Source: an uncultured Clostridia bacterium (lineage in GTDB: Bacteria; Bacillota; Clostridia; TANB77; CAG-508). From it: a stretch of DNA of 64,000 nucleotides. Positions within the stretch are counted from its first letter, which is position 1; the number at the start of each line of letters is the position of its first letter. This document shows, in pieces, positions 1 through 64,000 of the stretch. The notes beneath the pieces are model-generated. The model worked only from the letters and a program-made list of their open reading frames with translations, was not told where the DNA came from and made no database searches. The position numbers and the translations under genes were made by a program. Where the stretch lies: contig CAKPLT010000006.1 of assembly GCA_934167755.1 (NCBI GenBank), forward strand, positions 14,189 to 78,188. The letters are read 5' to 3'.

Positions 1-728
1 TTCTTATCTGCCAATTCTTGTTTTATTATATCAAATTGTTTTGGACCAGTTGCCCAAATTATTTGATAATCTTTGTTTAGTTTATTTTCTAGTATTCCAA
101 TTATTGCTTCATTTATTTTTTGCGCACCTTGGCTTCCACCAAATACTAATACTATTGGTAGATTTTCTTTTTGTCCACCATTTTTTAATATTTCTGATTT
201 TTGCTCTTTTGTATAGTTCTTTTTTTCTATTTTTACAGGAGTCCCTGTAAAGACTATATTTTTTGCATTTGGTATTCTTGATCTAGCTTCTTCAAATGAT
301 ATTAATACTGTATTTGCTTTTTTTGATAAAACTTTAACAGCTTTTCCTGGAAATGCATTGCTTTCATGTAATACTACAGGTATTTTTTCTTTACTTGCTG
401 CCCAAACAACAGGACCACAAATATATCCTCCTGCACCTACAATTATATCTGGTTTAAACTCTTTAATTATTTTTCTTGCTTTGCCAGTTGCCCTTAAAGT
501 TGCACATATCTTTTTAAAATTTGCTATTGATATTTGCTTGCTTAATCCATATGCTTCTATAGTTTTTAACTTATATCCTGCTCTAGGGACTAAATCATTT
601 TCTAAACCTCTTGTAGTCCCTATAAATATTATTTCAGAATTTGGTTCTTCTTCTTTTATTTTATTTGCTATTGCTAATCCTGGATTTATATGTCCTGCTG
701 TCCCTGCTGCTGCAACTATAACTCTCAT
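1..728 (-). CDS. murG: MurG glycosyltransferase (lipid II synthesis), N-terminal ~242 aa; the 3' end runs off the window
   Basis: Reverse-strand ORF open to the window edge, ATG at 728-726. Translation is MRVIVAAAGTAGHINPGLAIANKIKEEEP..., with the G-rich GTAGH loop typical of MurG. It lies downstream of ftsW/spoVE, as in dcw clusters. It is missing from the ORF track because it has no stop codon in the window. Confidence 0.9.
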   Translation of the reverse strand, partial: MRVIVAAAGTAGHINPGLAIANKIKEEEPNSEIIFIGTTRGLENDLVPRAGYKLKTIEAYGLSKQISIANFKKICATLRATGKARKIIKEFKPDIIVGAGGYICGPVVWAASKEKIPVVLHESNAFPGKAVKVLSKKANTVLISFEEARSRIPNAKNIVFTGTPVKIEKKNYTKEQKSEILKNGGQKENLPIVLVFGGSQGAQKINEAIIGILENKLNKDYQIIWATGPKQFDIIKQELADK

Positions 729-763
729 TTTATCTCATTCCTTCCATTTATTTGTTTCCTGCT

Positions 764-1916
764 CTAGAAACACTCAGTAAAACTCCGTACTTCACATAAC
801 AAAATAAACAATGCTGTACCACCATAGCTGAAGAATGGTAATTGCATTCCTGTTACAGGCATTGAAGAAGTTACAACAGCAACATTAATAATAACCTGAA
901 CTCCAACTAATGAAGTTATACCTACTGCAACTAAACTTCCAAACATATCTGGTGCTTTCATTGCAATTAAAACACCTCTCCATATAAATACTGCAAAAAG
1001 TACAAATACAAGCATACAACCTACGAATCCAAGTTCTTCTGCTAATACTGCAAAAATAAAATCATTATGTGGTTCTGATAAATACAAATATTTTTGTTTA
1101 CTATCTCCTAAGCCTGTTCCAAACAATCCTCCTGATCCAATTGCATATAAACTTTGTATTACTTGCCATCCATCTCCTGTTGCATCTTGCCAAGGATCAG
1201 TAAAAGTTATAATCCTTCTAACTATGTATTGAAATTGTTTTTTAAAAGCATCACTTATATTATATAATACTGTTGCAATTACACCAATTCCTCCTCCTGC
1301 AACTATTCCTGTCATTAAAAATTGCCAAAATTTACATCCAGCCATAATCATCATTACACAACAAGTAATTATAATTACCATCGATGTACTAACATGTGGT
1401 TCTAATAATAATAAGCCAATTATTGGTACTAAATATAAAGCATGTTTTACTAAACCTTTACCGAAACTTTCCTAGTACTTCTCTATCTCTTACAAGTATT
1501 CCAGCATAAAATATTATCATCAAAATTTTCACAATTTCAGAAGGTTGAAAAGAAAAAGATTTAGTTATATATATCCATCTTTTTGCACCATGACTATCAC
1601 TTCCTAAAACTAATACTGCAACTAGTAAAATAATAGACAACCACCATGATTGTTTATAAAACTTTTGATAAATTCTATAATCAATTCTTGAAATAAAGTA
1701 CATTCCAATTAATCCTAATACAGCAAAAATCAATTGTCTAACAAAATAATAATAACTTTTTCCATCATATTTTTGCATTGCAGTTGGTGAACTTGCTGAC
1801 AATACCATAACAAGCCCTAATGACAATAATAATAGAACCGTAATTACTAATGTAAAATCAACAGGATTATTTAAAAAGTTTGAAAATCCAGCCATTTTAT
1901 TTTTTTTCTTTGCCAT
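764..1916 (-). pseudogene. ftsW: FtsW/RodA/SpoVE-family lipid II flippase/polymerase, split by a 1-nt frameshift
   Basis: ORF 1458..1916 is the N-terminal part and ORF 764..1381 is the C-terminal part. Together they make one polytopic SEDS protein, but the two frames differ by one nucleotide. The junction reads ...DREVLGKFR-stop, and the next frame continues (G)KGLVKHALYLVPIIGLLLLEPHVSTSMVIII... Confidence 0.8.
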
Positions 1917-1935
1917 TTATTTCATTCCTTTCTCA

Positions 1936-2922
1936 CTATACTATTTTTAATCCTGCAATACATGCAATCAAAGTAATAACACTAAATAACATTACAACTT
2001 GATTTTCTCTCCAATCTGATAATTCTAAGTGATGATGTATTGGAGCCATTTTGAACACTCTTTTTCCTGTCTTTTTAAAGTATATTACTTGAATTATTAC
2101 TGAAAGTGTTTCTATTACTGGTATTATTGCTATAACTATTAAAATAAGTGGCATTTTTAAATATAATGCTATTCCTGATATAACTCCTCCTAAAAACAAT
2201 GAACCTGTGTCTCCCATGAAAACTCTTGCTGGATGTATATTAAATATTAAAAATCCTAAAACTGCACCTATTACAATTGCTCCAAATACTACTATTTCCT
2301 TTATTTCAAACTTTGTTGCTATAATAGTTAAGCATGTAATTATTATTGTGCAAACACTTGATGATAATCCATCTATTCCATCTGTTAAATTTACTGCATT
2401 TGTTGTTGCTAAAATTACAAATATGGCAAATGGAATATATGCAAAAATTGGTATATTTATATATTGTTTTAATATTGGGATATAAGTATCTGTTCCTAAA
2501 TTTAATCCTTTTATTAAATACATAACATATATTACTGATATTATTAATAATCCTAACATTTTCAAGCTTGGTTTTAAACCTTTTGTATTTTTTAATACTA
2601 ATTTTTTGAAATCATCTATAAATCCTATAATTCCAAATCCTACTGTTAAACTTAGCATTGGAATTAAATTTTTTGCCAATTCTGCATCTCTTGATGAATA
2701 ATAACAATATATAATAATTGTTATTATAGCAATTCCTAACATTATTATTATTCCACCCATTGTTGGTGTTCCTTGTTTTTTTAAATGACTTTCTGGTCCA
2801 TCATTTCTTTCTATTTGCCCTACTTTTAGTTTTTTTAATATTGGTACTATTATGAATCCTAGAATTACTGTTACCACAAAGGATAACAATAATATTTTTG
2901 TTTGAAATTCCAATTTTATCAA
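1936..2922 (-). CDS. mraY: Phospho-N-acetylmuramoyl-pentapeptide transferase MraY
   Basis: 328-aa polytopic protein with MraY motifs (NAVNLTDGIDGL, MGDTGSL, APIHHHLE). TTG start; the exact start could lie 3 codons downstream. Confidence 0.95.
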   Translation of the reverse strand: MIKLEFQTKILLLSFVVTVILGFIIVPILKKLKVGQIERNDGPESHLKKQGTPTMGGIIIMLGIAIITIIIYCYYSSRDAELAKNLIPMLSLTVGFGIIGFIDDFKKLVLKNTKGLKPSLKMLGLLIISVIYVMYLIKGLNLGTDTYIPILKQYINIPIFAYIPFAIFVILATTNAVNLTDGIDGLSSSVCTIIITCLTIIATKFEIKEIVVFGAIVIGAVLGFLIFNIHPARVFMGDTGSLFLGGVISGIALYLKMPLILIVIAIIPVIETLSVIIQVIYFKKTGKRVFKMAPIHHHLELSDWRENQVVMLFSVITLIACIAGLKIV

Positions 2923-2955
2923 CCTTTCTTACATTTACTTTTGTATACTTTTTAA

Positions 2956-4419
2956 CTATCCTATAATTTCATTTACTATAATTCTTTCATCAAATGGGAT
3001 TTTTTCTCCATTTATTTCTTGATATGGCTCATGTCCTTTTCCAGCAAGAACAATAATATCTAATTTTGTTGCCATTTTTATTGCTTCTTTTATTGCTTCT
3101 GTTCTATCAACAACAACCTTATAATTTCCCTTTGTTTTTTTAATTCCTTCTTCTATTTCTTTTACAATTTCTTCTGGCTTTTCAGTACGAGGATTGTCAG
3201 AGGTTATAAATGTAAAATCTGCTATTCTTCCAGATATTTCTCCCATAATTGGTCTTTTGCCTTTATCTCTATCTCCTCCACAGCCAAATACAGAAATTAC
3301 TTTTCCTCTTGTATAACTTTTTACTGCTGATAATATATTTTGCAAACTTTCAGGAGAATGTGCATAATCTATCATTATTGGAATTTCTTTTTTATTTGGA
3401 ACCATTTCTGATCTACCTGGTACTTTAATTTCAAGTAATGCTTCTATTACTTTATCTGATGGAATACCTAATTTTTTAGCAACACAAATAGCTGCTAATG
3501 CATTATAAACACTAAATCTTCCTGGAATATCAACTTTTACTCTTTCATTTCTATCAGATATTTTCACTCTAAAATCCACATAAGAATTAGTTATTGTAAT
3601 ATCTTTTGCAAGAACTTCACAATAATTATCAATTCCATATGTCATAATCTTACTATCTGGAAACATAGCTGGTACTTTTGATACTTGTAAATCATCAACA
3701 TTTACTATTCCATTATCACACATTTTAAATAATTTTAATTTTGACTCAAAATAGTCCTTCATATCTGGATGTTCTTTTTCACTAATATGATCTTCTGAAA
3801 AGTTTGTAAATAAAACTATATCAAAATTACATCCATCAACTCTATGTAGTTTCAAGCTTTGAGAAGAAACTTCCATTACAACATATTCTACTCCCGCATC
3901 CACCATTTGTGCAAAAGTTCTTTGTAATTCTATACTTTCTGGAGTTGTTCTACTACTTTCAGAAATCATTTTTCCATTTATATATGTCGCAATTGTACCA
4001 ATCAATCCAACTTTGTGTCCTGCCTTTTCTAAAATCTCTTTAATCATAAATGTAGTTGTAGTTTTTCCTTTTGTTCCAGTAACACCTATTAATTTAAAAT
4101 TCTTTGATGGATTTTCATAAAAATTACAACTACAAATAGCTAAAGCCTCTCTTGTGTCTTTTGCCATAATTAATGTAACATCATCTGTTAAATTTATTGA
4201 CTTCAAATCACATCCTTCTTGTACCATAATAACTTTTGCACCAGCTTTTATTGCATCATTTATATATGCATGACCATCTGTGCTAAAACCTTTTATAGCA
4301 ATAAACATATCTCCATCTTTTATATTTTTTGAATTACTGTCTAATCCACTTACATCTATATCTAGACTACCTTTAGCTTTTAATCCATCTATTCCTACTA
4401 ATATCTTTTTTAATTCCAT
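2956..4419 (-). CDS. murE: UDP-MurNAc-L-Ala-D-Glu:meso-DAP (or Lys) ligase MurE
   Basis: Mur ligase motifs (GVTGTKGKTTT, DNPR). I place the start at ATG 4419 because AGGAGG lies 5 nt upstream. The track's 9-codon extension overlaps that RBS. Confidence 0.9.
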   Translation of the reverse strand: MELKKILVGIDGLKAKGSLDIDVSGLDSNSKNIKDGDMFIAIKGFSTDGHAYINDAIKAGAKVIMVQEGCDLKSINLTDDVTLIMAKDTREALAICSCNFYENPSKNFKLIGVTGTKGKTTTTFMIKEILEKAGHKVGLIGTIATYINGKMISESSRTTPESIELQRTFAQMVDAGVEYVVMEVSSQSLKLHRVDGCNFDIVLFTNFSEDHISEKEHPDMKDYFESKLKLFKMCDNGIVNVDDLQVSKVPAMFPDSKIMTYGIDNYCEVLAKDITITNSYVDFRVKISDRNERVKVDIPGRFSVYNALAAICVAKKLGIPSDKVIEALLEIKVPGRSEMVPNKKEIPIMIDYAHSPESLQNILSAVKSYTRGKVISVFGCGGDRDKGKRPIMGEISGRIADFTFITSDNPRTEKPEEIVKEIEEGIKKTKGNYKVVVDRTEAIKEAIKMATKLDIIVLAGKGHEPYQEINGEKIPFDERIIVNEIIG

Positions 4420-4430
4420 TTTATCCTCCT

Positions 4431-4484
4431 TTACCATTAGGAACACTCATTAATGGTAAACTTTTTTACCATTTGGGACACCCT
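4431..4484. repeat. Family-2-related element in the murE leader
   Basis: TTACCATTAGGAACACTCATTAATGGTAAACTTTTTTACCATTTGGGACACCC shares the GGGACAC / ACACTCATTAATGGTAA blocks with 17978-18048. Confidence 0.7.
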
Positions 4485-4556
4485 TAGTTTTTCTATTATA
4501 TTTTTTTCTATAATTGTTTACATTATATAACTAAATTTTATTTTTGTATAGTAAAA

Positions 4557-4593
4557 AAAGAAAAAAAATCACTTAATTATATTTATTAAGTGA
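4557..4593 (-). terminator. Rho-independent terminator of dps
   Basis: TCACTTAAT/ATTAAGTGA stem (4569-4593), followed on the minus strand by a long T run (plus-strand A run 4557-4568). Confidence 0.7.
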
Positions 4594-4609
4594 CTTTATT
4601 TTTTATGAT

Positions 4610-5047
4610 TTATTTAAGCATTTCATTTAACATCCATAGTTTTTTTGAATAATTACTCAAATAATTATCAATCATTGCTGATGTTGCATACCATGAGTTC
4701 TTCTCCGCTTCTTGTTTTATTTGATGTGCCTTCTTGTCCAATATTTGTATATCTTGTATTAAAACTTCTATTATTTGTAAGCTTTTAATTTTCTCATTTT
4801 GTGCTTCTTGAATTTCAGAATGGTTTAAAAAATCTTTAATTGTTCCTAATGGTTGATGTCCTAGTGATAAAATATGTTCAGCAATTTCATCTATTTGCTC
4901 TCTTATTTCATCATAATATTCTTCTAATTTTTCATGTGTAACAAAAAAGCCTTTTCCTGTAACATTCCAGTGATAGTTTTGTAATTTTACATTGAATATC
5001 TCTAAATCGCTTAGAAATTCATTTAAACATTTTACTATTTCTTCCAT
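4610..5047 (-). CDS. dps: Dps-family DNA-protection / ferritin-like protein
   Basis: NYHWNVTGKGFFVTHEKLEEYYDE matches the Dps helix A/B signature. ATG 5047 is preceded by GAGAGG. Confidence 0.85.
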   Translation of the reverse strand: MEEIVKCLNEFLSDLEIFNVKLQNYHWNVTGKGFFVTHEKLEEYYDEIREQIDEIAEHILSLGHQPLGTIKDFLNHSEIQEAQNEKIKSLQIIEVLIQDIQILDKKAHQIKQEAEKNSWYATSAMIDNYLSNYSKKLWMLNEMLK

Positions 5048-5128
5048 AACATACCTCTCTTTCAAATACATTATGTACGGGTTTTATTTTTTTATTCAGC
5101 TTTGTTTATTGTTTTAACTAAGCACCTT

Positions 5129-6067
5129 TTATTCAAATTTGCTACCTATTTCAATTTTGTTTCCTCTCAAAAAATCTTGAATATTCATTTTTTTTGCATT
5201 TTCACCTTGTATCTCTATTACTTTTATAATACCTTCTTTTGCTTTTATGTACAATCCTTCTTTACTATCAGCTTTTATAACTGTACCATTTTCAATATTA
5301 GAATTGACATCTTGTAAAATATCAACTCTCCAAAATTTAATCTTTTTGCCATCTAAATATGAATATGTTCCCATTATTGGATTTAAGCCTCTAACAAGAT
5401 TTTTTATCTGTTTTGCACTCTTATTTTTCCAATCTATTTTAGACATTTCTTTGTCTAACATTGGTGCTACAGAAAAATCAGTACCTTGTGGAATTCTTGG
5501 TGCAGTTCCATCTTCTATTTGTTTTAAAGTTTTTACTAATAAATTAGCTCCTATTTTTGATAGCCTTTCCCATATTTCTCCTGTTGTGTCATCTTCACCA
5601 ATTTCAATTTCTTCTTTTAAAATCATATCTCCTGTATCCATTCCAGTATCCATATACATTGTAGTTATACCTGTTGTTTTATCTCCATTTAACACAGCCC
5701 ATTGAATTGGAGCCGCACCTCTATATTGTGGAAGTAACGATCCATGTACATTAATACAACCAAACTTAGCAATTTCTAATATTTCTTTTGGTAATATTTT
5801 TCCATATGCAACAACACATATTGCATCAGGTTGAAGTCTTTTTATTTCTTCTATAAATTCAATATTATTTTTTACCTTTTCAGGTTGATATATTTTTATA
5901 TTTTTTTCAACTGCAAACTCTTTTACAGGTGATGCAATTAATTTCATTCCTCTTCCTTTTGGTCTATCAGGATTTGTTACTACTGCTAATATTTTATGTC
6001 CTGCATTATATACCGCTTCTAATGACTCTTTAGCAAAATTTGGTGTTCCCATAAATACTATTCTCAT
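5129..6067 (-). CDS. fmt: Methionyl-tRNA formyltransferase
   Basis: MRIVFMGTPNFA..., HGSLLPQYRGAAPIQWA and the C-terminal domain are typical of Fmt. Confidence 0.95.
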   Translation of the reverse strand: MRIVFMGTPNFAKESLEAVYNAGHKILAVVTNPDRPKGRGMKLIASPVKEFAVEKNIKIYQPEKVKNNIEFIEEIKRLQPDAICVVAYGKILPKEILEIAKFGCINVHGSLLPQYRGAAPIQWAVLNGDKTTGITTMYMDTGMDTGDMILKEEIEIGEDDTTGEIWERLSKIGANLLVKTLKQIEDGTAPRIPQGTDFSVAPMLDKEMSKIDWKNKSAKQIKNLVRGLNPIMGTYSYLDGKKIKFWRVDILQDVNSNIENGTVIKADSKEGLYIKAKEGIIKVIEIQGENAKKMNIQDFLRGNKIEIGSKFE

Positions 6068-6069
6068 CT

Positions 6070-6939
6070 TTAATTCTTCCTTTCAGTTATAATTCTTGCA
6101 ATATTTGAAAAATCTTGAATTGTCAATTCTTCTGCCCTAATATTCTCATTTAAATTTAAATTTTTTAATACCTTAAGTCCTTCTTCTTTATTAAGAAATA
6201 CTTTCGTATTTGTCAATGCATTTAAAAGAGTTTTTCTTCTTTGCATAAATGCACTTTTAATAACCATAAACATTACTTTTGGATTTTCTATTTCTACAAT
6301 AGGTGTATCTCTTAAATTCATTTTTATTACTTCTGAAGTAACTTCTGGTTCTGGTATAAATGAACTATTGGGAACCTCCATTATTTTTTCAGAATCACAA
6401 TAATAATATACTGTATATGTAATTGTCCCTGTATTCTTGCTACCTGGTATTTCTATTAATCTATCTGCGACTTCTTTTTGTATCATAACAGTTATACTTT
6501 TAATATCAAGCTTTTCTTCTAATAATTTCATTATTATTGGAGTTGTAATATAATATGGTAAATTTGCAACCACTTTTACATTCTTTATTTTTCCTTGTTT
6601 TTTGTTTTCAGATATAATGTCATTTAAATCTAACTTTAATACATCTGCATTTATTATTTCAAAATTATTATATATTGAAAATCTATCTTCCAAAATATTT
6701 ATCATCTTGCTATCTAACTCTATACATAAAACCTTTCCAGCTTTTTCTAATAGATATTTAGTTAATGTTCCAAGACCTGGACCTATTTCGATAACCATAT
6801 CTTCATTAGTTATTTCACTACAATTTACTATATTTTCTACGACTTCACTATTTATTAAAAAATTTTGTCCTAAACTTTTATTTGCCTTTATTTTATATTT
6901 TTTCATTAAATATCTTGTTTCTTCTAAAATATTTTCCAT
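6070..6939 (-). CDS. rsmA: 16S rRNA (adenine1518/1519-N6)-dimethyltransferase RsmA/KsgA
   Basis: KSLGQNFL, the SAM-binding VIEIGPGLGTLT, and NLPYYITTPI. ATG 6939 lies behind AAGGAA. Confidence 0.9.
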   Translation of the reverse strand: MENILEETRYLMKKYKIKANKSLGQNFLINSEVVENIVNCSEITNEDMVIEIGPGLGTLTKYLLEKAGKVLCIELDSKMINILEDRFSIYNNFEIINADVLKLDLNDIISENKKQGKIKNVKVVANLPYYITTPIIMKLLEEKLDIKSITVMIQKEVADRLIEIPGSKNTGTITYTVYYYCDSEKIMEVPNSSFIPEPEVTSEVIKMNLRDTPIVEIENPKVMFMVIKSAFMQRRKTLLNALTNTKVFLNKEEGLKVLKNLNLNENIRAEELTIQDFSNIARIITERKN

Positions 6940-7006
6940 TAGCAATTTCCTTTCTTTTACCTGTTAATTATACCCAATTTTCAGCCCATTTGTCAATATT
7001 TATATT

Positions 7007-7357
7007 TTACATAATATCTTTAATGTGGTTTATTTTGCACTTTCCATTTTTTATAATAATTTCTATAACACCAAATCTTACATTCCATCCATATAATTTA
7101 TTTATATGAATATAAATTTTAGCTGATTTTTTAATATGCATTTTCTTAGTAGAATTTACTGCCATAGCTGGTGTTCCGTATTTCATATTATTTCTAGTTT
7201 TTATTTCAGTAAAAATTATACTATTATCTTTTTTAGATATAATATCTATTTCACCCTTTTGAGTATAAAAATTAGTTTCTATTATTTCATATCCATTGTT
7301 TCTTAAATAGTCTTGAGCAATTTTTTCTCCAATTATTCCAAATCTTCTTTTATTCAT
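7007..7357 (-). CDS. yraN: YraN-family (UPF0102) endonuclease-like protein
   Basis: GEKIAQDYLRNNGYEIIETNF...GEIDIISKKDNSIIFTEIKTR matches the YraN/UPF0102 pattern. An alternative TTG start at 7378 overlaps the dprA stop codon. Confidence 0.75.
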   Translation of the reverse strand: MNKRRFGIIGEKIAQDYLRNNGYEIIETNFYTQKGEIDIISKKDNSIIFTEIKTRNNMKYGTPAMAVNSTKKMHIKKSAKIYIHINKLYGWNVRFGVIEIIIKNGKCKINHIKDIM

Positions 7358-7374
7358 TTCGATTGCATTTCCTT

Positions 7375-8268
7375 TCAATATTCATTGTCATTTCTAATAA
7401 ACCTTTGACCTGGCAATTCTATAATCTTGTCCTCTAATTGTAGCATCATAGTTTTATAATTAACTTCACTAATTGAAAGCCCAATATTTCTTGCTATTTG
7501 ATTTAAATCTTTAGGTTCATCTGTAATTTCTTTATATACATTTAGTAATTCAGGTGAAATATTAAAATACAAATTTTTTTGTTTTATTTCTTTTTTACGG
7601 AATATAATTTCTGGGTTAATCTTGCTAAGTTCTTCAATAATGTCTTCTGCATTTATAACCAATTTTGCGCCTTTCTGAATAAGTTCATTTGTTAATATGC
7701 CTTTTTTGTTTTCTAAACTACTTGGAACACAAAACACTGGCTTTTTACTTTGATTTGTAAATCTTGCTGTAACACTTGTTCCACTTCTATAACCAGCTTC
7801 TACAACTAATGTTCCAACACCTAATCCAGCAACAATTCTGTTTCTTTCAAGAAATTTATCTGAATCTGCTTGTATATTATTTTCATATTCTGATATAACT
7901 GCACCTCCATTTTTTATAATTTCCTCTATTAATATCTTATTTGTGAGTTTACAAATGTTTTTCAATCCTGAAGGCAAAACCGCAATGGTTTTTCCACTAT
8001 TTTTTAAACATTCTTCATGTGCAATACTGTCTATTCCAAATGCTAGACCACTAATAATATTTATTTTATATTCCTGTAACCCATTTACAAATTTTTTACA
8101 CATCTTTCTGCCATACTCTGTATTTGTACGAGAGCCTACAACAGCTATTCCAATTTCATTCAAAATTTCCACATTTCCTAAAACATATAATCTTGATGGT
8201 GGTTTTTCTATATTTCTTAACCTTTTTGGATATAATTCACTAAAATATTCAATTATAATTGGCTCCAT
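7375..8268 (-). CDS. dprA: DNA-processing protein DprA/Smf
   Basis: GIAVVGSRTNTEYGRK...ISGLAFGIDSIAHE...GTLVVEAGYRSGT is the Rossmann-like DprA core. TGA stop. Confidence 0.85.
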   Translation of the reverse strand: MEPIIIEYFSELYPKRLRNIEKPPSRLYVLGNVEILNEIGIAVVGSRTNTEYGRKMCKKFVNGLQEYKINIISGLAFGIDSIAHEECLKNSGKTIAVLPSGLKNICKLTNKILIEEIIKNGGAVISEYENNIQADSDKFLERNRIVAGLGVGTLVVEAGYRSGTSVTARFTNQSKKPVFCVPSSLENKKGILTNELIQKGAKLVINAEDIIEELSKINPEIIFRKKEIKQKNLYFNISPELLNVYKEITDEPKDLNQIARNIGLSISEVNYKTMMLQLEDKIIELPGQRFIRNDNEY

Positions 8269-8287
8269 TTAATTTTCCTCCTAATTT

Positions 8288-9821
8288 TTATAAACAGTTA
8301 TTAAACTTATCCAAACATCTATATTGAATTGCTTCTGCAATATGTTTAAATTCAATATTTTTGTTTTCTTCTAAATCTGCAATTGTTCTTGCAACCTTCA
8401 AAATTCTTTCATATGCTCTAACACTTAATTTAAATTTTTTGAACGCATTTTGTAACAGTTCTTCTCCCTTTTCATCTAATTTACAAAATTCTGCAATCAG
8501 TTTTGTACTAAGCTCTGCATTTGAATAAATTCCATATTTTTTATATCTATCTAATTGAATTTTCCTTGCATAATCAACTCTTTTTCGTATTTCAGATGAT
8601 TTTTCTATATCACCTTTTATATTAATTTTTTCAAATTTAGGTCTTTTTACTTCTATTTGAATATCTATTCTGTCTAATAATGGTCCACTTATTTTTCGCA
8701 AATATTTATGTATTTCTTGTGTTGTACATTTGCACTCTTTTTCATCATCTCCATAATATCCACAAGGACATGGATTCATACTTGCAACAAACATAAAATT
8801 ACATGGATATTTATAATTTCCGCTTAATCTGTTTATTATTACTTCTCTATTTTCTAAAGGTTCCCTTAAAGATTCTAAAATATTTCTATTAAATTCTGTT
8901 AATTCATCAAAAAATAATACACCACAATGTGCCAAACTTATTTCTCCTGGTTTTGGTACTTTTCCTCCTCCAATTATTGTACTTATTGGAATTGTATGAT
9001 GTGGCATTCTAAATGGTCTATTTAATATTAAACCATCTTTTTTTAGTTCACCTGAAATACTATGAATTTTAGTAATTTCCATTGATTCATCTATTGTTAA
9101 TTTAGGTAAAATTGTTACAAGTCTTTTAGCCATCATTGTTTTACCAGAACCAGGACTTCCTATCATAAGACAGTTGTGTCCTCCTGCTGCAGTAATTTCT
9201 AAAGCTCTTTTTACATTTTCTTGACCTTTAACCTCTGAAAAATCAATATTATATTCTTGTTCAAAATCTACTTTTTTGGGTTTAAATTTAGGAATTTCGT
9301 TTTCCTGATTCAAATATTTAATAACTTCTGTTATTGTAGAAACTGGTATAATATCAAGTTCAGAAATTACTCCTGCTTCATTTGCATTAGCTTGGGGCAA
9401 TATCACAGTTTTTATTCCAAGTTCCTTTGCTTCGATACACATTGGTAAAACTCCATTTGTTCTATTTATTTTTCCATCCAAAGATAATTCTCCTATAAAA
9501 ATTGTACTTGGCATTTTTCCTATATTAATTCGTGAAATACACCCAATTGCAATTAATATACCGTACTGCCATTGCTAAATCAAAGCTACTCCCTTCTTTT
9601 CTAATATTTGCAGGTGCTAAATTAATTAAAATTTTCTTATTTGGAAATTCTATTCCAGAATTTTTTATACCTGCTTTTATTCTTTTCTTAGCTTCTTTTA
9701 CTGTTGCATCTGGCAATCCTACTATCTCGAATTCAGGAATACCATTACTTATATCTGTTTGTATTTCTACTAAATTTCCATCTAGCCCATTTAAGACTAT
9801 CGACTTTATTTTTGATAACAT
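8288..9821 (-). pseudogene. comM: ComM/YifB Mg-chelatase-like AAA+ protein, split by a 1-nt frameshift
   Basis: ORF 9525..9821 is the N-terminal Lon-like domain (...GSSFDLAMAV). ORF 8288..9514 carries the AAA+ core (GSPGSGKTMMAKR) and the C-terminal part. In the second frame the sequence continues GILIAIGCISRINIGKMPSTIFIGELSLDG, which is the expected uninterrupted protein. The frames differ by 1 nt. Confidence 0.8.
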
Positions 9822-9913
9822 ATTTTACCTCCTAAAATTTTAGTTTTTTATTGATTTTTATAACTGTTTATTATAAAATGTATCTAGATTTTTAACAAAA
9901 GAATGGTGATAAT

Positions 9914-11830
9914 ATGAAAAAAAATAATAAAAAGAAAAAAATTATAAAACCAAAAAAGAAAATAGAAAAAAATAATATTAATGTTGCAAATAAAATTGCT
10001 CCATCAAGAATAATCTTTATTTTACTTATAGTTATATTTTTTATGATTGCTCTAATACTTCGTGTTGGATATTTACAATTTATTGATGGAAACCATTTGC
10101 AGACATTAGCAACTTCTCAACAGACATTAACTGAAACAATATCTGCAAAGCGTGGCAATATATATGATTCCAAAGGTAATGCCTTAGCAATTAGCTATGA
10201 TACAGATAAAATTTATGTTGAGCCATCTCTTATAAAAGAAGATGCCAACAAAAGCATTGTAGCACAAGGATTATCTTCTATTTTAGAATTAGATTCAAAT
10301 GAGCTACTTTCAAAAATAAACTCTTCAACAGGCAAAGTCCTTATTGCTTCTAATGTAGAGCAAAGTAAAATAGATGAAATAACTAATTGGAAAAGCAATT
10401 TAAAATTTTCTACTGGTATTAGTTTTGAAGAATCAACATCACGATCATATCCTTCTAAGACTTTAGCTTCAACAATTCTTGGTTTTGTTGGGACAGATAA
10501 TCAAGGATTGGCTGGAATCGAGTCCTCTTGGGATTCTTTTCTTAGAGGAACTGCTGGCAAATCTGTAAGTTTGAAAGATGCAAATCAATCTGAAATTGCA
10601 AATTCAAATCAAACATATATTGCAGCAGAAAATGGTTATAACATTACTTTAACAATAGATTCTAATATTCAAAGTATTGTTGAAAAACATCTAGCACAAG
10701 CTGTTGAAGAATATAAATGTCAAAGTGGTATTACAATAGCAATGGATCCATCAACTGGAAAAATTTTAGCTATGGCAGACTATCCAAATTATGATTGTAA
10801 CTCTCCGTATTCTCCAAACTCATATTTATCCAAAACATGGGATACTCTTTCATCAGAAGATAAAAATAGTGCATTATATAGAATGTGGACTCCAAAATCT
10901 GTTACTGATACTTATGAGCCTGGTTCTGTTTTTAAAATTATTACTTCTTCAATTGCTTTAGAAGAAAATATTGTAGACACAGACACAACAACTTTTAATT
11001 GTACTGGTTCTATATCTATCCCTGGCGAAGTTAGACCAATTCAGTGTCACAAGTATCCTTATTCTCATGGGGTTCAAAGCTTAAGACAAGCATTAGAAAA
11101 TTCTTGTAATCCTGCATTTGTAGATTTAGGATTACGAATTGGTAAAGAACGCTCTTACAAATATTATGAAGCATTAAATTTTTTTGGAAAAACTGGAATT
11201 TCACTTTCAGGTGAACCTAAAAATGGTGGAATATTTTATGATATAAACAAAATTAAACCTCATGAACTTGGAACAATGTCTTTTGGACAGCGTTTTACAA
11301 TTACACCTATTCAAATGATTACAGCTGCTGCTTGTATAGCTAATGATGGTGTTTTACTACAACCACAAATAGTAGATCATATTACAAATACTGATACTGG
11401 TGAAATCACAACTTTTGATGCTCAAGAAGTTAGGCAAGTATTTTCTAAAGAAACTTCTGACAAGGTTGCTTCAATGATGGAATCTGTTGTAGAAAGCGGC
11501 ACTGGAAAAAAAGTAAAATATGATGATAGTATTAAAGATAATATGTCTGGATATTCTATTGGAGGAAAAACAGGAACTTCTGAACCGATAAATGGTTCTA
11601 CTGACGGATATATTGCTTCATTTTTAGCAATTTCTCCTGTTGAAAATACAAAAATAGTTTTACTTGTTATTTTAGATACTCCTGGTGAAGGGGTAAACCA
11701 TAATGGTGGGCAAATTGCTGCCCCTACCGCCGGAAAGATGCTTTCTGAAATTTTACCTTATATGGGCATTGAAACAGGAAATAAAGACTCTGAAAATAAC
11801 GGAAATATATCAGAAAAAGATTTATATTAA
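9914..11830 (+). CDS. Class B penicillin-binding protein (FtsI/SpoVD/PBP2B family transpeptidase)
   Basis: N-terminal TM segment, PBP dimerisation region, and transpeptidase motifs (SVFK, SCN, KTGT). I saw no PASTA domain at the C-terminus. Confidence 0.85.
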   Translation: MKKNNKKKKIIKPKKKIEKNNINVANKIAPSRIIFILLIVIFFMIALILRVGYLQFIDGNHLQTLATSQQTLTETISAKRGNIYDSKGNALAISYDTDKIYVEPSLIKEDANKSIVAQGLSSILELDSNELLSKINSSTGKVLIASNVEQSKIDEITNWKSNLKFSTGISFEESTSRSYPSKTLASTILGFVGTDNQGLAGIESSWDSFLRGTAGKSVSLKDANQSEIANSNQTYIAAENGYNITLTIDSNIQSIVEKHLAQAVEEYKCQSGITIAMDPSTGKILAMADYPNYDCNSPYSPNSYLSKTWDTLSSEDKNSALYRMWTPKSVTDTYEPGSVFKIITSSIALEENIVDTDTTTFNCTGSISIPGEVRPIQCHKYPYSHGVQSLRQALENSCNPAFVDLGLRIGKERSYKYYEALNFFGKTGISLSGEPKNGGIFYDINKIKPHELGTMSFGQRFTITPIQMITAAACIANDGVLLQPQIVDHITNTDTGEITTFDAQEVRQVFSKETSDKVASMMESVVESGTGKKVKYDDSIKDNMSGYSIGGKTGTSEPINGSTDGYIASFLAISPVENTKIVLLVILDTPGEGVNHNGGQIAAPTAGKMLSEILPYMGIETGNKDSENNGNISEKDLY

Positions 11831-11876
11831 AATTTTATGATTTGAGATACACCTTAGATGGTGTACCTCTTTATTT

Positions 11877-12128
11877 TTAGTTCTTTTTCTTATATTCTTC
11901 TAAAGCTATTGCTACTTGATCTGGACAAGATGTACCCCTTGCACCACATGGTATTCCTTTTAGCATTCCTATTACTTCATCTACAGTTTTTCCAACTACA
12001 AGTCTTGAAACTCCTATAGTATTTCCTGGACAACCTCCAACAATTTTTAAACTTTTTATTATATTATTATCAATTTGAAAGATCATCTGCATTGAACAAA
12101 CACCTTTAGGTGTATATATATATTCCAT
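11877..12128 (-). CDS. TSCPD-domain small protein
   Basis: Contains the GTSCPDQ motif, about 83 aa. ATG 12128 lies 8 nt after AAGGAG. Confidence 0.7.
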   Translation of the reverse strand: MEYIYTPKGVCSMQMIFQIDNNIIKSLKIVGGCPGNTIGVSRLVVGKTVDEVIGMLKGIPCGARGTSCPDQVAIALEEYKKKN

Positions 12129-12188
12129 TTTCTTCACTCCTTTATATAATTTTCTTAATTATACTAAAGTTTGTCGAAAAAATCAATA

Positions 12189-12749
12189 TTATATCTTTTC
12201 CATTTTTCCATTCATTTTTATTCCTACCATTAATACATAGTCATCTTCTTTATCGAAATATTTTTCTAATTGTTCTAATTGGTTTTGTTTATTCTTTTCT
12301 TCTTCAATATATTTTTTTATTTCTATAAAATTTACTTCTGAACCAGATTCTAATATATGTGTTCTATTATTTTCAATTGTTAAAAATAAACTTTTTTTGT
12401 ATTTTGTTTTATCTAATTCAGTAATTAATACCTTATTTATAGCACTTTCTATATTGTTATTTTTTAACATCTCTTCTTCATATATTGAACACCAATAGCA
12501 AAATATAGATTCTTTTATTCTATTATTTTTTATCATTTTTAAATACATTTCTACTTCTTCATTATCTTCTAAAGTTATTTTGCCTTTTACTAATTCAAAT
12601 TCATATTCTGATGCATTTGGTAATTTTAAGTTTTTGTCATATTTTATTTTCTTGATTCTTAATCCTAAAAGTTGATTTAGAATTTCTCTTAATATTTCTT
12701 TATCTTCGTTATTAATTAATTCTTTTAATTTTGATACTCTATTTTCTAT
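12189..12749 (-). CDS. Short Rpn/YhgA-like (PD-(D/E)XK putative transposase-family) protein; tentative
   Basis: The track ORF is 12189..12548, but the frame stays open upstream to 12749. The layout ILREILNQLLGL...EFELVKGKI...EEVEMYLKM...ESIFCYWCSIYEEE resembles Rpn-family proteins. The only start candidate with an RBS is ATA 12749, with GGAGG 7 nt upstream. Confidence 0.35.
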   Translation of the reverse strand: MENRVSKLKELINNEDKEILREILNQLLGLRIKKIKYDKNLKLPNASEYEFELVKGKITLEDNEEVEMYLKMIKNNRIKESIFCYWCSIYEEEMLKNNNIESAINKVLITELDKTKYKKSLFLTIENNRTHILESGSEVNFIEIKKYIEEEKNKQNQLEQLEKYFDKEDDYVLMVGIKMNGKMEKI

Positions 12750-13077
12750 AATAATTCCTCCTTCATTTTGACCTCAATAAATAAAACTATAGTAAAAATA
12801 GTTAATTATTATTTTATTTGAATTTGATTTTTATTAATAAGATTATAAGTTATAACTTTTTGATAAAATGTAACTGATTTAAATTTCACTGAAAAAATTT
12901 ATGTTACTAAAATTATATAATTTGTTATGATTATATTTTCTTTTTTATATTTTGTCAATACTTTTCAGATATTTTATCGAACTTTTTTTCGACGAAATTC
13001 GACATTTAAAATCTATTTATATTATATATTTTGTTTTTTATAAATTGAACAAGAACCGTTTTGACGGTTCTTGTTCT

Positions 13078-13833
13078 TTATTTATTCGGAATATAATATC
13101 CTACTCCTCTTTTTGTTATCAAAATTTGAGGATTTGATGTATCTTTTTCAATTCTTTCTCTAATTCTTCTAACAGTTACATCAACAGTACGAATATCACC
13201 ATAATATTCATATCCCCACACTCTTTCAAGTAAAGCTTCTCTTGTTACTACCTGTCCTGGTTGTTGTGCTAAAAATTTTAATACTTCAAATTCTCTTAAT
13301 GTTAAATTTATCACTTTTCCATCTATATGAACTTCATATTTTTCTAAGTCTAATACAAGTGACCCTACTTTTATAGTACTTTCTTTTTTCTGTTCTTTCT
13401 TTTCTTCTTTTTGTGCAGCAACCTGTTCTTCTATGTTTGCCTCTACTTTTCTTAGATTTGCTTTTACTCTTGCAACTACTTCTCTTACACTAAATGGCTT
13501 TGTAATATAATCATCAGCCCCAAGTTCAAGTCCTACTATTTTATCTAATTCTGCATCTTTAGCAGATACCATCAATATAGGAACATTATATATATTTTTT
13601 ATTTTTTTACATACAGAAAGTCCATCAACTCTAGGAAGCATTACATCTAATAAAATTAAATCTGGTCTCTGTTCAATAGCCATATTTATTGCTGTTTGCC
13701 CATCATTTGCTTCTATAGTGTTATATCCTTCTCTTCTTAAGTTATGTACTAATAAATCTACTATTTTTTGTTCATCATCAACTATTAATATAGTCTTTTT
13801 TTCATAATCATAATTATTTTCCATGTTCGACAT
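13078..13833 (-). CDS. OmpR/PhoB-family response regulator (receiver plus winged-helix); no cognate kinase nearby
   Basis: ILIVDDE...DLILLDVMLP...LMVSAK...KPF receiver motifs and a C-terminal LTLREFEVLKFLAQ...R...G.GY trans_reg_C domain. Confidence 0.9.
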   Translation of the reverse strand: MSNMENNYDYEKKTILIVDDEQKIVDLLVHNLRREGYNTIEANDGQTAINMAIEQRPDLILLDVMLPRVDGLSVCKKIKNIYNVPILMVSAKDAELDKIVGLELGADDYITKPFSVREVVARVKANLRKVEANIEEQVAAQKEEKKEQKKESTIKVGSLVLDLEKYEVHIDGKVINLTLREFEVLKFLAQQPGQVVTREALLERVWGYEYYGDIRTVDVTVRRIRERIEKDTSNPQILITKRGVGYYIPNK

Positions 13834-14068
13834 TCCCTCCTAAAGGTTCTTTTATTTTTAATTTCTGACCTTCGGTTTATGTTTATATTTATATCACAAT
13901 TTTTAGTAAGTTACAAGGCTTTTTTTGAATTTCTATTAATTTTCGTTATTCGGTTTTTTAGTTAATTTTTTTCGTAATTCATTGAAATATAAGATTTGAA
14001 TGAAATTTCAAATATGCACAGAGGATTACAATGAAAAACTTATATTTCAATGGATTATGATATAAATT

Positions 14069-15316
14069 TTAAAGCACTGATAAAGCTTTTAAAATTCCAA
14101 GCTTTCCATATTCATATGTAAGTCCACCTTGCATATATGCAATATAAGGTTCACGAATTGGGCCATCACAACTAAGTTCTATTGTTGAGCCTTCTGTAAA
14201 TGTACCAGCTGCCATTATTACTTGATCATCATATCCAGCCATTCCACTAGGCTCTGGAATAACATTACTATCTATAGGTGATCCCATTTGGATACCTTGA
14301 CAAAATTTTATTAATTTTTCAGCCTCTCCAAGTTCTATTGTCTGAACTATATCAGCTCTTGTTTCATCATATTTAGGATTTACATTATATCCAAGTTTTT
14401 CTAATATTCTACTTGCGAATATTGCTGTCTTAACAGCACTTGCTACAACACTTGGTGCAAAAAACAAACCTTTTATAAATGCTGTATTTTGATTCAATGA
14501 TGGTCCTATTTCTTTTCCAACTCCAGGTGCAGTTAATCTTTCAGCACATAATTCTATTAAATCTTTTTTTCCCGCGATATATGCCCCACTTGTTGCAATT
14601 CCTGCACCTAAGTTTTTCATTAATGACCCAACAACAATATCAGCTCCAACATCAGTAGGTTCTTTTTCTTCAACAAATTCTCCATAGCAATTGTCAACCA
14701 TAATAATTACATCTTTATTGATTTCTCTAATTGCTTTTATTGCCTTTTCAATTTTATCAATTGTTAAACTTTTTCTTGTTGAATATCCTTTTGATCTTTG
14801 AATTTCAACTAATTTAATATCATTTTTTGATACTCTTTCTTTTATTTTTTCAATATTAAAGTCATCATTTATTAATTCAATTTGTTCGTATTTAACACCA
14901 AATTCTTTTAAAGAACTCTTACTTTGCTCTTTGCTTATACCAATGATTGTTTGTAATGTGTCATAAGGTGAACCTGATATACTTAGCATTGTATCACCTG
15001 GGCGTAATATTCCAAACAATGTTACTGCTAATGCATGTGTTCCTGATATTAATTGGCTTCTTACTAATGCATCTTCTGTATTAAAAATTTTTGCATAAAT
15101 TTCTTCTATTTTATTTCTTCCAGCTTCATCAATCCCATATCCTGTTGATGAATGTAAATGCATTTCTGACAATCCACATTTTTGAAATGTATTTAATACT
15201 TTTAGACTATTTAGTTCCTTTATTTCTTCTACTTTTTCAAATTGTATTTGAACTTCTTTTTCAACTTCTTTTGATAATTCTAATATTTCTTTTTTTATTC
15301 CAAATTGCTCGTACAT
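14069..15316 (-). CDS. PLP-dependent Cys/Met-metabolism family protein (aluminium-resistance / YnbB-like)
   Basis: 415 aa. SSTGYGIDEAGR, SGTHA and MKNLGAG resemble the YnbB / aluminium-resistance family. Confidence 0.75.
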   Translation of the reverse strand: MYEQFGIKKEILELSKEVEKEVQIQFEKVEEIKELNSLKVLNTFQKCGLSEMHLHSSTGYGIDEAGRNKIEEIYAKIFNTEDALVRSQLISGTHALAVTLFGILRPGDTMLSISGSPYDTLQTIIGISKEQSKSSLKEFGVKYEQIELINDDFNIEKIKERVSKNDIKLVEIQRSKGYSTRKSLTIDKIEKAIKAIREINKDVIIMVDNCYGEFVEEKEPTDVGADIVVGSLMKNLGAGIATSGAYIAGKKDLIELCAERLTAPGVGKEIGPSLNQNTAFIKGLFFAPSVVASAVKTAIFASRILEKLGYNVNPKYDETRADIVQTIELGEAEKLIKFCQGIQMGSPIDSNVIPEPSGMAGYDDQVIMAAGTFTEGSTIELSCDGPIREPYIAYMQGGLTYEYGKLGILKALSVL

Positions 15317-15386
15317 ACTTTTTCTCCTTTTTACAATCTGCTTATATTATAGCACTTTTTAAAGAAAAAGCAAGAATACAATTTAT

Positions 15387-16121
15387 CTATCCAGTCTTAC
15401 TCATAATATCTTTTTTCATTTTATTAATAATTTTCTTTTCAAGTCTAGAAATATAGCTCTGTGAAATTCCTAATTCATCAGCTACCTCTTTTTGAGTTTT
15501 TTCTTTTCCACTAATAAATCCAAACCTCATTTCCATTATATTTTTTTCTCTATCATTTAATTTTTTTATAGCCTCTTTTAAAAGCTTCATATCAACTTCA
15601 TCTTCTAACTTTCTATATGTAATATCTGGGTCTGTACCTAAAATATCTGATAATAGTAATTCATTTCCATCACTATCTTTATTTAACGGCTCATCAATTG
15701 AAACTTCTGATTTTATTTTATTATTTCTTCTTAAATACATTAAGATTTCATTTTCAATACATCTAGATGCATATGTTGCAAGCTTTATTTTCTTTTCTAC
15801 ATTAAATGTATTTACTCCTTTCATTAACCCTATTGTACCTATAGAAATTAAGTCTTCTATTCCAATACCAGTATTCTCAAACTTTTTAGCAATATAAACA
15901 ACCAACCTCAAATTTCTTTCAACAAGTATTTTTCGTGCTTCTACATTTTCATCTGTATCTAATTTTTTTATTGTTTCCTCCTCTTCTTCTGGTGTAAGTG
16001 GAGGTGGTAATGTTTGACTTCCCGCTACATAAAATATTGGCAAAATTTCTTCAATGTTTCCATCTATATATTTTGCACAAATAGAGTCAATACTTTTTTT
16101 TATAAATTCTATTATTTTCAT
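15387..16121 (-). CDS. sigE: Sporulation sigma factor SigE (pro-sigma-E)
   Basis: [72 protein letters not shown] and [12 protein letters not shown] are near-identical in pattern to Bacillus pro-sigma-E. Confidence 0.9.
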
Positions 16122-16247
16122 AGTTTATCACATTCCTTGCATATATTTAGATTTCAGGCAAATCTATAAAGCCGTACTTCATCACCTCTTTTCGTGATTT
16201 TTATTGTACAACTTTTTACTTGCAAAGGCTGTCTTTTTCTATTGTAG

Positions 16248-16283
16248 AAAAAAAGAAATAATCGCTAATTTGCGATTATTTCT
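16248..16283 (-). terminator. Rho-independent terminator directly after the HNH gene, upstream of sigE
   Basis: 12-bp stem AGAAATAATCGC/GCGATTATTTCT (16254-16265 and 16272-16283), followed on the minus strand by 7 T. Confidence 0.75.
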
Positions 16284-16292
16284 ACTTGTTTT

Positions 16293-16952
16293 TTACAAAA
16301 TTATTTCTACATTATCAAGTTGAATCACAGGTAATTTCTTTATTCCTGTATTTTTAGCATACATTACAGCAAGGAAACCATCTAATACAAAGCCATTTCT
16401 ATCAATGATAATAGGTTTCTGAAAATGATGATATGTTTCATAATATTTTACAATTTTCTGGTATTTTTTGCTTTTATAATTTTCGTCTAAATCGAATATT
16501 ACAATCAGACTAGATATTTCTTCTTCTCCCAACCATTCTTGTGGGATATCAAATTCTATCCATTCTCTTATATAGTCCTGATACTTCTTTATTTTCTTTC
16601 TGAATACATCTACTTCTCCTTTTTCTTTAGCCTTCAAAAATGCCTTATATTGACTTGTATTTAAATTTCCTTTTTCATTATTGCACTTTTTACAACTTGG
16701 TAGCATATTATTAGTAATAGTTGGTCCTCCAAATTCCTGTGGGTACATATGATCTATTGTTACTTCATCTTTTCCAATTTTCTCTCTGCAATAGCAACAC
16801 CGGTGTTTTCCTTTAATTTGGTAAGTTAATTCAGTCATTACCTTCCGAAATGATAAGTCTCTACTAATTTTAAGCACGCCATCTTCAATAAATGCACCTT
16901 TAGAATTATTTTGTCCTTCCATAAAAAATTTTCTTGGTAACTCAATAATCAT
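16293..16952 (-). CDS. HNH endonuclease with a C-terminal degenerate ParB/Srx-like domain
   Basis: HNH zinc-finger pattern CCYC-x11-DH-x15-N-x5-CKKCNNEK. The C-terminal IIIDRNGFVLDGFLAVMYAKNTGIKKLPV resembles a ParB N-terminal domain in which DGHHR has become DGFLA. Confidence 0.7.
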   Translation of the reverse strand: MIIELPRKFFMEGQNNSKGAFIEDGVLKISRDLSFRKVMTELTYQIKGKHRCCYCREKIGKDEVTIDHMYPQEFGGPTITNNMLPSCKKCNNEKGNLNTSQYKAFLKAKEKGEVDVFRKKIKKYQDYIREWIEFDIPQEWLGEEEISSLIVIFDLDENYKSKKYQKIVKYYETYHHFQKPIIIDRNGFVLDGFLAVMYAKNTGIKKLPVIQLDNVEIIL

Positions 16953-16994
16953 TTTATTACCTCCTCTATATTTTTTTACATTATATATGCTTTT

Positions 16995-17882
16995 TTAAAT
17001 TAAATCAAGACCCACTAAAGCACGATATTCTCCCCTTTTAGTTAAAGATTTATCATATATCCCTATTATCACATTTTTAGTAATTTTTTTATCCTCTTCA
17101 TTTTCAACTTCTATTTCATCAGCTTTAATTCCAAGTAACATTCCATTTGTTTTTCCCAAAGATGAAAATGGTATACATCTTAATTTTGATATATATTGAT
17201 TTTGTTGTTCTTCTGGAATTTTACTTAAATCCCCTCCAAGTATCATATCTAAATTATTTAACATTTCCTTTGGAAGAATGTCATATAATAAACTACTTTC
17301 TACTATAACTACTGGAGTATTTGTTATAGGTTCTTTAGCTAAATTTCCAGTGTCTATCATAGCCTTTGTATTTACCATCTGTCCATTAATTTTTATTCTA
17401 ATTTTGCAGTACATATTATTTGAATTAATTTTAGTCTTTATTATTTTTATAGAAATCTTAATTATAATAAATGCAACTATTGCACCTAAAAAAATAACTT
17501 TTAAAGCATAATCTCCAACGAACATCCCATTTCTTATTAAAGCATTTTGAGGTTTTATAACATAAATTAAATATAATGCCACTCCACCAAACACAAAAGA
17601 TGTTAAATAAAATATAAAAACTTGTTTTAATAATTTTTTTATTGACTGTGGATTAAACCCTACATATACAATTATAATTGATAAAATAGCCTTTGATATT
17701 ATTGATGTATATATCGGTAATTCTGTTACATATGTAATGATTGCATATATGCTCCCTATAGCACTTGCTATTATTATTCTTATTGTCTTTGGTTTTATTT
17801 TTAATATTATTCCAGTTGCATATAAGATTATTGCATTCATTACTAAATTTTCTAAAAATATTATATCTATGTATATAGTTAT
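16995..17882 (-). CDS. spoIIGA: Sporulation aspartic protease SpoIIGA (pro-sigma-E processing)
   Basis: Polytopic N-terminal half and a C-terminal half with AMIDTGNLAKEPITNTPVVIV (DSGN/DTGN active site). The conserved N-terminus (T)IYIDIIFLENLVMNAIILYATGIILK lies upstream of the first ATG (17840) and reaches an ATA at 17882, 7 nt after GGGTG. Confidence 0.85.
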   Translation of the reverse strand: MTIYIDIIFLENLVMNAIILYATGIILKIKPKTIRIIIASAIGSIYAIITYVTELPIYTSIISKAILSIIIVYVGFNPQSIKKLLKQVFIFYLTSFVFGGVALYLIYVIKPQNALIRNGMFVGDYALKVIFLGAIVAFIIIKISIKIIKTKINSNNMYCKIRIKINGQMVNTKAMIDTGNLAKEPITNTPVVIVESSLLYDILPKEMLNNLDMILGGDLSKIPEEQQNQYISKLRCIPFSSLGKTNGMLLGIKADEIEVENEEDKKITKNVIIGIYDKSLTKRGEYRALVGLDLI

Positions 17883-17977
17883 AACAAATCACCCTTTTCT
17901 TTTTTGCTATTAATTATATACCTTTACTTTTGCAAATGATGTTGAATTTTGAAAGTTAAAAATAAGAAATGCAAGTA

Positions 17978-18048
17978 GAAGTTACCAGTGGGGACACTCA
18001 TTAATGGTAACTTTTTGACCAAATATGAGTGTCCCCACTGGTAACTTC
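17978..18048. repeat. Family-2 repeat: 71-bp palindrome (24-nt perfect arms)
   Basis: GAAGTTACCAGTGGGGACACTCAT (17978-18001) and ATGAGTGTCCCCACTGGTAACTTC (18025-18048). It abuts the stop codon of the 18048..19739 gene. Confidence 0.9.
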
Positions 18049-19739
18049 TAAAAATGTTTTCCTTTTTTTCTAGAAATATTATTATTAATTTTATCATTTT
18101 GATAATCTATTTTATAATTTTTGCTTCTTGCAATATCTTCTATATAGTTTGTTCCATCAAATCCTGTTTCATTTTTACTTTCTGTATCAGCAATGTTATT
18201 TGCATCTTCTAATCCTGAATTTATTTGCATTTCTGCTGTTTCAGAAAGTACTTGATGTTCAGCAAGTGCCTTATCTAGTTCTTCTCCCCCTGGAAATTCT
18301 AAGTCTTCTTCTTCATTTTTTTCTTTTGAAATTTTAACTTTTAAAATAATTGCTATTACTATTAGTATTATTAAAACAGCTATAATTATTATTTTTATTA
18401 TTTCTTCTTTTCCCCATGTTGATGGTTTTAACCAACTAACTTTTTCTTCTTCTGATAATTCTTTGTTAACAATTATTTGATATGTTGCTGTTTTATCTTC
18501 TTTCTCATTTCTAACTAAAATTGTTATTGTGTTTTCTCCTAATGATAATCCTTCATTTCCATATATTTCTACAGTTGTGTCATCATCTGTTGCAATTGTT
18601 CTTATGTCTAAAGAATCAATATCTTCTTTCAACTCCACTTTATATTCATATGTTCCTGTTTTAAAACTTGGATTTAATGTTAACCCATTTATTTCTAATG
18701 ATGATAGCCCAAATTCGTCTTTTGAACTAGTTGTTGCAGTTGCATTTTTTTCTCCTCTTGTTACTTCTATAGTGTATGTTTGTGTTGTTCCATTTTCAGC
18801 TGTAACTTGAATTACTATAGTGTTTTTTCCATTTTTTAATTGTGTTTTTCCTGTTCCTGTTACTTTGGCTTTATCACTTGTTGCTTCTGCATATACTTCT
18901 ACTTCTTCTACATCTTTTGGTACTTGTACACTGTATTGCGTTTTATCTTTTTTAAATCCTGAAAAATCATATTTATCTGGTCTTATTCCAAGACTTTTTA
19001 AAGTTGCATCTGAACTTACTTGTGTTTGTGCATTTTCTTCGTCTGCAGTTCTTCTTTTTATTGTTAGTTTATATGTTTGTGTAGTTTTTCCATCTTCTGC
19101 CATTACATTTACTTTTATTTCATTGTTTCCTTCTTTTAATGTAACTTTTCCAGTTCCAGATGTTACTTTTGCTCCTTTTACAGGTGTTGCTACTACAGTT
19201 ATCTCTGAAACGCTATTGGGAACTTCGTGTGTATATTTATATATATTTTTTTTGAATCCTTTAAAATCATTTGGCGTTATTTCTAAGTTACTAAGTTTTG
19301 CCTCAGTTGATTTTGATTCAGTTGTATTGCCACTAGTTGTACCATTATTAGAATTATTCTCATTAGATGAACTTGTGCTCTTTATATTGACAGATACTGT
19401 TCCTGATTTTTTTTCATCATTTGCCGTATCACTATCAGCAATAGTTCCTGACACATTTATCTTTACAGTTCCTGAGGTTCCTGCTGTACAATTTACAGTT
19501 AAACTATTATTTCCAATCCATTCATAAGTTTTATCTACTTTCCCATTTTCCGCAGATATATTTACATATCCTTCTCCTCCACTTACTTTTATAGTAACCA
19601 TAAAAGTTTCTCCTGGATTAACTTCACTCTTATTTGATGTAACAGACATCGAAACTGTAGCCCAAGACACATTATTACAAATATTTATTGTAAATATAAA
19701 TATTAACATTAGTATAACATTTCTAACAGTATTTTTCAC
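18048..19739 (-). CDS. Membrane-anchored surface protein with three cadherin-like beta-sandwich repeats
   Basis: Signal peptide, then an Ig/cohesin-like N-terminal module. Three ~95-aa repeats follow (L..L.I.P..F.GFKK....Y...VP..V..V.V.A...KGAKVTGTGK..L..G.N.I...V.AEDG.T.QTY...I.R). A TM helix lies near residue 445, followed by an acidic tail. Confidence 0.6.
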   Translation of the reverse strand: MKNTVRNVILMLIFIFTINICNNVSWATVSMSVTSNKSEVNPGETFMVTIKVSGGEGYVNISAENGKVDKTYEWIGNNSLTVNCTAGTSGTVKINVSGTIADSDTANDEKKSGTVSVNIKSTSSSNENNSNNGTTSGNTTESKSTEAKLSNLEITPNDFKGFKKNIYKYTHEVPNSVSEITVVATPVKGAKVTSGTGKVTLKEGNNEIKVNVMAEDGKTTQTYKLTIKRRTADEENAQTQVSSDATLKSLGIRPDKYDFSGFKKDKTQYSVQVPKDVEEVEVYAEATSDKAKVTGTGKTQLKNGKNTIVIQVTAENGTTQTYTIEVTRGEKNATATTSSKDEFGLSSLEINGLTLNPSFKTGTYEYKVELKEDIDSLDIRTIATDDDTTVEIYGNEGLSLGENTITILVRNEKEDKTATYQIIVNKELSEEEKVSWLKPSTWGKEEIIKIIIIAVLIILIVIAIILKVKISKEKNEEEDLEFPGGEELDKALAEHQVLSETAEMQINSGLEDANNIADTESKNETGFDGTNYIEDIARSKNYKIDYQNDKINNNISRKKGKHF

Positions 19740-19751
19740 TTTTTCCTCCTA

Positions 19752-21461
19752 TTATAATTCAATTTTATTTTTATTCATTATATAATTTTTTATATTCATA
19801 TAATCTGATGGTGTTATATTTCCATCTTTATTAACATCTGCACTTGTTAAAGCAGCTCCATCTATCTTATTTCTATTCATTATATGATTTTTAACATGCA
19901 TATAATCTGATGGTGTTATTTCTCCATCACCATTAATATCTCCAAGCACAGAAATTATATAAATATCATTAACCTTATAACCTGTTGCAAGTTTACCATT
20001 TACTGATTCTCCTGATGCATTTTTCACAACAACATCATTTCCCATAAGAAATTTCAAATCATCAACTATTGCATTAGGAACAACAGTTATTGTATTTTTA
20101 GAATTATCAATCTTAACCTTATTATCTTTATTTGATGTATCAGGCTCACTTGGTGTATCTTGACTTACAGGCACCAAATATAATTTATAACCTGATTCAC
20201 CTTCTTTTGTTTCTCTAGCAGCATATCCTTTAGTACCGTCAGCCTTCATAACATAATCCCAGTAAGTACCACCTATTTTCTCTGTTGCTTTATTCAATCT
20301 AGTAATTATTTCATCTCTATAAACAATACCAACTTTATCACTAGATGTACCTGGTTCTGCCCTCAAAAATAATGTATTTGTAACATTAACCCTTACCAAA
20401 TCAGTAGTTGTTGGTATATTAGATGATGTTGTTGAAGGTCTTGGTGATGCAGTTTTAGGCATATTTTTATAAACAGGTATTATAAAAGTATAATTTGCAT
20501 CAGCTGAGCCAACACTTTCAAAAGTTTTTCTTAAAGTTTGCCCTTCATTCTGTGCAGCTAAAATATTTTGCATATATTGATGCCAATATAACTTGCCATC
20601 TGAGTTTTCAACATCAAATTTCTGAAAATACAATGTATTTTGTCCTTTAGAAATATAATCTTTAGCAATTATTTCAGTTCCTCCAGCAATTGATTTTTCC
20701 ATTGAATTCCATCCATATGATTGTGCTGATTTCAATCCATTTAAAATAATATTATCTTTTCCATTTCCACTTGCACCCATGTTGAACACATTATAATATC
20801 CAACATATTGACCATTATGACCTTTTCCACTAGATAAAGTAGAACCGTTTTTTCCTTGTTCTTGCAAAATTCTTGCTACTATGTAATATGCATTAACATT
20901 ATATTTTTTAGCCGAATCTATAATTGTATTTATGTAAGAATCATTATTCAAAAATGTTCCAGCTACCATTGCTCTTAATGTCTGAACATTGCAATCAGCA
21001 TCTGATAATTGCATAAATTGAAATATATCTGAATAATTTGTTGAGTTTCTTGGATCCATCATATATGCAAGAGCAGATTCTGATGCACAATGTAAACCAC
21101 TATCATATTTTTTATCACCACATATTTTGCAAATCCATTCACCAGTATATCTACTATCTGTTGAAGTAATTAAATTTCTTGGTTTAGCATTATGTCCTAC
21201 ATATTCATTTGCAATTGCCTCATTCCATTTAATATCAGTATATAAAATTTTGAAATTCCAATTTGGATGTTGGCTTTTTAAAGTTTGTAACATTTCTTTT
21301 ATTTGAGGGTATTGATTTGAATCAATTGAATTAATATCAGTAGACACTGTTTGATTTACTGCAAAAGCAGAAAATCTGTCATTTCCACTAATTATATTTA
21401 TAACTATATATGATATTATTAATATAAGAATGATTAATAACTTTTTTATAATCTTTTTCAT
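19752..21461 (-). CDS. Secreted GH73-type N-acetylglucosaminidase (autolysin) with SH3-like domain and C-terminal dockerin repeats
   Basis: Signal peptide; a glucosaminidase region (YYIVARILQEQG...YYNVFNMGA...LYFQKF); an SH3b-like segment (LFLRAEPGTSSDKVGIVYRDE). Two EF-hand-like dockerin repeats follow: GDINGDGEITPSDYMHVKNHIM and DVNKDGNITPSDYMNIKNYIM. Confidence 0.7.
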   Translation of the reverse strand: MKKIIKKLLIILILIISYIVINIISGNDRFSAFAVNQTVSTDINSIDSNQYPQIKEMLQTLKSQHPNWNFKILYTDIKWNEAIANEYVGHNAKPRNLITSTDSRYTGEWICKICGDKKYDSGLHCASESALAYMMDPRNSTNYSDIFQFMQLSDADCNVQTLRAMVAGTFLNNDSYINTIIDSAKKYNVNAYYIVARILQEQGKNGSTLSSGKGHNGQYVGYYNVFNMGASGNGKDNIILNGLKSAQSYGWNSMEKSIAGGTEIIAKDYISKGQNTLYFQKFDVENSDGKLYWHQYMQNILAAQNEGQTLRKTFESVGSADANYTFIIPVYKNMPKTASPRPSTTSSNIPTTTDLVRVNVTNTLFLRAEPGTSSDKVGIVYRDEIITRLNKATEKIGGTYWDYVMKADGTKGYAARETKEGESGYKLYLVPVSQDTPSEPDTSNKDNKVKIDNSKNTITVVPNAIVDDLKFLMGNDVVVKNASGESVNGKLATGYKVNDIYIISVLGDINGDGEITPSDYMHVKNHIMNRNKIDGAALTSADVNKDGNITPSDYMNIKNYIMNKNKIEL

Positions 21462-21576
21462 CTATTACACCTCTTTTGTTTATCTTTTTTATACAATTTT
21501 ATCCTATTTCTTCGCTATAAGTATATCATTATTCTCCATTTTTAGTCAACATTAGACAGTGATTTTTTTATTACAT

Positions 21577-21605
21577 TTGTGTTACAAATGCTTTTGTGCT
21601 ATAAT
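21577..21605 (+). promoter_or_regulatory. Sigma-A-type promoter (extended -10) of the U32 peptidase gene
   Basis: TTGTGT (21577-21582), 17 nt including TGc, TATAAT (21600-21605). Confidence 0.45.
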
Positions 21606-21635
21606 ATATGAAAAAATGAGAATTGGAGTTTATTT

Positions 21636-24041
21636 ATGATAGAATTATTATCACCTGCCGGTGATTTTGAATGTTTAAAAGCCGCTGTACAAAATGGTGC
21701 AGATGCAGTATATTTTGGAGCAAGTTCATTTAGTGCAAGAGCATTTGCTTCTAATTTTGATGATGAAGCTTTAGAAAAAGCAATAACATATGCAAAACTT
21801 AGAGGAGTAAAAACAAATTTAGCGTTAAATACTTTAATTAAAAATGATGAAATGAATGATGCTATAGAATTAGCCCAAAAGGCCTATTCATATGGCATTG
21901 ACGCTATAATTGTTCAAGATTTAGGATTAGCTTATTATTTAATTAAACATTTTCCAGATTTAGCTATACATGCAAGCACTCAATTATCTGTTCACAATTT
22001 AGAAGGTGTACTTAAATTACAAGAAATGGGATTTTCTCGTGTTGTACTTTCGCGTGAACTTTCATTACAAGAAATTGAATACATCTGTAAAAATTCAAAT
22101 GTTGAAATTGAAGTTTTTGTTCATGGTGCCTTATGCATTTCATATTCAGGACAATGCTTGTTTTCTAGTATGATTGGCGGCCGCTCTGGTAATCGTGGTC
22201 AATGTGCACAACCATGCAGGCTTCCTTATGAATTAATAAGTTCAGATGATAATATCTCATCTTCTAAACTAAAAAATTCAAAGGATTTTTCATACTGTAC
22301 AATTGATAAAGGCTATTTACTAAGTCCTAGAGATTTATGTGGATTAGATTATATCCCAGAACTAATAAAAGCTGGAGTTTCTTGTCTAAAAATTGAAGGC
22401 AGAATGAAAACTCCTGAATATGTCGCGACAGTAACTAGAATTTATAGAAAATATTTAGATATAGCATTAAATGCAAAATCTAATCAACAAGCAGATATTT
22501 CTACTGACAAACATGATTTGTTACAAGTATTTAATCGCGGTGGTTTTTCGGATGGACATTTACCTTCATCCCCTAATAAAAACTTAGTCTTTAAAGAAAA
22601 ATCTAATAATATGGGAATTTTTCTTGGAACAATTTCTAATTTTAATCCTAATAAAGGACACATCACTTTTATAACAGCTGATACTCTTGCTATTGGTGAT
22701 AAAATTGGAATTGAAAATAAAAGACATGAAACTTCTTTATATACAATTTCTGAATTGATGATTAATAATAAAAATATGCCAAAAGTATTATCAGGCAATA
22801 AGGTGAAAATTGGTAGAATGAAAGGCGATATTTCTGTAGGATATAAAATTTATAAAATGTCTGACAAACAATTAACATCTTCAGCATTTGAAATGATAAA
22901 TAAAGAAAACAGAAAAATCAACATAAATTGTAAATTGATTTTAAAAAAGGATTTGCCTATTGAATTAACAGTATTTGATGATTCTGGAATTTCAGTTAAA
23001 GTCAACTCAAATGTTACTCCTGAATCAGCAATAAATTCACCTATTACAAAAGATAGGTTAATAGCACAAATTTCAAAAACCACTAATACACCTTTTCAAT
23101 TTAAAAATATTAAAGTAGATTTAGATGATGGATTATTTATTAAAGGAATAAGTTGTATTAATGAACTTAGACGAAATGCACTTTCTCAATATGAAGAAGA
23201 GTTAATTAGTTCTTTTAGGAGAAATGCTAATAATATCAATTTAAAATTAAGTAGTAATTCAAGTATTACTCCTTCTGCCTTTAATACTAAAAAAATTAGT
23301 ATTTTGCTAAATTTACTTAATAATGACTTTGATTACACAAAATTGAAAAATGTTGACAATATCTACATCCCTTTTAAATTTTTTGTTTTAAAAGAATTTG
23401 AACCTACTATAAAAAGTATTAATGCAAATTTTAACACATATATTTATATGCCAACAATAATTAGAAATGACTATACAAAATTAATAAATAATAACTTACC
23501 TAACATTTTAAAAAAACACAACATAAAAGGATTTGTACTTTCAAATATTGGAAATTTAAAATTATTAGAACAATACAAAGGAAAATATAATTTCATTTGT
23601 AATTATACATTAAATGTTTTTAATAATTTAACAATTAATGAATTAGATTGTAATACTGTAACATTATCACCAGAATTAAATGAAACTGATATAACTAACA
23701 TTATAACTTCTGACAAAAATACTTCTTCAACACCGAAAAAAGAGTTAATTGTTTATGGAAAAATACCTTTAATGAATTCAAATTATTGCTTACTTGGTAA
23801 AACAAATAAATGTTATTCTTCTTGTGCTCATCTATGTAATTCTTCTAATAAATTTTATTTGAAGGATAGACTTGGATTTTTATTTAGAGTTGTTCCTGAT
23901 AATATTGAGACTGTGACAACTATTTATAATAATAGAATTACTTCTATAAATTATAAAAACATTAATATTGATTCTGTTAGATTTGATGTTTTAGATGAAA
24001 CAATAGATGAAATAAATTCGATTATTAATAAACTAAGTTAA
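21636..24041 (+). CDS. Peptidase U32 family protein (long form with C-terminal extension)
   Basis: MIELLSPAGDFECLKAAVQNGADAVYFG..., EVFVHGALCISYSGQCLFSS and CLKIEGRMK are U32 hallmarks. Confidence 0.85.
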   Translation: MIELLSPAGDFECLKAAVQNGADAVYFGASSFSARAFASNFDDEALEKAITYAKLRGVKTNLALNTLIKNDEMNDAIELAQKAYSYGIDAIIVQDLGLAYYLIKHFPDLAIHASTQLSVHNLEGVLKLQEMGFSRVVLSRELSLQEIEYICKNSNVEIEVFVHGALCISYSGQCLFSSMIGGRSGNRGQCAQPCRLPYELISSDDNISSSKLKNSKDFSYCTIDKGYLLSPRDLCGLDYIPELIKAGVSCLKIEGRMKTPEYVATVTRIYRKYLDIALNAKSNQQADISTDKHDLLQVFNRGGFSDGHLPSSPNKNLVFKEKSNNMGIFLGTISNFNPNKGHITFITADTLAIGDKIGIENKRHETSLYTISELMINNKNMPKVLSGNKVKIGRMKGDISVGYKIYKMSDKQLTSSAFEMINKENRKININCKLILKKDLPIELTVFDDSGISVKVNSNVTPESAINSPITKDRLIAQISKTTNTPFQFKNIKVDLDDGLFIKGISCINELRRNALSQYEEELISSFRRNANNINLKLSSNSSITPSAFNTKKISILLNLLNNDFDYTKLKNVDNIYIPFKFFVLKEFEPTIKSINANFNTYIYMPTIIRNDYTKLINNNLPNILKKHNIKGFVLSNIGNLKLLEQYKGKYNFICNYTLNVFNNLTINELDCNTVTLSPELNETDITNIITSDKNTSSTPKKELIVYGKIPLMNSNYCLLGKTNKCYSSCAHLCNSSNKFYLKDRLGFLFRVVPDNIETVTTIYNNRITSINYKNINIDSVRFDVLDETIDEINSIINKLS

Positions 24042-24042
24042 G

Positions 24043-24301
24043 GACAAGTACATATTTTAACTTTTACACAAATAATAACAATTACTAATAATAAATAAAC
24101 TTTAAATGAAATGACGAATATAATTGAATAAACTTTAGAAATTCTTACGCAACTTTTATGGAAAAAGTTCACGAGAGTGGAAGGGTGCCATAAAATAAGT
24201 TAGAATTTCTTAAGTTTCGTAATGCGTCGAGGAATGGAATTAAAAGTTTATTTATTATTAGTAAATTTAATTTATTATAAAAGTTAAAATATGTACCTGT
24301 C
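24043..24301. repeat. 259-bp composite imperfect palindrome (MITE-like) between the convergent U32 peptidase and dxs genes; full-length member of family 3
   Basis: The outer arms 24043-24066 and 24278-24301 match 23 of 24. The inner arms TTACTAATAATAAATAAACTTT (24082-24103) and 24243-24264 match 22 of 22. The interior halves are also partly complementary. Confidence 0.85.
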
Positions 24302-24305
24302 ACTT

Positions 24306-26150
24306 TTATTTTAAATACATCTTCTCTAATTCTTCCACACTTCCATGTCTTATAAACTCATCAGGATACGCATAAGATTTAAAATTTATATCTTTTAAAT
24401 TATTATCAACAATCAATTCTTTTACGGTTGTAGCTAAGCCATTTATTTTAGTACCATCTTCTATTGTAATAACATTTTTTGTTTTATCAATACTCTTTAA
24501 GATAGTAACATCATCAAAAGGCTTTAAAAATCTTGCATTTATAACTTCTACTTCAATTCCTGATTTGCTTTTTAATTCTTCTGCCATTTTCATTGCTCTA
24601 GCAACCATTTTTCCTATAGCTATTATTGTTGTCCTCTTTCCATCTTGAGACTTATTTTCATCTAATATTCTCAACATCTCAGCTTTTCCAAGTTCTATTT
24701 TTTCGTGTGTTTCAAATTTAATTTCTGAATCTTCTCCTCCTCTTGGATATCTAATAACAACTGGTCTTTTTAATTTTACAGCAACTTCAAGCATATCTTC
24801 TAATTCTCTAAAATCTTTTGGAGCCATAATAACCAAATTAGGTACTAGTCTAAAAAATGCCATATCTAAAGTACCTTGATGGGTTTCACCATCAGCACCT
24901 ACAACTCCTGCTCTATCCACACACATAATTACTGGCAAATTTTGCATTGCTACATCATGAATTACCTGGTCATAAGCTCTTTGATAGAAAGAAGAATATA
25001 TTGGAACAATTGGTATCATTCCTTCTCTTGCCATTCCTGCTGCCATTGTAATTGCATGTTGTTCTGCAATTCCAACATCAAAAAAACGATATGGAAATTC
25101 TTTCGCAAATTTACTTAACCCCGTTCCTGCCTTCATTGAAGCTGTTACTGCCACAATTTTGTCATTTGTTTTTGCTATTTCAACTATTTTATCTCCAAAA
25201 ACTTTTGAATAATCTTTTCCTTTTTTCTTTTTTAGTTCTCCTGTTTCTATATCAAATGGAGAAATTGCGTGAAATTTATCAGGATTTTTTTCAGCAAATT
25301 CATATCCTTTACCTTTTTTAGTCAAAACATGTATTAGAACAGGTCCTTTTACTTGTTTACTCATTTCTAATATACTTTCAAGTTTTTCAATATTATGTCC
25401 ATCAACTGGTCCTAAATATGTAAAACCAATATCTTCAAAAAACATCTTATGTATCACAAGTTGTTTAATTGCTCTTTTTATTCTTTGAATAGCCTTTACT
25501 GTTGTTTTTCCGACTATTGGTATTGAACTAATCTGCTTTTTCAATAAATAATTAGTTCGTGTATATAATTTTTTGACTCTTAATTTTCCCAAAAAATTAT
25601 TTAAACCTCCAACATTAGGTGAAATACTCATTTCATTATCATTTAATATAACCGCCATTTTGCATTTACTATATCCTGCATCATTTAATGCTTCTAAAGC
25701 CATTCCTCCAGTTAAAGCTCCATCTCCAATTACAGCTATAACACTATTATCCTTTCCTTTTAAGTCTCTTGCTCTTGCCATACCTAAAGCAGCTGATATT
25801 GATGTACTACTATGTCCAGTATTAAAGCAATCAGCTTCATTTTCTTTGGTTTTTGGAAAACCTGCAATTCCATTTAACTTCCTTATATTTCTTAGTTCTT
25901 CCTTTCTACCTGTTATAATTTTATGAACATAACTTTGATGACCCACATCCCAAACTATTTTATCATTTGGTACATCAAATATGGAATGTAATGCTATTGT
26001 TAACTCTACAACTCCTAAATTTGAAGCTAAATGTCCTCCATTTTTTGATACAACATCTATTATATATTTTCTTATTTCTTCTGCTAATTCTTGTTTTTGA
26101 TTTAGTGTTAATTTTTTTACATCATCTGGTGAATTTATTTGTTCTAACAT
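24306..26150 (-). CDS. dxs: 1-deoxy-D-xylulose-5-phosphate synthase
   Basis: GGHLASNLGVVELTIALH, GHSSTSISAALGMA, the GDGALTGGMALEALN ThDP motif, and a transketolase-like C-terminal part. Confidence 0.95.
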   Translation of the reverse strand: MLEQINSPDDVKKLTLNQKQELAEEIRKYIIDVVSKNGGHLASNLGVVELTIALHSIFDVPNDKIVWDVGHQSYVHKIITGRKEELRNIRKLNGIAGFPKTKENEADCFNTGHSSTSISAALGMARARDLKGKDNSVIAVIGDGALTGGMALEALNDAGYSKCKMAVILNDNEMSISPNVGGLNNFLGKLRVKKLYTRTNYLLKKQISSIPIVGKTTVKAIQRIKRAIKQLVIHKMFFEDIGFTYLGPVDGHNIEKLESILEMSKQVKGPVLIHVLTKKGKGYEFAEKNPDKFHAISPFDIETGELKKKKGKDYSKVFGDKIVEIAKTNDKIVAVTASMKAGTGLSKFAKEFPYRFFDVGIAEQHAITMAAGMAREGMIPIVPIYSSFYQRAYDQVIHDVAMQNLPVIMCVDRAGVVGADGETHQGTLDMAFFRLVPNLVIMAPKDFRELEDMLEVAVKLKRPVVIRYPRGGEDSEIKFETHEKIELGKAEMLRILDENKSQDGKRTTIIAIGKMVARAMKMAEELKSKSGIEVEVINARFLKPFDDVTILKSIDKTKNVITIEDGTKINGLATTVKELIVDNNLKDINFKSYAYPDEFIRHGSVEELEKMYLK

Positions 26151-26219
26151 TTTGTTTCTCCTACTTTCTTTAATATGTGCTTATTTTATCACATTTATTA
26201 TTGTTTTAGCAAGAAAAAA

Positions 26220-26286
26220 GGGAAATTATGTACCCGGTCCCAAATTGACCTTTGGGGGCAATTTGGGACCGGGTACATAATTTCCC
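26220..26286. repeat. Family-1 repeat, two inverted units forming a perfect 28-bp-stem palindrome upstream of dxs
   Basis: GGGAAATTATGTACCCGGTCCCAAATTG (26220-26247) and CAATTTGGGACCGGGTACATAATTTCCC (26259-26286), with an 11-nt loop and T/A runs on both sides. Confidence 0.9.
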
Positions 26287-26294
26287 TTTTTCAT

Positions 26295-27182
26295 TTATTT
26301 CAAATATATAGTTGGATTTAAATATTCTCCATCTTTAATCAGTTCAAAATGAAGATGACACTCCATACTACTTTCAAAAGCTGCTGTATTTCCAGCTGTT
26401 CCAATAGTTTGTCCTTGTGTAACTTCTTCACCTGCAACAACAAATTCAGCTGTTAATAAATTTGCATATACTGTTTGATATCCATCATCATGTTCAATTA
26501 CAACTGTTAAACCATATCTAGGATCATTAACTATTGATTTAACAATTCCATCTGCAGCTGCTTTTATTACACTTGTTTTATCTGCTTTTATATCAATTGC
26601 AGTATGTGTTATCCATTCCTTTAAAGTTTCTGAATAAATCAAATTATCTTTTGCATATTCACATATTATATCACCTTCTGTAGGTTTTACAAATGTTATT
26701 TCTTTTTTTGTTTCTATCATATTGTTTTGTGCATTAGTATTTGAATTTGCTTCAACTTTTGTATCAGGTTCATCCACTTGGTTTGTTTCAGCTTTTGCAT
26801 TACCATTTGAATTCTCTGCATTTGTTGCTTTTACACTATTTGTTATATTTGCATTTGTTTCTGCATTGTTTACAACACCTGTTGATCTAGTGTTTTTAGT
26901 ATTATTTGATGTTGTTTGATTTGAGATATTCTCTTCATTTTTAATTTCATTCGATTTTTCTTGTTCTTGTACAGATTTTCCTATTTCTGTACTTACACTT
27001 TCTGTATTTTCTCCTGTTTGGCTTTCTTGAACTATTTGTCCAGAACCATTACCTAATTTTGATGTAGTTCTACTTAGCATAAACATAATTATTCCTAAAG
27101 CTATTGCCAAAATAAAAAATATAGCTGTTCCTACATATATAAATAATTTATCATTTTCAAAAAATCTTTTTCCTCTTTTCAT
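26295..27182 (-). CDS. Membrane-anchored M23/LytM-domain protein, SpoIIQ-like
   Basis: N-terminal TM, an N/T/E-rich linker, and a LytM domain with HTAID (HxxxD) and HLHFE (HxH) both intact. It lies immediately downstream of spoIID, the position I remember for spoIIQ in C. difficile. Confidence 0.6.
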   Translation of the reverse strand: MKRGKRFFENDKLFIYVGTAIFFILAIALGIIMFMLSRTTSKLGNGSGQIVQESQTGENTESVSTEIGKSVQEQEKSNEIKNEENISNQTTSNNTKNTRSTGVVNNAETNANITNSVKATNAENSNGNAKAETNQVDEPDTKVEANSNTNAQNNMIETKKEITFVKPTEGDIICEYAKDNLIYSETLKEWITHTAIDIKADKTSVIKAAADGIVKSIVNDPRYGLTVVIEHDDGYQTVYANLLTAEFVVAGEEVTQGQTIGTAGNTAAFESSMECHLHFELIKDGEYLNPTIYLK

Positions 27183-27242
27183 AAACTCCTCCTTGATTAC
27201 TTTATTAATACAAGTATTTACTTTTTTTCAAAGATTATTCAT

Positions 27243-28304
27243 TTAAAGAGAATTTAACTCAACTATTTCCACATTTGTATAAAAATGCTTAATAATTTCT
27301 TCAAATGTTGAGCCTGATTTTGCTAAAGCATCAGCCCCTGTCTGGCTCATTCCAACACCATGACCATATCCTGTTACTGAAAATGTAATATTATCTCCAT
27401 CTATAGAAAATGTAAAATTAGTTGATTTTAATCCTAATATTGTTCTTGCCTCAGTACCAGCAATTTCTTTATTTCCAAACTTAATTGTCTTTACTCTTCC
27501 ACTTGTTGTAAGTTCCATTATTTTTATGCAATCCGATTGAGAAAAATCAATTTCACAGTCAGGATATCTTTCTTTTATTTTGTTTAATAAATCTTGCTTA
27601 GAAATTTGAACTTGTGAACTGTATTGTGTATATCCATCTTCACCTGATGTTTCTACAGATTTTAAATATGGGTAATCAATTTCTCCCCATATGTTTACTG
27701 AACTTTCTGTTACTCCTCCACTGTTTGAATGAAAAAACGCATTTATAAGTTCACCATTATATGTAATAATTTTTCCTTTTGTTGAATTTACTGCTTCTGT
27801 AATTTTGTTCCAATTACTTTCAGCCTCTTCTGCACTCCATTTTGACATTCTCTCTTCTTTGCTTATCCATGCTTGGCAACATGCATAATTATCGCATATG
27901 TCTGCACCAGGATGTTTACTTGAATTATGGCTAATCTGATAAATTGTATATGTTCTAGCAACTACAGCCTGGGCTTTTAATGCTTCTGCTTCGAAGTTTG
28001 CTGGCATTTCACTTGAAACTACTCCATACAAATACTCATCTAAATCCACTTCTTCTATCTGACCTGTTGTAGAATGTAATAATTTTATTGTTCTTGAATT
28101 ATCATCACTTCGATTTTGTTGATTTTCTTCTACATTTGTAGTTATTTGCTCTACATTCTTGCTCTCTTGTTGTTCTGTTGTACTGTCTTGATTATTGGCT
28201 GTTTCAACTACTTCCTGTGATTTGCCAGGAGTTACTGTACAAATTGCAGGTGCTATAAAAAAAACTATAACAAATCCTAAAAAATATATAAAAAATTTCT
28301 TCAT
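27243..28304 (-). CDS. spoIID: Stage II sporulation protein D (lytic transglycosylase)
   Basis: AQAVVARTYT, FHSNSGGVTE, GHGVGMSQTGA. ATG 28304 lies after GGAGG. Confidence 0.9.
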   Translation of the reverse strand: MKKFFIYFLGFVIVFFIAPAICTVTPGKSQEVVETANNQDSTTEQQESKNVEQITTNVEENQQNRSDDNSRTIKLLHSTTGQIEEVDLDEYLYGVVSSEMPANFEAEALKAQAVVARTYTIYQISHNSSKHPGADICDNYACCQAWISKEERMSKWSAEEAESNWNKITEAVNSTKGKIITYNGELINAFFHSNSGGVTESSVNIWGEIDYPYLKSVETSGEDGYTQYSSQVQISKQDLLNKIKERYPDCEIDFSQSDCIKIMELTTSGRVKTIKFGNKEIAGTEARTILGLKSTNFTFSIDGDNITFSVTGYGHGVGMSQTGADALAKSGSTFEEIIKHFYTNVEIVELNSL

Positions 28305-28346
28305 TCTGCCTCCATATAGATTACTCAAATTCATTCTCCCAAAAAC

Positions 28347-29075
28347 TTAGCCTATGAGTTTTTTCTTCATTTTGTCTAATATTTTTCTTTCAATTCTAGA
28401 AACCTGAACTTGTGTAATGCCTAAAATTTTTGAAACCTGCATTTGTGTTTTTTGCTTATAATATCTAAGCATTATAATCTCCTTTTCTTTGTCATTTAAT
28501 TCACAAATCAACTTTTTAATAGTAATTCTATTAGTAATCTCTGTCTGCTCATCTCTTCCAGTAGAAATTTGTTCCAAAATACTTACTGTTTTATCTGTTT
28601 TATTATCTTTATATTTTGCACTTTCAATAGAATCAACTGGTCTTGTTGAATCCATTGCCATAGTAATTTCTTCTTTTGAAATCTTAAGTTCTTTTGAAAT
28701 CTCTTCCAAAGTTATATCTCTTCCATATTTATTAAAATATTCTTTTTGTAATTCTAATATTTTTATATTTAATTCTTTAATACTCCTACTTACTTTAATT
28801 GGTCCATCATCTCTTATGTATCTTTTTATTTCTCCTAAAATGTATGGTACTGCATATGTTGAAAGACGAACTTCAAATCTTGTATCAAATCTTTGTATTG
28901 CTTTAATAAAACCAATACTTCCAATTTGATATAAATCTTCTATATCATATCCTCTTCCACTAAATCTTCGAACTATGCTCCAAATTAGTCCATTGTTATC
29001 TTCTATTAATTTTGTCATATCTTCTTGACTACCATTTTGGGCTTTTTCGATGATTTTCATATTATTCTCATACAC
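28347..29075 (-). CDS. sigF: Sporulation sigma factor SigF
   Basis: Group 3 sigma factor (LIWSIVRRFSGRGYDIEDLYQIGSIGFIKAIQRFD, STYAVPYILGEIKRYIRDDG, ITQVQVSRIERK). It lies directly after spoIIAA-spoIIAB. GTG start 7 nt after GGGGAG. Confidence 0.85.
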   Translation of the reverse strand: MYENNMKIIEKAQNGSQEDMTKLIEDNNGLIWSIVRRFSGRGYDIEDLYQIGSIGFIKAIQRFDTRFEVRLSTYAVPYILGEIKRYIRDDGPIKVSRSIKELNIKILELQKEYFNKYGRDITLEEISKELKISKEEITMAMDSTRPVDSIESAKYKDNKTDKTVSILEQISTGRDEQTEITNRITIKKLICELNDKEKEIIMLRYYKQKTQMQVSKILGITQVQVSRIERKILDKMKKKLIG

Positions 29076-29590
29076 TATTCATCTCCCCTTATTGTAGCTT
29101 CTTCTCTTGTTTCAGTGTTTTCACCAATTACACTAAATGCAAATTCTTCTTTTTTATTAGAACTTTTTATAGTCTTTCTCATAGTAACTTTTGTTCCTAA
29201 TCCTAATACTGATTCAACCTGAACATCATCCATAAAACTTTCCATTATTGTGAACCCCATTCCAGACCTTTCTAAATTTGCTTTTGTCGTATATAGTGGT
29301 TGTTTTGCTATTTCTACATTTTCAATTCCTTTTCCAGAATCTGATATCTCTATAAATATTTCATTTTTTCTAATTTTACACACAAGTTTTACTGTTCCTA
29401 AACTCTCCTCATATCCATGGATTATTGAATTAGTTACAGCTTCAGATACAGCTGTTTTTATATCTGCTATTTCTTCAAGTGTCGGATCTAATTGTGCTAC
29501 AAATGCTGCAACAGATATTCTTGCAAATGCTTCATTATTTGATTTGCTTAAAAATTCTATTTTCATTTCATTATCATATATGTTGTTCAT
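29075..29590 (-). CDS. spoIIAB: Anti-sigma-F factor / serine kinase SpoIIAB
   Basis: [42 protein letters not shown] and [17 protein letters not shown]. It carries about 25 extra C-terminal residues relative to the Bacillus protein as I remember it. Confidence 0.9.
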
Positions 29591-29915
29591 TTCGTACCTC
29601 CTTTTTTGTTTTTATTTCTGGAATAATTTTTAACACTCCACTCATTTCAAATATCTTTCTTACTGGTGTTGTTAAATTGGTAACTTCTACTTTTCCTCCA
29701 AGCATATCTACTAATTTATATCTTCCTATTAATAGTCCTATTCCTGCACTGTCCATAAAAGAAACTTTATTAAAATCAAATATAACTTCTTTAGGCATAT
29801 ATCTTTCAATTTCATTATCTAATCTCCTCCTTATTTTCTGAACAATACATTCATCTATATCTTCGCTTATTTCGAAGATTAACCTCTTGTCCTTTTTTTG
29901 ATAAATACTCTCCAT
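29574..29915 (-). CDS. spoIIAA: Anti-anti-sigma factor SpoIIAA (STAS domain)
   Basis: STAS pattern with the phosphorylatable Ser context [14 protein letters not shown]. First gene of the spoIIA operon. Confidence 0.85.
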
Positions 29916-30017
29916 AAACTCTCCTTTCTTTTTTCTTTTGTCTTATCTATTATCAATTTTAGTAAAATCATTATATACTCTTTTCCATTTTTTTCCAAGA
30001 TTAAAAATTGAGAAGTT

Positions 30018-30043
30018 TTGTCGAATCCCAAAGTTTTCGACAA
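30018..30043. promoter_or_regulatory. Inverted pair of Spo0A-box-like heptamers (TGTCGAA / TTCGACA) in the spoIIAA / 30120-ORF divergent region
   Basis: TTGTCGAA (30018-30025) and TTCGACAA (30036-30043) are separated by 10 nt. Confidence 0.55.
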
Positions 30044-30046
30044 GAA

Positions 30047-30075
30047 TTTACTTTTTTATGTAAATATGTTATAAT
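30047..30075 (+). promoter_or_regulatory. Sigma-A-type promoter for the 30120 ORF
   Basis: TTTACT (30047-30052), 17 nt, TATAAT (30070-30075). Confidence 0.5.
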
Positions 30076-30119
30076 ATATATGTAAGATTATTTATATATA
30101 CATTAAGGAGGAAAAAAAC

Positions 30120-30866
30120 ATGAAAAAAGAAGTAGAAAAAAAAGCAGTACTTAATGAAGATTTAAATGAAGAACAATTAGATCTTCAGATACGGCAACTT
30201 ATTCTAACAGCAAAAGAAGTTAACTGTAATGAACTTCAATTAGTTGAAAAAATATCTATGTATTGGAATAAAGTAAAACAGCCAGATAAAAAAGTTGAAA
30301 AAAATATTGATGACAAAGCAGGTCAAACAGAAATTTTAAGCAAGGACGAGCAAAATTTTGCAAATAAACTTACTAAATTTTTAGAATATTATCAAAAAGA
30401 TATTCTTTTTACTGACACAGAATATTGGAAAGATAATTTTCAAGTATATAACACATCTGAAAGTTTTAATAATCGACTTGCCAACGAAAAAGTAATGCAG
30501 AAGGTAATTGGGGATAATTTTAATATCTTATTATCAATGTTTATATTATTTAATAGGAAACAAGCTATAAATCAAAAAAATATTAATTGTATAGTAAAAC
30601 ACACTCTTAAATATAAATATAGACCAGAATTCTCGGATATCTCAATTTCACCTTTATACATTTTCTTTTTTAACAAACTATATTTTCAATCCGAAACTGA
30701 TTTACCTATTTTTTCCAAAAATGATCACATTGTTTGTATTGGTACCAGCATAGTGAACCGTTCAGGATTTAAAGAATTCGAAAAATCCAACTCAGGTTAT
30801 TTTAGGAAAACAAAATCACGCGAAGTTGCTATTGCTGCTATTTGGTTTATTAACAACTACTTCTAA
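30120..30866 (+). CDS. Hypothetical protein (248 aa), no family recognised
   Basis: Good RBS (AAGGAGG 8 nt upstream), a TTTACT-17-TATAAT promoter, and a strong terminator downstream. Divergent from spoIIAA. Confidence 0.5.
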   Translation: MKKEVEKKAVLNEDLNEEQLDLQIRQLILTAKEVNCNELQLVEKISMYWNKVKQPDKKVEKNIDDKAGQTEILSKDEQNFANKLTKFLEYYQKDILFTDTEYWKDNFQVYNTSESFNNRLANEKVMQKVIGDNFNILLSMFILFNRKQAINQKNINCIVKHTLKYKYRPEFSDISISPLYIFFFNKLYFQSETDLPIFSKNDHIVCIGTSIVNRSGFKEFEKSNSGYFRKTKSREVAIAAIWFINNYF

Positions 30867-30873
30867 CTCTTGC

Positions 30874-30901
30874 AAAAAAGGTCTCAAATCGAGACCTTTT
30901 T
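30874..30901. terminator. Bidirectional terminator between the 30120 ORF and dtd
   Basis: AAAAAAGGTCTC aaatc GAGACCTTTTTT. Confidence 0.75.
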
Positions 30902-30925
30902 CATATTATTACATAAGTATATATT

Positions 30926-31363
30926 TTATTTTTCAATAATAATTGTCACTGGACCATCATTTAATAATTCTACCTTCATATCAGCACCAAAAATTCCCTT
31001 TTCAACTTCTATTCCATTTTTTGCACACTCATCACAAAAATATTCATATAAAGGTATTGCTTCTTCTGATCTTGCAGCCTCAGTAAAACTTGGTCTATTG
31101 CCATCATTACAATTTCCATACAATGTAAATTGAGATACTATAAGCAATTTTCCATCAACATCTTTTAATGATAAATTCATTTTATCATTTTCATCTGTAA
31201 ACACTCTTAAATTACATACTTTTTTAACCAAATAATCAGCTTGTTCTTTTGTATCTCCAACTTTAATCCCTATTAATACTAAAAAACCTTTATCAATTTT
31301 TCCAACTATTTCTTCATGTACTTTTACACTTGCATTTTTTACTCTTTGAATTACTAATTTCAT
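30926..31363 (-). CDS. dtd: D-aminoacyl-tRNA deacylase
   Basis: MKLVIQRVKNASVKV..., SQFTLYG, NGPVTI. ATG 31363 lies 8 nt after GGAGG. The longer track ORF is an upstream run-on. Confidence 0.9.
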   Translation of the reverse strand: MKLVIQRVKNASVKVHEEIVGKIDKGFLVLIGIKVGDTKEQADYLVKKVCNLRVFTDENDKMNLSLKDVDGKLLIVSQFTLYGNCNDGNRPSFTEAARSEEAIPLYEYFCDECAKNGIEVEKGIFGADMKVELLNDGPVTIIIEK

Positions 31364-31436
31364 TTTTGCTACCTCCGCATCTTTCTTATAATACAATAAA
31401 TGTCCCTTAAAATAGGGACACCTGCTTATACTATTA

Positions 31437-32060
31437 TTATTGTTGATTTTGTTGTGGTTCACCTTCCTGTTTTGCATTCTCCTGTGTTTCCACTGCCATT
31501 ACTTCTGTAACTTTTTCAACAGTATTTTCTCCTTGATTATCTTCTACTGCTTCTTTTGCTCCATCATCTTCATTTATCTCATCTGAAGAATTATTATCTT
31601 CCTTTGAACATTCAGAACAATTTGTTTCTTCTGAATTACTAGAACTTTCAGAATTATTTTCCACATTTACAATTTCAGCTTCTTTAACTTCAATTTCTGG
31701 TTGTTTTGCACCACATTTTGGACAATATGTATTATCCAATTCAATTTCAGCATGGCAATTTTCACATTGTTTCTTTTCTTTCAATTCTAATATTGTTTTT
31801 AAACATGTTTCAATTTCTGCTGATAGTACATCAATTTTTGTGCATTCTTCTTCTAATTCTGTTTTTATATCAATATTTTCTTCTCTAATATGTTTTTCAT
31901 AAACTTTTTTTCCTATTTCTTTGTATATGTCATTAATATTTGATTTATTCTCATTTATTTTCATTCTTAATTTTGCCTCTTTAGCAATTTTGCTTGTTTT
32001 TTCTGCAGTTACATCATATGCTTTACTTGCTTTTTTACCTAAATTATCAAAAAATCCCAT
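31437..32060 (-). CDS. Zinc-ribbon protein with coiled-coil N-terminal part and acidic tail
   Basis: CENCHAEIELDNTYCPKCG zinc ribbon; no family name recalled. Confidence 0.55.
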   Translation of the reverse strand: MGFFDNLGKKASKAYDVTAEKTSKIAKEAKLRMKINENKSNINDIYKEIGKKVYEKHIREENIDIKTELEEECTKIDVLSAEIETCLKTILELKEKKQCENCHAEIELDNTYCPKCGAKQPEIEVKEAEIVNVENNSESSSNSEETNCSECSKEDNNSSDEINEDDGAKEAVEDNQGENTVEKVTEVMAVETQENAKQEGEPQQNQQ

Positions 32061-32155
32061 TTTTCTTTCTTCCTTTCTAATAGTAAAAACTTGTTATTAT
32101 ACATATTTTTAACCTTTTATTTTATTTCTATTCTAAAAATCATAACACAGCTTAA

Positions 32156-33142
32156 TTAAATTTCATTTTTTCTAGCCCTGTTCATTAAAGCATCAACAGC
32201 ATCTTCTGGCTTTAGTCCCTTATATAAAATTCCATATACTGCTTCAACTATAGGCATTTCTATATTATGTAATTTTCCTAATTCATATGCTACTTCAATA
32301 TTATCTATACTTTCAATAGTCATTCCAACTTCTTTTTTAGTTTCCTCTAAACTTAGTCCTTGACCTATTAATTTTCCAGCTTTTCTATTTCTACTATGTT
32401 CACTTAAGCATGTAACAATCAAATCACCAAGTCCACTTAAACCATATAAAGTATCTTTTTGACCTCCAAGAGCCACTCCAAGTCTAGAAAGTTCAGCTAA
32501 TCCTCTTGTTATTAAAGCTGCAAATGTATTATCACCAAGACCAATACCTGCTGCTACACCTGCACAGAAAGCTATTATATTTTTTAATGCTCCACCAAGT
32601 TCAACACCTTTTACATCTTTAGAAGTATATATTCTCATCTTACTAGACATACATGTATCTTGAACTAGTTTTAAAACAGAATCATATTTTGATGCTACAA
32701 CTAAAAGAGTTGGTGTAGCAACAGAAACCTCTTCTGCGTGGCTTGGTCCAGACAATACTGCAATTTTTGCATTTGGAATTTCTTCCTGAATAACTTCATC
32801 AAGTGTTAACATACTTTCTTTTTCAAAGCCTTTAGAACATATTACAATTGGTTGATTTTTAACATATTTTTTATATTCTTTTACAGTTTCTCTTGTAAAT
32901 TTTGATGGTGTTACATGTAATATAATATCTGTATCTTCTATTGCCTTTTTATAAGATGTTGTACATTCAATTCCATCTGGTATTACTATATTTGGCAAAA
33001 ACTTGCATTTTCTTTCTTTATTAATTAAATCTTTTTCTTCTTCTGAAAATGACCAAAGCTTCACCTTGTTTCCTAGCTTTGCCAAGTGAATTGCAAGAGC
33101 AACTCCCCAACTACCGCTTCCTATTATTGCTATATTTTTCAT
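32156..33142 (-). CDS. gpsA: NAD(P)H-dependent glycerol-3-phosphate dehydrogenase
   Basis: IAIIGSGSWGVALA, LSGPSHAEEV, GALKNIIA. Confidence 0.95.
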   Translation of the reverse strand: MKNIAIIGSGSWGVALAIHLAKLGNKVKLWSFSEEEKDLINKERKCKFLPNIVIPDGIECTTSYKKAIEDTDIILHVTPSKFTRETVKEYKKYVKNQPIVICSKGFEKESMLTLDEVIQEEIPNAKIAVLSGPSHAEEVSVATPTLLVVASKYDSVLKLVQDTCMSSKMRIYTSKDVKGVELGGALKNIIAFCAGVAAGIGLGDNTFAALITRGLAELSRLGVALGGQKDTLYGLSGLGDLIVTCLSEHSRNRKAGKLIGQGLSLEETKKEVGMTIESIDNIEVAYELGKLHNIEMPIVEAVYGILYKGLKPEDAVDALMNRARKNEI

Positions 33143-33164
33143 TTCTTCCTCCTTAGTTTTTAAT

Positions 33165-33803
33165 TTATTTTTTCTTAAAACTTATTTTGTTTTCTGTTCC
33201 ATTTAAAATTCTTTGTATGTTACTTCTATGATTAAATGCAACAATTAATGCCAAAATTATACTATATACAAAATAACTACTTCCATCTGATATTGTATAA
33301 TTTGTATGTATAAATAATACTAATACTGGGAATAAAACAGCTGCACCAACTGACCCCATTGATACCATTTTTGTTAATGCCATTAAAACTAGTGCAAACA
33401 CTAAACAAATTAATCCAATTTTCCAATTAGTCATTAATAAAACTCCTAATGAAGTTGCAACACCTTTTCCACCTTTAAAGTTAAAAAATACTGGAAAAGT
33501 ATGACCTACTACAACAAGAATTCCTGCAATTTGTACTAATAATGATTTATCAGAATTTTTTGCAATTGCACCTACAATAATTGCAAATATTATTGCAGCT
33601 ACACCTTTTAACGCATCACACAAAAGAGTCAATACTGCGGCTTTTGTCCCTACAGATCTAAGCATGTTTGTTGCCCCTGCATTTCCACTTCCTTTTTCTC
33701 TTACATCAAATCCTGCCATTTTTTTGCTTATTATTACTGAAAAACTTACACTTCCTATTAAATATGCTACTAATGCTACTATTATATATGCTGCCATTTT
33801 CAT
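33165..33803 (-). CDS. plsY: Glycerol-3-phosphate acyltransferase PlsY
   Basis: YLIGSVSFSVII, GSGNAGATN, FKGGKGVAT. Confidence 0.95.
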   Translation of the reverse strand: MKMAAYIIVALVAYLIGSVSFSVIISKKMAGFDVREKGSGNAGATNMLRSVGTKAAVLTLLCDALKGVAAIIFAIIVGAIAKNSDKSLLVQIAGILVVVGHTFPVFFNFKGGKGVATSLGVLLMTNWKIGLICLVFALVLMALTKMVSMGSVGAAVLFPVLVLFIHTNYTISDGSSYFVYSIILALIVAFNHRSNIQRILNGTENKISFKKK

Positions 33804-33817
33804 CTACTCCTTTCATT

Positions 33818-33883
33818 GGGAAATTTTGTACCTGGTCCCAAATTTTCCCTAAATGGAAATTTAGGACCGGGTACATTTTTTCC
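33818..33883. repeat. Family-1 repeat, two inverted units in the der-plsY spacer
   Basis: GGGAAATTTTGTACCTGGTCCCAAATTTTCCC (33818-33849) faces GGAAATTTAGGACCGGGTACATTTTTTCC (33855-33883). Confidence 0.9.
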
Positions 33884-33886
33884 ATT

Positions 33887-35221
33887 TTATCCTTCCATTT
33901 CTTTATCTAATTTTTCTCTTGCTATCATTCTAATTGGTGTTCCTTCTAGTCCAAACTCTTTTCTTAATTGGTTTATCAAATATCTTTGATACGAAAAGTG
34001 AAATAATTCCTTATTATTAACAAATATTACAAATGTTGGTGGTTTTGTAGATACCTGTGTTCCATAAAATATCTTTAATCTCTTTCCTTTATCTGTTGGA
34101 GGTTGAACTAATGCAATAGCTTCATTTATTACTTGATTTAATACAGATGTTGAAATTCTCTTTGCATTTTGTTCTGCGACATTGTTTATCATATTAAATA
34201 ACTTGTCCACTCTTTGTCCTGTCTTTGCTGATATAAATATCATTGGCGCATATGATAAATATGATAATTTATTATATACTTCTTTTTTGTACTTTTCTAA
34301 AGTACCTGTTTCTTTTTCATATTCATCCCACTTGTTTACAACAATTATAACACCTTTTCCTGCTTCATGAGCTTCACCTGCAATTTTCGCATCTTGTTCT
34401 GTTACACCCTCTAAAGCATCTATCATCATCAAACATACATCAGCTCTTTCAATTGCTAATAATGTTCTCATAATACTAAACTTTTCTATCGACTCTGTTA
34501 CTTTGCTCTTTCTTCTTATTCCAGCAGTATCTATCAATACATATTTTCCATAGTCATTTTCATATTCAGTATCAATCGCATCTCTTGTAGTTCCTGCAAT
34601 CGAACTTACAATTGTTCTATTTTGACCTAATATCTTATTTATTAATGATGATTTTCCTACATTTGGTTTTCCTATTACAGCAACTTTTATCCTGTCATCT
34701 TCATCTTCACCCTCTTGCTTTTCTGGGAATTTTTCGTATATTGCATCAAGTACATCTCCTATTCCTAAAGCATTTGCCGCTGACACAGGATGTGGTTCTC
34801 CTACTCCTAAATTATAAAATTCATAAACATCATTTTTATCTCTACTCATATTATCAGCTTTGTTACAGACTAATACTACTGGTTTTTTTGATTTTTTTAA
34901 CATTAATGCAATTTCTTGATCCACAGCTGTTACACCTTGTTTTATATCAGTTAAAAATATTATTACATCAGCTATTTCAATAGCCATTTGTGCTTGTTGT
35001 CTCATTTGAGATATAATAATATCTTCTGATTCTGGTTCAATTCCAGCTGTATCAACTACTGTAAAATTTCTACCTCTCCAATTTGTTTCTGCATATACTC
35101 TATCTCTTGTTACACCTGGTGTATCTTCAACTATTGATATTCGACTTCCTACTATATAATTGAAAAATGTTGATTTTCCTACATTTGGCTTTCCTATGAT
35201 TGCAACTGTTGGTTTTCCCAT
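33887..35221 (-). CDS. der: Ribosome-associated GTPase Der/EngA (two G domains plus KH-like domain)
   Basis: GKPNVGKST appears twice, with DTAG/DTAGI and NKAD/NKWD. GTG start. Confidence 0.95.
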   Translation of the reverse strand: MGKPTVAIIGKPNVGKSTFFNYIVGSRISIVEDTPGVTRDRVYAETNWRGRNFTVVDTAGIEPESEDIIISQMRQQAQMAIEIADVIIFLTDIKQGVTAVDQEIALMLKKSKKPVVLVCNKADNMSRDKNDVYEFYNLGVGEPHPVSAANALGIGDVLDAIYEKFPEKQEGEDEDDRIKVAVIGKPNVGKSSLINKILGQNRTIVSSIAGTTRDAIDTEYENDYGKYVLIDTAGIRRKSKVTESIEKFSIMRTLLAIERADVCLMMIDALEGVTEQDAKIAGEAHEAGKGVIIVVNKWDEYEKETGTLEKYKKEVYNKLSYLSYAPMIFISAKTGQRVDKLFNMINNVAEQNAKRISTSVLNQVINEAIALVQPPTDKGKRLKIFYGTQVSTKPPTFVIFVNNKELFHFSYQRYLINQLRKEFGLEGTPIRMIAREKLDKEMEG

Positions 35222-35245
35222 CTCATTTCCTGCCTTTCATAATTT

Positions 35246-35312
35246 TGGGGAAATTTAGGACCAGGTACATTTTTTCCATTAATGGGAAATTTAGGACCGG
35301 GTACATTTTTTC
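35246..35312. repeat. Family-1 repeat, two direct units upstream of der
   Basis: GGGGAAATTTAGGACCAGGTACATTTTTTCC (35246-35276) and GGGAAATTTAGGACCGGGTACATTTTTTCC (35283-35312). Confidence 0.9.
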
Positions 35313-35339
35313 CTTATTTTCATTTATATTTTACTATTT

Positions 35340-35966
35340 TCACCGCAAAATATCAAGTGTTTTACCATTTTTTTCTTTTAAAATCAAACTCCATAAAAAT
35401 ATACATACTAAAAATATTGCAATATTTTTTAAACAGTAAACCGCAATACTACTACAAATAGTTAAAACAATTATTATAGTTTTTGACACATTTTTTATAA
35501 TGTTTTTTGATTTATCCTTTCCAAATTCTATATGTAAAATTCCTTTTATTATTCTTCCACCATCTAATGGATATAATGGTATTAAATTGAATACTGCTAT
35601 TAATAAATTTGAATATACTGCATCTTGTTTTTCTATATATGGAATATCAATATATGTAAAAATAACAACTAATATCATACTTAATATTGGTCCAACACTT
35701 GCAATAATTATTTTTTTTAATGTCAAAACATCTGCATTTTTTATACTTTTTTTATAATCTATAAAATTTGCTTTAAACGAACTGGAAAAACCACAAGGTA
35801 ATATTTCTATTTTATCTGGTTTCATTTTTAGCATTAGCCCTGCTATAATATGTCCTAATTCATGCAAAAAAGAAAAAAACATAATTATCATATAAATCTT
35901 TATTTGATTAGTAAAATAAAATATTGCTAAAAAAATAAAGATTTTTAAATCTATTCTTATTTTCAA
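35340..35966 (-). CDS. spoIVFB: Site-2 metalloprotease SpoIVFB-like (pro-sigma-K processing)
   Basis: HELGH in a TM helix and NLIPLYPLDGGRI (NxxPxxxxDG). TTG start 5 nt after AGGAGG. It follows an M23-domain gene, as in the spoIVF operon. Confidence 0.75.
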   Translation of the reverse strand: MKIRIDLKIFIFLAIFYFTNQIKIYMIIMFFSFLHELGHIIAGLMLKMKPDKIEILPCGFSSSFKANFIDYKKSIKNADVLTLKKIIIASVGPILSMILVVIFTYIDIPYIEKQDAVYSNLLIAVFNLIPLYPLDGGRIIKGILHIEFGKDKSKNIIKNVSKTIIIVLTICSSIAVYCLKNIAIFLVCIFLWSLILKEKNGKTLDILR

Positions 35967-36002
35967 ATCTTCCTCCTAATATAATACATCTATATAAACT
36001 TT

Positions 36003-36947
36003 TTATAATTCCAAAACTAATTGTGGATTTACATATCTATCTTGATACCTAATTTCAAAATGCAGATGTGGTCCTGTTGTATTACCTGTTGAGCCAACTT
36101 CCGCTATTTCTTGTCCTTGCTTAATTGTATCACCTTCATTTACATTTAACTTACTACAATGTGCATATACTATAATAACATCACTTGTTTGAATTTTTAA
36201 ATGTTTGCCATAATCACCTGTTGTTGATGAAAGTATTACGGTTCCATCTGTTGCAGAAACAATTTTTGTTCCTGTCTCTGCTGCTATATCTGTACCTGTA
36301 TGATTTTTAGGCACTGTCTCAGTTGTTGGATTTCTCCATCCAAATGCTGAACTTATTTTTCCATTAACAGGTTTTATGAAACTAATTGTACTTTTTATAT
36401 AATTTGCATCTTGTTCCATTTGTGATAATTCTTTTGTTTCATTTTCTTCTAAAGGGGCTATCATTTCTTCTGCTCCACCTATATTTTCATCATTATTTAT
36501 TTCCTGATTCTTCGATTCTGTATTTTCTGCATTTTGTTCATTAGCATTTTCATTACTTATGTTTTCTCTCTGTTCATTTTCACTTTGTTGTTCTTCATTA
36601 TTTTTGGGGCTTTCACTCTCTATAATTTTGTTATATGTATCTACTACTTTATTTGAAATTATTGAATACAATTCAATAAAATTTATATCTTGTGATAATA
36701 TTTCTTTTGCTTTACTTGTAAAATCCGCTGAAAATATATAATTATTATTAACAATTAAATAAAATATTCCATAAATAATTAAACACCCAATAATTTGTCT
36801 AATCATTTTTCTTAATAATTTGATATTTTTCTTTTCATTTGGAATTCTCTTTAATGTTTCTCTTACAGGAACTTCTTGTTCTCTTCTTTTATAATATATT
36901 TCTTCTGCTCTTTTTATTTTATCTTCAACAGACATTGCTCTCTCCAT
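36003..36947 (-). CDS. spoIVFA: M23/LytM-domain membrane protein, SpoIVFA-like
   Basis: N-terminal basic region, one TM, an acidic linker, and a LytM domain (HTGTDIAA, GPHLHFEI). It lies upstream of spoIVFB. Confidence 0.6.
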   Translation of the reverse strand: MERAMSVEDKIKRAEEIYYKRREQEVPVRETLKRIPNEKKNIKLLRKMIRQIIGCLIIYGIFYLIVNNNYIFSADFTSKAKEILSQDINFIELYSIISNKVVDTYNKIIESESPKNNEEQQSENEQRENISNENANEQNAENTESKNQEINNDENIGGAEEMIAPLEENETKELSQMEQDANYIKSTISFIKPVNGKISSAFGWRNPTTETVPKNHTGTDIAAETGTKIVSATDGTVILSSTTGDYGKHLKIQTSDVIIVYAHCSKLNVNEGDTIKQGQEIAEVGSTGNTTGPHLHFEIRYQDRYVNPQLVLEL

Positions 36948-37019
36948 ATTTTATTTAGCTCCCTTCTCATTATAAACTGCAAAAAACACTTTATCTACTG
37001 CATTTACTAATGTTTATGC

Positions 37020-45656: not shown

Positions 45657-46028
45657 TTATACTATTTCATTTTTTTCTTGCTCTTTAGGTTTTCTAGCCA
45701 AGAATGGATATATTAATGTTAAAATTAGCCCTATTAATATTAAATAAAAACCTACAGAAAAATTTCTTGTTACATTCATTAACATTTTACTTGTTGTATT
45801 TATAAATAATATACAACTTATAATAGTAGGAATTAATTCCCAAAAACCTTTTTTTAATATTATTAAAATTACTGCAACAATTGTCAAACCAACAACAAAT
45901 TGTCCATCCCCAATAATATAATTAATTGATATCCCCATAACTGTTACCCAAGGTAAAAAACATCCTAAAATTATTAACCCACATCCTACAAGTCCTATAA
46001 TATTACTCATTTCTTTTATTTTTTTCAT
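45657..46028 (-). CDS. Small integral membrane protein (4 predicted TM), unknown function
   Basis: ORF with hydrophobic segments only. Confidence 0.4.
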   Translation of the reverse strand: MKKIKEMSNIIGLVGCGLIILGCFLPWVTVMGISINYIIGDGQFVVGLTIVAVILIILKKGFWELIPTIISCILFINTTSKMLMNVTRNFSVGFYLILIGLILTLIYPFLARKPKEQEKNEIV

Positions 46029-46041
46029 ACAAACTTCTCCT

Positions 46042-47211
46042 TTATTTCAAATTTATTATATATTCTTTTGTTTCTGCTGTCTTATAATCAATTTTTGTAA
46101 TAATTAGTTTCATTTTATTACTTTTATCTGTTTCAAAATATAAATCTCCACTTATATTTTCTCCTGCAAGTACAATTGGGCTTATTGATTTCGAAAATAT
46201 TTGTTTATCTGATATTTTTTCAGAGTTATCTTTTTCTAATTCAAAACTTCCAATTGTTATAAAATCTTCCTGACCTTTATTACTAATTGTCAAATTAATC
46301 TTTACATACTTTGCTCCATCATTTTCATCTTGAATTTCCTCTACCGAATTCACAATTATGTTCACTTCATTACTAATTTCTATATTTTCACCTATATTAG
46401 TAACACCATCCTTATATTCAAAGTTTTCTCCTTTATATTTTAACATACCAAATATTATCACTATAAGTACAACTAATATAACTAAGTTTTTTATTCCAAA
46501 TGTACTTATTTTTTTATTATCTAAATTATTATCTTTCAGTATCGATTTTATTATTGATATTACATAAATAAGCACTATAGCTTCAAATAATATTATTATC
46601 GTTATAGCTAATTGATTTCCACTATGAAGAGCATAATCATATATTCCATGATATATGCTTGGAATTATTATGCAAAAAATCATATTTATTATGTATTTAA
46701 ATTTTTTATTTTCTTTTTTATAATTTATAGCTATACTAATTAAAATTCCCATAATTAAGCCATACATTACATGACCTGTAATTGATAAAAGTCCCCTAAT
46801 TACTCCTGATCCAATTAAGTCTTTAGCTTCAATCAAATACAAAATATTTTCAAATCCTGCAAATGCTAATGCAGAAAAACCGCATAATACGACTGGAGCA
46901 TAAAAAGTTTTACAATTTTCGCTTTTTATACCTAAAAAATATGCTGGAATAAATTTTGCAATTTCTTCTAACATACCTATTCCAATAATATTGGCCATTA
47001 GCATTGTATATATATTATTTTGTACCATATTAGCAAGTACATATTCTTCAGCAAATGCAGCAATACATGCAAGAATAATTTCACTAATAATTATTTTAAT
47101 TATTAATTTTTTAGGAATATGTTCATTTTCTTTTTTATTAAGACATTTAGCTGCAACTATAACAGGCACAGCTGCTAAAATAATGAATATTAAAACATTC
47201 AAATTAATCAC
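46042..47211 (-). CDS. PrsW-like intramembrane protease fused to an extracellular beta-sandwich (DUF4352-like) domain
   Basis: Polytopic. EEIAKF (EExxK) and HGIYDY (HxxxD) resemble PrsW-family motifs. The C-terminal 130 aa are soluble and beta-rich. Confidence 0.5.
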   Translation of the reverse strand: MINLNVLIFIILAAVPVIVAAKCLNKKENEHIPKKLIIKIIISEIILACIAAFAEEYVLANMVQNNIYTMLMANIIGIGMLEEIAKFIPAYFLGIKSENCKTFYAPVVLCGFSALAFAGFENILYLIEAKDLIGSGVIRGLLSITGHVMYGLIMGILISIAINYKKENKKFKYIINMIFCIIIPSIYHGIYDYALHSGNQLAITIIILFEAIVLIYVISIIKSILKDNNLDNKKISTFGIKNLVILVVLIVIIFGMLKYKGENFEYKDGVTNIGENIEISNEVNIIVNSVEEIQDENDGAKYVKINLTISNKGQEDFITIGSFELEKDNSEKISDKQIFSKSISPIVLAGENISGDLYFETDKSNKMKLIITKIDYKTAETKEYIINLK

Positions 47212-47435
47212 CTCCTTGCATCCCTCTTTTAGTTCTAATATGTTTAGTATTTTTATACAAGTAAGTACTTTTTTATTTTTTCGGATAATAACTTATTGTT
47301 TTTGAAAAAAATATTATTGTGTCTAATTTCATCCATCCACTTACTCCTTCATTTGTATTATAGTTTCAGTTTATCATATTATATTTTTTTATGCAATATA
47401 TTTTAACTCTTTATAATTATACTTTAATTTTGTTT

Positions 47436-47480
47436 GGTTTCGTAATGAATCGAGAAATGAAATGCAAAGCTATTATTTTA
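47436..47480. repeat. Family-3 solo unit
   Basis: GGTTTCGTAATGAATCGAGAAATGAAATGCAAAGCTATTATTTTA. It is close to the reverse complement of 51425-51480. Confidence 0.75.
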
Positions 47481-47519
47481 TGATTTTATTTTTTTCAAAA
47501 AGCGTACCTATCCCATTTT

Positions 47520-48368
47520 TTATAATTTCCTTATTTTATCAATATTTTTCATAACAGTCTCATACCCAAACTTGTAGCACTTATCCAACTTTTCAATATC
47601 AAATAAGCCTGCTCTATCAGTCGGAACAGTAAGAATCAAATCACTCTGTTCAAAACTCTTTTCAGAAATCTTATTTCCCATAATATCAAGAGTTTTCATT
47701 GTTATATCCATAACATCACTATCAATTTCAACTGGATCAGCCTTGAAATTCACAGCAATGACTTTTTTATTATATATCTGTTTTAATGGCAAAACTGGGG
47801 TATTATCTAAAACTCCACCATCCATAAAAATATGATTTTTATATTCACATGGACAAAAAAAGGCAGGGAAGCTACTACTTGCTCTTACTGCCTTTCCTAT
47901 TCCTATTTCTGTAATAAAATTATCACAATAATTATCTCTTTTTGCACAATTTGTTAATATATATTCTTTCGCTTCCGAAATATCAACAGTAGAAATAACA
48001 AGTGGCATTCTTTTTATATCTCCAATTACTCTTACTCCTTTTCTTAATGCAAGTTCATTAAACATTTTTTCCATTAATGTTCCATCATTAAGACCTGATA
48101 TTCCTAGCTTTTTTCTTTTTACCAAACTTCCTATTCCATTTATTATAGGTGCATTTCCTATATTTATGATTTCTTGAGCATATTTTTTGAATAGCACATA
48201 TATGTAATACGGTTTATAACCCATTGCATATAATGTTGCAACAATGCTACCTGCACTTGTTCCAGCTATAGCCTCCACTTTTACCCTATTATCCTCTAAT
48301 GCTTTTAAAACTCCTGCATGTGCAATTCCTCTAATTCCACCACCAGCTAGTGCTATTCCAATTTCCAT
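47520..48368 (-). CDS. Patatin-like phospholipase
   Basis: GIALAGGGIRG (oxyanion), GTSAGS (GxSxG), MDGGVLDN (DGG). ATG 48368 lies 5 nt after GGAGG. Confidence 0.85.
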   Translation of the reverse strand: MEIGIALAGGGIRGIAHAGVLKALEDNRVKVEAIAGTSAGSIVATLYAMGYKPYYIYVLFKKYAQEIINIGNAPIINGIGSLVKRKKLGISGLNDGTLMEKMFNELALRKGVRVIGDIKRMPLVISTVDISEAKEYILTNCAKRDNYCDNFITEIGIGKAVRASSSFPAFFCPCEYKNHIFMDGGVLDNTPVLPLKQIYNKKVIAVNFKADPVEIDSDVMDITMKTLDIMGNKISEKSFEQSDLILTVPTDRAGLFDIEKLDKCYKFGYETVMKNIDKIRKL

Positions 48369-48432
48369 AAAAACCTCCACTTATAATTTTCTTTTCCTAA
48401 AAATTATTTACTATTTTCTATGTTTTTAAACA

Positions 48433-49830
48433 CTATTTTGTGATAATTTTTCCATTGTCATCTAGAAGAGTCTCTTGTTCATCATTATAAATTCTCACAC
48501 CATCATCAAGTATATCTATATTAGCATTACTCATCTCTAATGCTAAATCAAATTGATTATCATAAATATCAGTTTTTTCATCAGAAAAATCTCTTGCTTG
48601 GAAAATGTTTTTTCCTTTAATTAATTGAATCAAATCATAATTAAAATCAACAACAACATTTTCTTCTAAATCAATTACTCCAACTTTATCCTGTTCGTTT
48701 GTTGCAATAAAATATTTATCATATGCATATTCTAAAAAATGATAATTTTGTTGAGTAATTTGTTCAAAATCTGAATTTAATATAGAATATTTTCCATCTT
48801 CAATTTTTATAAAATACTTGGTACTTGATGTGCTCATAATATATGTATTAAAAGGAATATCAACTGTTTTTCCATCTACATCAAAAACTTTTTGTTCTTC
48901 TCCTTTAACTCCATATAAATAAATTCCATTTACCGTTAATTCTGAATATTCTGTTGGTATGACTTCTACACCTTTTAAATTTACAGCTCCGAACTGGCCT
49001 GTCCTCTCAACTATAAATATTTGTAAATCTTGATTATAGTCTATAGATTGATATTGTGTATTAATTATTTTACTGTTATTTATAAATACACCATATTGAC
49101 CATTTTTAGCAGCAATTAAATATATATCATTTTTCATCTGAGTCAATCTTTTAATTTGATTATATTCTTCTGTTAAAACTTGCTCTCCATCATAATCATA
49201 ATATCCATATCTATATCCATCACTTGTTGTTACACGAACAATATAACCAGATTTTTTGTAACCATTTTCATCTGTATAATATCCATCAGAATCTATAGAA
49301 TCATATTTATTAGGTATTTTTACATTTCCCTTTTCATCCATTATTCCATACTCACCATTTTGCTTAATTAGAACTTCTCCTTCTTTTTGAGCAAAATTTG
49401 TAAGTTCTTCATATTTTGCACCTGTAACAGTGTTTCCTGCAATACTTAATAAACCATATTTACCGTTTTTCTCATATTTCAAAATATTTCTTTCATATTT
49501 CGAATCATCATATTCTATTAATTCAACATTATCATAATTGGTAAAAATCTCTTTATCTGTGGCATCAACAAATTTATGTTCCTCACCATTTTTACACATA
49601 AATACTGCTCTATGTTCATTTGGAATAATTATATTATCATATTGTGGTTCTATAACTGTTTCTCCATTTTCTGCTACTCCAACTTTACCATCTTTTTCTA
49701 TTGTTGAATAATTTATTGTAACATCTTCTTTTTCAGTTTTTAATTTTTCCCTATTGGGTATATATATTGATATTACTAAACTTATTAATACAATAACAAC
49801 AACTATTGTTATACTTATTTTTTTCGACAT
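48433..49830 (-). CDS. WG/KWG-repeat protein with N-terminal membrane anchor
   Basis: Repeated modules of the type KDGKVGVAENGETVIEPQYDNI, KNGKYGLLSIAGNTVTGAKYEEL and QNGEYGIMDEKGNVKIPNKYDSI. Confidence 0.7.
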   Translation of the reverse strand: MSKKISITIVVVIVLISLVISIYIPNREKLKTEKEDVTINYSTIEKDGKVGVAENGETVIEPQYDNIIIPNEHRAVFMCKNGEEHKFVDATDKEIFTNYDNVELIEYDDSKYERNILKYEKNGKYGLLSIAGNTVTGAKYEELTNFAQKEGEVLIKQNGEYGIMDEKGNVKIPNKYDSIDSDGYYTDENGYKKSGYIVRVTTSDGYRYGYYDYDGEQVLTEEYNQIKRLTQMKNDIYLIAAKNGQYGVFINNSKIINTQYQSIDYNQDLQIFIVERTGQFGAVNLKGVEVIPTEYSELTVNGIYLYGVKGEEQKVFDVDGKTVDIPFNTYIMSTSSTKYFIKIEDGKYSILNSDFEQITQQNYHFLEYAYDKYFIATNEQDKVGVIDLEENVVVDFNYDLIQLIKGKNIFQARDFSDEKTDIYDNQFDLALEMSNANIDILDDGVRIYNDEQETLLDDNGKIITK

Positions 49831-49979
49831 ATTAATCCTTCTTTCGTCTTTGATATTTTTATTTTACTATTTTAATACTTATTTTTCAATATTTTTTCGC
49901 ATTTTCCTTGTTTTTTTTGATAGAGTATTATATAATCTTTACATAATAATGAAAATGATTATCTTAAGGGGGATATACT

Positions 49980-51368
49980 ATGACAAATTTAACAATAAAA
50001 GATTTATACAGAAATACTTCAGAATATGAAAAAAAATCAGTTACTCTTGAAGGATGGGTTAAAACTGTTAGAGATTCAAAAACATTCGGATTTATAGAAC
50101 TAAATGATGGTTCTTTTTTTAAGAATGTTCAAATTGTATTTAATGATTCTTTAGCAAATTTTAGTGAGATTACAAAACTTACAATAAGTTCTTGTATTAA
50201 AGTTACTGGAACAGTTGTTATTACTGAAAATGCAAAGCAACCTTTTGAAATTCAAGCAACTGAAATTATTATAGAAAACTTATGTGATGCAGATTACCCA
50301 CTTCAAAAGAAAAGACATTCTTTTGAATATTTGCGTACAATAGCTCATCTTCGTCCTAGAACAAATACTTTTAATGCAGTATTTAGAATTAGAAGTGTTG
50401 CAGCATTTGCAATTCATGAATATTTTCAAGATCGTGGATATGTTTATATTCATACTCCTATAATTACATGTGCTGACTGCGAAGGTTCTGCTGAAATGTT
50501 TAAATTAACAACTTTAAACCTTGATGAAGAATTACCTAAAAAAGACGGACAAACAGACTTTTCTCAAGACTTATTTGGTAGAAAAGCTTATATTACAGGA
50601 TCTGGTCAATTACATGGTGAAACATTTGCATCTGCATTTGGAAAAATCTATACATTTGGTCCAACATTAAGAAGTGAAAATTCAAATACAAAAACACATG
50701 CAAATGAATTTTGGATGATTGAACCTGAAATATCATTTTGCGATTTAGATGGATTAATGGATATTGAAGAAGATTGTTTAAAATATATAGTTAAAACAGT
50801 TATGGATAAATGCCCTGAAGAAATAGATTTTTGCAATACATTTATTGAAAAAGGCTTAAAAGAAAAACTAACAAAAATATTAAATTCAGAATTTGTTAGA
50901 ATTGACCACAAAGAAGCTATCAATATCTTGAAAAAAGCTGATAGAGAATGGGAATTTAAACCAGACTATGGTGAAGACTTAGCTAAAGAACATGAAAAAT
51001 ATATTACAGAATATTTTAATGGTCCAGTATTTGTTAAAAACTGGCCTAAAGATATTAAATCTTATTATATGAAACTTAACCCAGATGGTAAAACAGTTGC
51101 TGCTGTTGACCTTGAAGTTCCAGGTGCTGGAGAAATTATGGGTGGTTCTCAAAGAGAAGAAGATTATGAAAAATTATGTGCTAGAATGAAAGAAATGGGA
51201 ATTGCAACAGATCCTTTATATTGGTATCTAGATTTGCGTAGATATGGTTCTAATATTCATTCTGGATTTGGTCTGGGTTTTGAAAGATTACTTATGTATA
51301 TTACTGGTATAGAAAACATTAGAGATGTTATTCCTTATCCTAGAACTCCAAATAATTGCGACTTCTAA
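49980..51368 (+). CDS. asnS: Asparagine--tRNA ligase
   Basis: OB-fold N-terminal part (GWVKTVRDSKTFGFIELNDGS) and class II motifs (FRIRS, GGSQRE, GFGLGFERL). Confidence 0.95.
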   Translation: MTNLTIKDLYRNTSEYEKKSVTLEGWVKTVRDSKTFGFIELNDGSFFKNVQIVFNDSLANFSEITKLTISSCIKVTGTVVITENAKQPFEIQATEIIIENLCDADYPLQKKRHSFEYLRTIAHLRPRTNTFNAVFRIRSVAAFAIHEYFQDRGYVYIHTPIITCADCEGSAEMFKLTTLNLDEELPKKDGQTDFSQDLFGRKAYITGSGQLHGETFASAFGKIYTFGPTLRSENSNTKTHANEFWMIEPEISFCDLDGLMDIEEDCLKYIVKTVMDKCPEEIDFCNTFIEKGLKEKLTKILNSEFVRIDHKEAINILKKADREWEFKPDYGEDLAKEHEKYITEYFNGPVFVKNWPKDIKSYYMKLNPDGKTVAAVDLEVPGAGEIMGGSQREEDYEKLCARMKEMGIATDPLYWYLDLRRYGSNIHSGFGLGFERLLMYITGIENIRDVIPYPRTPNNCDF

Positions 51369-51374
51369 AAATAA

Positions 51375-51406
51375 AAAAACAGGTACATTTTTGTTGCCTG
51401 TTTTTT
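51375..51406 (+). terminator. Terminator of asnS
   Basis: AAAAACAGG ... CCTGTTTTTT. The loop and 5' arm (AGGTACATTTTTG) resemble a half unit of repeat family 1. Confidence 0.55.
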
Positions 51407-51424
51407 ATAATATATAAAAAAGAA

Positions 51425-51480
51425 AATAATAACTTTGCATTACATTCCTCGACTCATTACGAAACTTAAGAAATTCTAAC
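51425..51480. repeat. Family-3 solo unit (reverse orientation)
   Basis: The reverse complement is GTTAGAATTTCTTAAGTTTCGTAATGAGTCGAGGAATGTAATGCAAAGTTATTATT. It matches 24199-24240 at all but 2 positions over 42 nt. Confidence 0.85.
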
Positions 51481-52809
51481 TTATTTTATAAAAGATGTAT
51501 CATAATTATTATTCACAAAATCCTTATTTTCCAAAATCTGATACAAAAAATCTCTATTAGTATCAATGCCCTCAATAACCAACTCAGCAATAGCACTTTT
51601 CATTTTCTCAATAGACTCTTCCCTATTTTTGCCATGAACAATAATTTTAGCAAGCATTGAGTCATAATTTTGTGGTACAGTATACCCATCATATATAGCA
51701 GTATCCACTCTTATCCCATTGCCACCTGGTAAATGAAGTCCTGTAATAGTTCCAGGACAAGGCATAAAATTCTTACTTGGATTTTCTGCATTTACGCGAA
51801 CTTCAAGGCTATGTCCATCAATTTTTATATCTTTTTGAGAATATATCAATTTTTCTCCACTTGCAATTTTAATTTGTTCCTTTATAATATCAACATCAGT
51901 TACCATTTCTGTTACAGGATGTTCAACCTGTACTCTAGTATTCATTTCCATAAAATAAAAATCTTTATTTTTATCAACTAAAAACTCTATTGTACCAGCA
52001 TTACTATATCCAATTTCTTTTACAGCTTTTACAGCTTTTTCTCCCATTTTATTTCTTATTTCATCAGATATAAAACTACTTGGTGTTTCCTCCATAATTT
52101 TTTGATTTCGTCTTTGTATTGAGCAATCTCTATCTCCTAAGTATATACAATTTCCATATTCATCAGCAAGAATTTGAATCTCTATGTGTCTCGGATTTTC
52201 GATAAATTTTTCCATATACAAACTATCATCATTAAATGAAATCTTAGCCTCTTGTTTTACAATATCATATTCTTTTTTCAATTCTTCTTCTGTGTATGCA
52301 ATTCTAATTCCTCTACCTCCTCCACCTGCTGATGCTTTTAAAATTACAGGATATTTAATATTTTTAGCAAGTTCAAGTGCTTGGCTTTTTGACTTAACCA
52401 AGCCTTTTGAACCTGGTACCACTGGAACTCCAGCATTTTTCATAGTTTCTTTTGCCTTTGACTTATTTCCTAATAATTCTATCAATTCATATTTAGGACC
52501 TATAAATTTTATTCCAATGTCTTCACATAATTTAGCAAATTTAGCGTTTTCAGATAAAAATCCAAAACCAGGATGTATACTGTCAGCTCCTGTTAAACAT
52601 GCTGCTTCTAATATGGCTTTAATATTTAAATAACTTTTACTTGATTGAGCAGGTCCTATACAAATGGCTTCATCAGCTAAAGTTTTATGTAATGCATTTT
52701 TGTCTGCTTCTGAATACACAGCTACTGTTCTTATTCCCATTTCTCTACATGCTCTAATTATTCTTACTGCTATTTCACCACGGTTTGCTATTAACACTTT
52801 TTTTAACAT
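51481..52809 (-). CDS. accC: Acetyl-CoA carboxylase, biotin carboxylase subunit
   Basis: MLKKVLIANRGEIAVRIIRAC, GGGGRGIR, EMNTRVQVEHPVTE. Confidence 0.95.
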   Translation of the reverse strand: MLKKVLIANRGEIAVRIIRACREMGIRTVAVYSEADKNALHKTLADEAICIGPAQSSKSYLNIKAILEAACLTGADSIHPGFGFLSENAKFAKLCEDIGIKFIGPKYELIELLGNKSKAKETMKNAGVPVVPGSKGLVKSKSQALELAKNIKYPVILKASAGGGGRGIRIAYTEEELKKEYDIVKQEAKISFNDDSLYMEKFIENPRHIEIQILADEYGNCIYLGDRDCSIQRRNQKIMEETPSSFISDEIRNKMGEKAVKAVKEIGYSNAGTIEFLVDKNKDFYFMEMNTRVQVEHPVTEMVTDVDIIKEQIKIASGEKLIYSQKDIKIDGHSLEVRVNAENPSKNFMPCPGTITGLHLPGGNGIRVDTAIYDGYTVPQNYDSMLAKIIVHGKNREESIEKMKSAIAELVIEGIDTNRDFLYQILENKDFVNNNYDTSFIK

Positions 52810-52824
52810 ATTTCCTCCTAAATT

Positions 52825-53247
52825 TTACACAACTGCAAAAGTTAATTCACCTTTTGCTACAACTTTGCCATCAACTGTTGCAATAGTTTCTCCAACTCCA
52901 ACTGGACCTTTTCTTTTTATTATTTTTACTTCTAATTTTAAAACATCACCTGGAACAACCATTTTTTTAAATTTCATTTTGTCTATTCCTCCAAATAATG
53001 CATTTTTTCCTTTATTTTCATCCATACTTAATATTGCTACAGCTCCTGTTTGAGCTAATGCTTCTGTTATTAGTACTCCTGGCATTATTGGATTTCCAGG
53101 AAAATGTCCTTGAAAATACCATTCATTTATATTTACATTTTTATACGCTATCGCACTTTCACCTGGCACAAATTCTTCTACCTTATCTATCATTAAAAAA
53201 GGTGCTCTTTGTGGTATTATTTTTTCTATTTCTTTTATATTTAACAT
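52825..53247 (-). CDS. fabZ: 3-hydroxyacyl-ACP dehydratase FabZ
   Basis: IPQRAPFLMIDKV, FQGHFPGNPIMPGVLITEALAQ. Confidence 0.95.
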   Translation of the reverse strand: MLNIKEIEKIIPQRAPFLMIDKVEEFVPGESAIAYKNVNINEWYFQGHFPGNPIMPGVLITEALAQTGAVAILSMDENKGKNALFGGIDKMKFKKMVVPGDVLKLEVKIIKRKGPVGVGETIATVDGKVVAKGELTFAVV

Positions 53248-53294
53248 TAAAAATTTCCTTTCTATAAAATGCTATTCAAAATCATATTATTGCT

Positions 53295-53735
53295 TTACTT
53301 TATTTTAAATAAGACACTTCCATATTCAACCATATCTTCATCTTTTTTGCAAATTTCTACAACTTCTCCGTCAAATTCTGCTTCTATTTCATTCATTAAT
53401 TTCATTGCCTCAACTATACAAACAACTTGACCTTTTTTTACTTTGTCTCCAACTTTTACAAATGGTTCTGCCTTTGGTGAAGATTTTGAATAAAATGTTC
53501 CTACCATTGGTGATTTTATCTCATTATATTTTTCATCATACTTAATCACATCATCAGATACTTTTGTGATTTGATTAATGTCATTTGATACATTTTGAAC
53601 ACTTGTGATAGTTTCTGTATCATTTTTTTCCTTATTCATTTTTATTTTTAATCCATCAGGGAATTCAATTTCCAATGTATCTAATTTTGAACTTCCCATA
53701 TCTTGTATTATCTTTCTTATTTCATTATAATCCAT
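53295..53735 (-). CDS. accB: Biotin carboxyl carrier protein AccB
   Basis: C-terminal CIVEAMKLMNEIEA biotinylation motif. Confidence 0.9.
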   Translation of the reverse strand: MDYNEIRKIIQDMGSSKLDTLEIEFPDGLKIKMNKEKNDTETITSVQNVSNDINQITKVSDDVIKYDEKYNEIKSPMVGTFYSKSSPKAEPFVKVGDKVKKGQVVCIVEAMKLMNEIEAEFDGEVVEICKKDEDMVEYGSVLFKIK

Positions 53736-53803
53736 TTTTTCTCCTTTACAAATTTAATTTATGGTGATATAATATTTACATAAAAAACTAGGAGGATTAA
53801 CCT

Positions 53804-54112
53804 ATGGAATCATTTTATAATCGGTGTTTAAAGCTCAGAAGATTTTATCTTAAAAGAGAAACAGATAACACCAAAATTATTCTTTTATCAAAGTTATTTG
53901 CTCTTTCATTTTACAATGAAGAGCAAACACTAGATGACTTGCCAAAAGAAAAGTCTCTAGAAATTGATTGTTCTGACTTAACCATATATGTCCCAAACAT
54001 TGAAAATTCTTTATCACAAGTTTTATTTGATTTAGAATTTACTAAATTTAATATTTGGCACAACAAAAATTACAATCTTTTTCACAAAATAAACTTCATT
54101 ATAAAAGAATAG
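53804..54112 (+). CDS. Hypothetical 102-aa protein, opposite strand inside the fab/acc cluster
   Basis: AGGAGG 8 nt upstream of the ATG, and its own terminator at 54134-54160. No family recognised. Confidence 0.45.
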   Translation: MESFYNRCLKLRRFYLKRETDNTKIILLSKLFALSFYNEEQTLDDLPKEKSLEIDCSDLTIYVPNIENSLSQVLFDLEFTKFNIWHNKNYNLFHKINFIIKE

Positions 54113-54133
54113 TACCCATATCTAACACCGAGA

Positions 54134-54160
54134 AGGAAGCCACAATGTGGCTTTCTTTTT
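54134..54160 (+). terminator. Terminator of the 53804 ORF
   Basis: AGCCAC aat GTGGCT, followed by TTCTTTTT. Confidence 0.55.
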
Positions 54161-54184
54161 CCCATTTCTTAGTCTCTCCCAATC

Positions 54185-55420
54185 TTATTTCATCTTTTTT
54201 AGCAATATAGTTGCATTGTGTCCTCCAAATCCTAATGAATTTGACATTGCGTAATTTACTTCTACATTTCTACCTTTATTGGGAACAATATCCAAATCAC
54301 ATTCTTCATCAGGAACTTGGTAATTTATAGTTGGTGGAACAAAATCATCTTGAATTGATTTTGCACATATAACAGCTTCAATTCCACCGGCTGCACCAAG
54401 TAAATGCCCTGTATTACCTTTTGTTGAACTCATCATTACTGTTTTAGCAGCATCTCCAAAAGCTGTTTTTACAGCTTCTGTTTCTCCCGAATCATTAAGA
54501 TGTGTAGAAGTGCCATGTGCATTTATATATGTAATTTCTTCTGGTTTAACAACAGCTTCTTTCATTGCAATTTTCATTGCTCTTGCACCACCTTCGCCAC
54601 CAGGAGCAGGTGAAGTTATATGATAAGCATCTGAAGTTGCACCATAACCAACAACTTCAGCATAAATTTTTGCTCCTCTTGCCTTTGCGTGTTCAAGCTC
54701 TTCTAATACAATAATTCCTGCACCTTCTCCCATAACAAAACCGCTTCTTTCTTTATCAAATGGAATACTAGCTCTATTTTTATCAGTTATTTGAGTTAAT
54801 GCTTTTATGTTTGTAAATCCTGCAATACCTGATGGAGTAATAGAAGCTTCTGTTCCTCCAGCAATAATTACATCTTGATATCCATGTTTAATCATTCTAA
54901 AGCCTTCACCAATACAATGAGTACCACTAGCACAAGCAGTAACCATAGAAATTGATTCACCTTTTGCTCCAAGATCTATCGTCACATTTCCCGCAGCCAT
55001 ATTACCTATTGTCATTGGAATATACATTGGAGAAATTCTATCTGGACCTTTTTCAATCATCTTTTCTATATTTTTTTCAATATTTTCAAGTCCTCCTATA
55101 CCAGAACCAACTATAACTCCAACTCTAGTCATATTTTCCTTTTCTTTATCTAATCCACTGTCTTTCCAAGCCTCTCTTGATGCTACAATTGCAAAATGTG
55201 AAAATCTGTCCATTCTTTTTGCTTCTCTTTTATCTAAGTAATCTTCTGCATTAAACCCTTTCACCTCGCCTGCTAATTTTACTTTAAAATCACTTGTATC
55301 AAATCTTGTTATTTCATCAATTCCACATTTTCCTTCTTTGATTCCATTCCAAAATTCTTCCACATTATTTCCTATTGGAGTTATTGCTCCAAGTCCTGTT
55401 ATTACAACTCTTCTTTCCAT
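54185..55420 (-). CDS. fabF: 3-oxoacyl-ACP synthase II FabF
   Basis: MERRVVITGLGAITPIG..., ACASGTH, HGTST, GHLLGAAG. The upstream 36 codons in the track ORF are a translated repeat (EKMYPVQN twice), so I start the gene at ATG 55420. Confidence 0.95.
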   Translation of the reverse strand: MERRVVITGLGAITPIGNNVEEFWNGIKEGKCGIDEITRFDTSDFKVKLAGEVKGFNAEDYLDKREAKRMDRFSHFAIVASREAWKDSGLDKEKENMTRVGVIVGSGIGGLENIEKNIEKMIEKGPDRISPMYIPMTIGNMAAGNVTIDLGAKGESISMVTACASGTHCIGEGFRMIKHGYQDVIIAGGTEASITPSGIAGFTNIKALTQITDKNRASIPFDKERSGFVMGEGAGIIVLEELEHAKARGAKIYAEVVGYGATSDAYHITSPAPGGEGGARAMKIAMKEAVVKPEEITYINAHGTSTHLNDSGETEAVKTAFGDAAKTVMMSSTKGNTGHLLGAAGGIEAVICAKSIQDDFVPPTINYQVPDEECDLDIVPNKGRNVEVNYAMSNSLGFGGHNATILLKKMK

Positions 55421-55436
55421 TTCAATTTCCTTTCTT

Positions 55437-55510
55437 GGTAAATTTTGTACCGGGTACATTTTTTCCCTTTTGGTTTTAGGAAAATTTTGTACCGGGTACA
55501 TTTTTTCTCT
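55437..55510. repeat. Family-1 repeat, two direct units (cores TGTACCGGGTACA at 55446-55458 and 55488-55500) in the fabG-fabF spacer
   Basis: The units are GGTAAATTTTGTACCGGGTACATTTTTTCCC and AGGAAAATTTTGTACCGGGTACATTTTTTCTC. The cores are perfect 13-bp palindromes 42 bp apart. Confidence 0.9.
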
Positions 55511-56249
55511 AGCATACCATTCCTCCATCTATGTTAATAACTTGCCCTGTAATATATGAACTTTCTTCACTTCCTAAAAAATAAACCACATTAGCAATTT
55601 CTCTTGCAGTTCCCATTCTTTTCATAGGAATTTGAACATTTATATTTGCTTTCACATCATCTGATAATATACTTGTCATGTCAGTATCAATAAATCCTGG
55701 TGCAACTGCATTTGCTCTAATGTTCCTTGATGCCAATTCTTTTGCAATACTTTTCGTAAATCCTATTATTCCTGCTTTAGATGCTGAATAATTAGATTGA
55801 CCTGCATTTCCTGTTACACCTACAACTGATGATAAATTTATAATTCTTCCATTTCTTTTTTTCATCATATATGGTGTTACTGCTTTTGTCACTAAAAAAG
55901 TTCCTTTCAAATTGGTTTCTATTACTTTATCAAAATCTTCTTCTTTCATTCTCATTAACAATGTATCTCTTGTTATCCCTGCATTATTTACTAATACATC
56001 AATTTTTCCAAATTTCTCGATTGTTTGTTTCACGACATTTTCTACTTCTTCTGTTTTGGATACATCGGCTTTCACAACCAAGCTTTCTACTCCATATCTA
56101 TTAAAATCTTTTTTCAGTTCATCTATATCTGTTTTTTCTGATACATAATTAATTACTATATTATATCCATTCTCTGCATATTTTAAAGCAATTTCTTTTC
56201 CTATTCCTCTTGACCCACCTGTTACAAAAACCACTTGTTTTTCTTCCAT
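55509..56249 (-). CDS. fabG: 3-oxoacyl-ACP reductase FabG
   Basis: VTGGSRGIG, NNAGIT, the YSASKAG catalytic triad context, and INIDGG. Confidence 0.95.
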   Translation of the reverse strand: MEEKQVVFVTGGSRGIGKEIALKYAENGYNIVINYVSEKTDIDELKKDFNRYGVESLVVKADVSKTEEVENVVKQTIEKFGKIDVLVNNAGITRDTLLMRMKEEDFDKVIETNLKGTFLVTKAVTPYMMKKRNGRIINLSSVVGVTGNAGQSNYSASKAGIIGFTKSIAKELASRNIRANAVAPGFIDTDMTSILSDDVKANINVQIPMKRMGTAREIANVVYFLGSEESSYITGQVINIDGGMVC

Positions 56250-56288
56250 CTTTCTTCTCCTTTTATATTTACTTACTATAATACTTTG

Positions 56289-57233
56289 TTATTTATTTAT
56301 AAATTTTTCTAAACTTTCTAAATTATTTATATTATATAGTTCAGCCTCTGGATAATCTTTTTTTACAAAACCTGTTAATGTTCTTCCAGGACCAATCTCT
56401 ATAAATCTTTCAATATTTTGAATTTTCATAAGTTGTATTGCTTTGTCAAATCTTACTGGGCTGATTATATGTTTTGAAAGTATTTCTTTAATATTATTTT
56501 CCTCAGTATAAAACTCTCCATCTAAATTCTTAATAACCTTTACTTCTCCTCCCTTTTCAAATTGAACTTTATCAAGCTCTTTTTTAAATAATTCACTTGC
56601 TTTTTTTAATTTTTCAGTATGAAAAGGTCCACTTGTTTTTAATTTTATAACTCTTTTGGCTCCATATTCTTTTAATTTTTCTATTACAAAATCAATGACA
56701 TCACTTGTTCCTGATATTACTGTTTGACTACTGCAATTATAGTTTGCAGGTACTATAAATTTTCCTATCTTTCTTATTTCTTCACAGATTTCTTCTATTT
56801 TTTCAGCATTTAGTCCAATTACAGCTGCCATTGAATATTTACTACAATTTTCTTCACTTTCATCAGAAAATTTTGACATATAGTAACCCCTTTTCTGAAT
56901 TAGCCTTATACCATCTTCGAATGATATATATCCACCATATATTAATGCTGCATATTCCCCTAAACTTAGTCCAACTGCTATGTCTGCTTTTATTCCATTA
57001 TTTTCTATTATTTTTAAAATTGCTAAACTTGTTGTTAATATTGCTATTTGTGTATTTTCTGTCTTCATTAATACATTTTCTGGACCTTCAAAACATAATT
57101 TTTTTATATCTATCCCTGTAATTTTGCTTGCTTTTTCATATACCTCTTTTGCTTCTTCATATTTTTCATATATGTCTTTTCCCATTCCAACAGTTTGTGT
57201 ACCTTGGCCAGGAAATAAAAATGCTGTTTTCAT
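56289..57233 (-). CDS. fabD: Malonyl-CoA:ACP transacylase FabD
   Basis: FLFPGQGTQ, GLSLGEYAAL, SGPFHT. Confidence 0.95.
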   Translation of the reverse strand: MKTAFLFPGQGTQTVGMGKDIYEKYEEAKEVYEKASKITGIDIKKLCFEGPENVLMKTENTQIAILTTSLAILKIIENNGIKADIAVGLSLGEYAALIYGGYISFEDGIRLIQKRGYYMSKFSDESEENCSKYSMAAVIGLNAEKIEEICEEIRKIGKFIVPANYNCSSQTVISGTSDVIDFVIEKLKEYGAKRVIKLKTSGPFHTEKLKKASELFKKELDKVQFEKGGEVKVIKNLDGEFYTEENNIKEILSKHIISPVRFDKAIQLMKIQNIERFIEIGPGRTLTGFVKKDYPEAELYNINNLESLEKFINK

Positions 57234-57430
57234 ATTGTTCTCCTTTTTATATTTTTTAAATTATTTCATTTATATACCTTTTATCTTAATCTTTCTATTA
57301 GTATGACTGGTCAAAATAGTCTTTGGCACAAAAAAGACATCACCATTAATTTTATTAGTAATGTCCTGTTTTAGTATTTTGCATTTTATTGTTCTATTAT
57401 TTTCATAAATTATTTAATATCATATATTTA

Positions 57431-58351
57431 TTAATTAATTTCAATTAATATACTCCCTGTGTTAAGTCCTCCCCCATATCCCAATAAAATAATTTTATCA
57501 CCCTTTTTTAATAATTGATTTTGCGTCATTTCTTGTAATGCAATTGGTATACTTGCACAAAAAGTATTACCGATTTTATCTATATTAATAAACAATTTCT
57601 CCATTGAAACACCAAGCCTATTTGCTATAGCCTTCATTATTTTAAGGTTAGACTGATGTGGTACAATATATTTTATATTTTCCATTTTTTCTCCTGATTC
57701 TTCTAACAGTTTTTTTATATTTTTTACAGATTCAGTTACTGCATATTTATAAATTGCTAAACCATCCATTGAAATTTTACTGTTCGAAGCATTTACTAAT
57801 ATATTATTAAAATCTGGTATTGACTCTATATTAGAAAAATATAAATTATTATTTGCTTTTTCAAATAATGTTGCACCAGCTCCATCTCCTAAAATTATTG
57901 CAGTATTAATATCATCATAATTTGTATATTTAGATAATGTATCAACTCCAACAACAATTGCTTTTTTTATTTTTCCACTATCAATATACAATTGAGCAAT
58001 GTCCACTGCATTTATATATCCACTACATCCAGCTAAAATATCAAGTGTTATACATTTTTTTATATTAAAATTTTTTTGTACATAATTAGATATTCCTGGC
58101 ATCAATCTATTTGTACTTGTTGTAGCGACTATTATTAACCCTATTTCCTGCACATCAATTTGAGTTTTTTCTATTAATTTTTGAACTGCAATTGTTGCCA
58201 TTTCTTCTATTGTCTCACTTTCTACAAAATATCTTTGTTTTATTCCTGTTCTTTTTATTATATATTCTTCTTCAACTTTAAACAAATTAGCTATTTCTGA
58301 AGTTTCCAATTTTTTTTCTGGTAAGTAACTACTACATGCTACTAATCTCAT
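57431..58351 (-). CDS. fabH: 3-oxoacyl-ACP synthase III FabH
   Basis: LAGCSGY (Cys), VPHQSN (His), GNTFCASIP (Asn). Confidence 0.9.
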   Translation of the reverse strand: MRLVACSSYLPEKKLETSEIANLFKVEEEYIIKRTGIKQRYFVESETIEEMATIAVQKLIEKTQIDVQEIGLIIVATTSTNRLMPGISNYVQKNFNIKKCITLDILAGCSGYINAVDIAQLYIDSGKIKKAIVVGVDTLSKYTNYDDINTAIILGDGAGATLFEKANNNLYFSNIESIPDFNNILVNASNSKISMDGLAIYKYAVTESVKNIKKLLEESGEKMENIKYIVPHQSNLKIMKAIANRLGVSMEKLFINIDKIGNTFCASIPIALQEMTQNQLLKKGDKIILLGYGGGLNTGSILIEIN

Positions 58352-58541
58352 ATATCATACACTCCCATCTATAATTTATCCTATAATTCTTTGAAATTAT
58401 AACATTATCTTTTTGGTTTTGGCAATTCATTATAACAAGCAGTCAGTAACAGCTAAAAATTATGTATCTTGTTCATTTTTTCTATCATACTATTTACAAA
58501 TCTTCCAATATAAGTTAAAATAATGACTGGAGGAAATAATT

Positions 58542-59000
58542 ATGAAAACTTACAAATTCATTTCACACAATAGTAACGAAACAATGGAATTTGCTTCTAA
58601 ATTAGCAAGCAAATTACATATTGGTGATGTTGTTGTTTTATCAGGTGAACTAGGTTCTGGAAAAACTAAATTTACTGAGGGTTTTTTAAAATACTTTGGT
58701 CTTGACAAAGAAATTTCAAGCCCAACATTTAATATTGTTAACGAATATAAAAAAGATGATATAAAAATTTATCATTTTGATGTTTATAGATTAGAAGATA
58801 TTGACGAATTTTATGCTATTGGTGGAGAAGAATATTTTTCTTCTGGTATCTGTATTATAGAATGGGGTGAACTTATTGAAGAAGCTCTTCCTAATGATTA
58901 TATAAAAATATCTTTTGAAAAGGATTTAAATGATGAACATATAAGATATTTAATTGTTACCAGTAGGGAGGCTCTTCTTACCAATAGGGACACTCATTAG
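58542..59000 (+). CDS. tsaE: tRNA t6A37 biosynthesis ATPase TsaE
   Basis: LSGELGSGKT Walker A, SPTFNIVNEY, HFDVYRL. The last 14 codons are encoded by an intergenic-type repeat. Confidence 0.85.
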   Translation: MKTYKFISHNSNETMEFASKLASKLHIGDVVVLSGELGSGKTKFTEGFLKYFGLDKEISSPTFNIVNEYKKDDIKIYHFDVYRLEDIDEFYAIGGEEYFSSGICIIEWGELIEEALPNDYIKISFEKDLNDEHIRYLIVTSREALLTNRDTH

Positions 59001-59041
59001 TGGTCAAAAAAGTTACCAGTGGTGACACCCATATTGGTAAC
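58956..59041. repeat. Family-2 repeat, two units spanning the 3' end of tsaE and its terminator
   Basis: The units are GTTACCAGTAGGGAGGCTCTTCTTACCAATAGGGACACTCATTAGTGGTC and GTTACCAGTGGTGACACCCATATTGGTAAC, the latter followed by TTTTTATAATTTT. Confidence 0.85.
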
Positions 59042-59052
59042 TTTTTATAATT

Positions 59053-59823
59053 TTATACTCCAATTATAGAAAATCCATTATCAGCATAAATTATTTCGCC
59101 TGTAATTGCAGAAGACAAATCGCTAAATAAAAAACTTGTTACATCACCAACCTGTTTAGGTGTAACATTTTGATGTAATGCAGATTTTTCTTCAACAACA
59201 TTCAGAATTGTATTAAAATCTTTAATTCCTTTTGCAGAAAGAGTTTTAATTGGACCTGCTGATATTCCATTTATTCTAATATTTTCTTTTCCTAAATCTT
59301 TTGCTAAATATCTTATATTCGCTTCTAATGCTGCCTTTGCAGCTCCCATAACATTATATCCTTCAATTGCTTTTTCAGAACCATAATATGTATATGAAAC
59401 AATACTTGAATTTTTATTTAATAAATCTAATCCAGTTGCAACTCTTGCAACTGCAATTAAAGAATATGCACTAACATCACAAGCATGGGCATATCCACTT
59501 CTTGATGTTAATATAAAGTTATTTCTTAAGTCTTCTGTATTTGCATGTGCTATAGCATGAAGAATACCATCAATTTTGCCATGTCTCGCTTTTACCTGTT
59601 CAAAACACTTTCTTATACTCTCATCTGAACTTGCATCACATGCATAAACTGAAGAATTTGGAATTTCATCAGTAAGTTCTTTCACCTTTTCAATTTTTTC
59701 CATAGAACCACATGTAAATATTACTTGTGCACCTTGTTCATAAGCTGATTGTGCTGCTCCCCATGCAATACTCCACTTATTCCTTATGCCCATTATTAAT
59801 ACTTTTTTTCCTGTTAAAATCAT
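59053..59823 (-). CDS. fabI: Enoyl-ACP reductase FabI
   Basis: LIMGIRNKWSIAWG, Y..MG.AKAALE (Tyr/Lys), ISAGPIKT. Confidence 0.9.
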   Translation of the reverse strand: MILTGKKVLIMGIRNKWSIAWGAAQSAYEQGAQVIFTCGSMEKIEKVKELTDEIPNSSVYACDASSDESIRKCFEQVKARHGKIDGILHAIAHANTEDLRNNFILTSRSGYAHACDVSAYSLIAVARVATGLDLLNKNSSIVSYTYYGSEKAIEGYNVMGAAKAALEANIRYLAKDLGKENIRINGISAGPIKTLSAKGIKDFNTILNVVEEKSALHQNVTPKQVGDVTSFLFSDLSSAITGEIIYADNGFSIIGV

Positions 59824-59849
59824 TATTTATATCCTCCTTTTTAGTCAAT

Positions 59850-59880
59850 GGGAAATTTTGTACCCGGTACGTTTTTTCCC
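59850..59880. repeat. Family-1 repeat, single unit in the accA-fabI spacer
   Basis: GGGAAATTTTGTACCCGGTACGTTTTTTCCC, read directly. Confidence 0.9.
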
Positions 59881-59884
59881 TTTT

Positions 59885-60688
59885 CTAATTTCCCATCTTT
59901 CTAAATTTTTCATATCTTTTTTCTATTAATTCTTCTTTGGAAAATTTCCTTAATTCATTTATAGCTTTTACAATATACATTTTTAAATCATTTGTAACTG
60001 CTGATAACTCTTCCTGTGCTCCATTTTTAGGCTCTGAAATTATTTTGTCTATAACTCCAAATTCTTTCAAGTCTTGTGCAGTCATTTTCATATTTTCAGC
60101 AGCCTCACTTGCTTTAGAAGAATCTTTGTATAAAATACTAGCAAATCCTTCTGGTGAAAGTATTGAATATACTGCATTTTCAAGCATAACAATTCTATCA
60201 CCAACTCCTATAGCTAAAGCTCCTCCACTTGAGCCTTCTCCAATTACAACACATATTACTGGTACTTTTAATTGTGACATTTCCATCATATTTCTAGCAA
60301 TAGCTTCTCCTTGTCCTCTTTCTTCTGCACCAATTCCAGGATAAGCACCTGGTGTATCAATAAATGTTATTATTGGTCTATTAAATTTTTCAGCTTGTTT
60401 CATTAGTCTTAAAGCTTTTCTATATCCTTCTGGATTTGGCATTCCAAAATTTCTTTTCATATTTTCTTTAACAGTTTTCCCTTTCTGTTCTCCTATTATC
60501 GTTACAGGAATACTCATATTTGAATTTATTTTTAATAGCCCAATTCCTCCAACAATAGACTTGTCATCTCCAAAATTTCTATCACCATGTAACTCTATAA
60601 AATCTGTAAAAATTTCATCTATATAATCAATTGCCTTTGGTCTTTCTTGCATTCTTGCAATGCATACCCTATTCCATGCAGATTTCAC
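59885..60688 (-). CDS. accA: Acetyl-CoA carboxylase carboxyltransferase alpha subunit
   Basis: [45 protein letters not shown] start after GAGGAG. It begins later than the E. coli/B. subtilis proteins as I remember them. Confidence 0.9.
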
Positions 60689-60714
60689 TTATTTCAACTC
60701 CTCTTTTTACTTCT

Positions 60715-60777
60715 GAAAATTGTGTACCCGGTCCTTAATTAATTTAAAAAGGATAATTATGTACCCGGTCCTCAATT
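60715..60777. repeat. Family-1 repeat, two direct units (core TGTACCCGGTCC at 60723-60734 and 60760-60771) in the accD-accA spacer
   Basis: The units are GAAAATTGTGTACCCGGTCCTTAATT and GGATAATTATGTACCCGGTCCTCAATT, with cores 37 bp apart. Confidence 0.85.
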
Positions 60778-60784
60778 ACACTTT

Positions 60785-61630
60785 TTATTTTTTATGTAAT
60801 TTTATTATTTTGTATAATACATCTTTCATATCTTTTCTTTCAACTATTTTATCTACAAAACCATGTTCTAATAAAAATTCTGATTTTTGGAAACCTTCTG
60901 GCAGTTTTTGCTTTATTGTTTGTTCTATTACTCTTGGTCCTGCAAAGCCTATTAAAGCATCCGGTTCTGCTAAAATTATGTCTCCAAGACTCGCAAAACT
61001 TGCCGTTACTCCTCCTGTAGTTGGATCTGTAAGAACCGAGATATACAATAAACCCGCTTCATTATGTCTTGCCAATGCAGATGATGTTTTTGCCATTTGC
61101 ATCAATGAAATTATTCCTTCTTGCATTCTGGCTCCACCTGATACACAAAATATTATTAGTGGTATATGTTTTTCTATTGATGTTTCTATAGCTAATGTTA
61201 TTCTTTCTCCGACACAACTTCCCATACTTCCCATCATAAAATTTCCATCCATAACTGCTATTACAACTGATTCTCCATTAATTGTACAAGTTCCGCATTT
61301 AACGGCTTCTTCTATTTTTGTTTTTTCTTTTAATGCTCCTACTTTTTTTAAATATCCATCAAATTTCAGTGGATCCTTTGTTAAAATATTGGTACCAATT
61401 TCTTCAAATGATCCTTCATCTGCAATTTGATTTATTCTTCTTCTTGCAGATATTCTAAAATGTTTGCCACAATTTGGACATACACTGAAATTTTTGTGCA
61501 CATCTTCTTTATATAAGATTTCTTTGCATTTATCGCATTTAATCCACTTTCCTATTAGCATATCTGACGCTTTTTCATTTTTTATTCTTTTCTCTTCCTT
61601 ATTGACTTTTTTTACTTTGTCAATTACCAT
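60785..61630 (-). CDS. accD: Acetyl-CoA carboxylase carboxyltransferase beta subunit
   Basis: Zinc ribbon [26 protein letters not shown] and [12 protein letters not shown] 61630 lies 10 nt after AGGAGG. Confidence 0.9.
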
Positions 61631-61734
61631 CTTCTTATTTCCTCCTGTCAAACTTATATCATCATAAATTTGATATTTTGTATTATATATTTAACAAAGC
61701 TCTTTTTCAATTAGACTGAATAGTCAAGATAGTC

Positions 61735-61781
61735 AAAAAAAAAAAAAATTGATGTAGAAAACTATATAAGTCTTCTACATC
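61735..61781 (-). terminator. Rho-independent terminator of pyk
   Basis: GATGTAGAA/TTCTACATC stem (61751-61759 and 61773-61781), followed on the minus strand by 14 T (plus-strand A14 at 61735-61748). Confidence 0.75.
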
Positions 61782-61841
61782 TACTTTCATTATAAATCTA
61801 TATAATTTATCACAATATTTTCATCAAAAAATCATTTATTC

Positions 61842-63275
61842 TTAGACTCTTACAATTCCTCCAAGAACTTTTTTGTCTAAACCCTTTGAAAAAGTTTGTG
61901 CTCCACCTAAAAGAACTACAACATCACCTTTTTCAAGAATTTCCTTTTCTTTTAATTTTTGGATTCCTTTTTCAACAGTCTCTTCGATTGTTTCTTCACC
62001 TTCTACAAATATTGGAGTAACATTCCAAGCTAATGCTAATTGACGGAAAGTTCTCTTATTGTCTGTTATAGCTAATATTGGACATCCAGCTCCTAATCCT
62101 GATAATCTTCTTGCTGAATCACCTGTATGTGTGTATACAACAATTGCATCAGCATTGAAGTTTTTAGCTGTTACACATGATGAATAAGCAATTTTTGTTT
62201 CATCATCTGATAAATCAATATCTTCATTGTTATCAAATCTTTTCCAATAATGAATTTCTGGTTCTACTCTGTTTGCTATTTTAACCATTGTTTCAACACA
62301 TTCTACTGGATAATCACCTTGTGCACATTCTCCTGAAAGCATTATTGCACTTGTTCTATCATAAATAGCATTTGCTACATCACTTGCTTCTGCTCTTGTT
62401 GGTAATGGTTGATGTGTCATTGATTCAAGCATTTGTGTAGCTGTTATAGCTGGTTTAAATATTTTGTTTGATGTTCTGATAATTCTTTTTTGAACTACCG
62501 GTGGTTCTGTAAAGTCCGTTTCTGTAGCCATATCTCCACGAGCTATCATTTGAGCATCTGCTTCTCTTAATATATCATCTAAGTTTGATAAACCTTCAAC
62601 ATTTTCAATTTTTGTTATGATTTGGATATCTTTTCCACCATTTTCATCTAATACTTTTCTAACTTGTCTAATATCATCTAAGTTTCTTGCAAATGATATT
62701 GCAACAAAATCGTAATCATGTTCACATGCTGTTTTTAAGTCTGCTATATCTTTTTCAGCTAATCCTGGTAATCTTATTACTGTTCCAGGTAAGTTCATTG
62801 TTTTTCTGCTTCCTAATCCATTTCCATGAACTACTGTACAAACTATGTCTTTGTCAACAACTTCATCAACTTTTAATTCTATAGCACCATCATCGATTAA
62901 GATTTTTGTTCCTGGTTGTACATCTTTGTATAATTCTTTGTATGTTACAGAAACTTTTTCTTCATCACCTGTGATATCTTCATTTACTAAAGTGAATTTT
63001 TGTCCATCTTTTAATTGAATTTTTGTATTTTTTCCTGTATATAACATTCCTGTTCTTATTTCTGGACCTTTCATATCTAATAACATTGGAATTGGTAAAT
63101 CTAATTCTTCTCTCAATTTAATAATTCTTTCTGATTTTTCTGATTGTTCATCCCAACTTCCATGTGAATAATTTATTCTACATACATTTAATCCTGCTTT
63201 AAATAATTCTTCTAGTTTGTTTTCACTAGCTGGTCCTATTGTTCCTACAATTTTTGTTTTTCTTAAATTTTTCAC
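61842..63275 (-). CDS. pyk: Pyruvate kinase
   Basis: KTKIVGTIGPAS, MIARGDM, and a 477-aa layout without a PEP-utiliser extension. Confidence 0.95.
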   Translation of the reverse strand: MKNLRKTKIVGTIGPASENKLEELFKAGLNVCRINYSHGSWDEQSEKSERIIKLREELDLPIPMLLDMKGPEIRTGMLYTGKNTKIQLKDGQKFTLVNEDITGDEEKVSVTYKELYKDVQPGTKILIDDGAIELKVDEVVDKDIVCTVVHGNGLGSRKTMNLPGTVIRLPGLAEKDIADLKTACEHDYDFVAISFARNLDDIRQVRKVLDENGGKDIQIITKIENVEGLSNLDDILREADAQMIARGDMATETDFTEPPVVQKRIIRTSNKIFKPAITATQMLESMTHQPLPTRAEASDVANAIYDRTSAIMLSGECAQGDYPVECVETMVKIANRVEPEIHYWKRFDNNEDIDLSDDETKIAYSSCVTAKNFNADAIVVYTHTGDSARRLSGLGAGCPILAITDNKRTFRQLALAWNVTPIFVEGEETIEETVEKGIQKLKEKEILEKGDVVVLLGGAQTFSKGLDKKVLGGIVRV

Positions 63276-63360
63276 TTTAAATTCCTCCCTAATTTTTACA
63301 ATTATTGTTATTATACCATTTTGTTAAAAGCTTATACATTATAATATAATTTTTTTACCA

Positions 63361-63386
63361 CAAAAACGCCCACTATGTCGGCGTTT
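63361..63386 (-). terminator. Terminator of rpmF
   Basis: AACGCC/GGCGTT stem with a TTTTTG tail on the minus strand. Confidence 0.6.
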
Positions 63387-63395
63387 ACTGGCTTA

Positions 63396-63581
63396 CTATT
63401 CTTCTACTTTTTTTGCAACTACTTCTTTTCCATCATAATATCCACAGTTTGAACAAACTCTGTGTGGCATTACTGGTTCATGACAATGTGGGCAAGTAGC
63501 AAATTTAGGTTGTTCTACTTTCCATGTTGATCTTTTAGAATGTGTTCTAGCTTTTGACCATCTTCTTTTTGGTTGTGCCAT
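63396..63581 (-). CDS. rpmF: 50S ribosomal protein L32
   Basis: MAQPKRRWSKARTHSKRS...CPHCHEPVMPHRVCSNCGYY. ATG 63581 lies after GAGGAGGG. Confidence 0.9.
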   Translation of the reverse strand: MAQPKRRWSKARTHSKRSTWKVEQPKFATCPHCHEPVMPHRVCSNCGYYDGKEVVAKKVEE

Positions 63582-63762
63582 CTTAATCCCTCCTCGCATA
63601 TAAGATATATGTATATATCCATCATTTTTTACCTAATTTTTGTCACTATAAAATTATACAAGCATTTTCGAATTTTGTCAACATTTTTTTGATAATTTAT
63701 GCAACTTTTCATTTATTTGGAATATATTTTTAAAAAGCAATAAATAAGAACGGAGGAATTTT

Positions 63763-64000
63763 ATGTGTGGAATTGTTGGTTTTGTAAATTTTAAACAAGA
63801 TATTTCAAGATATAGAAACATTTTAATTAATATGATTAATTCAATTTCAAGAAGAGGTCCTGATGAAGAAGGCTATTACCTTAGAACTCATATAGCTCTT
63901 GGACACAAAAGATTGATTGTTATAGATCCTGATGGTGGAAAACAACCTATGCAATCTATAGACACAAATAGTAATTCAACTTTTTCCATTGTATATAATG
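63763..64000 (+). CDS. asnB: Asparagine synthase (glutamine-hydrolysing), N-terminal 79 aa; runs off the window
   Basis: MCGIVGF... Ntn amidotransferase start, RGPDEEG, LGHKRLIVIDPDGGKQPM. GGAGG 6 nt upstream. Confidence 0.85.
   Translation, partial: MCGIVGFVNFKQDISRYRNILINMINSISRRGPDEEGYYLRTHIALGHKRLIVIDPDGGKQPMQSIDTNSNSTFSIVYN

Follow-up and report, generated by a model that had tools for sequence, protein, structure and literature searches.

A predicted HNH nuclease gene between spoIIGA and sigE and the origin of a split spoIIG locus in uncultured gut Clostridia

In B. subtilis, C. acetobutylicum and C. difficile, spoIIGA-sigE(-sigG) is transcribed from a single Spo0A-dependent sigma-A promoter as the spoIIG operon (PMC3789822). 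In the 64-kb stretch of clostridial DNA analysed here (the window), spoIIGA and sigE lie 873 bp apart, and the gap holds both a nuclease-like ORF and a terminator-like hairpin. The sequence-only reading had proposed that a selfish or domesticated nuclease gene, carrying its own terminator, had uncoupled pro-sigma-E from its processing protease. Did this gene break the operon, or did it enter a locus that was already split?

Organisation of the split locus

All the features described here are on the minus strand. Read in that direction, the order is spoIIGA (16995-17840; Pfam Peptidase_U4, E 8e-74), an HNH ORF of 219 aa (16293-16952), a hairpin with a 12-bp stem and a T-run, and sigE, which encodes pro-sigma-E (15387-16121; NCBIfam SigE equivalogs, 372 and 360 bits, both above the cut-off). 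The gap (16122-16994) and the intact ORF inside it are therefore where they had first been placed. It had also been noted that sigE is followed by a YnbB-like gene and not by sigG; this was borne out by a Pfam profile match (PF06838), and the sole other sigma paralogue that tblastn with SigE as query found in the window is sigF (28347-29075). The host genome encodes a sporulation programme. The listed spoIIGA ORF starts at ATG 17840, and 14 homologous N-terminal codons run on in frame, giving an extended gene at 16995-17882; this extension ends at an ATA (17882-17880) where the outgroups have ATG.

The hairpin (16248-16283) consists of a stem at 16283-16254 followed by TTTTTT at 16253-16248. 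Its RNA folds with an MFE of -16.4 kcal/mol (z = -5.7; 0 of 200 shuffles fold as well), its palindrome occurs once in the window, and it is the sole terminator-like site on the minus strand within 14000-18200. Among the relatives 98.4% of cells are paired, with a compensatory A-U/C-G change at the top pair, and Rfam searches for a known RNA element at this position gave only sub-threshold matches. The conserved stem and U-run predict an intrinsic (Rho-independent) terminator, in agreement with the strong terminator that had been read behind the HNH gene.

Next to the hairpin lies the sigE-proximal copy of the putative spoIIG promoter (P, 16181-16247), with CTACAATAgAAAAAGACAG (GACAG 16233-16229), a 21-nt spacer, a -10 box TACAAT (16208-16203) and an apparent relic Shine-Dalgarno, GAGGTGAT (16188-16181). 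This block hardly varies among 29 distinct sequences, whether or not they carry the HNH gene; inspection by eye for 0A boxes or alternative-sigma motifs gave no convincing match. The rest of the sigE leader (16122-16180) is variable and contains a short stem (TAGATTT..AAATCTA), a weak RBS (AAGGAA, 16138-16133) and TTTATAGAT, which may be a relic of the 5' coding end of spoIIGA. A sister copy of the promoter, P', is found upstream of spoIIGA (17888-17950), with ..CAACATCATTTGCAAAAGTAAAGGTA, TATAAT (17918-17913) and the Shine-Dalgarno GGGTGAT (17894-17888). Since the gap holds a terminator and a promoter copy, spoIIGA and sigE do not form here the adjacent, terminator-free pair expected of a co-transcribed spoIIG operon.

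Origin of the spoIIGA-sigE split

A search with SpoIIGA returned only relatives of at least 73% identity and no empty sites; these were obtained by a SigE-based metagenome scan. It revealed close relatives with an empty spoIIG site (L105, L091, L089, L090, L092, L102 and L103). L105 and the filled L011 are a same-species pair, with nucleotide identities of 97.3% in sigE and 95.5% in spoIIGA, and the exact boundaries of the inserted cassette were set by comparing L011 with L105 and L091. In the empty L105-type allele, the 3' end of spoIIGA is followed by TGAAAAAACATGTAAG and then by the hairpin. The outgroups have short spoIIGA-sigE gaps (14-83 nt). The view that the HNH gene is an insertion relative to the ancestral arrangement is supported, and its presence and absence among very close relatives fits a selfish or domesticated free-standing nuclease gene.

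The same comparison went against the rest of the earlier proposal. The hairpin, the T-run and the promoter block are unchanged in the relatives lacking the HNH gene (about 9 lineages, gap 150-185 nt), and none of the HNH copies in other genomic contexts has this hairpin attached; consequently, the idea that the hairpin is part of the cassette was rejected. In the outgroups the order is ftsZ, terminator, promoter, spoIIGA and then sigE after the short gap, with the hairpin directly downstream of ftsZ. Moreover, three promoter copies align with each other: the block upstream of spoIIGA in the outgroups, P' and the sigE-proximal block. Because the hairpin/promoter block lies between ftsZ and spoIIGA in the outgroups, the block between spoIIGA and sigE is, judged by homology, the ftsZ terminator plus a copy of the spoIIG promoter. 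The split therefore goes back to the operon's own promoter region, which was locally duplicated or rearranged without any involvement of the HNH gene, and spoIIGA retains a sister copy of the promoter. A genus-level ancestor arranged as ftsZ-T-P-spoIIGA-sigE would have become ftsZ-T'-P'-spoIIGA-T-P-sigE, and the duplication would have opened a spot where an insertion does no harm, at the 3' end of the transcription unit of spoIIGA. Since the terminator and promoter appear to predate the insertion, the HNH gene would be a passenger that did not bring the split about.

We consider it extremely improbable that the operon was broken when the HNH gene inserted together with a terminator of its own, so that sigE had to gain a promoter. 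The gene does sit between spoIIGA and sigE, directly 5' of a strong terminator, and which event came first at the base of the clade is beyond proof, as clade A, which lacks the HNH gene, might have lost it. However, an identical hairpin/T-run/promoter block is present in all the HNH-less relatives of the group, this block is homologous to the ftsZ terminator and spoIIG promoter of the outgroups, the hairpin is found on no other copy of the family, and the clade A spacer does not resemble the cassette significantly (p = 0.26-0.36). On the same values, the presence of a cassette remnant in the clade A spacers was rejected. For the L089/L103 spacer, a resemblance to the 3' end of the HNH gene and its trailer has p ~0.01 before multiple-test correction, which is only suggestive. 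Two parts of the sequence-only reading were thus given up: the terminator is not the gene's own, and the uncoupling of sigE from the protease gene, which also exists where there is no HNH gene, is not supported as its work.

What broke the spoIIG operon is duplication of its own terminator/promoter region and not a selfish gene, with room for an insertion following afterwards. Pro-sigma-E and its processing protease are physically unlinked in this natural lineage, each with a paralogous copy of the same putative promoter, and the locus offers a testable case of co-regulation surviving the splitting of an operon.

The HNH cassette, its protein and its family

What, then, is the inserted gene? 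Its product starts with a beta/alpha element (residues 1-47), followed by a zinc-finger HNH nuclease domain (residues about 50-96), a helical linker (residues 99-132) and a ParB/Srx-fold domain (residues about 137-219). Residues 52-96 match HNH_5 (PF14279; 7e-10, 39.1 bits, cut-off 27.5) and HNH (PF01844; 2e-8, 34.8 bits, cut-off 21.4), and C52, C55, D67, H68, N82, C87, C90 and N91 are invariant across 31 homologues, down to 42% identity. The motifs that had been read from the translation, CCYC..DH..N..CKKCNNEK and LDGFLA, are both in the ORF, and the claim of a complete HNH zinc-finger motif is sustained by the profile matches and the invariant catalytic and zinc residues. The AF2 model (pLDDT 95, pTM 0.89) has the beta-beta-alpha-Me fold, and Foldseek matched it to 4h9d and, at a probability of 0.87-1.0, to HNH domains of Cas9. 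This N-terminal zinc-finger HNH (beta-beta-alpha-Me) domain belongs to the Cas9/IscB/Gme-HNH type.

For the C-terminal part, a ParB/Srx-like domain with a degenerate DGHHR motif had been suggested. The Pfam ParBc profile (PF02195) gave no match to the ORF at E<=0.1, but the other evidence upholds the fold. Foldseek matched 5k5d (4.9e-4) and also 7bnr, 7ol9, 1vk1, 5ujd and 1yzs over about 75-88 columns, the ParB N-domain matches including Noc, SbnI and Srx, and ParB/Srx proteins in BFVD matched as well. The protein matches both HNH and ParB-like PHROG families, the latter with residues 144-210 (PHROG_26377, 1e-7), and there is 44% identity to the ATV ParBc-domain protein. LDGF replaces DGHHR: the Arg-containing nucleotide-binding/catalytic motif (DGHHR, GxxR or DGQQR) is missing from the family, whose consensus is LLDGF..AKN, with D191 and G192 invariant and no Arg. 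Since this motif has been lost, the domain most likely serves DNA binding or dimerisation. Searches of PDB and BFVD returned no full-length structural neighbour (TM normalised to the query <=0.35). The ORF is thus an intact and genuine gene, encoding a predicted two-domain nuclease whose activity and specificity are inferred; it defines a compact, previously unnamed HNH-ParB/Srx protein family with a high-confidence structural model.

At the spoIIG site the inserted unit is a ~0.7-kb cassette made of its own predicted -10 box, a strong RBS and the ORF, and it lies after the stop codon of spoIIGA and before a terminator foreign to it. The 42-nt leader (16953-16994), in which no terminator separates spoIIGA from the HNH ORF, contains TATAAT (16985-16980) and GGAGG (16964-16960), and the -35 element paired with this -10, TTGATT (17008-17003), lies inside the 3' end of spoIIGA; the promoter scan gave 10/12 matches for this candidate promoter. 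The pattern TATAAT / A-run / GGAGGTA / ATG is repeated in almost all the genomic contexts of the family and is not present at the empty sites. Among 77 distinct family loci, 66 have a -10-like box, 74 a strong Shine-Dalgarno and 66 a terminator-like hairpin within 110 nt downstream. The cassette carries no recombinase and, apart from an A-rich direct repeat of 9-10 nt, T(A/G)AAAAA(A/G)CAT, with one copy at each end, it has no repeats. The GC content of the gene is 28.9%, against 27.8% for the window.

The family (129 clusters at 50% identity with E<1e-30) is restricted to one lineage and to date is known solely from MAGs of uncultured gut Clostridia, all its sequences coming from MAGs or metagenome contigs. 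The 86 matches correspond to 80 loci, one in each of 80 MAG assemblies, and no assembly has copies at two separate sites; tandem paralogues occur at single loci in L031, L054, L063 and L074. The gene occupies at least 14 different classes of intergenic context, including spoIIGA|sigE, nrdDG|gatD-murT, yunB|ATPase, ATPase|AhpC and a site beside PemK. In the largest class it follows nrdD-nrdG. Sporulation genes are neighbours in just two classes, the second being that in which the gene lies 3-60 nt behind spoIIP-sipL-yunB. IMG/VR, GenBank phages and PLSDB plasmids contained only single-domain matches and no full-length relatives. No decayed copies were found, the sole apparent truncation being a scaffold gap; the candidate pseudogene allele P0338 (151 aa) was rejected as a scaffold N-gap/contig-end artefact.

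At the spoIIG site, the HNH gene has a dN/dS of 0.04-0.19 (about 0.1), and its pS is as saturated as that of the flanking genes. These values indicate that the cassette is old, mostly vertically inherited and under purifying selection. The NJ trees, which have no support values, show broad agreement between the HNH gene and its flanks, and in the main group the synonymous divergence of the HNH gene equals that of the flanks. The discordant loci are L169, whose HNH is just 54-61% identical at the same spoIIG site and has a different left junction, and L172, whose HNH (59-67% identity) is in another context and groups closer to the main spoIIG-site genes than that of L169 does. The HNH-less lineages nest within the HNH-bearing clade, and the cassette was apparently lost at least three times. 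The sequence-only reading had counted presence of the gene throughout the clade, together with sporulation-specific co-expression and read-through of the hairpin, as evidence against itself. On presence the outcome falls halfway: the gene is old and vertically inherited at this position, but it is missing there in about half of the sampled lineages.

Possible roles and comparison with known systems

We give an even chance to the reading that the gene is a homing-endonuclease-like passenger cassette, mostly vertically inherited and unrelated to the split, in which the terminator/promoter block comes from an older duplication. A free-standing gene of this type would nick or cut a specific DNA site, would relocate only rarely, to operon-end sites beside terminators, and would be tolerated without taking part in sigma-E activation. 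The homing-like lifestyle is an inference, and several observations count against it. A selfish homing gene that cycles should leave pseudogenes, and no decayed copies were seen; the equal synonymous divergence of gene and flanks and the broadly congruent trees give no sign of recent horizontal spread; and the fact that genomes of only ~1.5 Mb have kept the gene for so long points to a host benefit. The single locus per genome, with no vehicle copies in phages, IMG/VR or plasmids, also speaks against homing. An ampler version seems to us unlikely: that this is the first lineage of free-standing homing endonucleases to be borne by cells and not by phages or organelles, with a degenerate ParB/Srx module for recognition or dimerisation, homing to operon ends close to terminators in the chromosomes of gut Clostridia with small genomes and persisting over genus-level timescales, the spoIIG site having opened only after the promoter duplication.

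The host benefit could be that of a solitary nuclease in stand-alone (type IV-like or other) defence or in DNA repair, with the ParB/Srx-like domain as sensor or DNA clamp, HNH as effector, and the varied sites produced by ordinary rearrangement. This we hold to be doubtful, though a serious contender. The single locus in each of 80 assemblies, the near absence of broken loci, the dN/dS of about 0.1 with saturated dS, the predicted promoter of constitutive type and the tandem paralogues would all suit it, as would the pairing of ParB/Srx and HNH, which is the domain logic of GmrSD, BrxU and SspE (PMC4619093). PADLOC gave weak matches to HNH effectors (PtuB, 8e-8, and PDC-M01B), but these are confined to the HNH core and no PtuA-like partner is nearby. 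Furthermore, the neighbours are housekeeping and sporulation genes and not defence islands, the ParB-like domain lacks the NTP-binding Arg motif, the gene is absent at the spoIIG site in about half of the lineages, even within a same-species pair, and the cassette has precise boundaries and a leader that travels with the ORF. That the nuclease gene shares a transcript with spoIIGA (at other sites with yunB) when sporulation begins, and that its product then acts on DNA, is very unlikely, even if the terminator-free 42-nt gap, the class 3-60 nt behind spoIIP-sipL-yunB and the sporulation programme of the host would allow it: only 2 of at least 14 contexts are beside sporulation genes, the largest class follows nrdD-nrdG, the sigma-A-type -10 is on the cassette everywhere, and close relatives have the same spoIIG locus without the gene. 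The natural filled/empty allele pairs are a ready-made substrate for site-specific nicking tests.

Phages have free-standing HNH homing endonuclease genes, such as T4 mobE between nrdA and nrdB (PMC2790892, PMC2988022). As with these, the cassette is a single nuclease ORF with its own predicted expression signals wedged between conserved genes, it has no recombinase, filled and empty alleles with precise boundaries exist among close relatives (L011 versus L105 and L091), and the family is also found beside nrd genes. Unlike them, the family resides on bacterial chromosomes and did not turn up in the phage, IMG/VR or plasmid collections searched, occupies one locus per genome, is old and vertically inherited under strong purifying selection with no decayed copies seen, and has a ParB/Srx fold instead of NUMOD or HTH as its C-terminal module. 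Gme HNH (PDB 4H9D) and the phage cos-site HNH nickases nick DNA at short sites (PMC3592412). Gme HNH is the best match in sequence and structure (residues 49-111; E 5e-13, Foldseek 2e-4), and the zinc-finger core CxxC..DH..N..CxxCN is common to all of them. The nickases are single-domain proteins of about 100-130 aa, those of phages encoded beside terminase genes, whereas the 219-aa protein has an N-terminal element and a ParB/Srx-fold domain besides and is encoded outside any prophage.

GmrSD, BrxU and SspE are type IV-like defence nucleases that combine a DUF262 ParB/Srx NTPase with a DUF1524 HNH (PMC4619093). Like them, the 219-aa protein joins a ParB/Srx fold and a His-Me/HNH domain in one polypeptide that would act alone, but the domain order is reversed, the size is about one third, LDGF replaces the DGQQR/GxxR motif, and the gene is not in defence islands; PADLOC, Pfam and NCBIfam gave no DUF262 or DUF1524 match. 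Septu (PtuA/PtuB) was rejected, the weak PtuB match (8e-8) being in the HNH core only and the neighbours being spoIIGA and sigE, with no PtuA. The HNH domains of Cas9d and IscB resemble that of the protein in local NCBIfam matches (5e-10 and 1e-6), in PDB Cas9 HNH matches and in the D-H..N..N layout; family scores are far under the cut-offs (38.6 versus 375 bits), and only this domain is shared, as the protein lacks RuvC, the bridge helix and a guide-RNA module.

The canonical spoIIG operon, finally, has its likeness in the outgroup relatives, which keep spoIIGA followed by sigE 14-83 nt on. In the spoIIG promoter of B. subtilis the spacing is an unusual 22 bp, and in the promoter proposed here the GACA element stands 21 nt from the -10. 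Unlike in the canonical locus, spoIIGA and sigE are separated in this clade by a terminator and one copy of the promoter, a sister copy stands before spoIIGA, sigG is not adjacent, and in part of the clade an unrelated nuclease gene ends the spoIIGA unit.

An HNH-ParB/Srx protein in the spoIIG region

The minus strand of the window carries, in transcription order, spoIIGA (16995-17840; Pfam Peptidase_U4, 8e-74), the 219-aa ORF (16293-16952), sigE (15387-16121; NCBIfam SigE equivalog, 372 bits), a YnbB-like PF06838 gene (14069-15316) and a YycF-like response regulator gene. These coordinates reproduce the 873 bp between spoIIGA and sigE claimed by the earlier, sequence-only reading. The same strand holds a spoIIAA-spoIIAB-sigF-spoIID cluster (27243-29915; spoIIAB and spoIID above the curated NCBIfam cut-offs, spoIIAA and sigF below), and the organism encodes the sigma cascade of early sporulation; within the 64-kb window no gene resembling sigG was detected. 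Scanning the minus strand from 14000 to 18200 gave a single terminator-like site, a 12-bp hairpin (16283-16254) followed by a T-run (RNA MFE -16.4 kcal/mol, z = -5.7; 0/200 shuffles folded equally well), and none in the 42 nt between spoIIGA and the ORF, whose junction is spanned by a sigma-70-like promoter match (TTGATT, 17 nt, TATAAT; 17008-16980; 10/12 matches).

In Pfam, residues 52-96 of the protein score above the cut-offs for HNH_5 and HNH. Its nearest relative of known structure is the Gme HNH nicking endonuclease (4H9D, 5e-13), and the HNH domains of Cas9 and IscB come next. Across an alignment of 31 homologues, with identities down to 42%, C52, C55, D67, H68, N82, C87, C90 and N91 are invariant, so all of them keep an intact zinc-finger HNH active site. 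Towards the C-terminus the consensus reads PIIxDxNxFLLDGF..AKN; it contains no arginine, and D191, G192 and A199 never vary. The AlphaFold2 model built from this alignment was very confident (pLDDT 95, pTM 0.89); in Foldseek searches its N-terminal half matched 4H9D and Cas9 HNH domains, and residues ~137-219 matched ParB N-terminal domains (pNOB8 ParB, 5k5d, 4.9e-4; MxParB, Noc, SbnI) and sulfiredoxin. In agreement with a ParB/Srx fold, the protein is matched by PHROG ParB-like families (1e-7 and 6e-4) and its model by BFVD ParB/Srx proteins, and a stretch of it is 44% identical to an ATV 'ParBc domain' protein. Its first description, as an HNH with a degenerate ParB/Srx-like domain, was thus confirmed despite the lack of a match to the Pfam ParBc profile. 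This compact architecture had no named family in the resources searched and no full-length structural match in the PDB or BFVD (TM normalised to query <=0.35).

Filled and empty sites of the HNH cassette

Scanning metagenomes with an alignment of SigE yielded 80 sigE-bearing loci. Close relatives either carry the HNH gene between spoIIGA and sigE (filled; gap 825-882 nt) or lack it (empty; gap ~150-185 nt), and in more distant ones (SigE <=83%) the gap is 14-83 nt, with two outliers of 130 and 249 nt. The empty locus L105 and the filled locus L011 share 97.3% nucleotide identity in sigE and 95.5% in spoIIGA, a difference that is, judged by these values, a polymorphism at about the species level. 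Their comparison also gave the HNH insertion exact boundaries: a 42-nt leader plus the ORF (~0.7 kb), placed between the spoIIGA stop codon and AAAAACATGTAAG, which precedes the hairpin. An A-rich direct repeat, T(A/G)AAAAA(A/G)CAT, flanks the insert (9/9 in L010).

In an NJ tree of SpoIIGA and SigE (all trees here are without support values), the empty loci L102, L089/L103, L090/L092 and L105 are nested among the HNH-bearing lineages of clade B, and the sister clade A (L104, L107-L124) wholly lacks the gene. The HNH genes of filled loci have dN/dS values of 0.04-0.19, similar to or below those of spoIIGA; at synonymous sites they are as saturated as the flanking genes, their tree is broadly congruent with the flank tree, and their GC content matches the genome. 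The simplest history for these data, all from MAGs and metagenome contigs, would be a single old insertion at the root of clade B, then vertical inheritance under purifying selection with three or four clean losses, perhaps via the flanking direct repeat. The spacer of L089/L103 resembles the HNH 3' end and trailer (p ~0.01, uncorrected), which would fit a deletion scar. Two placements hint at additional movement: the L169 gene is 54-61% identical to others at the spoIIG site and has a different, 79-nt leader, with flanks at ordinary clade B distances, and that of L172, in a PemK context (59-67% identical), groups, in the HNH tree, nearer the main spoIIG-site genes than L169 does. L100, a low-coverage contig, is a mosaic: its spoIIGA and HNH are near-identical to those of L013 (pS 0.01-0.02), and its sigE and ynbB are L014-like (pS 0.26 and 0.13). 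The ynbB genes of L013 and L015 are near-identical (pS 0.13) while their other genes are saturated. Breakpoints in these loci lie at or near the invariant terminator/promoter block, and the mosaic is either real inter-lineage recombination or a chimeric assembly.

For the family as a whole, we found 59 relatives among 5.8 billion proteins, almost all full length (218-226 aa), and a profile run against 1.84 billion cluster representatives gave 129 clusters at E<1e-30, none carrying a name. Scanning one genome per GTDB species returned 86 matches; 80 loci were retained, each from a separate assembly, and all 80 assemblies are MAGs of uncultured gut Clostridia (e.g. 'Clostridium sp. CAG:575', 'Ca. 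Scatovivens'), with a single family locus per genome. At L031, L054, L063 and L074 a second member stands in tandem beside the first, which suggests local duplication in some lineages. No member was found in IMG/VR, GenBank phages or PLSDB plasmids. The family occupies at least 14 different neighbourhoods, among them spoIIGA|sigE, nrdD-nrdG|gatD-murT (the largest class, paraphyletic in the HNH tree), spoIIP-sipL-yunB|P-type ATPase, ATPase|AhpC, radical-SAM|M23 peptidase, the FIST|ligA side and one beside PemK. Nearly all copies have a common leader (TATAAT-like -10, A-run, GGAGGTA, ATG); over 77 distinct loci, the -10-like box is present in 66, a strong SD in 74 and, <=110 nt downstream, a terminator-like hairpin in 66. 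The unit is therefore a single-gene cassette, usually at an operon end just upstream of a terminator. In the conserved neighbourhood of yunB, the P-type ATPase and AhpC it lies upstream or downstream of the ATPase gene (L036, L038, L039, L044, L045 vs L053, L057, L062, L064); the two placements are interleaved in the HNH tree and could be a second set of reciprocal filled/empty sites.

Origin of the terminator and promoter before sigE

Among 29 distinct sequences, HNH present or absent, hardly any variation is seen in the hairpin, its T-run and the ~60 nt that follow, a stretch far more conserved than synonymous sites of the flanking genes. Its sequence runs CTACAATAAGAAAAGACAG, ~21 nt, GTTGTACAAT, ~14 nt and GAGGTGA. 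In the hairpin alignment 98.4% of cells are paired, and one A-U/C-G pair is compensatory. Promoter and terminator functions are read here from sequence. A search of all fetched loci for the hairpin located it also in the outgroups, 16-60 nt past the ftsZ stop and ~100 nt upstream of spoIIGA, followed by GACAG, ~21 nt, TAsAAT, AGGTGA and the ATG that starts spoIIGA. With T the hairpin and P the promoter, the outgroup order is ftsA-ftsZ-[T-P]-spoIIGA-sigE-ynbB; that of clade A+B is ftsA-ftsZ-T'-P'-spoIIGA-(HNH)-[T-P]-leader-sigE-ynbB, where T' is a new hairpin, varying between lineages, and P' a diverged copy of P. All three promoter-block classes align as homologous, and the sigE leader retains an old Shine-Dalgarno, GAGGTGAT, and a TTTATAGAT string resembling the spoIIGA 5' end. 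A tandem duplication of T-P-5'spoIIGA and a later deletion would, we infer, fit these relics. The Spo0A-activated spoIIG promoter of B. subtilis has an unusual 22-bp spacing, which the 21 nt from GACA to the -10 recalls.

The sequence-only reading proposed that an HNH gene with its own terminator had uncoupled sigE from spoIIGA. The gene identity and insertion status that it gave stand, but not the causal claim, since every clade A+B member has the split, HNH present or absent. Nor do the terminator and 'modest promoter' belong to the cassette: the block is kept without HNH, and lies between ftsZ and spoIIGA in the outgroups. Because the T-P block is thus HNH-independent and outgroup-homologous, the split is real but traces to a duplicated control region of the operon itself. 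Both spoIIGA and sigE keep sister promoters in clade A+B, and the cassette would later have settled in the interval from spoIIGA to the terminator, probably without polar effect on sigE.

Other features of the region vary. L014, L096-L099 and L132 have lost the whole variable sigE leader, leaving the relic SD directly before sigE, whose start appears to be ATT, or GTG inside the SD. In outgroups and clade A, spoIIGA opens with ATG ACA ATT TAT; all of clade B (window 17880-17882, minus strand; L011-L015, L090, L102, L169) has ATA there, or ATT in L014, 5-7 nt past the SD GGGTGAT, and the next 14 codons (TIYIDIIFLENLV) are in frame and conserved with synonymous changes, so that clade B SpoIIGA is probably translated from this non-AUG start and not from ATG 17840. 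Upstream of spoIIGA, the window and L009 have other genes in place of ftsA-ftsZ, so a further rearrangement separated ftsA-ftsZ from spoIIGA; the window contains neither ftsA nor ftsZ, and two large ORFs, of 563 and 569 aa, lie there upstream of 17900. Between ftsZ and spoIIGA, L006/L007 carry a PDDEXK_2 (transposase-like) gene (2770-3726, minus strand) and L089 has ~3.3 kb of additional DNA. A perfect 25-bp inverted repeat (17977-18049, minus strand; AGAAGTTACCAGTGGGGACACTCAT ... ATGAGTGTCCCCACTGGTAACTTCT, 23-nt loop) begins at the 563-aa ORF's stop codon; in outgroups L136 and L152 the spacer between spoIIGA and sigE is filled with similar repeats containing GGGGAC/GTCCCC, and the window's repeat may belong to a dispersed palindromic repeat family.

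Possible roles of the cassette and comparison with known systems

The comparisons show an intact, selected gene for a predicted two-domain nuclease, in a self-contained cassette with many insertion sites and filled and empty alleles. We give even chances to a putative free-standing, homing-endonuclease-type lifestyle of very low mobility, favoured because the unit is a precisely bounded nuclease ORF standing alone, sits in harmless terminator-adjacent sites between conserved genes, is dispensable in close relatives and shows some site/lineage discordance. The main rival, a solitary nuclease that benefits the host in defence or repair, would account for the single locus per genome, for long retention in ~1.5 Mb genomes and for the lack of pseudogenes (the sole apparent truncation is a scaffold gap); however, the PADLOC match is confined to the HNH core and the neighbours are not defence genes, and we consider it unlikely. 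A sporulation role, suggested only by co-orientation with spoIIGA and, elsewhere, with yunB, is very improbable.

GmrSD, BrxU and SspE (PMC4619093) follow a domain logic that pairs ParB/Srx with HNH, which speaks for a host-beneficial nuclease, but the 219-aa protein has the reversed domain order and no NTP motif. Compared with the canonical spoIIG operon arrangement of B. subtilis, C. acetobutylicum and C. difficile (PMC3789822), the unusual split here is a product of promoter duplication. The HNH-ParB/Srx cassette, as far as its sequence contexts tell, behaves like a chromosomal free-standing nuclease cassette, and like the phage HEGs that adjoin nrd genes (PMC2790892), it too is found beside nrd genes.

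Follow-up and report, generated by a model that had tools for sequence, protein, structure and literature searches.

Six short spacers separating co-directional minus-strand ORFs in the DNA analysed here (the window, meaning the whole 64,000-nucleotide stretch from an uncultured Clostridia bacterium) hold 11 units of a repeat, each 31 nt long with the core TGTACCNGGTMC, and the genes that flank these spacers are dxs, plsY, der, fabF, fabG, fabI, accA and accD, all confirmed by NCBIfam. The unit coordinates given in a preliminary description of this DNA agree with the GTACC core starts, which lie at 26230, 26266, 33828, 33864, 35258 and 35294 for the first three loci and at 55447, 55489, 59860, 60724 and 60761 for the other three. 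These 11 units were defined from exact matches, and allowing up to one mismatch raises the number of strand-matches to TGTACCNGGTMC in the window to 19, against 0.13 expected by chance and a shuffle maximum of 2. The repeat families D1, D3 and D4 take in all of the window's units, whose canonical 31-nt form, GGG(A/C)(A/C)A - W3-4 - TGTACC-S-GGTACA - W3-4 - T(G/T)(G/T)CCC, is a nested palindrome that owes its asymmetry to two like-stranded T (or A) tracts; the units occur as singletons, direct tandems and inverted doublets, nearly always in short intergenic spacers (Table 1). Of the 11 units, 7 or 8 fall in a subfamily, GGTCC, whose members are not self-palindromic.

The fabG-fabF spacer contains two units exactly as originally quoted, with 13-bp palindromic cores that start at 55445 and 55487 and thus lie 42 bp apart. 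The unit on the fabG side does touch the fabG stop codon (55509-55511), overlapping its last base, while the unit on the fabF side, which reads GGGAAAAAATGTACCCGGTACAAAATTTACC on the mRNA (minus) strand and is of the A/A form, ends 16 nt from the fabF ATG (55420), close to the 17 nt first reported. The N-terminal extension of fabF had also been recognized correctly as the repeat in translation (EKMYPVQNF, in the ORF 54185-55528). The significance attached to the 42-bp spacing as four helical turns did not hold up, having been drawn from that one number when the distance between tandem units in relatives is anywhere between 31 and 45 bp. These periods are not multiples of three, and the idea that tandem units are under a coding constraint, prompted by the in-frame 42-bp period at fabF, was rejected on the same evidence.

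Table 1. Positions in the window of the repeat units, here taken as probably REP-type, and of one orthologous site that lacks a unit.
Feature	Position	Strand	Remarks
REP-type unit GGTAAATTTTGTACCGGGTACATTTTTTCCC, fabG-fabF spacer	55437..55467	-	self-palindromic core TGTACCGGGTACA
REP-type unit (A)GGAAAATTTTGTACCGGGTACATTTTTTCTC, fabG-fabF spacer	55479..55509 (55478 with leading A)	-	abuts fabG stop codon; mRNA strand A/A
Single REP-type unit, accA-fabI spacer	59850..59880	-	minus-strand core CGTACCGGGTACA; kept in L035
Degenerate GGTCC-subfamily unit TGTACCCGGTCCT, accD-accA spacer	60714..60744	+	decayed arms
Second GGTCC-subfamily unit, accD-accA spacer	60751..60781	+	direct tandem, 37 bp from the first
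GGTCC-subfamily unit, spacer between M50-type peptidase gene and der	35248..35278	-	extra copy, missing from L030
GGTCC-subfamily unit, spacer between M50-type peptidase gene and der	35284..35314	-	orthologue of the lone GTACC-type unit at L030 6989
Two GGTCC-subfamily units as an inverted doublet (REPIN-like), der-plsY spacer	33818..33884	.	single long hairpin
Inverted doublet (REPIN-like), spacer between M23 peptidase gene and dxs	26220..26286	.	near-perfect hairpin of about 38 bp
Empty site	15317..15386	.	orthologous CAKPDR01 spacer (L034 853-883) has one unit

Folding and strand orientation of the units

On its own, a unit forms a hairpin of -10 to -11 kcal/mol, and the inverted doublets found at two of the six window loci fold into long hairpins of -32.4 kcal/mol (der-plsY spacer; z -4.7) and -60 kcal/mol (spacer upstream of dxs; z -13.4), the other window loci being singletons or direct tandems, as are most of the loci in the closest public genome, the MAG CAKPDR01, which is about 90% identical to the window. 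Covariation in the outer arms is weak, with C-G at pair 5-27 seen 8 times against about 4 expected and with mixed arms frequent, so that hairpin formation is not strongly demonstrated by it, and a search of Rfam 15 at gathering thresholds returned no match anywhere in the window. Read on the mRNA strand, the 44 units in operon spacers consist of 35 A/A, 5 T/T and 4 A/T units, an orientation bias of 7:1 that is compatible with the units acting at the RNA level. The form of an intrinsic terminator, a hairpin followed by a U-run, is not the rule among them, 35 of the 44 having A-tracts after the hairpin and the terminator-like form being confined to the 5 T/T and 4 A/T units; a terminator scan flags the antisense strand only, at 55434-55454, and a few A/T-type units resemble bidirectional terminators. 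Using gene strand and GC skew at the level of tiles, replication-linked orientation was inseparable from transcription-linked orientation, the two being confounded, and the five exceptions to the prevailing orientation sit on majority-strand genes.

Dispersal and turnover in related genomes

Scanning public genome contigs with a strict pattern (estimated at about 34 bits, for which about 70 chance matches are predicted in 596 Gb) gave matches in 28 8-kb tiles of CAKPDR01 and in 5 of CAKPGU01, the remaining 46 being singletons in unrelated taxa, and a scan of viral contigs gave 5 single matches only and hence no link to phages. The 28 sampled tiles of CAKPDR01 contain at least 55 units in 38 spacers, with 54 of 55 units intergenic, and Pfam annotation of the flanking genes places about 33 of the 38 occupied spacers next to genes unrelated to lipids. 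Neighbours of the units include HydABC, a P-type ATPase, MinC, a sigma factor, RluA-type synthases, FtsH, Obg, RuvB, GAPDH-PGK, Asd, RmlBC, a histidine kinase/response regulator pair, GatA, ClpC, RNase J, PGM, QueH, SpoIIIAA/AF, YunB and SipL, spanning hydrogenase, sporulation, glycolysis, cell-division, RNA-modification and repair functions. Units are also seen at convergent gene ends and once within a coding sequence, in frame inside an AddA-type repair gene (L051), and REPs within repair genes have been reported (PMC3733652). The family is spread widely through the genome, with no particular tie to lipid genes.

These sites are not static, and unit-sized indels distinguish the window from its relative at four orthologous spacers. 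The fabG-fabF spacer has two units in the window and one in CAKPDR01 (L063), separated by a clean 42-bp indel, the copy nearer fabF being missing from L063 and the copy nearer fabG being the orthologue of its single unit; the spacer between the M50-type peptidase gene and der differs from L030 by a 44-bp indel; the accD-accA spacer has two units against one in the relative; and the spacer running from a sigma-factor gene to a methionine gamma-lyase gene is empty in the window and has one unit in L034, a pair of sites in which no target-site duplication is evident. Within the species, the window's spacers are identical across 10 metagenome contigs, among which no new insertion was seen, and most of the sites compared are common by descent to three species. 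When units are found by their arms alone, the core is perfect in 75, matches at 11/12 in 3 and at 10/12 in 6, with a background of at most 8, and it is either nearly perfect within one genome or swapped in concert for a species-specific variant, the same spacers holding another core (GGGACCGGGTA, GAACCGTCCCC) in more distant relatives.

These observations bear on the proposal, made in the preliminary description, that the units are operators through which a FapR-like or other repressor co-regulates membrane-lipid genes. In its favour, 6 of 6 window loci precede lipid-linked genes, the same three fab spacers are occupied in the relative too, and the GTACC-N-GGTAC core corresponds to the middle of the FapR box, TTAGTACCAGATACTAA (PMC5028935). 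However, three of the window loci lie in one gene cluster and two in another, so the six are not independent; the units of the relative are scattered through unrelated intergenic regions, the outcome that the preliminary description had itself named as refuting the proposal, and sit inside operons, at convergent gene ends and once in a coding sequence; and units are missing from the best promoter-like sites, which lie at 61710-61682 upstream of accD and at 58425-58396 upstream of fabH. The suggested comparison of orthologous spacers also speaks against it, since whole units differ between relatives (two against one, none against one) and the change of core in the same spacers of more distant genomes means that no fixed operator is conserved. 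The likeness to the FapR operator of Bacillus and Staphylococcus stands for the inverted repeat with its GTACC-N-G(G/A)TAC centre, for the fab and pls genes that adjoin the window units and for about 11-12 of 17 positions in common, but it fails at the flanks, the 17-bp box having TTA/TAA where the 31-nt units have W-tracts. FapR boxes, of which the fapR promoter has the variant TTAGTACCTAGTCTTAA (PMC12281612), number about six per genome (PMC5052256) and lie within or just downstream of promoters, whereas the units are intra-operonic, genome-wide and variable in number at orthologous sites. No fapR candidate was seen among the examined window genes, and a search for a palindrome common to the fab promoter regions gave GACT-N4-AGTC upstream of accD and TGAC-N2-GTCA in the fabH-fabD spacer, at inconsistent spacings. 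I consider a lipid-operator role highly improbable.

The transposase gene and known repeat systems

In the relative, the stretch from L021:7624 to L088:397, between the hydABC operon and yunB, encodes a 257-aa HUH/Y1 protein, and units begin 3 nt past the stop codon of its gene; this gene lies outside the window and is known from eight related species or strains. The protein matches Pfam Y1_Tnp (7e-14), its HVH and YVHRNP motifs (H60-V-H62 and Y119-V-H-R-N123-P124) are invariant among 31 homologues, and its best NCBIfam match is NF047646, 'REP-associated tyrosine transposase', at 56.6 bits, which is under the 80-bit cut-off. A sequence search against the PDB gave no match, and the best Foldseek match of its AlphaFold model is 4ER8_A (E 2.2e-6, TM 0.70 on the target), the E. 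coli RAYT bound to a REP hairpin. Residues from about 130 to 257 are all-helical in the model and constitute a C-terminal extension; searching for an HTH or DnaA-like domain revealed no Pfam domain in the C-terminal half, even at E<=1. One source gives a homologue of this protein the name RayT.

Homologues at 90, 89, 88, 83, 77, 68, 61 and 56% identity are all syntenic with the local repeat variant adjoining, and the Y1_Tnp gene (257-262 aa) is edged by its own genome's variant at 9 of 9 identity levels (100%-56%); since this adjacency is syntenic, much of it represents one inherited event and not eight independent ones. The closest relatives have units on the 3' side of the gene only, and the three most distant (L101, L102 and L103) have copies on both sides in inward-facing inverted orientation, which is the REPtron/TIRtron arrangement; these two-sided inverted clusters, together with an in-place inversion of the gene, provide partial independence only. 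In the 16 kb that surround the transposase gene, units are about 5 times denser, and densities close to this gene reach 15-22 copies per 12-17 kb.

Among the closest known parallels is the 'REPtron' of E. coli and Pseudomonas, the REP/BIME/REPIN repeats with their RAYT (TnpA-REP) (Nunvar 2010; Ton-Hoang 2012; Messing 2012, PDB 4ER8). Common to both are imperfect extragenic palindromes of about 31 nt in many copies, which occur singly, in clusters or as inverted doublets that give long hairpins; variants proper to each species; a single vertically inherited syntenic HUH/Y1 gene edged by cognate repeats, seen here in the relatives; and the class-2 Y---NP signature, 4ER8 as the best structural match and occasional in-frame copies inside genes. 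Unlike the repeats of the REPtron (Bertels and Rainey, 2011; PMC3116915), the Clostridia units have no 5' GT[AG]G (or CGTC) tag: canonical REPs have a conserved 5' GT[AG]G at the foot of the hairpin (PMC3733652, PMC6006769), and GTAG, GTGG or CTAC was found at the unit ends in none of 65 aligned units. The host is also a low-GC Clostridia lineage and not one of the Proteobacteria, the protein is about 100 residues longer, has a helical C-terminal half and scores below the NCBIfam RAYT cut-off, units stand in direct tandem arrays as often as in inverted doublets, and the closest relatives have repeats on the 3' side only.

The TIRYT/TIRtron described by Di Nocera et al. (2013; PMC3733652), to which TnpA-Y1 subclass 2.1 (Quentin et al., 2018; PMC6006769) and RAYT Group 1 (Bertels et al., 2017; PMC5581495), a group reported from Clostridia, are equivalent, likewise combines a RAYT-like protein carrying a C-terminal extension with non-GTAG inverted repeats flanking the gene and dispersed repeat families that form dimers or clusters. 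Testing for GGGGWSAS, the motif common to the inverted repeats that flank TIRYT genes, gave an exact GGGGACAG at the L104/L105 3' flank and the near-matches GGGGACGG and GGGGTCGG in L099 and L101; in L097, L102 and L103 the motif is replaced by GGGACCGG, and in the window and CAKPDR01 by TGTACCGG. However, genes of subclass 2.1 had no REPs nearby in published surveys (PMC6006769), repeat association is weak for RAYT Group 1 (PMC5581495) and published TIR families are 'moderately abundant', as against the dense copies around the gene here. The motif of the window's lineage has drifted to the self-palindromic TGTACC-S-GGTACA, and the C-terminal extension of TIRYTs is of HTH type (Bac_DnaA_C / HTH_23 / HTH_28), a nature that no Pfam match confirms for the extension seen here. 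Likenesses exist also to mycobacterial MIRUs, which are short repeats tolerated in operon intercistronic spacers with a preferred orientation, and to Rickettsia palindromic elements (RPEs), which occasionally insert in frame in coding genes as the AddA-type copy does. RPEs, though, are about 100-150 bp and mostly intragenic, and MIRUs, tandem repeats of 40-100 bp, are under coding constraints; neither has any sequence relationship to the present units, with their tandem periods that are not multiples of three.

Origin of the units and competing explanations

Taken together, the window units are probably lineage-specific repeats of the REP type that belong, in uncultured gut Clostridia, to a RAYT/TIRYT system, with mobilisation by the transposase as the inferred part of this reading, and the REP-like element that had been offered as the second choice in the preliminary description is thereby supported and specified as a RAYT/TIRYT-associated repeat family. 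The Y1 protein would recognise the folded single-stranded unit and cut and rejoin it, like E. coli TnpA-REP with REPs, in this way spreading and homogenising the copies, and tandem gain or loss by slippage may occur as well. Copies would survive only at harmless positions, which could account for the orientation in operon spacers that leaves an A-tract on the mRNA and no hairpin with a U-run. The fab, der-plsY and dxs spacers would then be permissive landing sites inherited from the species' common ancestor, and if the lipid genes are affected at all, this would come about secondarily, through RNA hairpins that alter stability, processing or the choice of translation start, and not through regulon control. 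It is also quite possible, at a little short of even chances, that this represents a dense, previously undescribed REPIN/RAYT-type system with a long, C-terminally extended transposase in low-GC, spore-forming gut Clostridia, in which case the core may have turned over between species from a GGGGWSAS-like form to GGGACCGGGTA and then to the self-palindromic TGTACCSGGTACA.

It is unlikely that the units are instead host RNA elements, kept for their effects on polycistronic transcripts as stabilising hairpins, RNase III/RNase Y sites or terminators/attenuators, with the transposase link being secondary, even though the 35:5 strand bias relative to transcription in operon spacers, the stable hairpins (above all those of the inverted doublets), the few A/T-type units that look like bidirectional terminators, the placement of units only a few nt from stop or start codons and the conservation of the core beyond neutral expectation at about 10% divergence between species all fit this idea, and REPs in E. 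coli are known to influence both the stability of mRNA and termination (cited in PMC6006769). Replication-coupled single-strand transposition would predict the same strand bias just as well, genes and GC skew being co-oriented here; there is no Rfam match; recurring mismatched arms (GGGCAA...TGTCCC), along with the weak stem covariation, point to subfamily copying and not to selection for pairing; and whole units are gained or lost at the same spacer between close species, while the core is swapped wholesale between species with its position kept, which is hard to fit to a sequence-specific RNA partner. Passive repeats that arose once, without a dedicated enzyme, as slippage-driven or decaying duplications persisting by chance or gene conversion are more doubtful still. 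Most between-species differences are in copy number within existing arrays, as slippage could produce, no polymorphism was seen within the species, and descent explains most of the compared sites in three species; however, slippage can neither fill about 40 or more unlinked spacers nor create the L034 unit, and the near-perfect cores, the change of variant in concert by whole genomes and the consistent adjacency to, and enrichment around, the RAYT-like gene are against it.

Equally hard to credit as the lipid operators are sites of a chromosome-organising or nucleoid protein of the Noc/ParB/SlmA type, which would be palindromic and of the order of 100 copies, as these are, and the arms GGGAAAT/ATTTCCC do recall the halves of the Noc site of B. 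subtilis, ATTTCCCGGGAAAT. Sites of this type are short and can lie within genes, whereas the units are 31 nt, almost strictly intergenic (54/55), arranged in tandem arrays and inverted doublets and not conserved in sequence between related species, and no such protein was identified. CRISPR and type III toxin-antitoxin repeats and cre, CodY, parS and Noc sites were set aside on grounds of length, spacing and distribution.

The pairing of a dense, fast-evolving repeat with a transposase in gut Clostridia adds to a field based almost wholly on Proteobacteria and connects the long RAYT-like proteins, which are poorly understood, with a definite population of repeats. If the reading as a dense, previously undescribed REPIN/RAYT-type system is confirmed, it would provide a Firmicutes model for REPIN-RAYT co-evolution and a natural series for studying how a transposase re-specifies its DNA target and whether replication or transcription determines the orientation. 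For those who reconstruct regulons from motifs in such genomes, a perfect palindrome resembling the FapR box in fab, pls and dxs spacers is a tempting false positive and not a signal of a lipid regulon, and these repeats should be masked first. The units mislead gene prediction too: in public contigs the predicted fabF is 13-36 codons too long, since every unit offers a Shine-Dalgarno-like GGGAAA followed by an ATG.

Repeat units, their lineage and their turnover

Two near-identical 31-nt units lie in the fabG-fabF spacer, each with a perfectly palindromic 13-bp core, TGTACCGGGTACA, and the two cores are spaced 42 bp apart. One of the units shares the final base of the fabG stop codon; the other stops 16 nt short of the fabF ATG. 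A search of the window (27.8% G+C) for TGTACCNGGTMC with at most one mismatch returned 19 strand-matches against 0.13 expected. Taken exactly, the matches resolve into 11 units spread over six loci, and a repeat finder sorts these units into families. Each of the six is a short gap between co-directional ORFs on the minus strand, and NCBIfam names the flanking genes dxs, plsY, der, fabF, fabG, fabI, accA and accD. Motif search and NCBIfam thus bear out the repeats as given in the preliminary description, 11 units included. Two details had been overlooked: in 7-8 of the units GGTCC replaces GGTAC, a subfamily that is not self-palindromic, and two loci are inverted doublets. Rfam gave zero matches in the window.

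Scanning one genome per species (GTDB, 596 Gb) with the pattern GGAAAWWWTGTACCNGGTMC recovered 79 stretches, namely 28 in CAKPDR01 (an 'uncultured Clostridia bacterium' MAG, 85-94% identical to the window over four overlapping stretches), 5 in CAKPGU01 (87-94% identical to CAKPDR01) and 46 single hits in unrelated taxa. Since by my own estimate chance would yield ~70 hits in 596 Gb, the singletons are background, and only these two close relatives stand above it, so the family is specific to a narrow lineage. CAKPDR01 carries 55 units in 38 spacers within 28 tiles (~216 kb). Identical copies of the window's FabG protein are encoded on human gut metagenome contigs, Hadza samples among them.

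The canonical unit reads GGG(A/C)(A/C)A - W3-4 - TGTACC-S-GGTACA - W3-4 - T(G/T)(G/T)CCC, and because the two W-tracts on one strand are mostly of a single kind, either T-runs or A-runs, the element is asymmetric and has an orientation. On the mRNA strand of co-directional spacers, A/A units number 35, T/T 5 and A/T 4 (binomial p ~1e-6; 24 vs 3 counted per locus). As RNA, the T/T form would be a hairpin followed by U6, resembling a terminator; the A/A form lacks that likeness. Selection against termination within operons could explain the bias, and replication-coupled single-strand insertion could do so equally well; because gene strand is confounded with GC skew in every tile, neither cause is favoured. 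When units were located by their arms alone and the core then scored over 12 positions, 75 cores were perfect, 3 matched at 11/12 and 6 at 10/12 (background at most 8/12), far above the neutral expectation at ~10% between-species divergence; these near-perfect cores and the GGTCC change, the same in all eight GGTCC units of the window, indicate that the copies evolve in concert. The outer arms covary weakly and mismatched combinations recur, a pattern more like that of subfamilies being copied than of selection for pairing.

Alignment of orthologous spacers between the window and CAKPDR01 reveals differences of whole units: two in the window and one in CAKPDR01 at fabG-fabF (a clean 42-bp indel), M50 peptidase-der (44-bp indel) and accD-accA, and none against one between the sigma factor and methionine gamma-lyase genes. 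At sites common to CAKPDR01 and CAKPGU01 the number of units likewise varies, for example three vs one downstream of ruvB, and within the window's species the spacers are identical in ten metagenome contigs. It follows that the sites are old and mostly inherited, with units gained or lost whole.

Read in mRNA orientation, each unit carries in GGGAAAAAATG a Shine-Dalgarno-like run and then an ATG, which is why both ORF finders and public gene calls make fabF 13-36 codons too long (424 or 447 aa vs 411). An AddA-type helicase-nuclease ORF of CAKPDR01 contains one in-frame unit, placed in the linker that joins its UvrD_C and PD-(D/E)XK domains and translated KEKMYPVQNFP; a close homologue, P0001, has DKMYSVQNFP, and the linker is hypervariable in length among other homologues. 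This recalls the REP insertions reported in repair genes.

Coordinates of features (window positions unless a tile of a relative is named)
Feature	Position	Detail
fabG-fabF spacer	55421-55508	two units
Inverted doublet	26220-26286	long hairpin, -60 kcal/mol
Inverted doublet	33818-33884	long hairpin, -32 kcal/mol
Sigma factor-methionine gamma-lyase spacer	15317-15386	
Over-called fabF	54185-55528; L001-L010	
In-frame unit	L051 2150-2180	AddA-type ORF
Promoter-like site, accD	61710-61682	terminator before it
Promoter-like site, fabH	58425-58396	
Promoter-proximal palindromes	61700-61740, 57300-57320, 58440-58460	fab operons
Second repeat family	4431-4484, 17981-18041, 58978-59045	17981-18041: inverted doublet, GTTACCAGTGGGGACACTCATTAATGGTAAC...ATGAGTGTCCCCACTGGTAAC
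Second family, further copies	L063 6430/6715, L073 3187, L087 38, L084 2319	
Direct repeat	19759-19944	84 nt, 83% identical, 102 nt apart
569-aa ORF	19752-21461	contains the direct repeat
Transposase ORF	L021:7624-7998, L088:1-397	CAKPDR010000004.1

A RAYT-like gene beside the repeats in all sampled relatives

A motif screen of 332 ORFs for HUH and a downstream tyrosine left one candidate, in tile L021, which matches Pfam Y1_Tnp (E 7e-14) and runs on into the adjacent tile L088 of the same contig; the junction reads ...RNPE/N/AGISLTQKYEWSSY... and the full protein has 257 residues. All 31 homologues compared keep H60-V-H62 and Y119-x3-N123-P124 unchanged, Y---NP being the signature of class 2 (TnpA-REP-like) proteins (PMC6006769). 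The top NCBIfam family is 'REP-associated tyrosine transposase' (56.6 bits, under the 80-bit cut-off; IS200 scores 17 bits), and in one database source a homologue goes by the name 'REP element-mobilizing transposase RayT'. A PDB sequence search returned zero hits; the AlphaFold model (pLDDT 81.6) has as its top match 4ER8_A, the E. coli RAYT in complex with a REP hairpin (E 2.2e-6, TM 0.70 on target), followed by the IS608, ISDra2 and IS200 transposases, and it predicts a helical extension over residues ~130-257, for which Pfam gave no match.

In CAKPDR01 two units start 3 nt past the stop codon of this gene, and the surrounding 16 kb (both tiles) hold 15 of the 55 units, ten of them in spacers of the hydABC operon, a density ~5x that of the other 26 repeat-containing tiles (40 units). 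Homologue loci were retrieved at 90, 89, 88, 83, 77, 68, 61 and 56% identity, and in all of those sampled the gene is single, lies between the hydABC operon and yunB-sipL-spoVG, and is bordered by its own genome's abundant intergenic repeat. At the two most distant loci, L102 and L103, it is inverted in place with the neighbouring gene order kept, consistent with recombination between flanking inverted repeat clusters. This is the layout of a REPtron/TIRtron, in which inverted clusters of the cognate repeat frame a lone Y1 gene. The 257-aa protein would accordingly be a candidate for mobilising the units, and its gene is probably present in the window's own genome as well.

Repeats bordering the transposase gene in relatives (identity to the 257-aa protein; local abundance)
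Locus	Identity	Bordering repeat	Abundance
L095/L096	90%	GGGACATTTTGTACCCGGTACATTTTTTCCC, two copies at 3' flank	8 per 13.9 kb (L095)
L104/L105	88-89%	GGGGACAGGTAC, GAACCAGGTAC, GAACCGTCCCC types	8 per 20.8 kb
L097/L098	83%	GGGGACCGGGTACATTTTTTAC	17-18 per 20 kb
L099	77%	AAAAAGAACCGTCCCCTTTTT (two copies) and GGGACAGGTCC	at least 13-20 per 20 kb
L101	68%	GGGGTCGGTTC units on both sides	15 per 16.8 kb
L102	61%	three ATTTGGGACCGGGTATTTTTTG upstream, reverse complements downstream	22 per 12 kb
L103	56%	layout as L102, with CATTTGGGACCGGTTCT	15 per 16.8 kb

Lipid operators or a REP-like family

The repeats had been proposed as operators of a lipid regulon, on the strength of six loci out of six linked to lipid genes once operon and isoprenoid links are counted. 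The gene names stand, but the loci are not independent, three lying in one fab cluster and two in the der-plsY cluster, which weakens the association. When ~50 ORFs flanking the CAKPDR01 units were annotated with Pfam, lipid-linked neighbours were confined to loci orthologous to those of the window (fabF, fabI, accA, plsY, der), and the units lay scattered among unrelated spacers, the result that the preliminary description had set out as counting against its proposal. Ten occupy four consecutive spacers of a HydABC-type [FeFe] hydrogenase operon, and others adjoin genes for a P-type ATPase, MinC, a sigma factor, methionine gamma-lyase, three RluA-type pseudouridine synthases, FtsH, an SPFH protein, Obg, RuvB, a MATE/flippase, GAPDH-PGK, Asd, RmlC/RmlB, a histidine kinase and its response regulator, GatA, ClpC, a GH15 enzyme, RNase J, phosphoglucomutase, UDP-glucose pyrophosphorylase, QueH, SpoIIIAA, SpoIIIAF, YunB, SipL and a PMT-type glycosyltransferase. 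Within the fab operons, units occupy internal spacers only, with none in the promoter-like regions upstream of accD or fabH where the best promoter-like sites lie. On these non-lipid neighbours and unit-free promoter regions the operator reading is rejected. Across the relatives the core drifts from GGGGWSAS-like sequences (the TIR motif described by Di Nocera et al. 2013; PMC3733652) via GGGACCGGGTA to TGTACCSGGTACA, which is self-palindromic, so the resemblance to a FapR box is a late, lineage-specific accident.

The other possibility raised at the outset, a REP-like element, proved right and is made specific by the RAYT-like gene beside the repeats. The system appears to work like REP/REPIN-RAYT; however, canonical REPs have a GT[AG]G tag and the units here do not, so on this one tested feature they fall outside strict canonical REPs. 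The closest described category is the TIRYT/TIRtron with TnpA-Y1 subclass 2.1 (= RAYT Group 1), the subclass itself being a candidate placement because the C-terminal half yielded no identifiable domain. In such systems the RAYT-like protein is long and extended at its C-terminus, and non-GTAG inverted repeats flank it, sometimes as members of 'moderately abundant' families; Group 1 has been reported from Clostridia (PMC5581495). [quoted passage not shown] The system is of greater relevance to the REPIN-RAYT field, the host being a Firmicute and the transposase of the long type.

Other palindromes and repeats

Close to the fab operon promoters lie two short palindromes of no relation to the units: GACT-N4-AGTC, upstream of accD, and TGAC-N2-GTCA, within the fabH-fabD spacer (197 nt, with no called gene). 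They are possibly real regulator sites, though their spacings are inconsistent. A direct repeat within the 569-aa ORF is an internal protein repeat, likewise unrelated to the units. There is a second dispersed palindromic family, exemplified by the inverted doublet at 17981-18041; the core of this doublet, GGGGACAC, agrees with the GGGGWSAS motif that has been reported in repeats flanking TIRYT genes. The family may be a sister REP/TIR set, served by the same Y1 transposase or by a different one.
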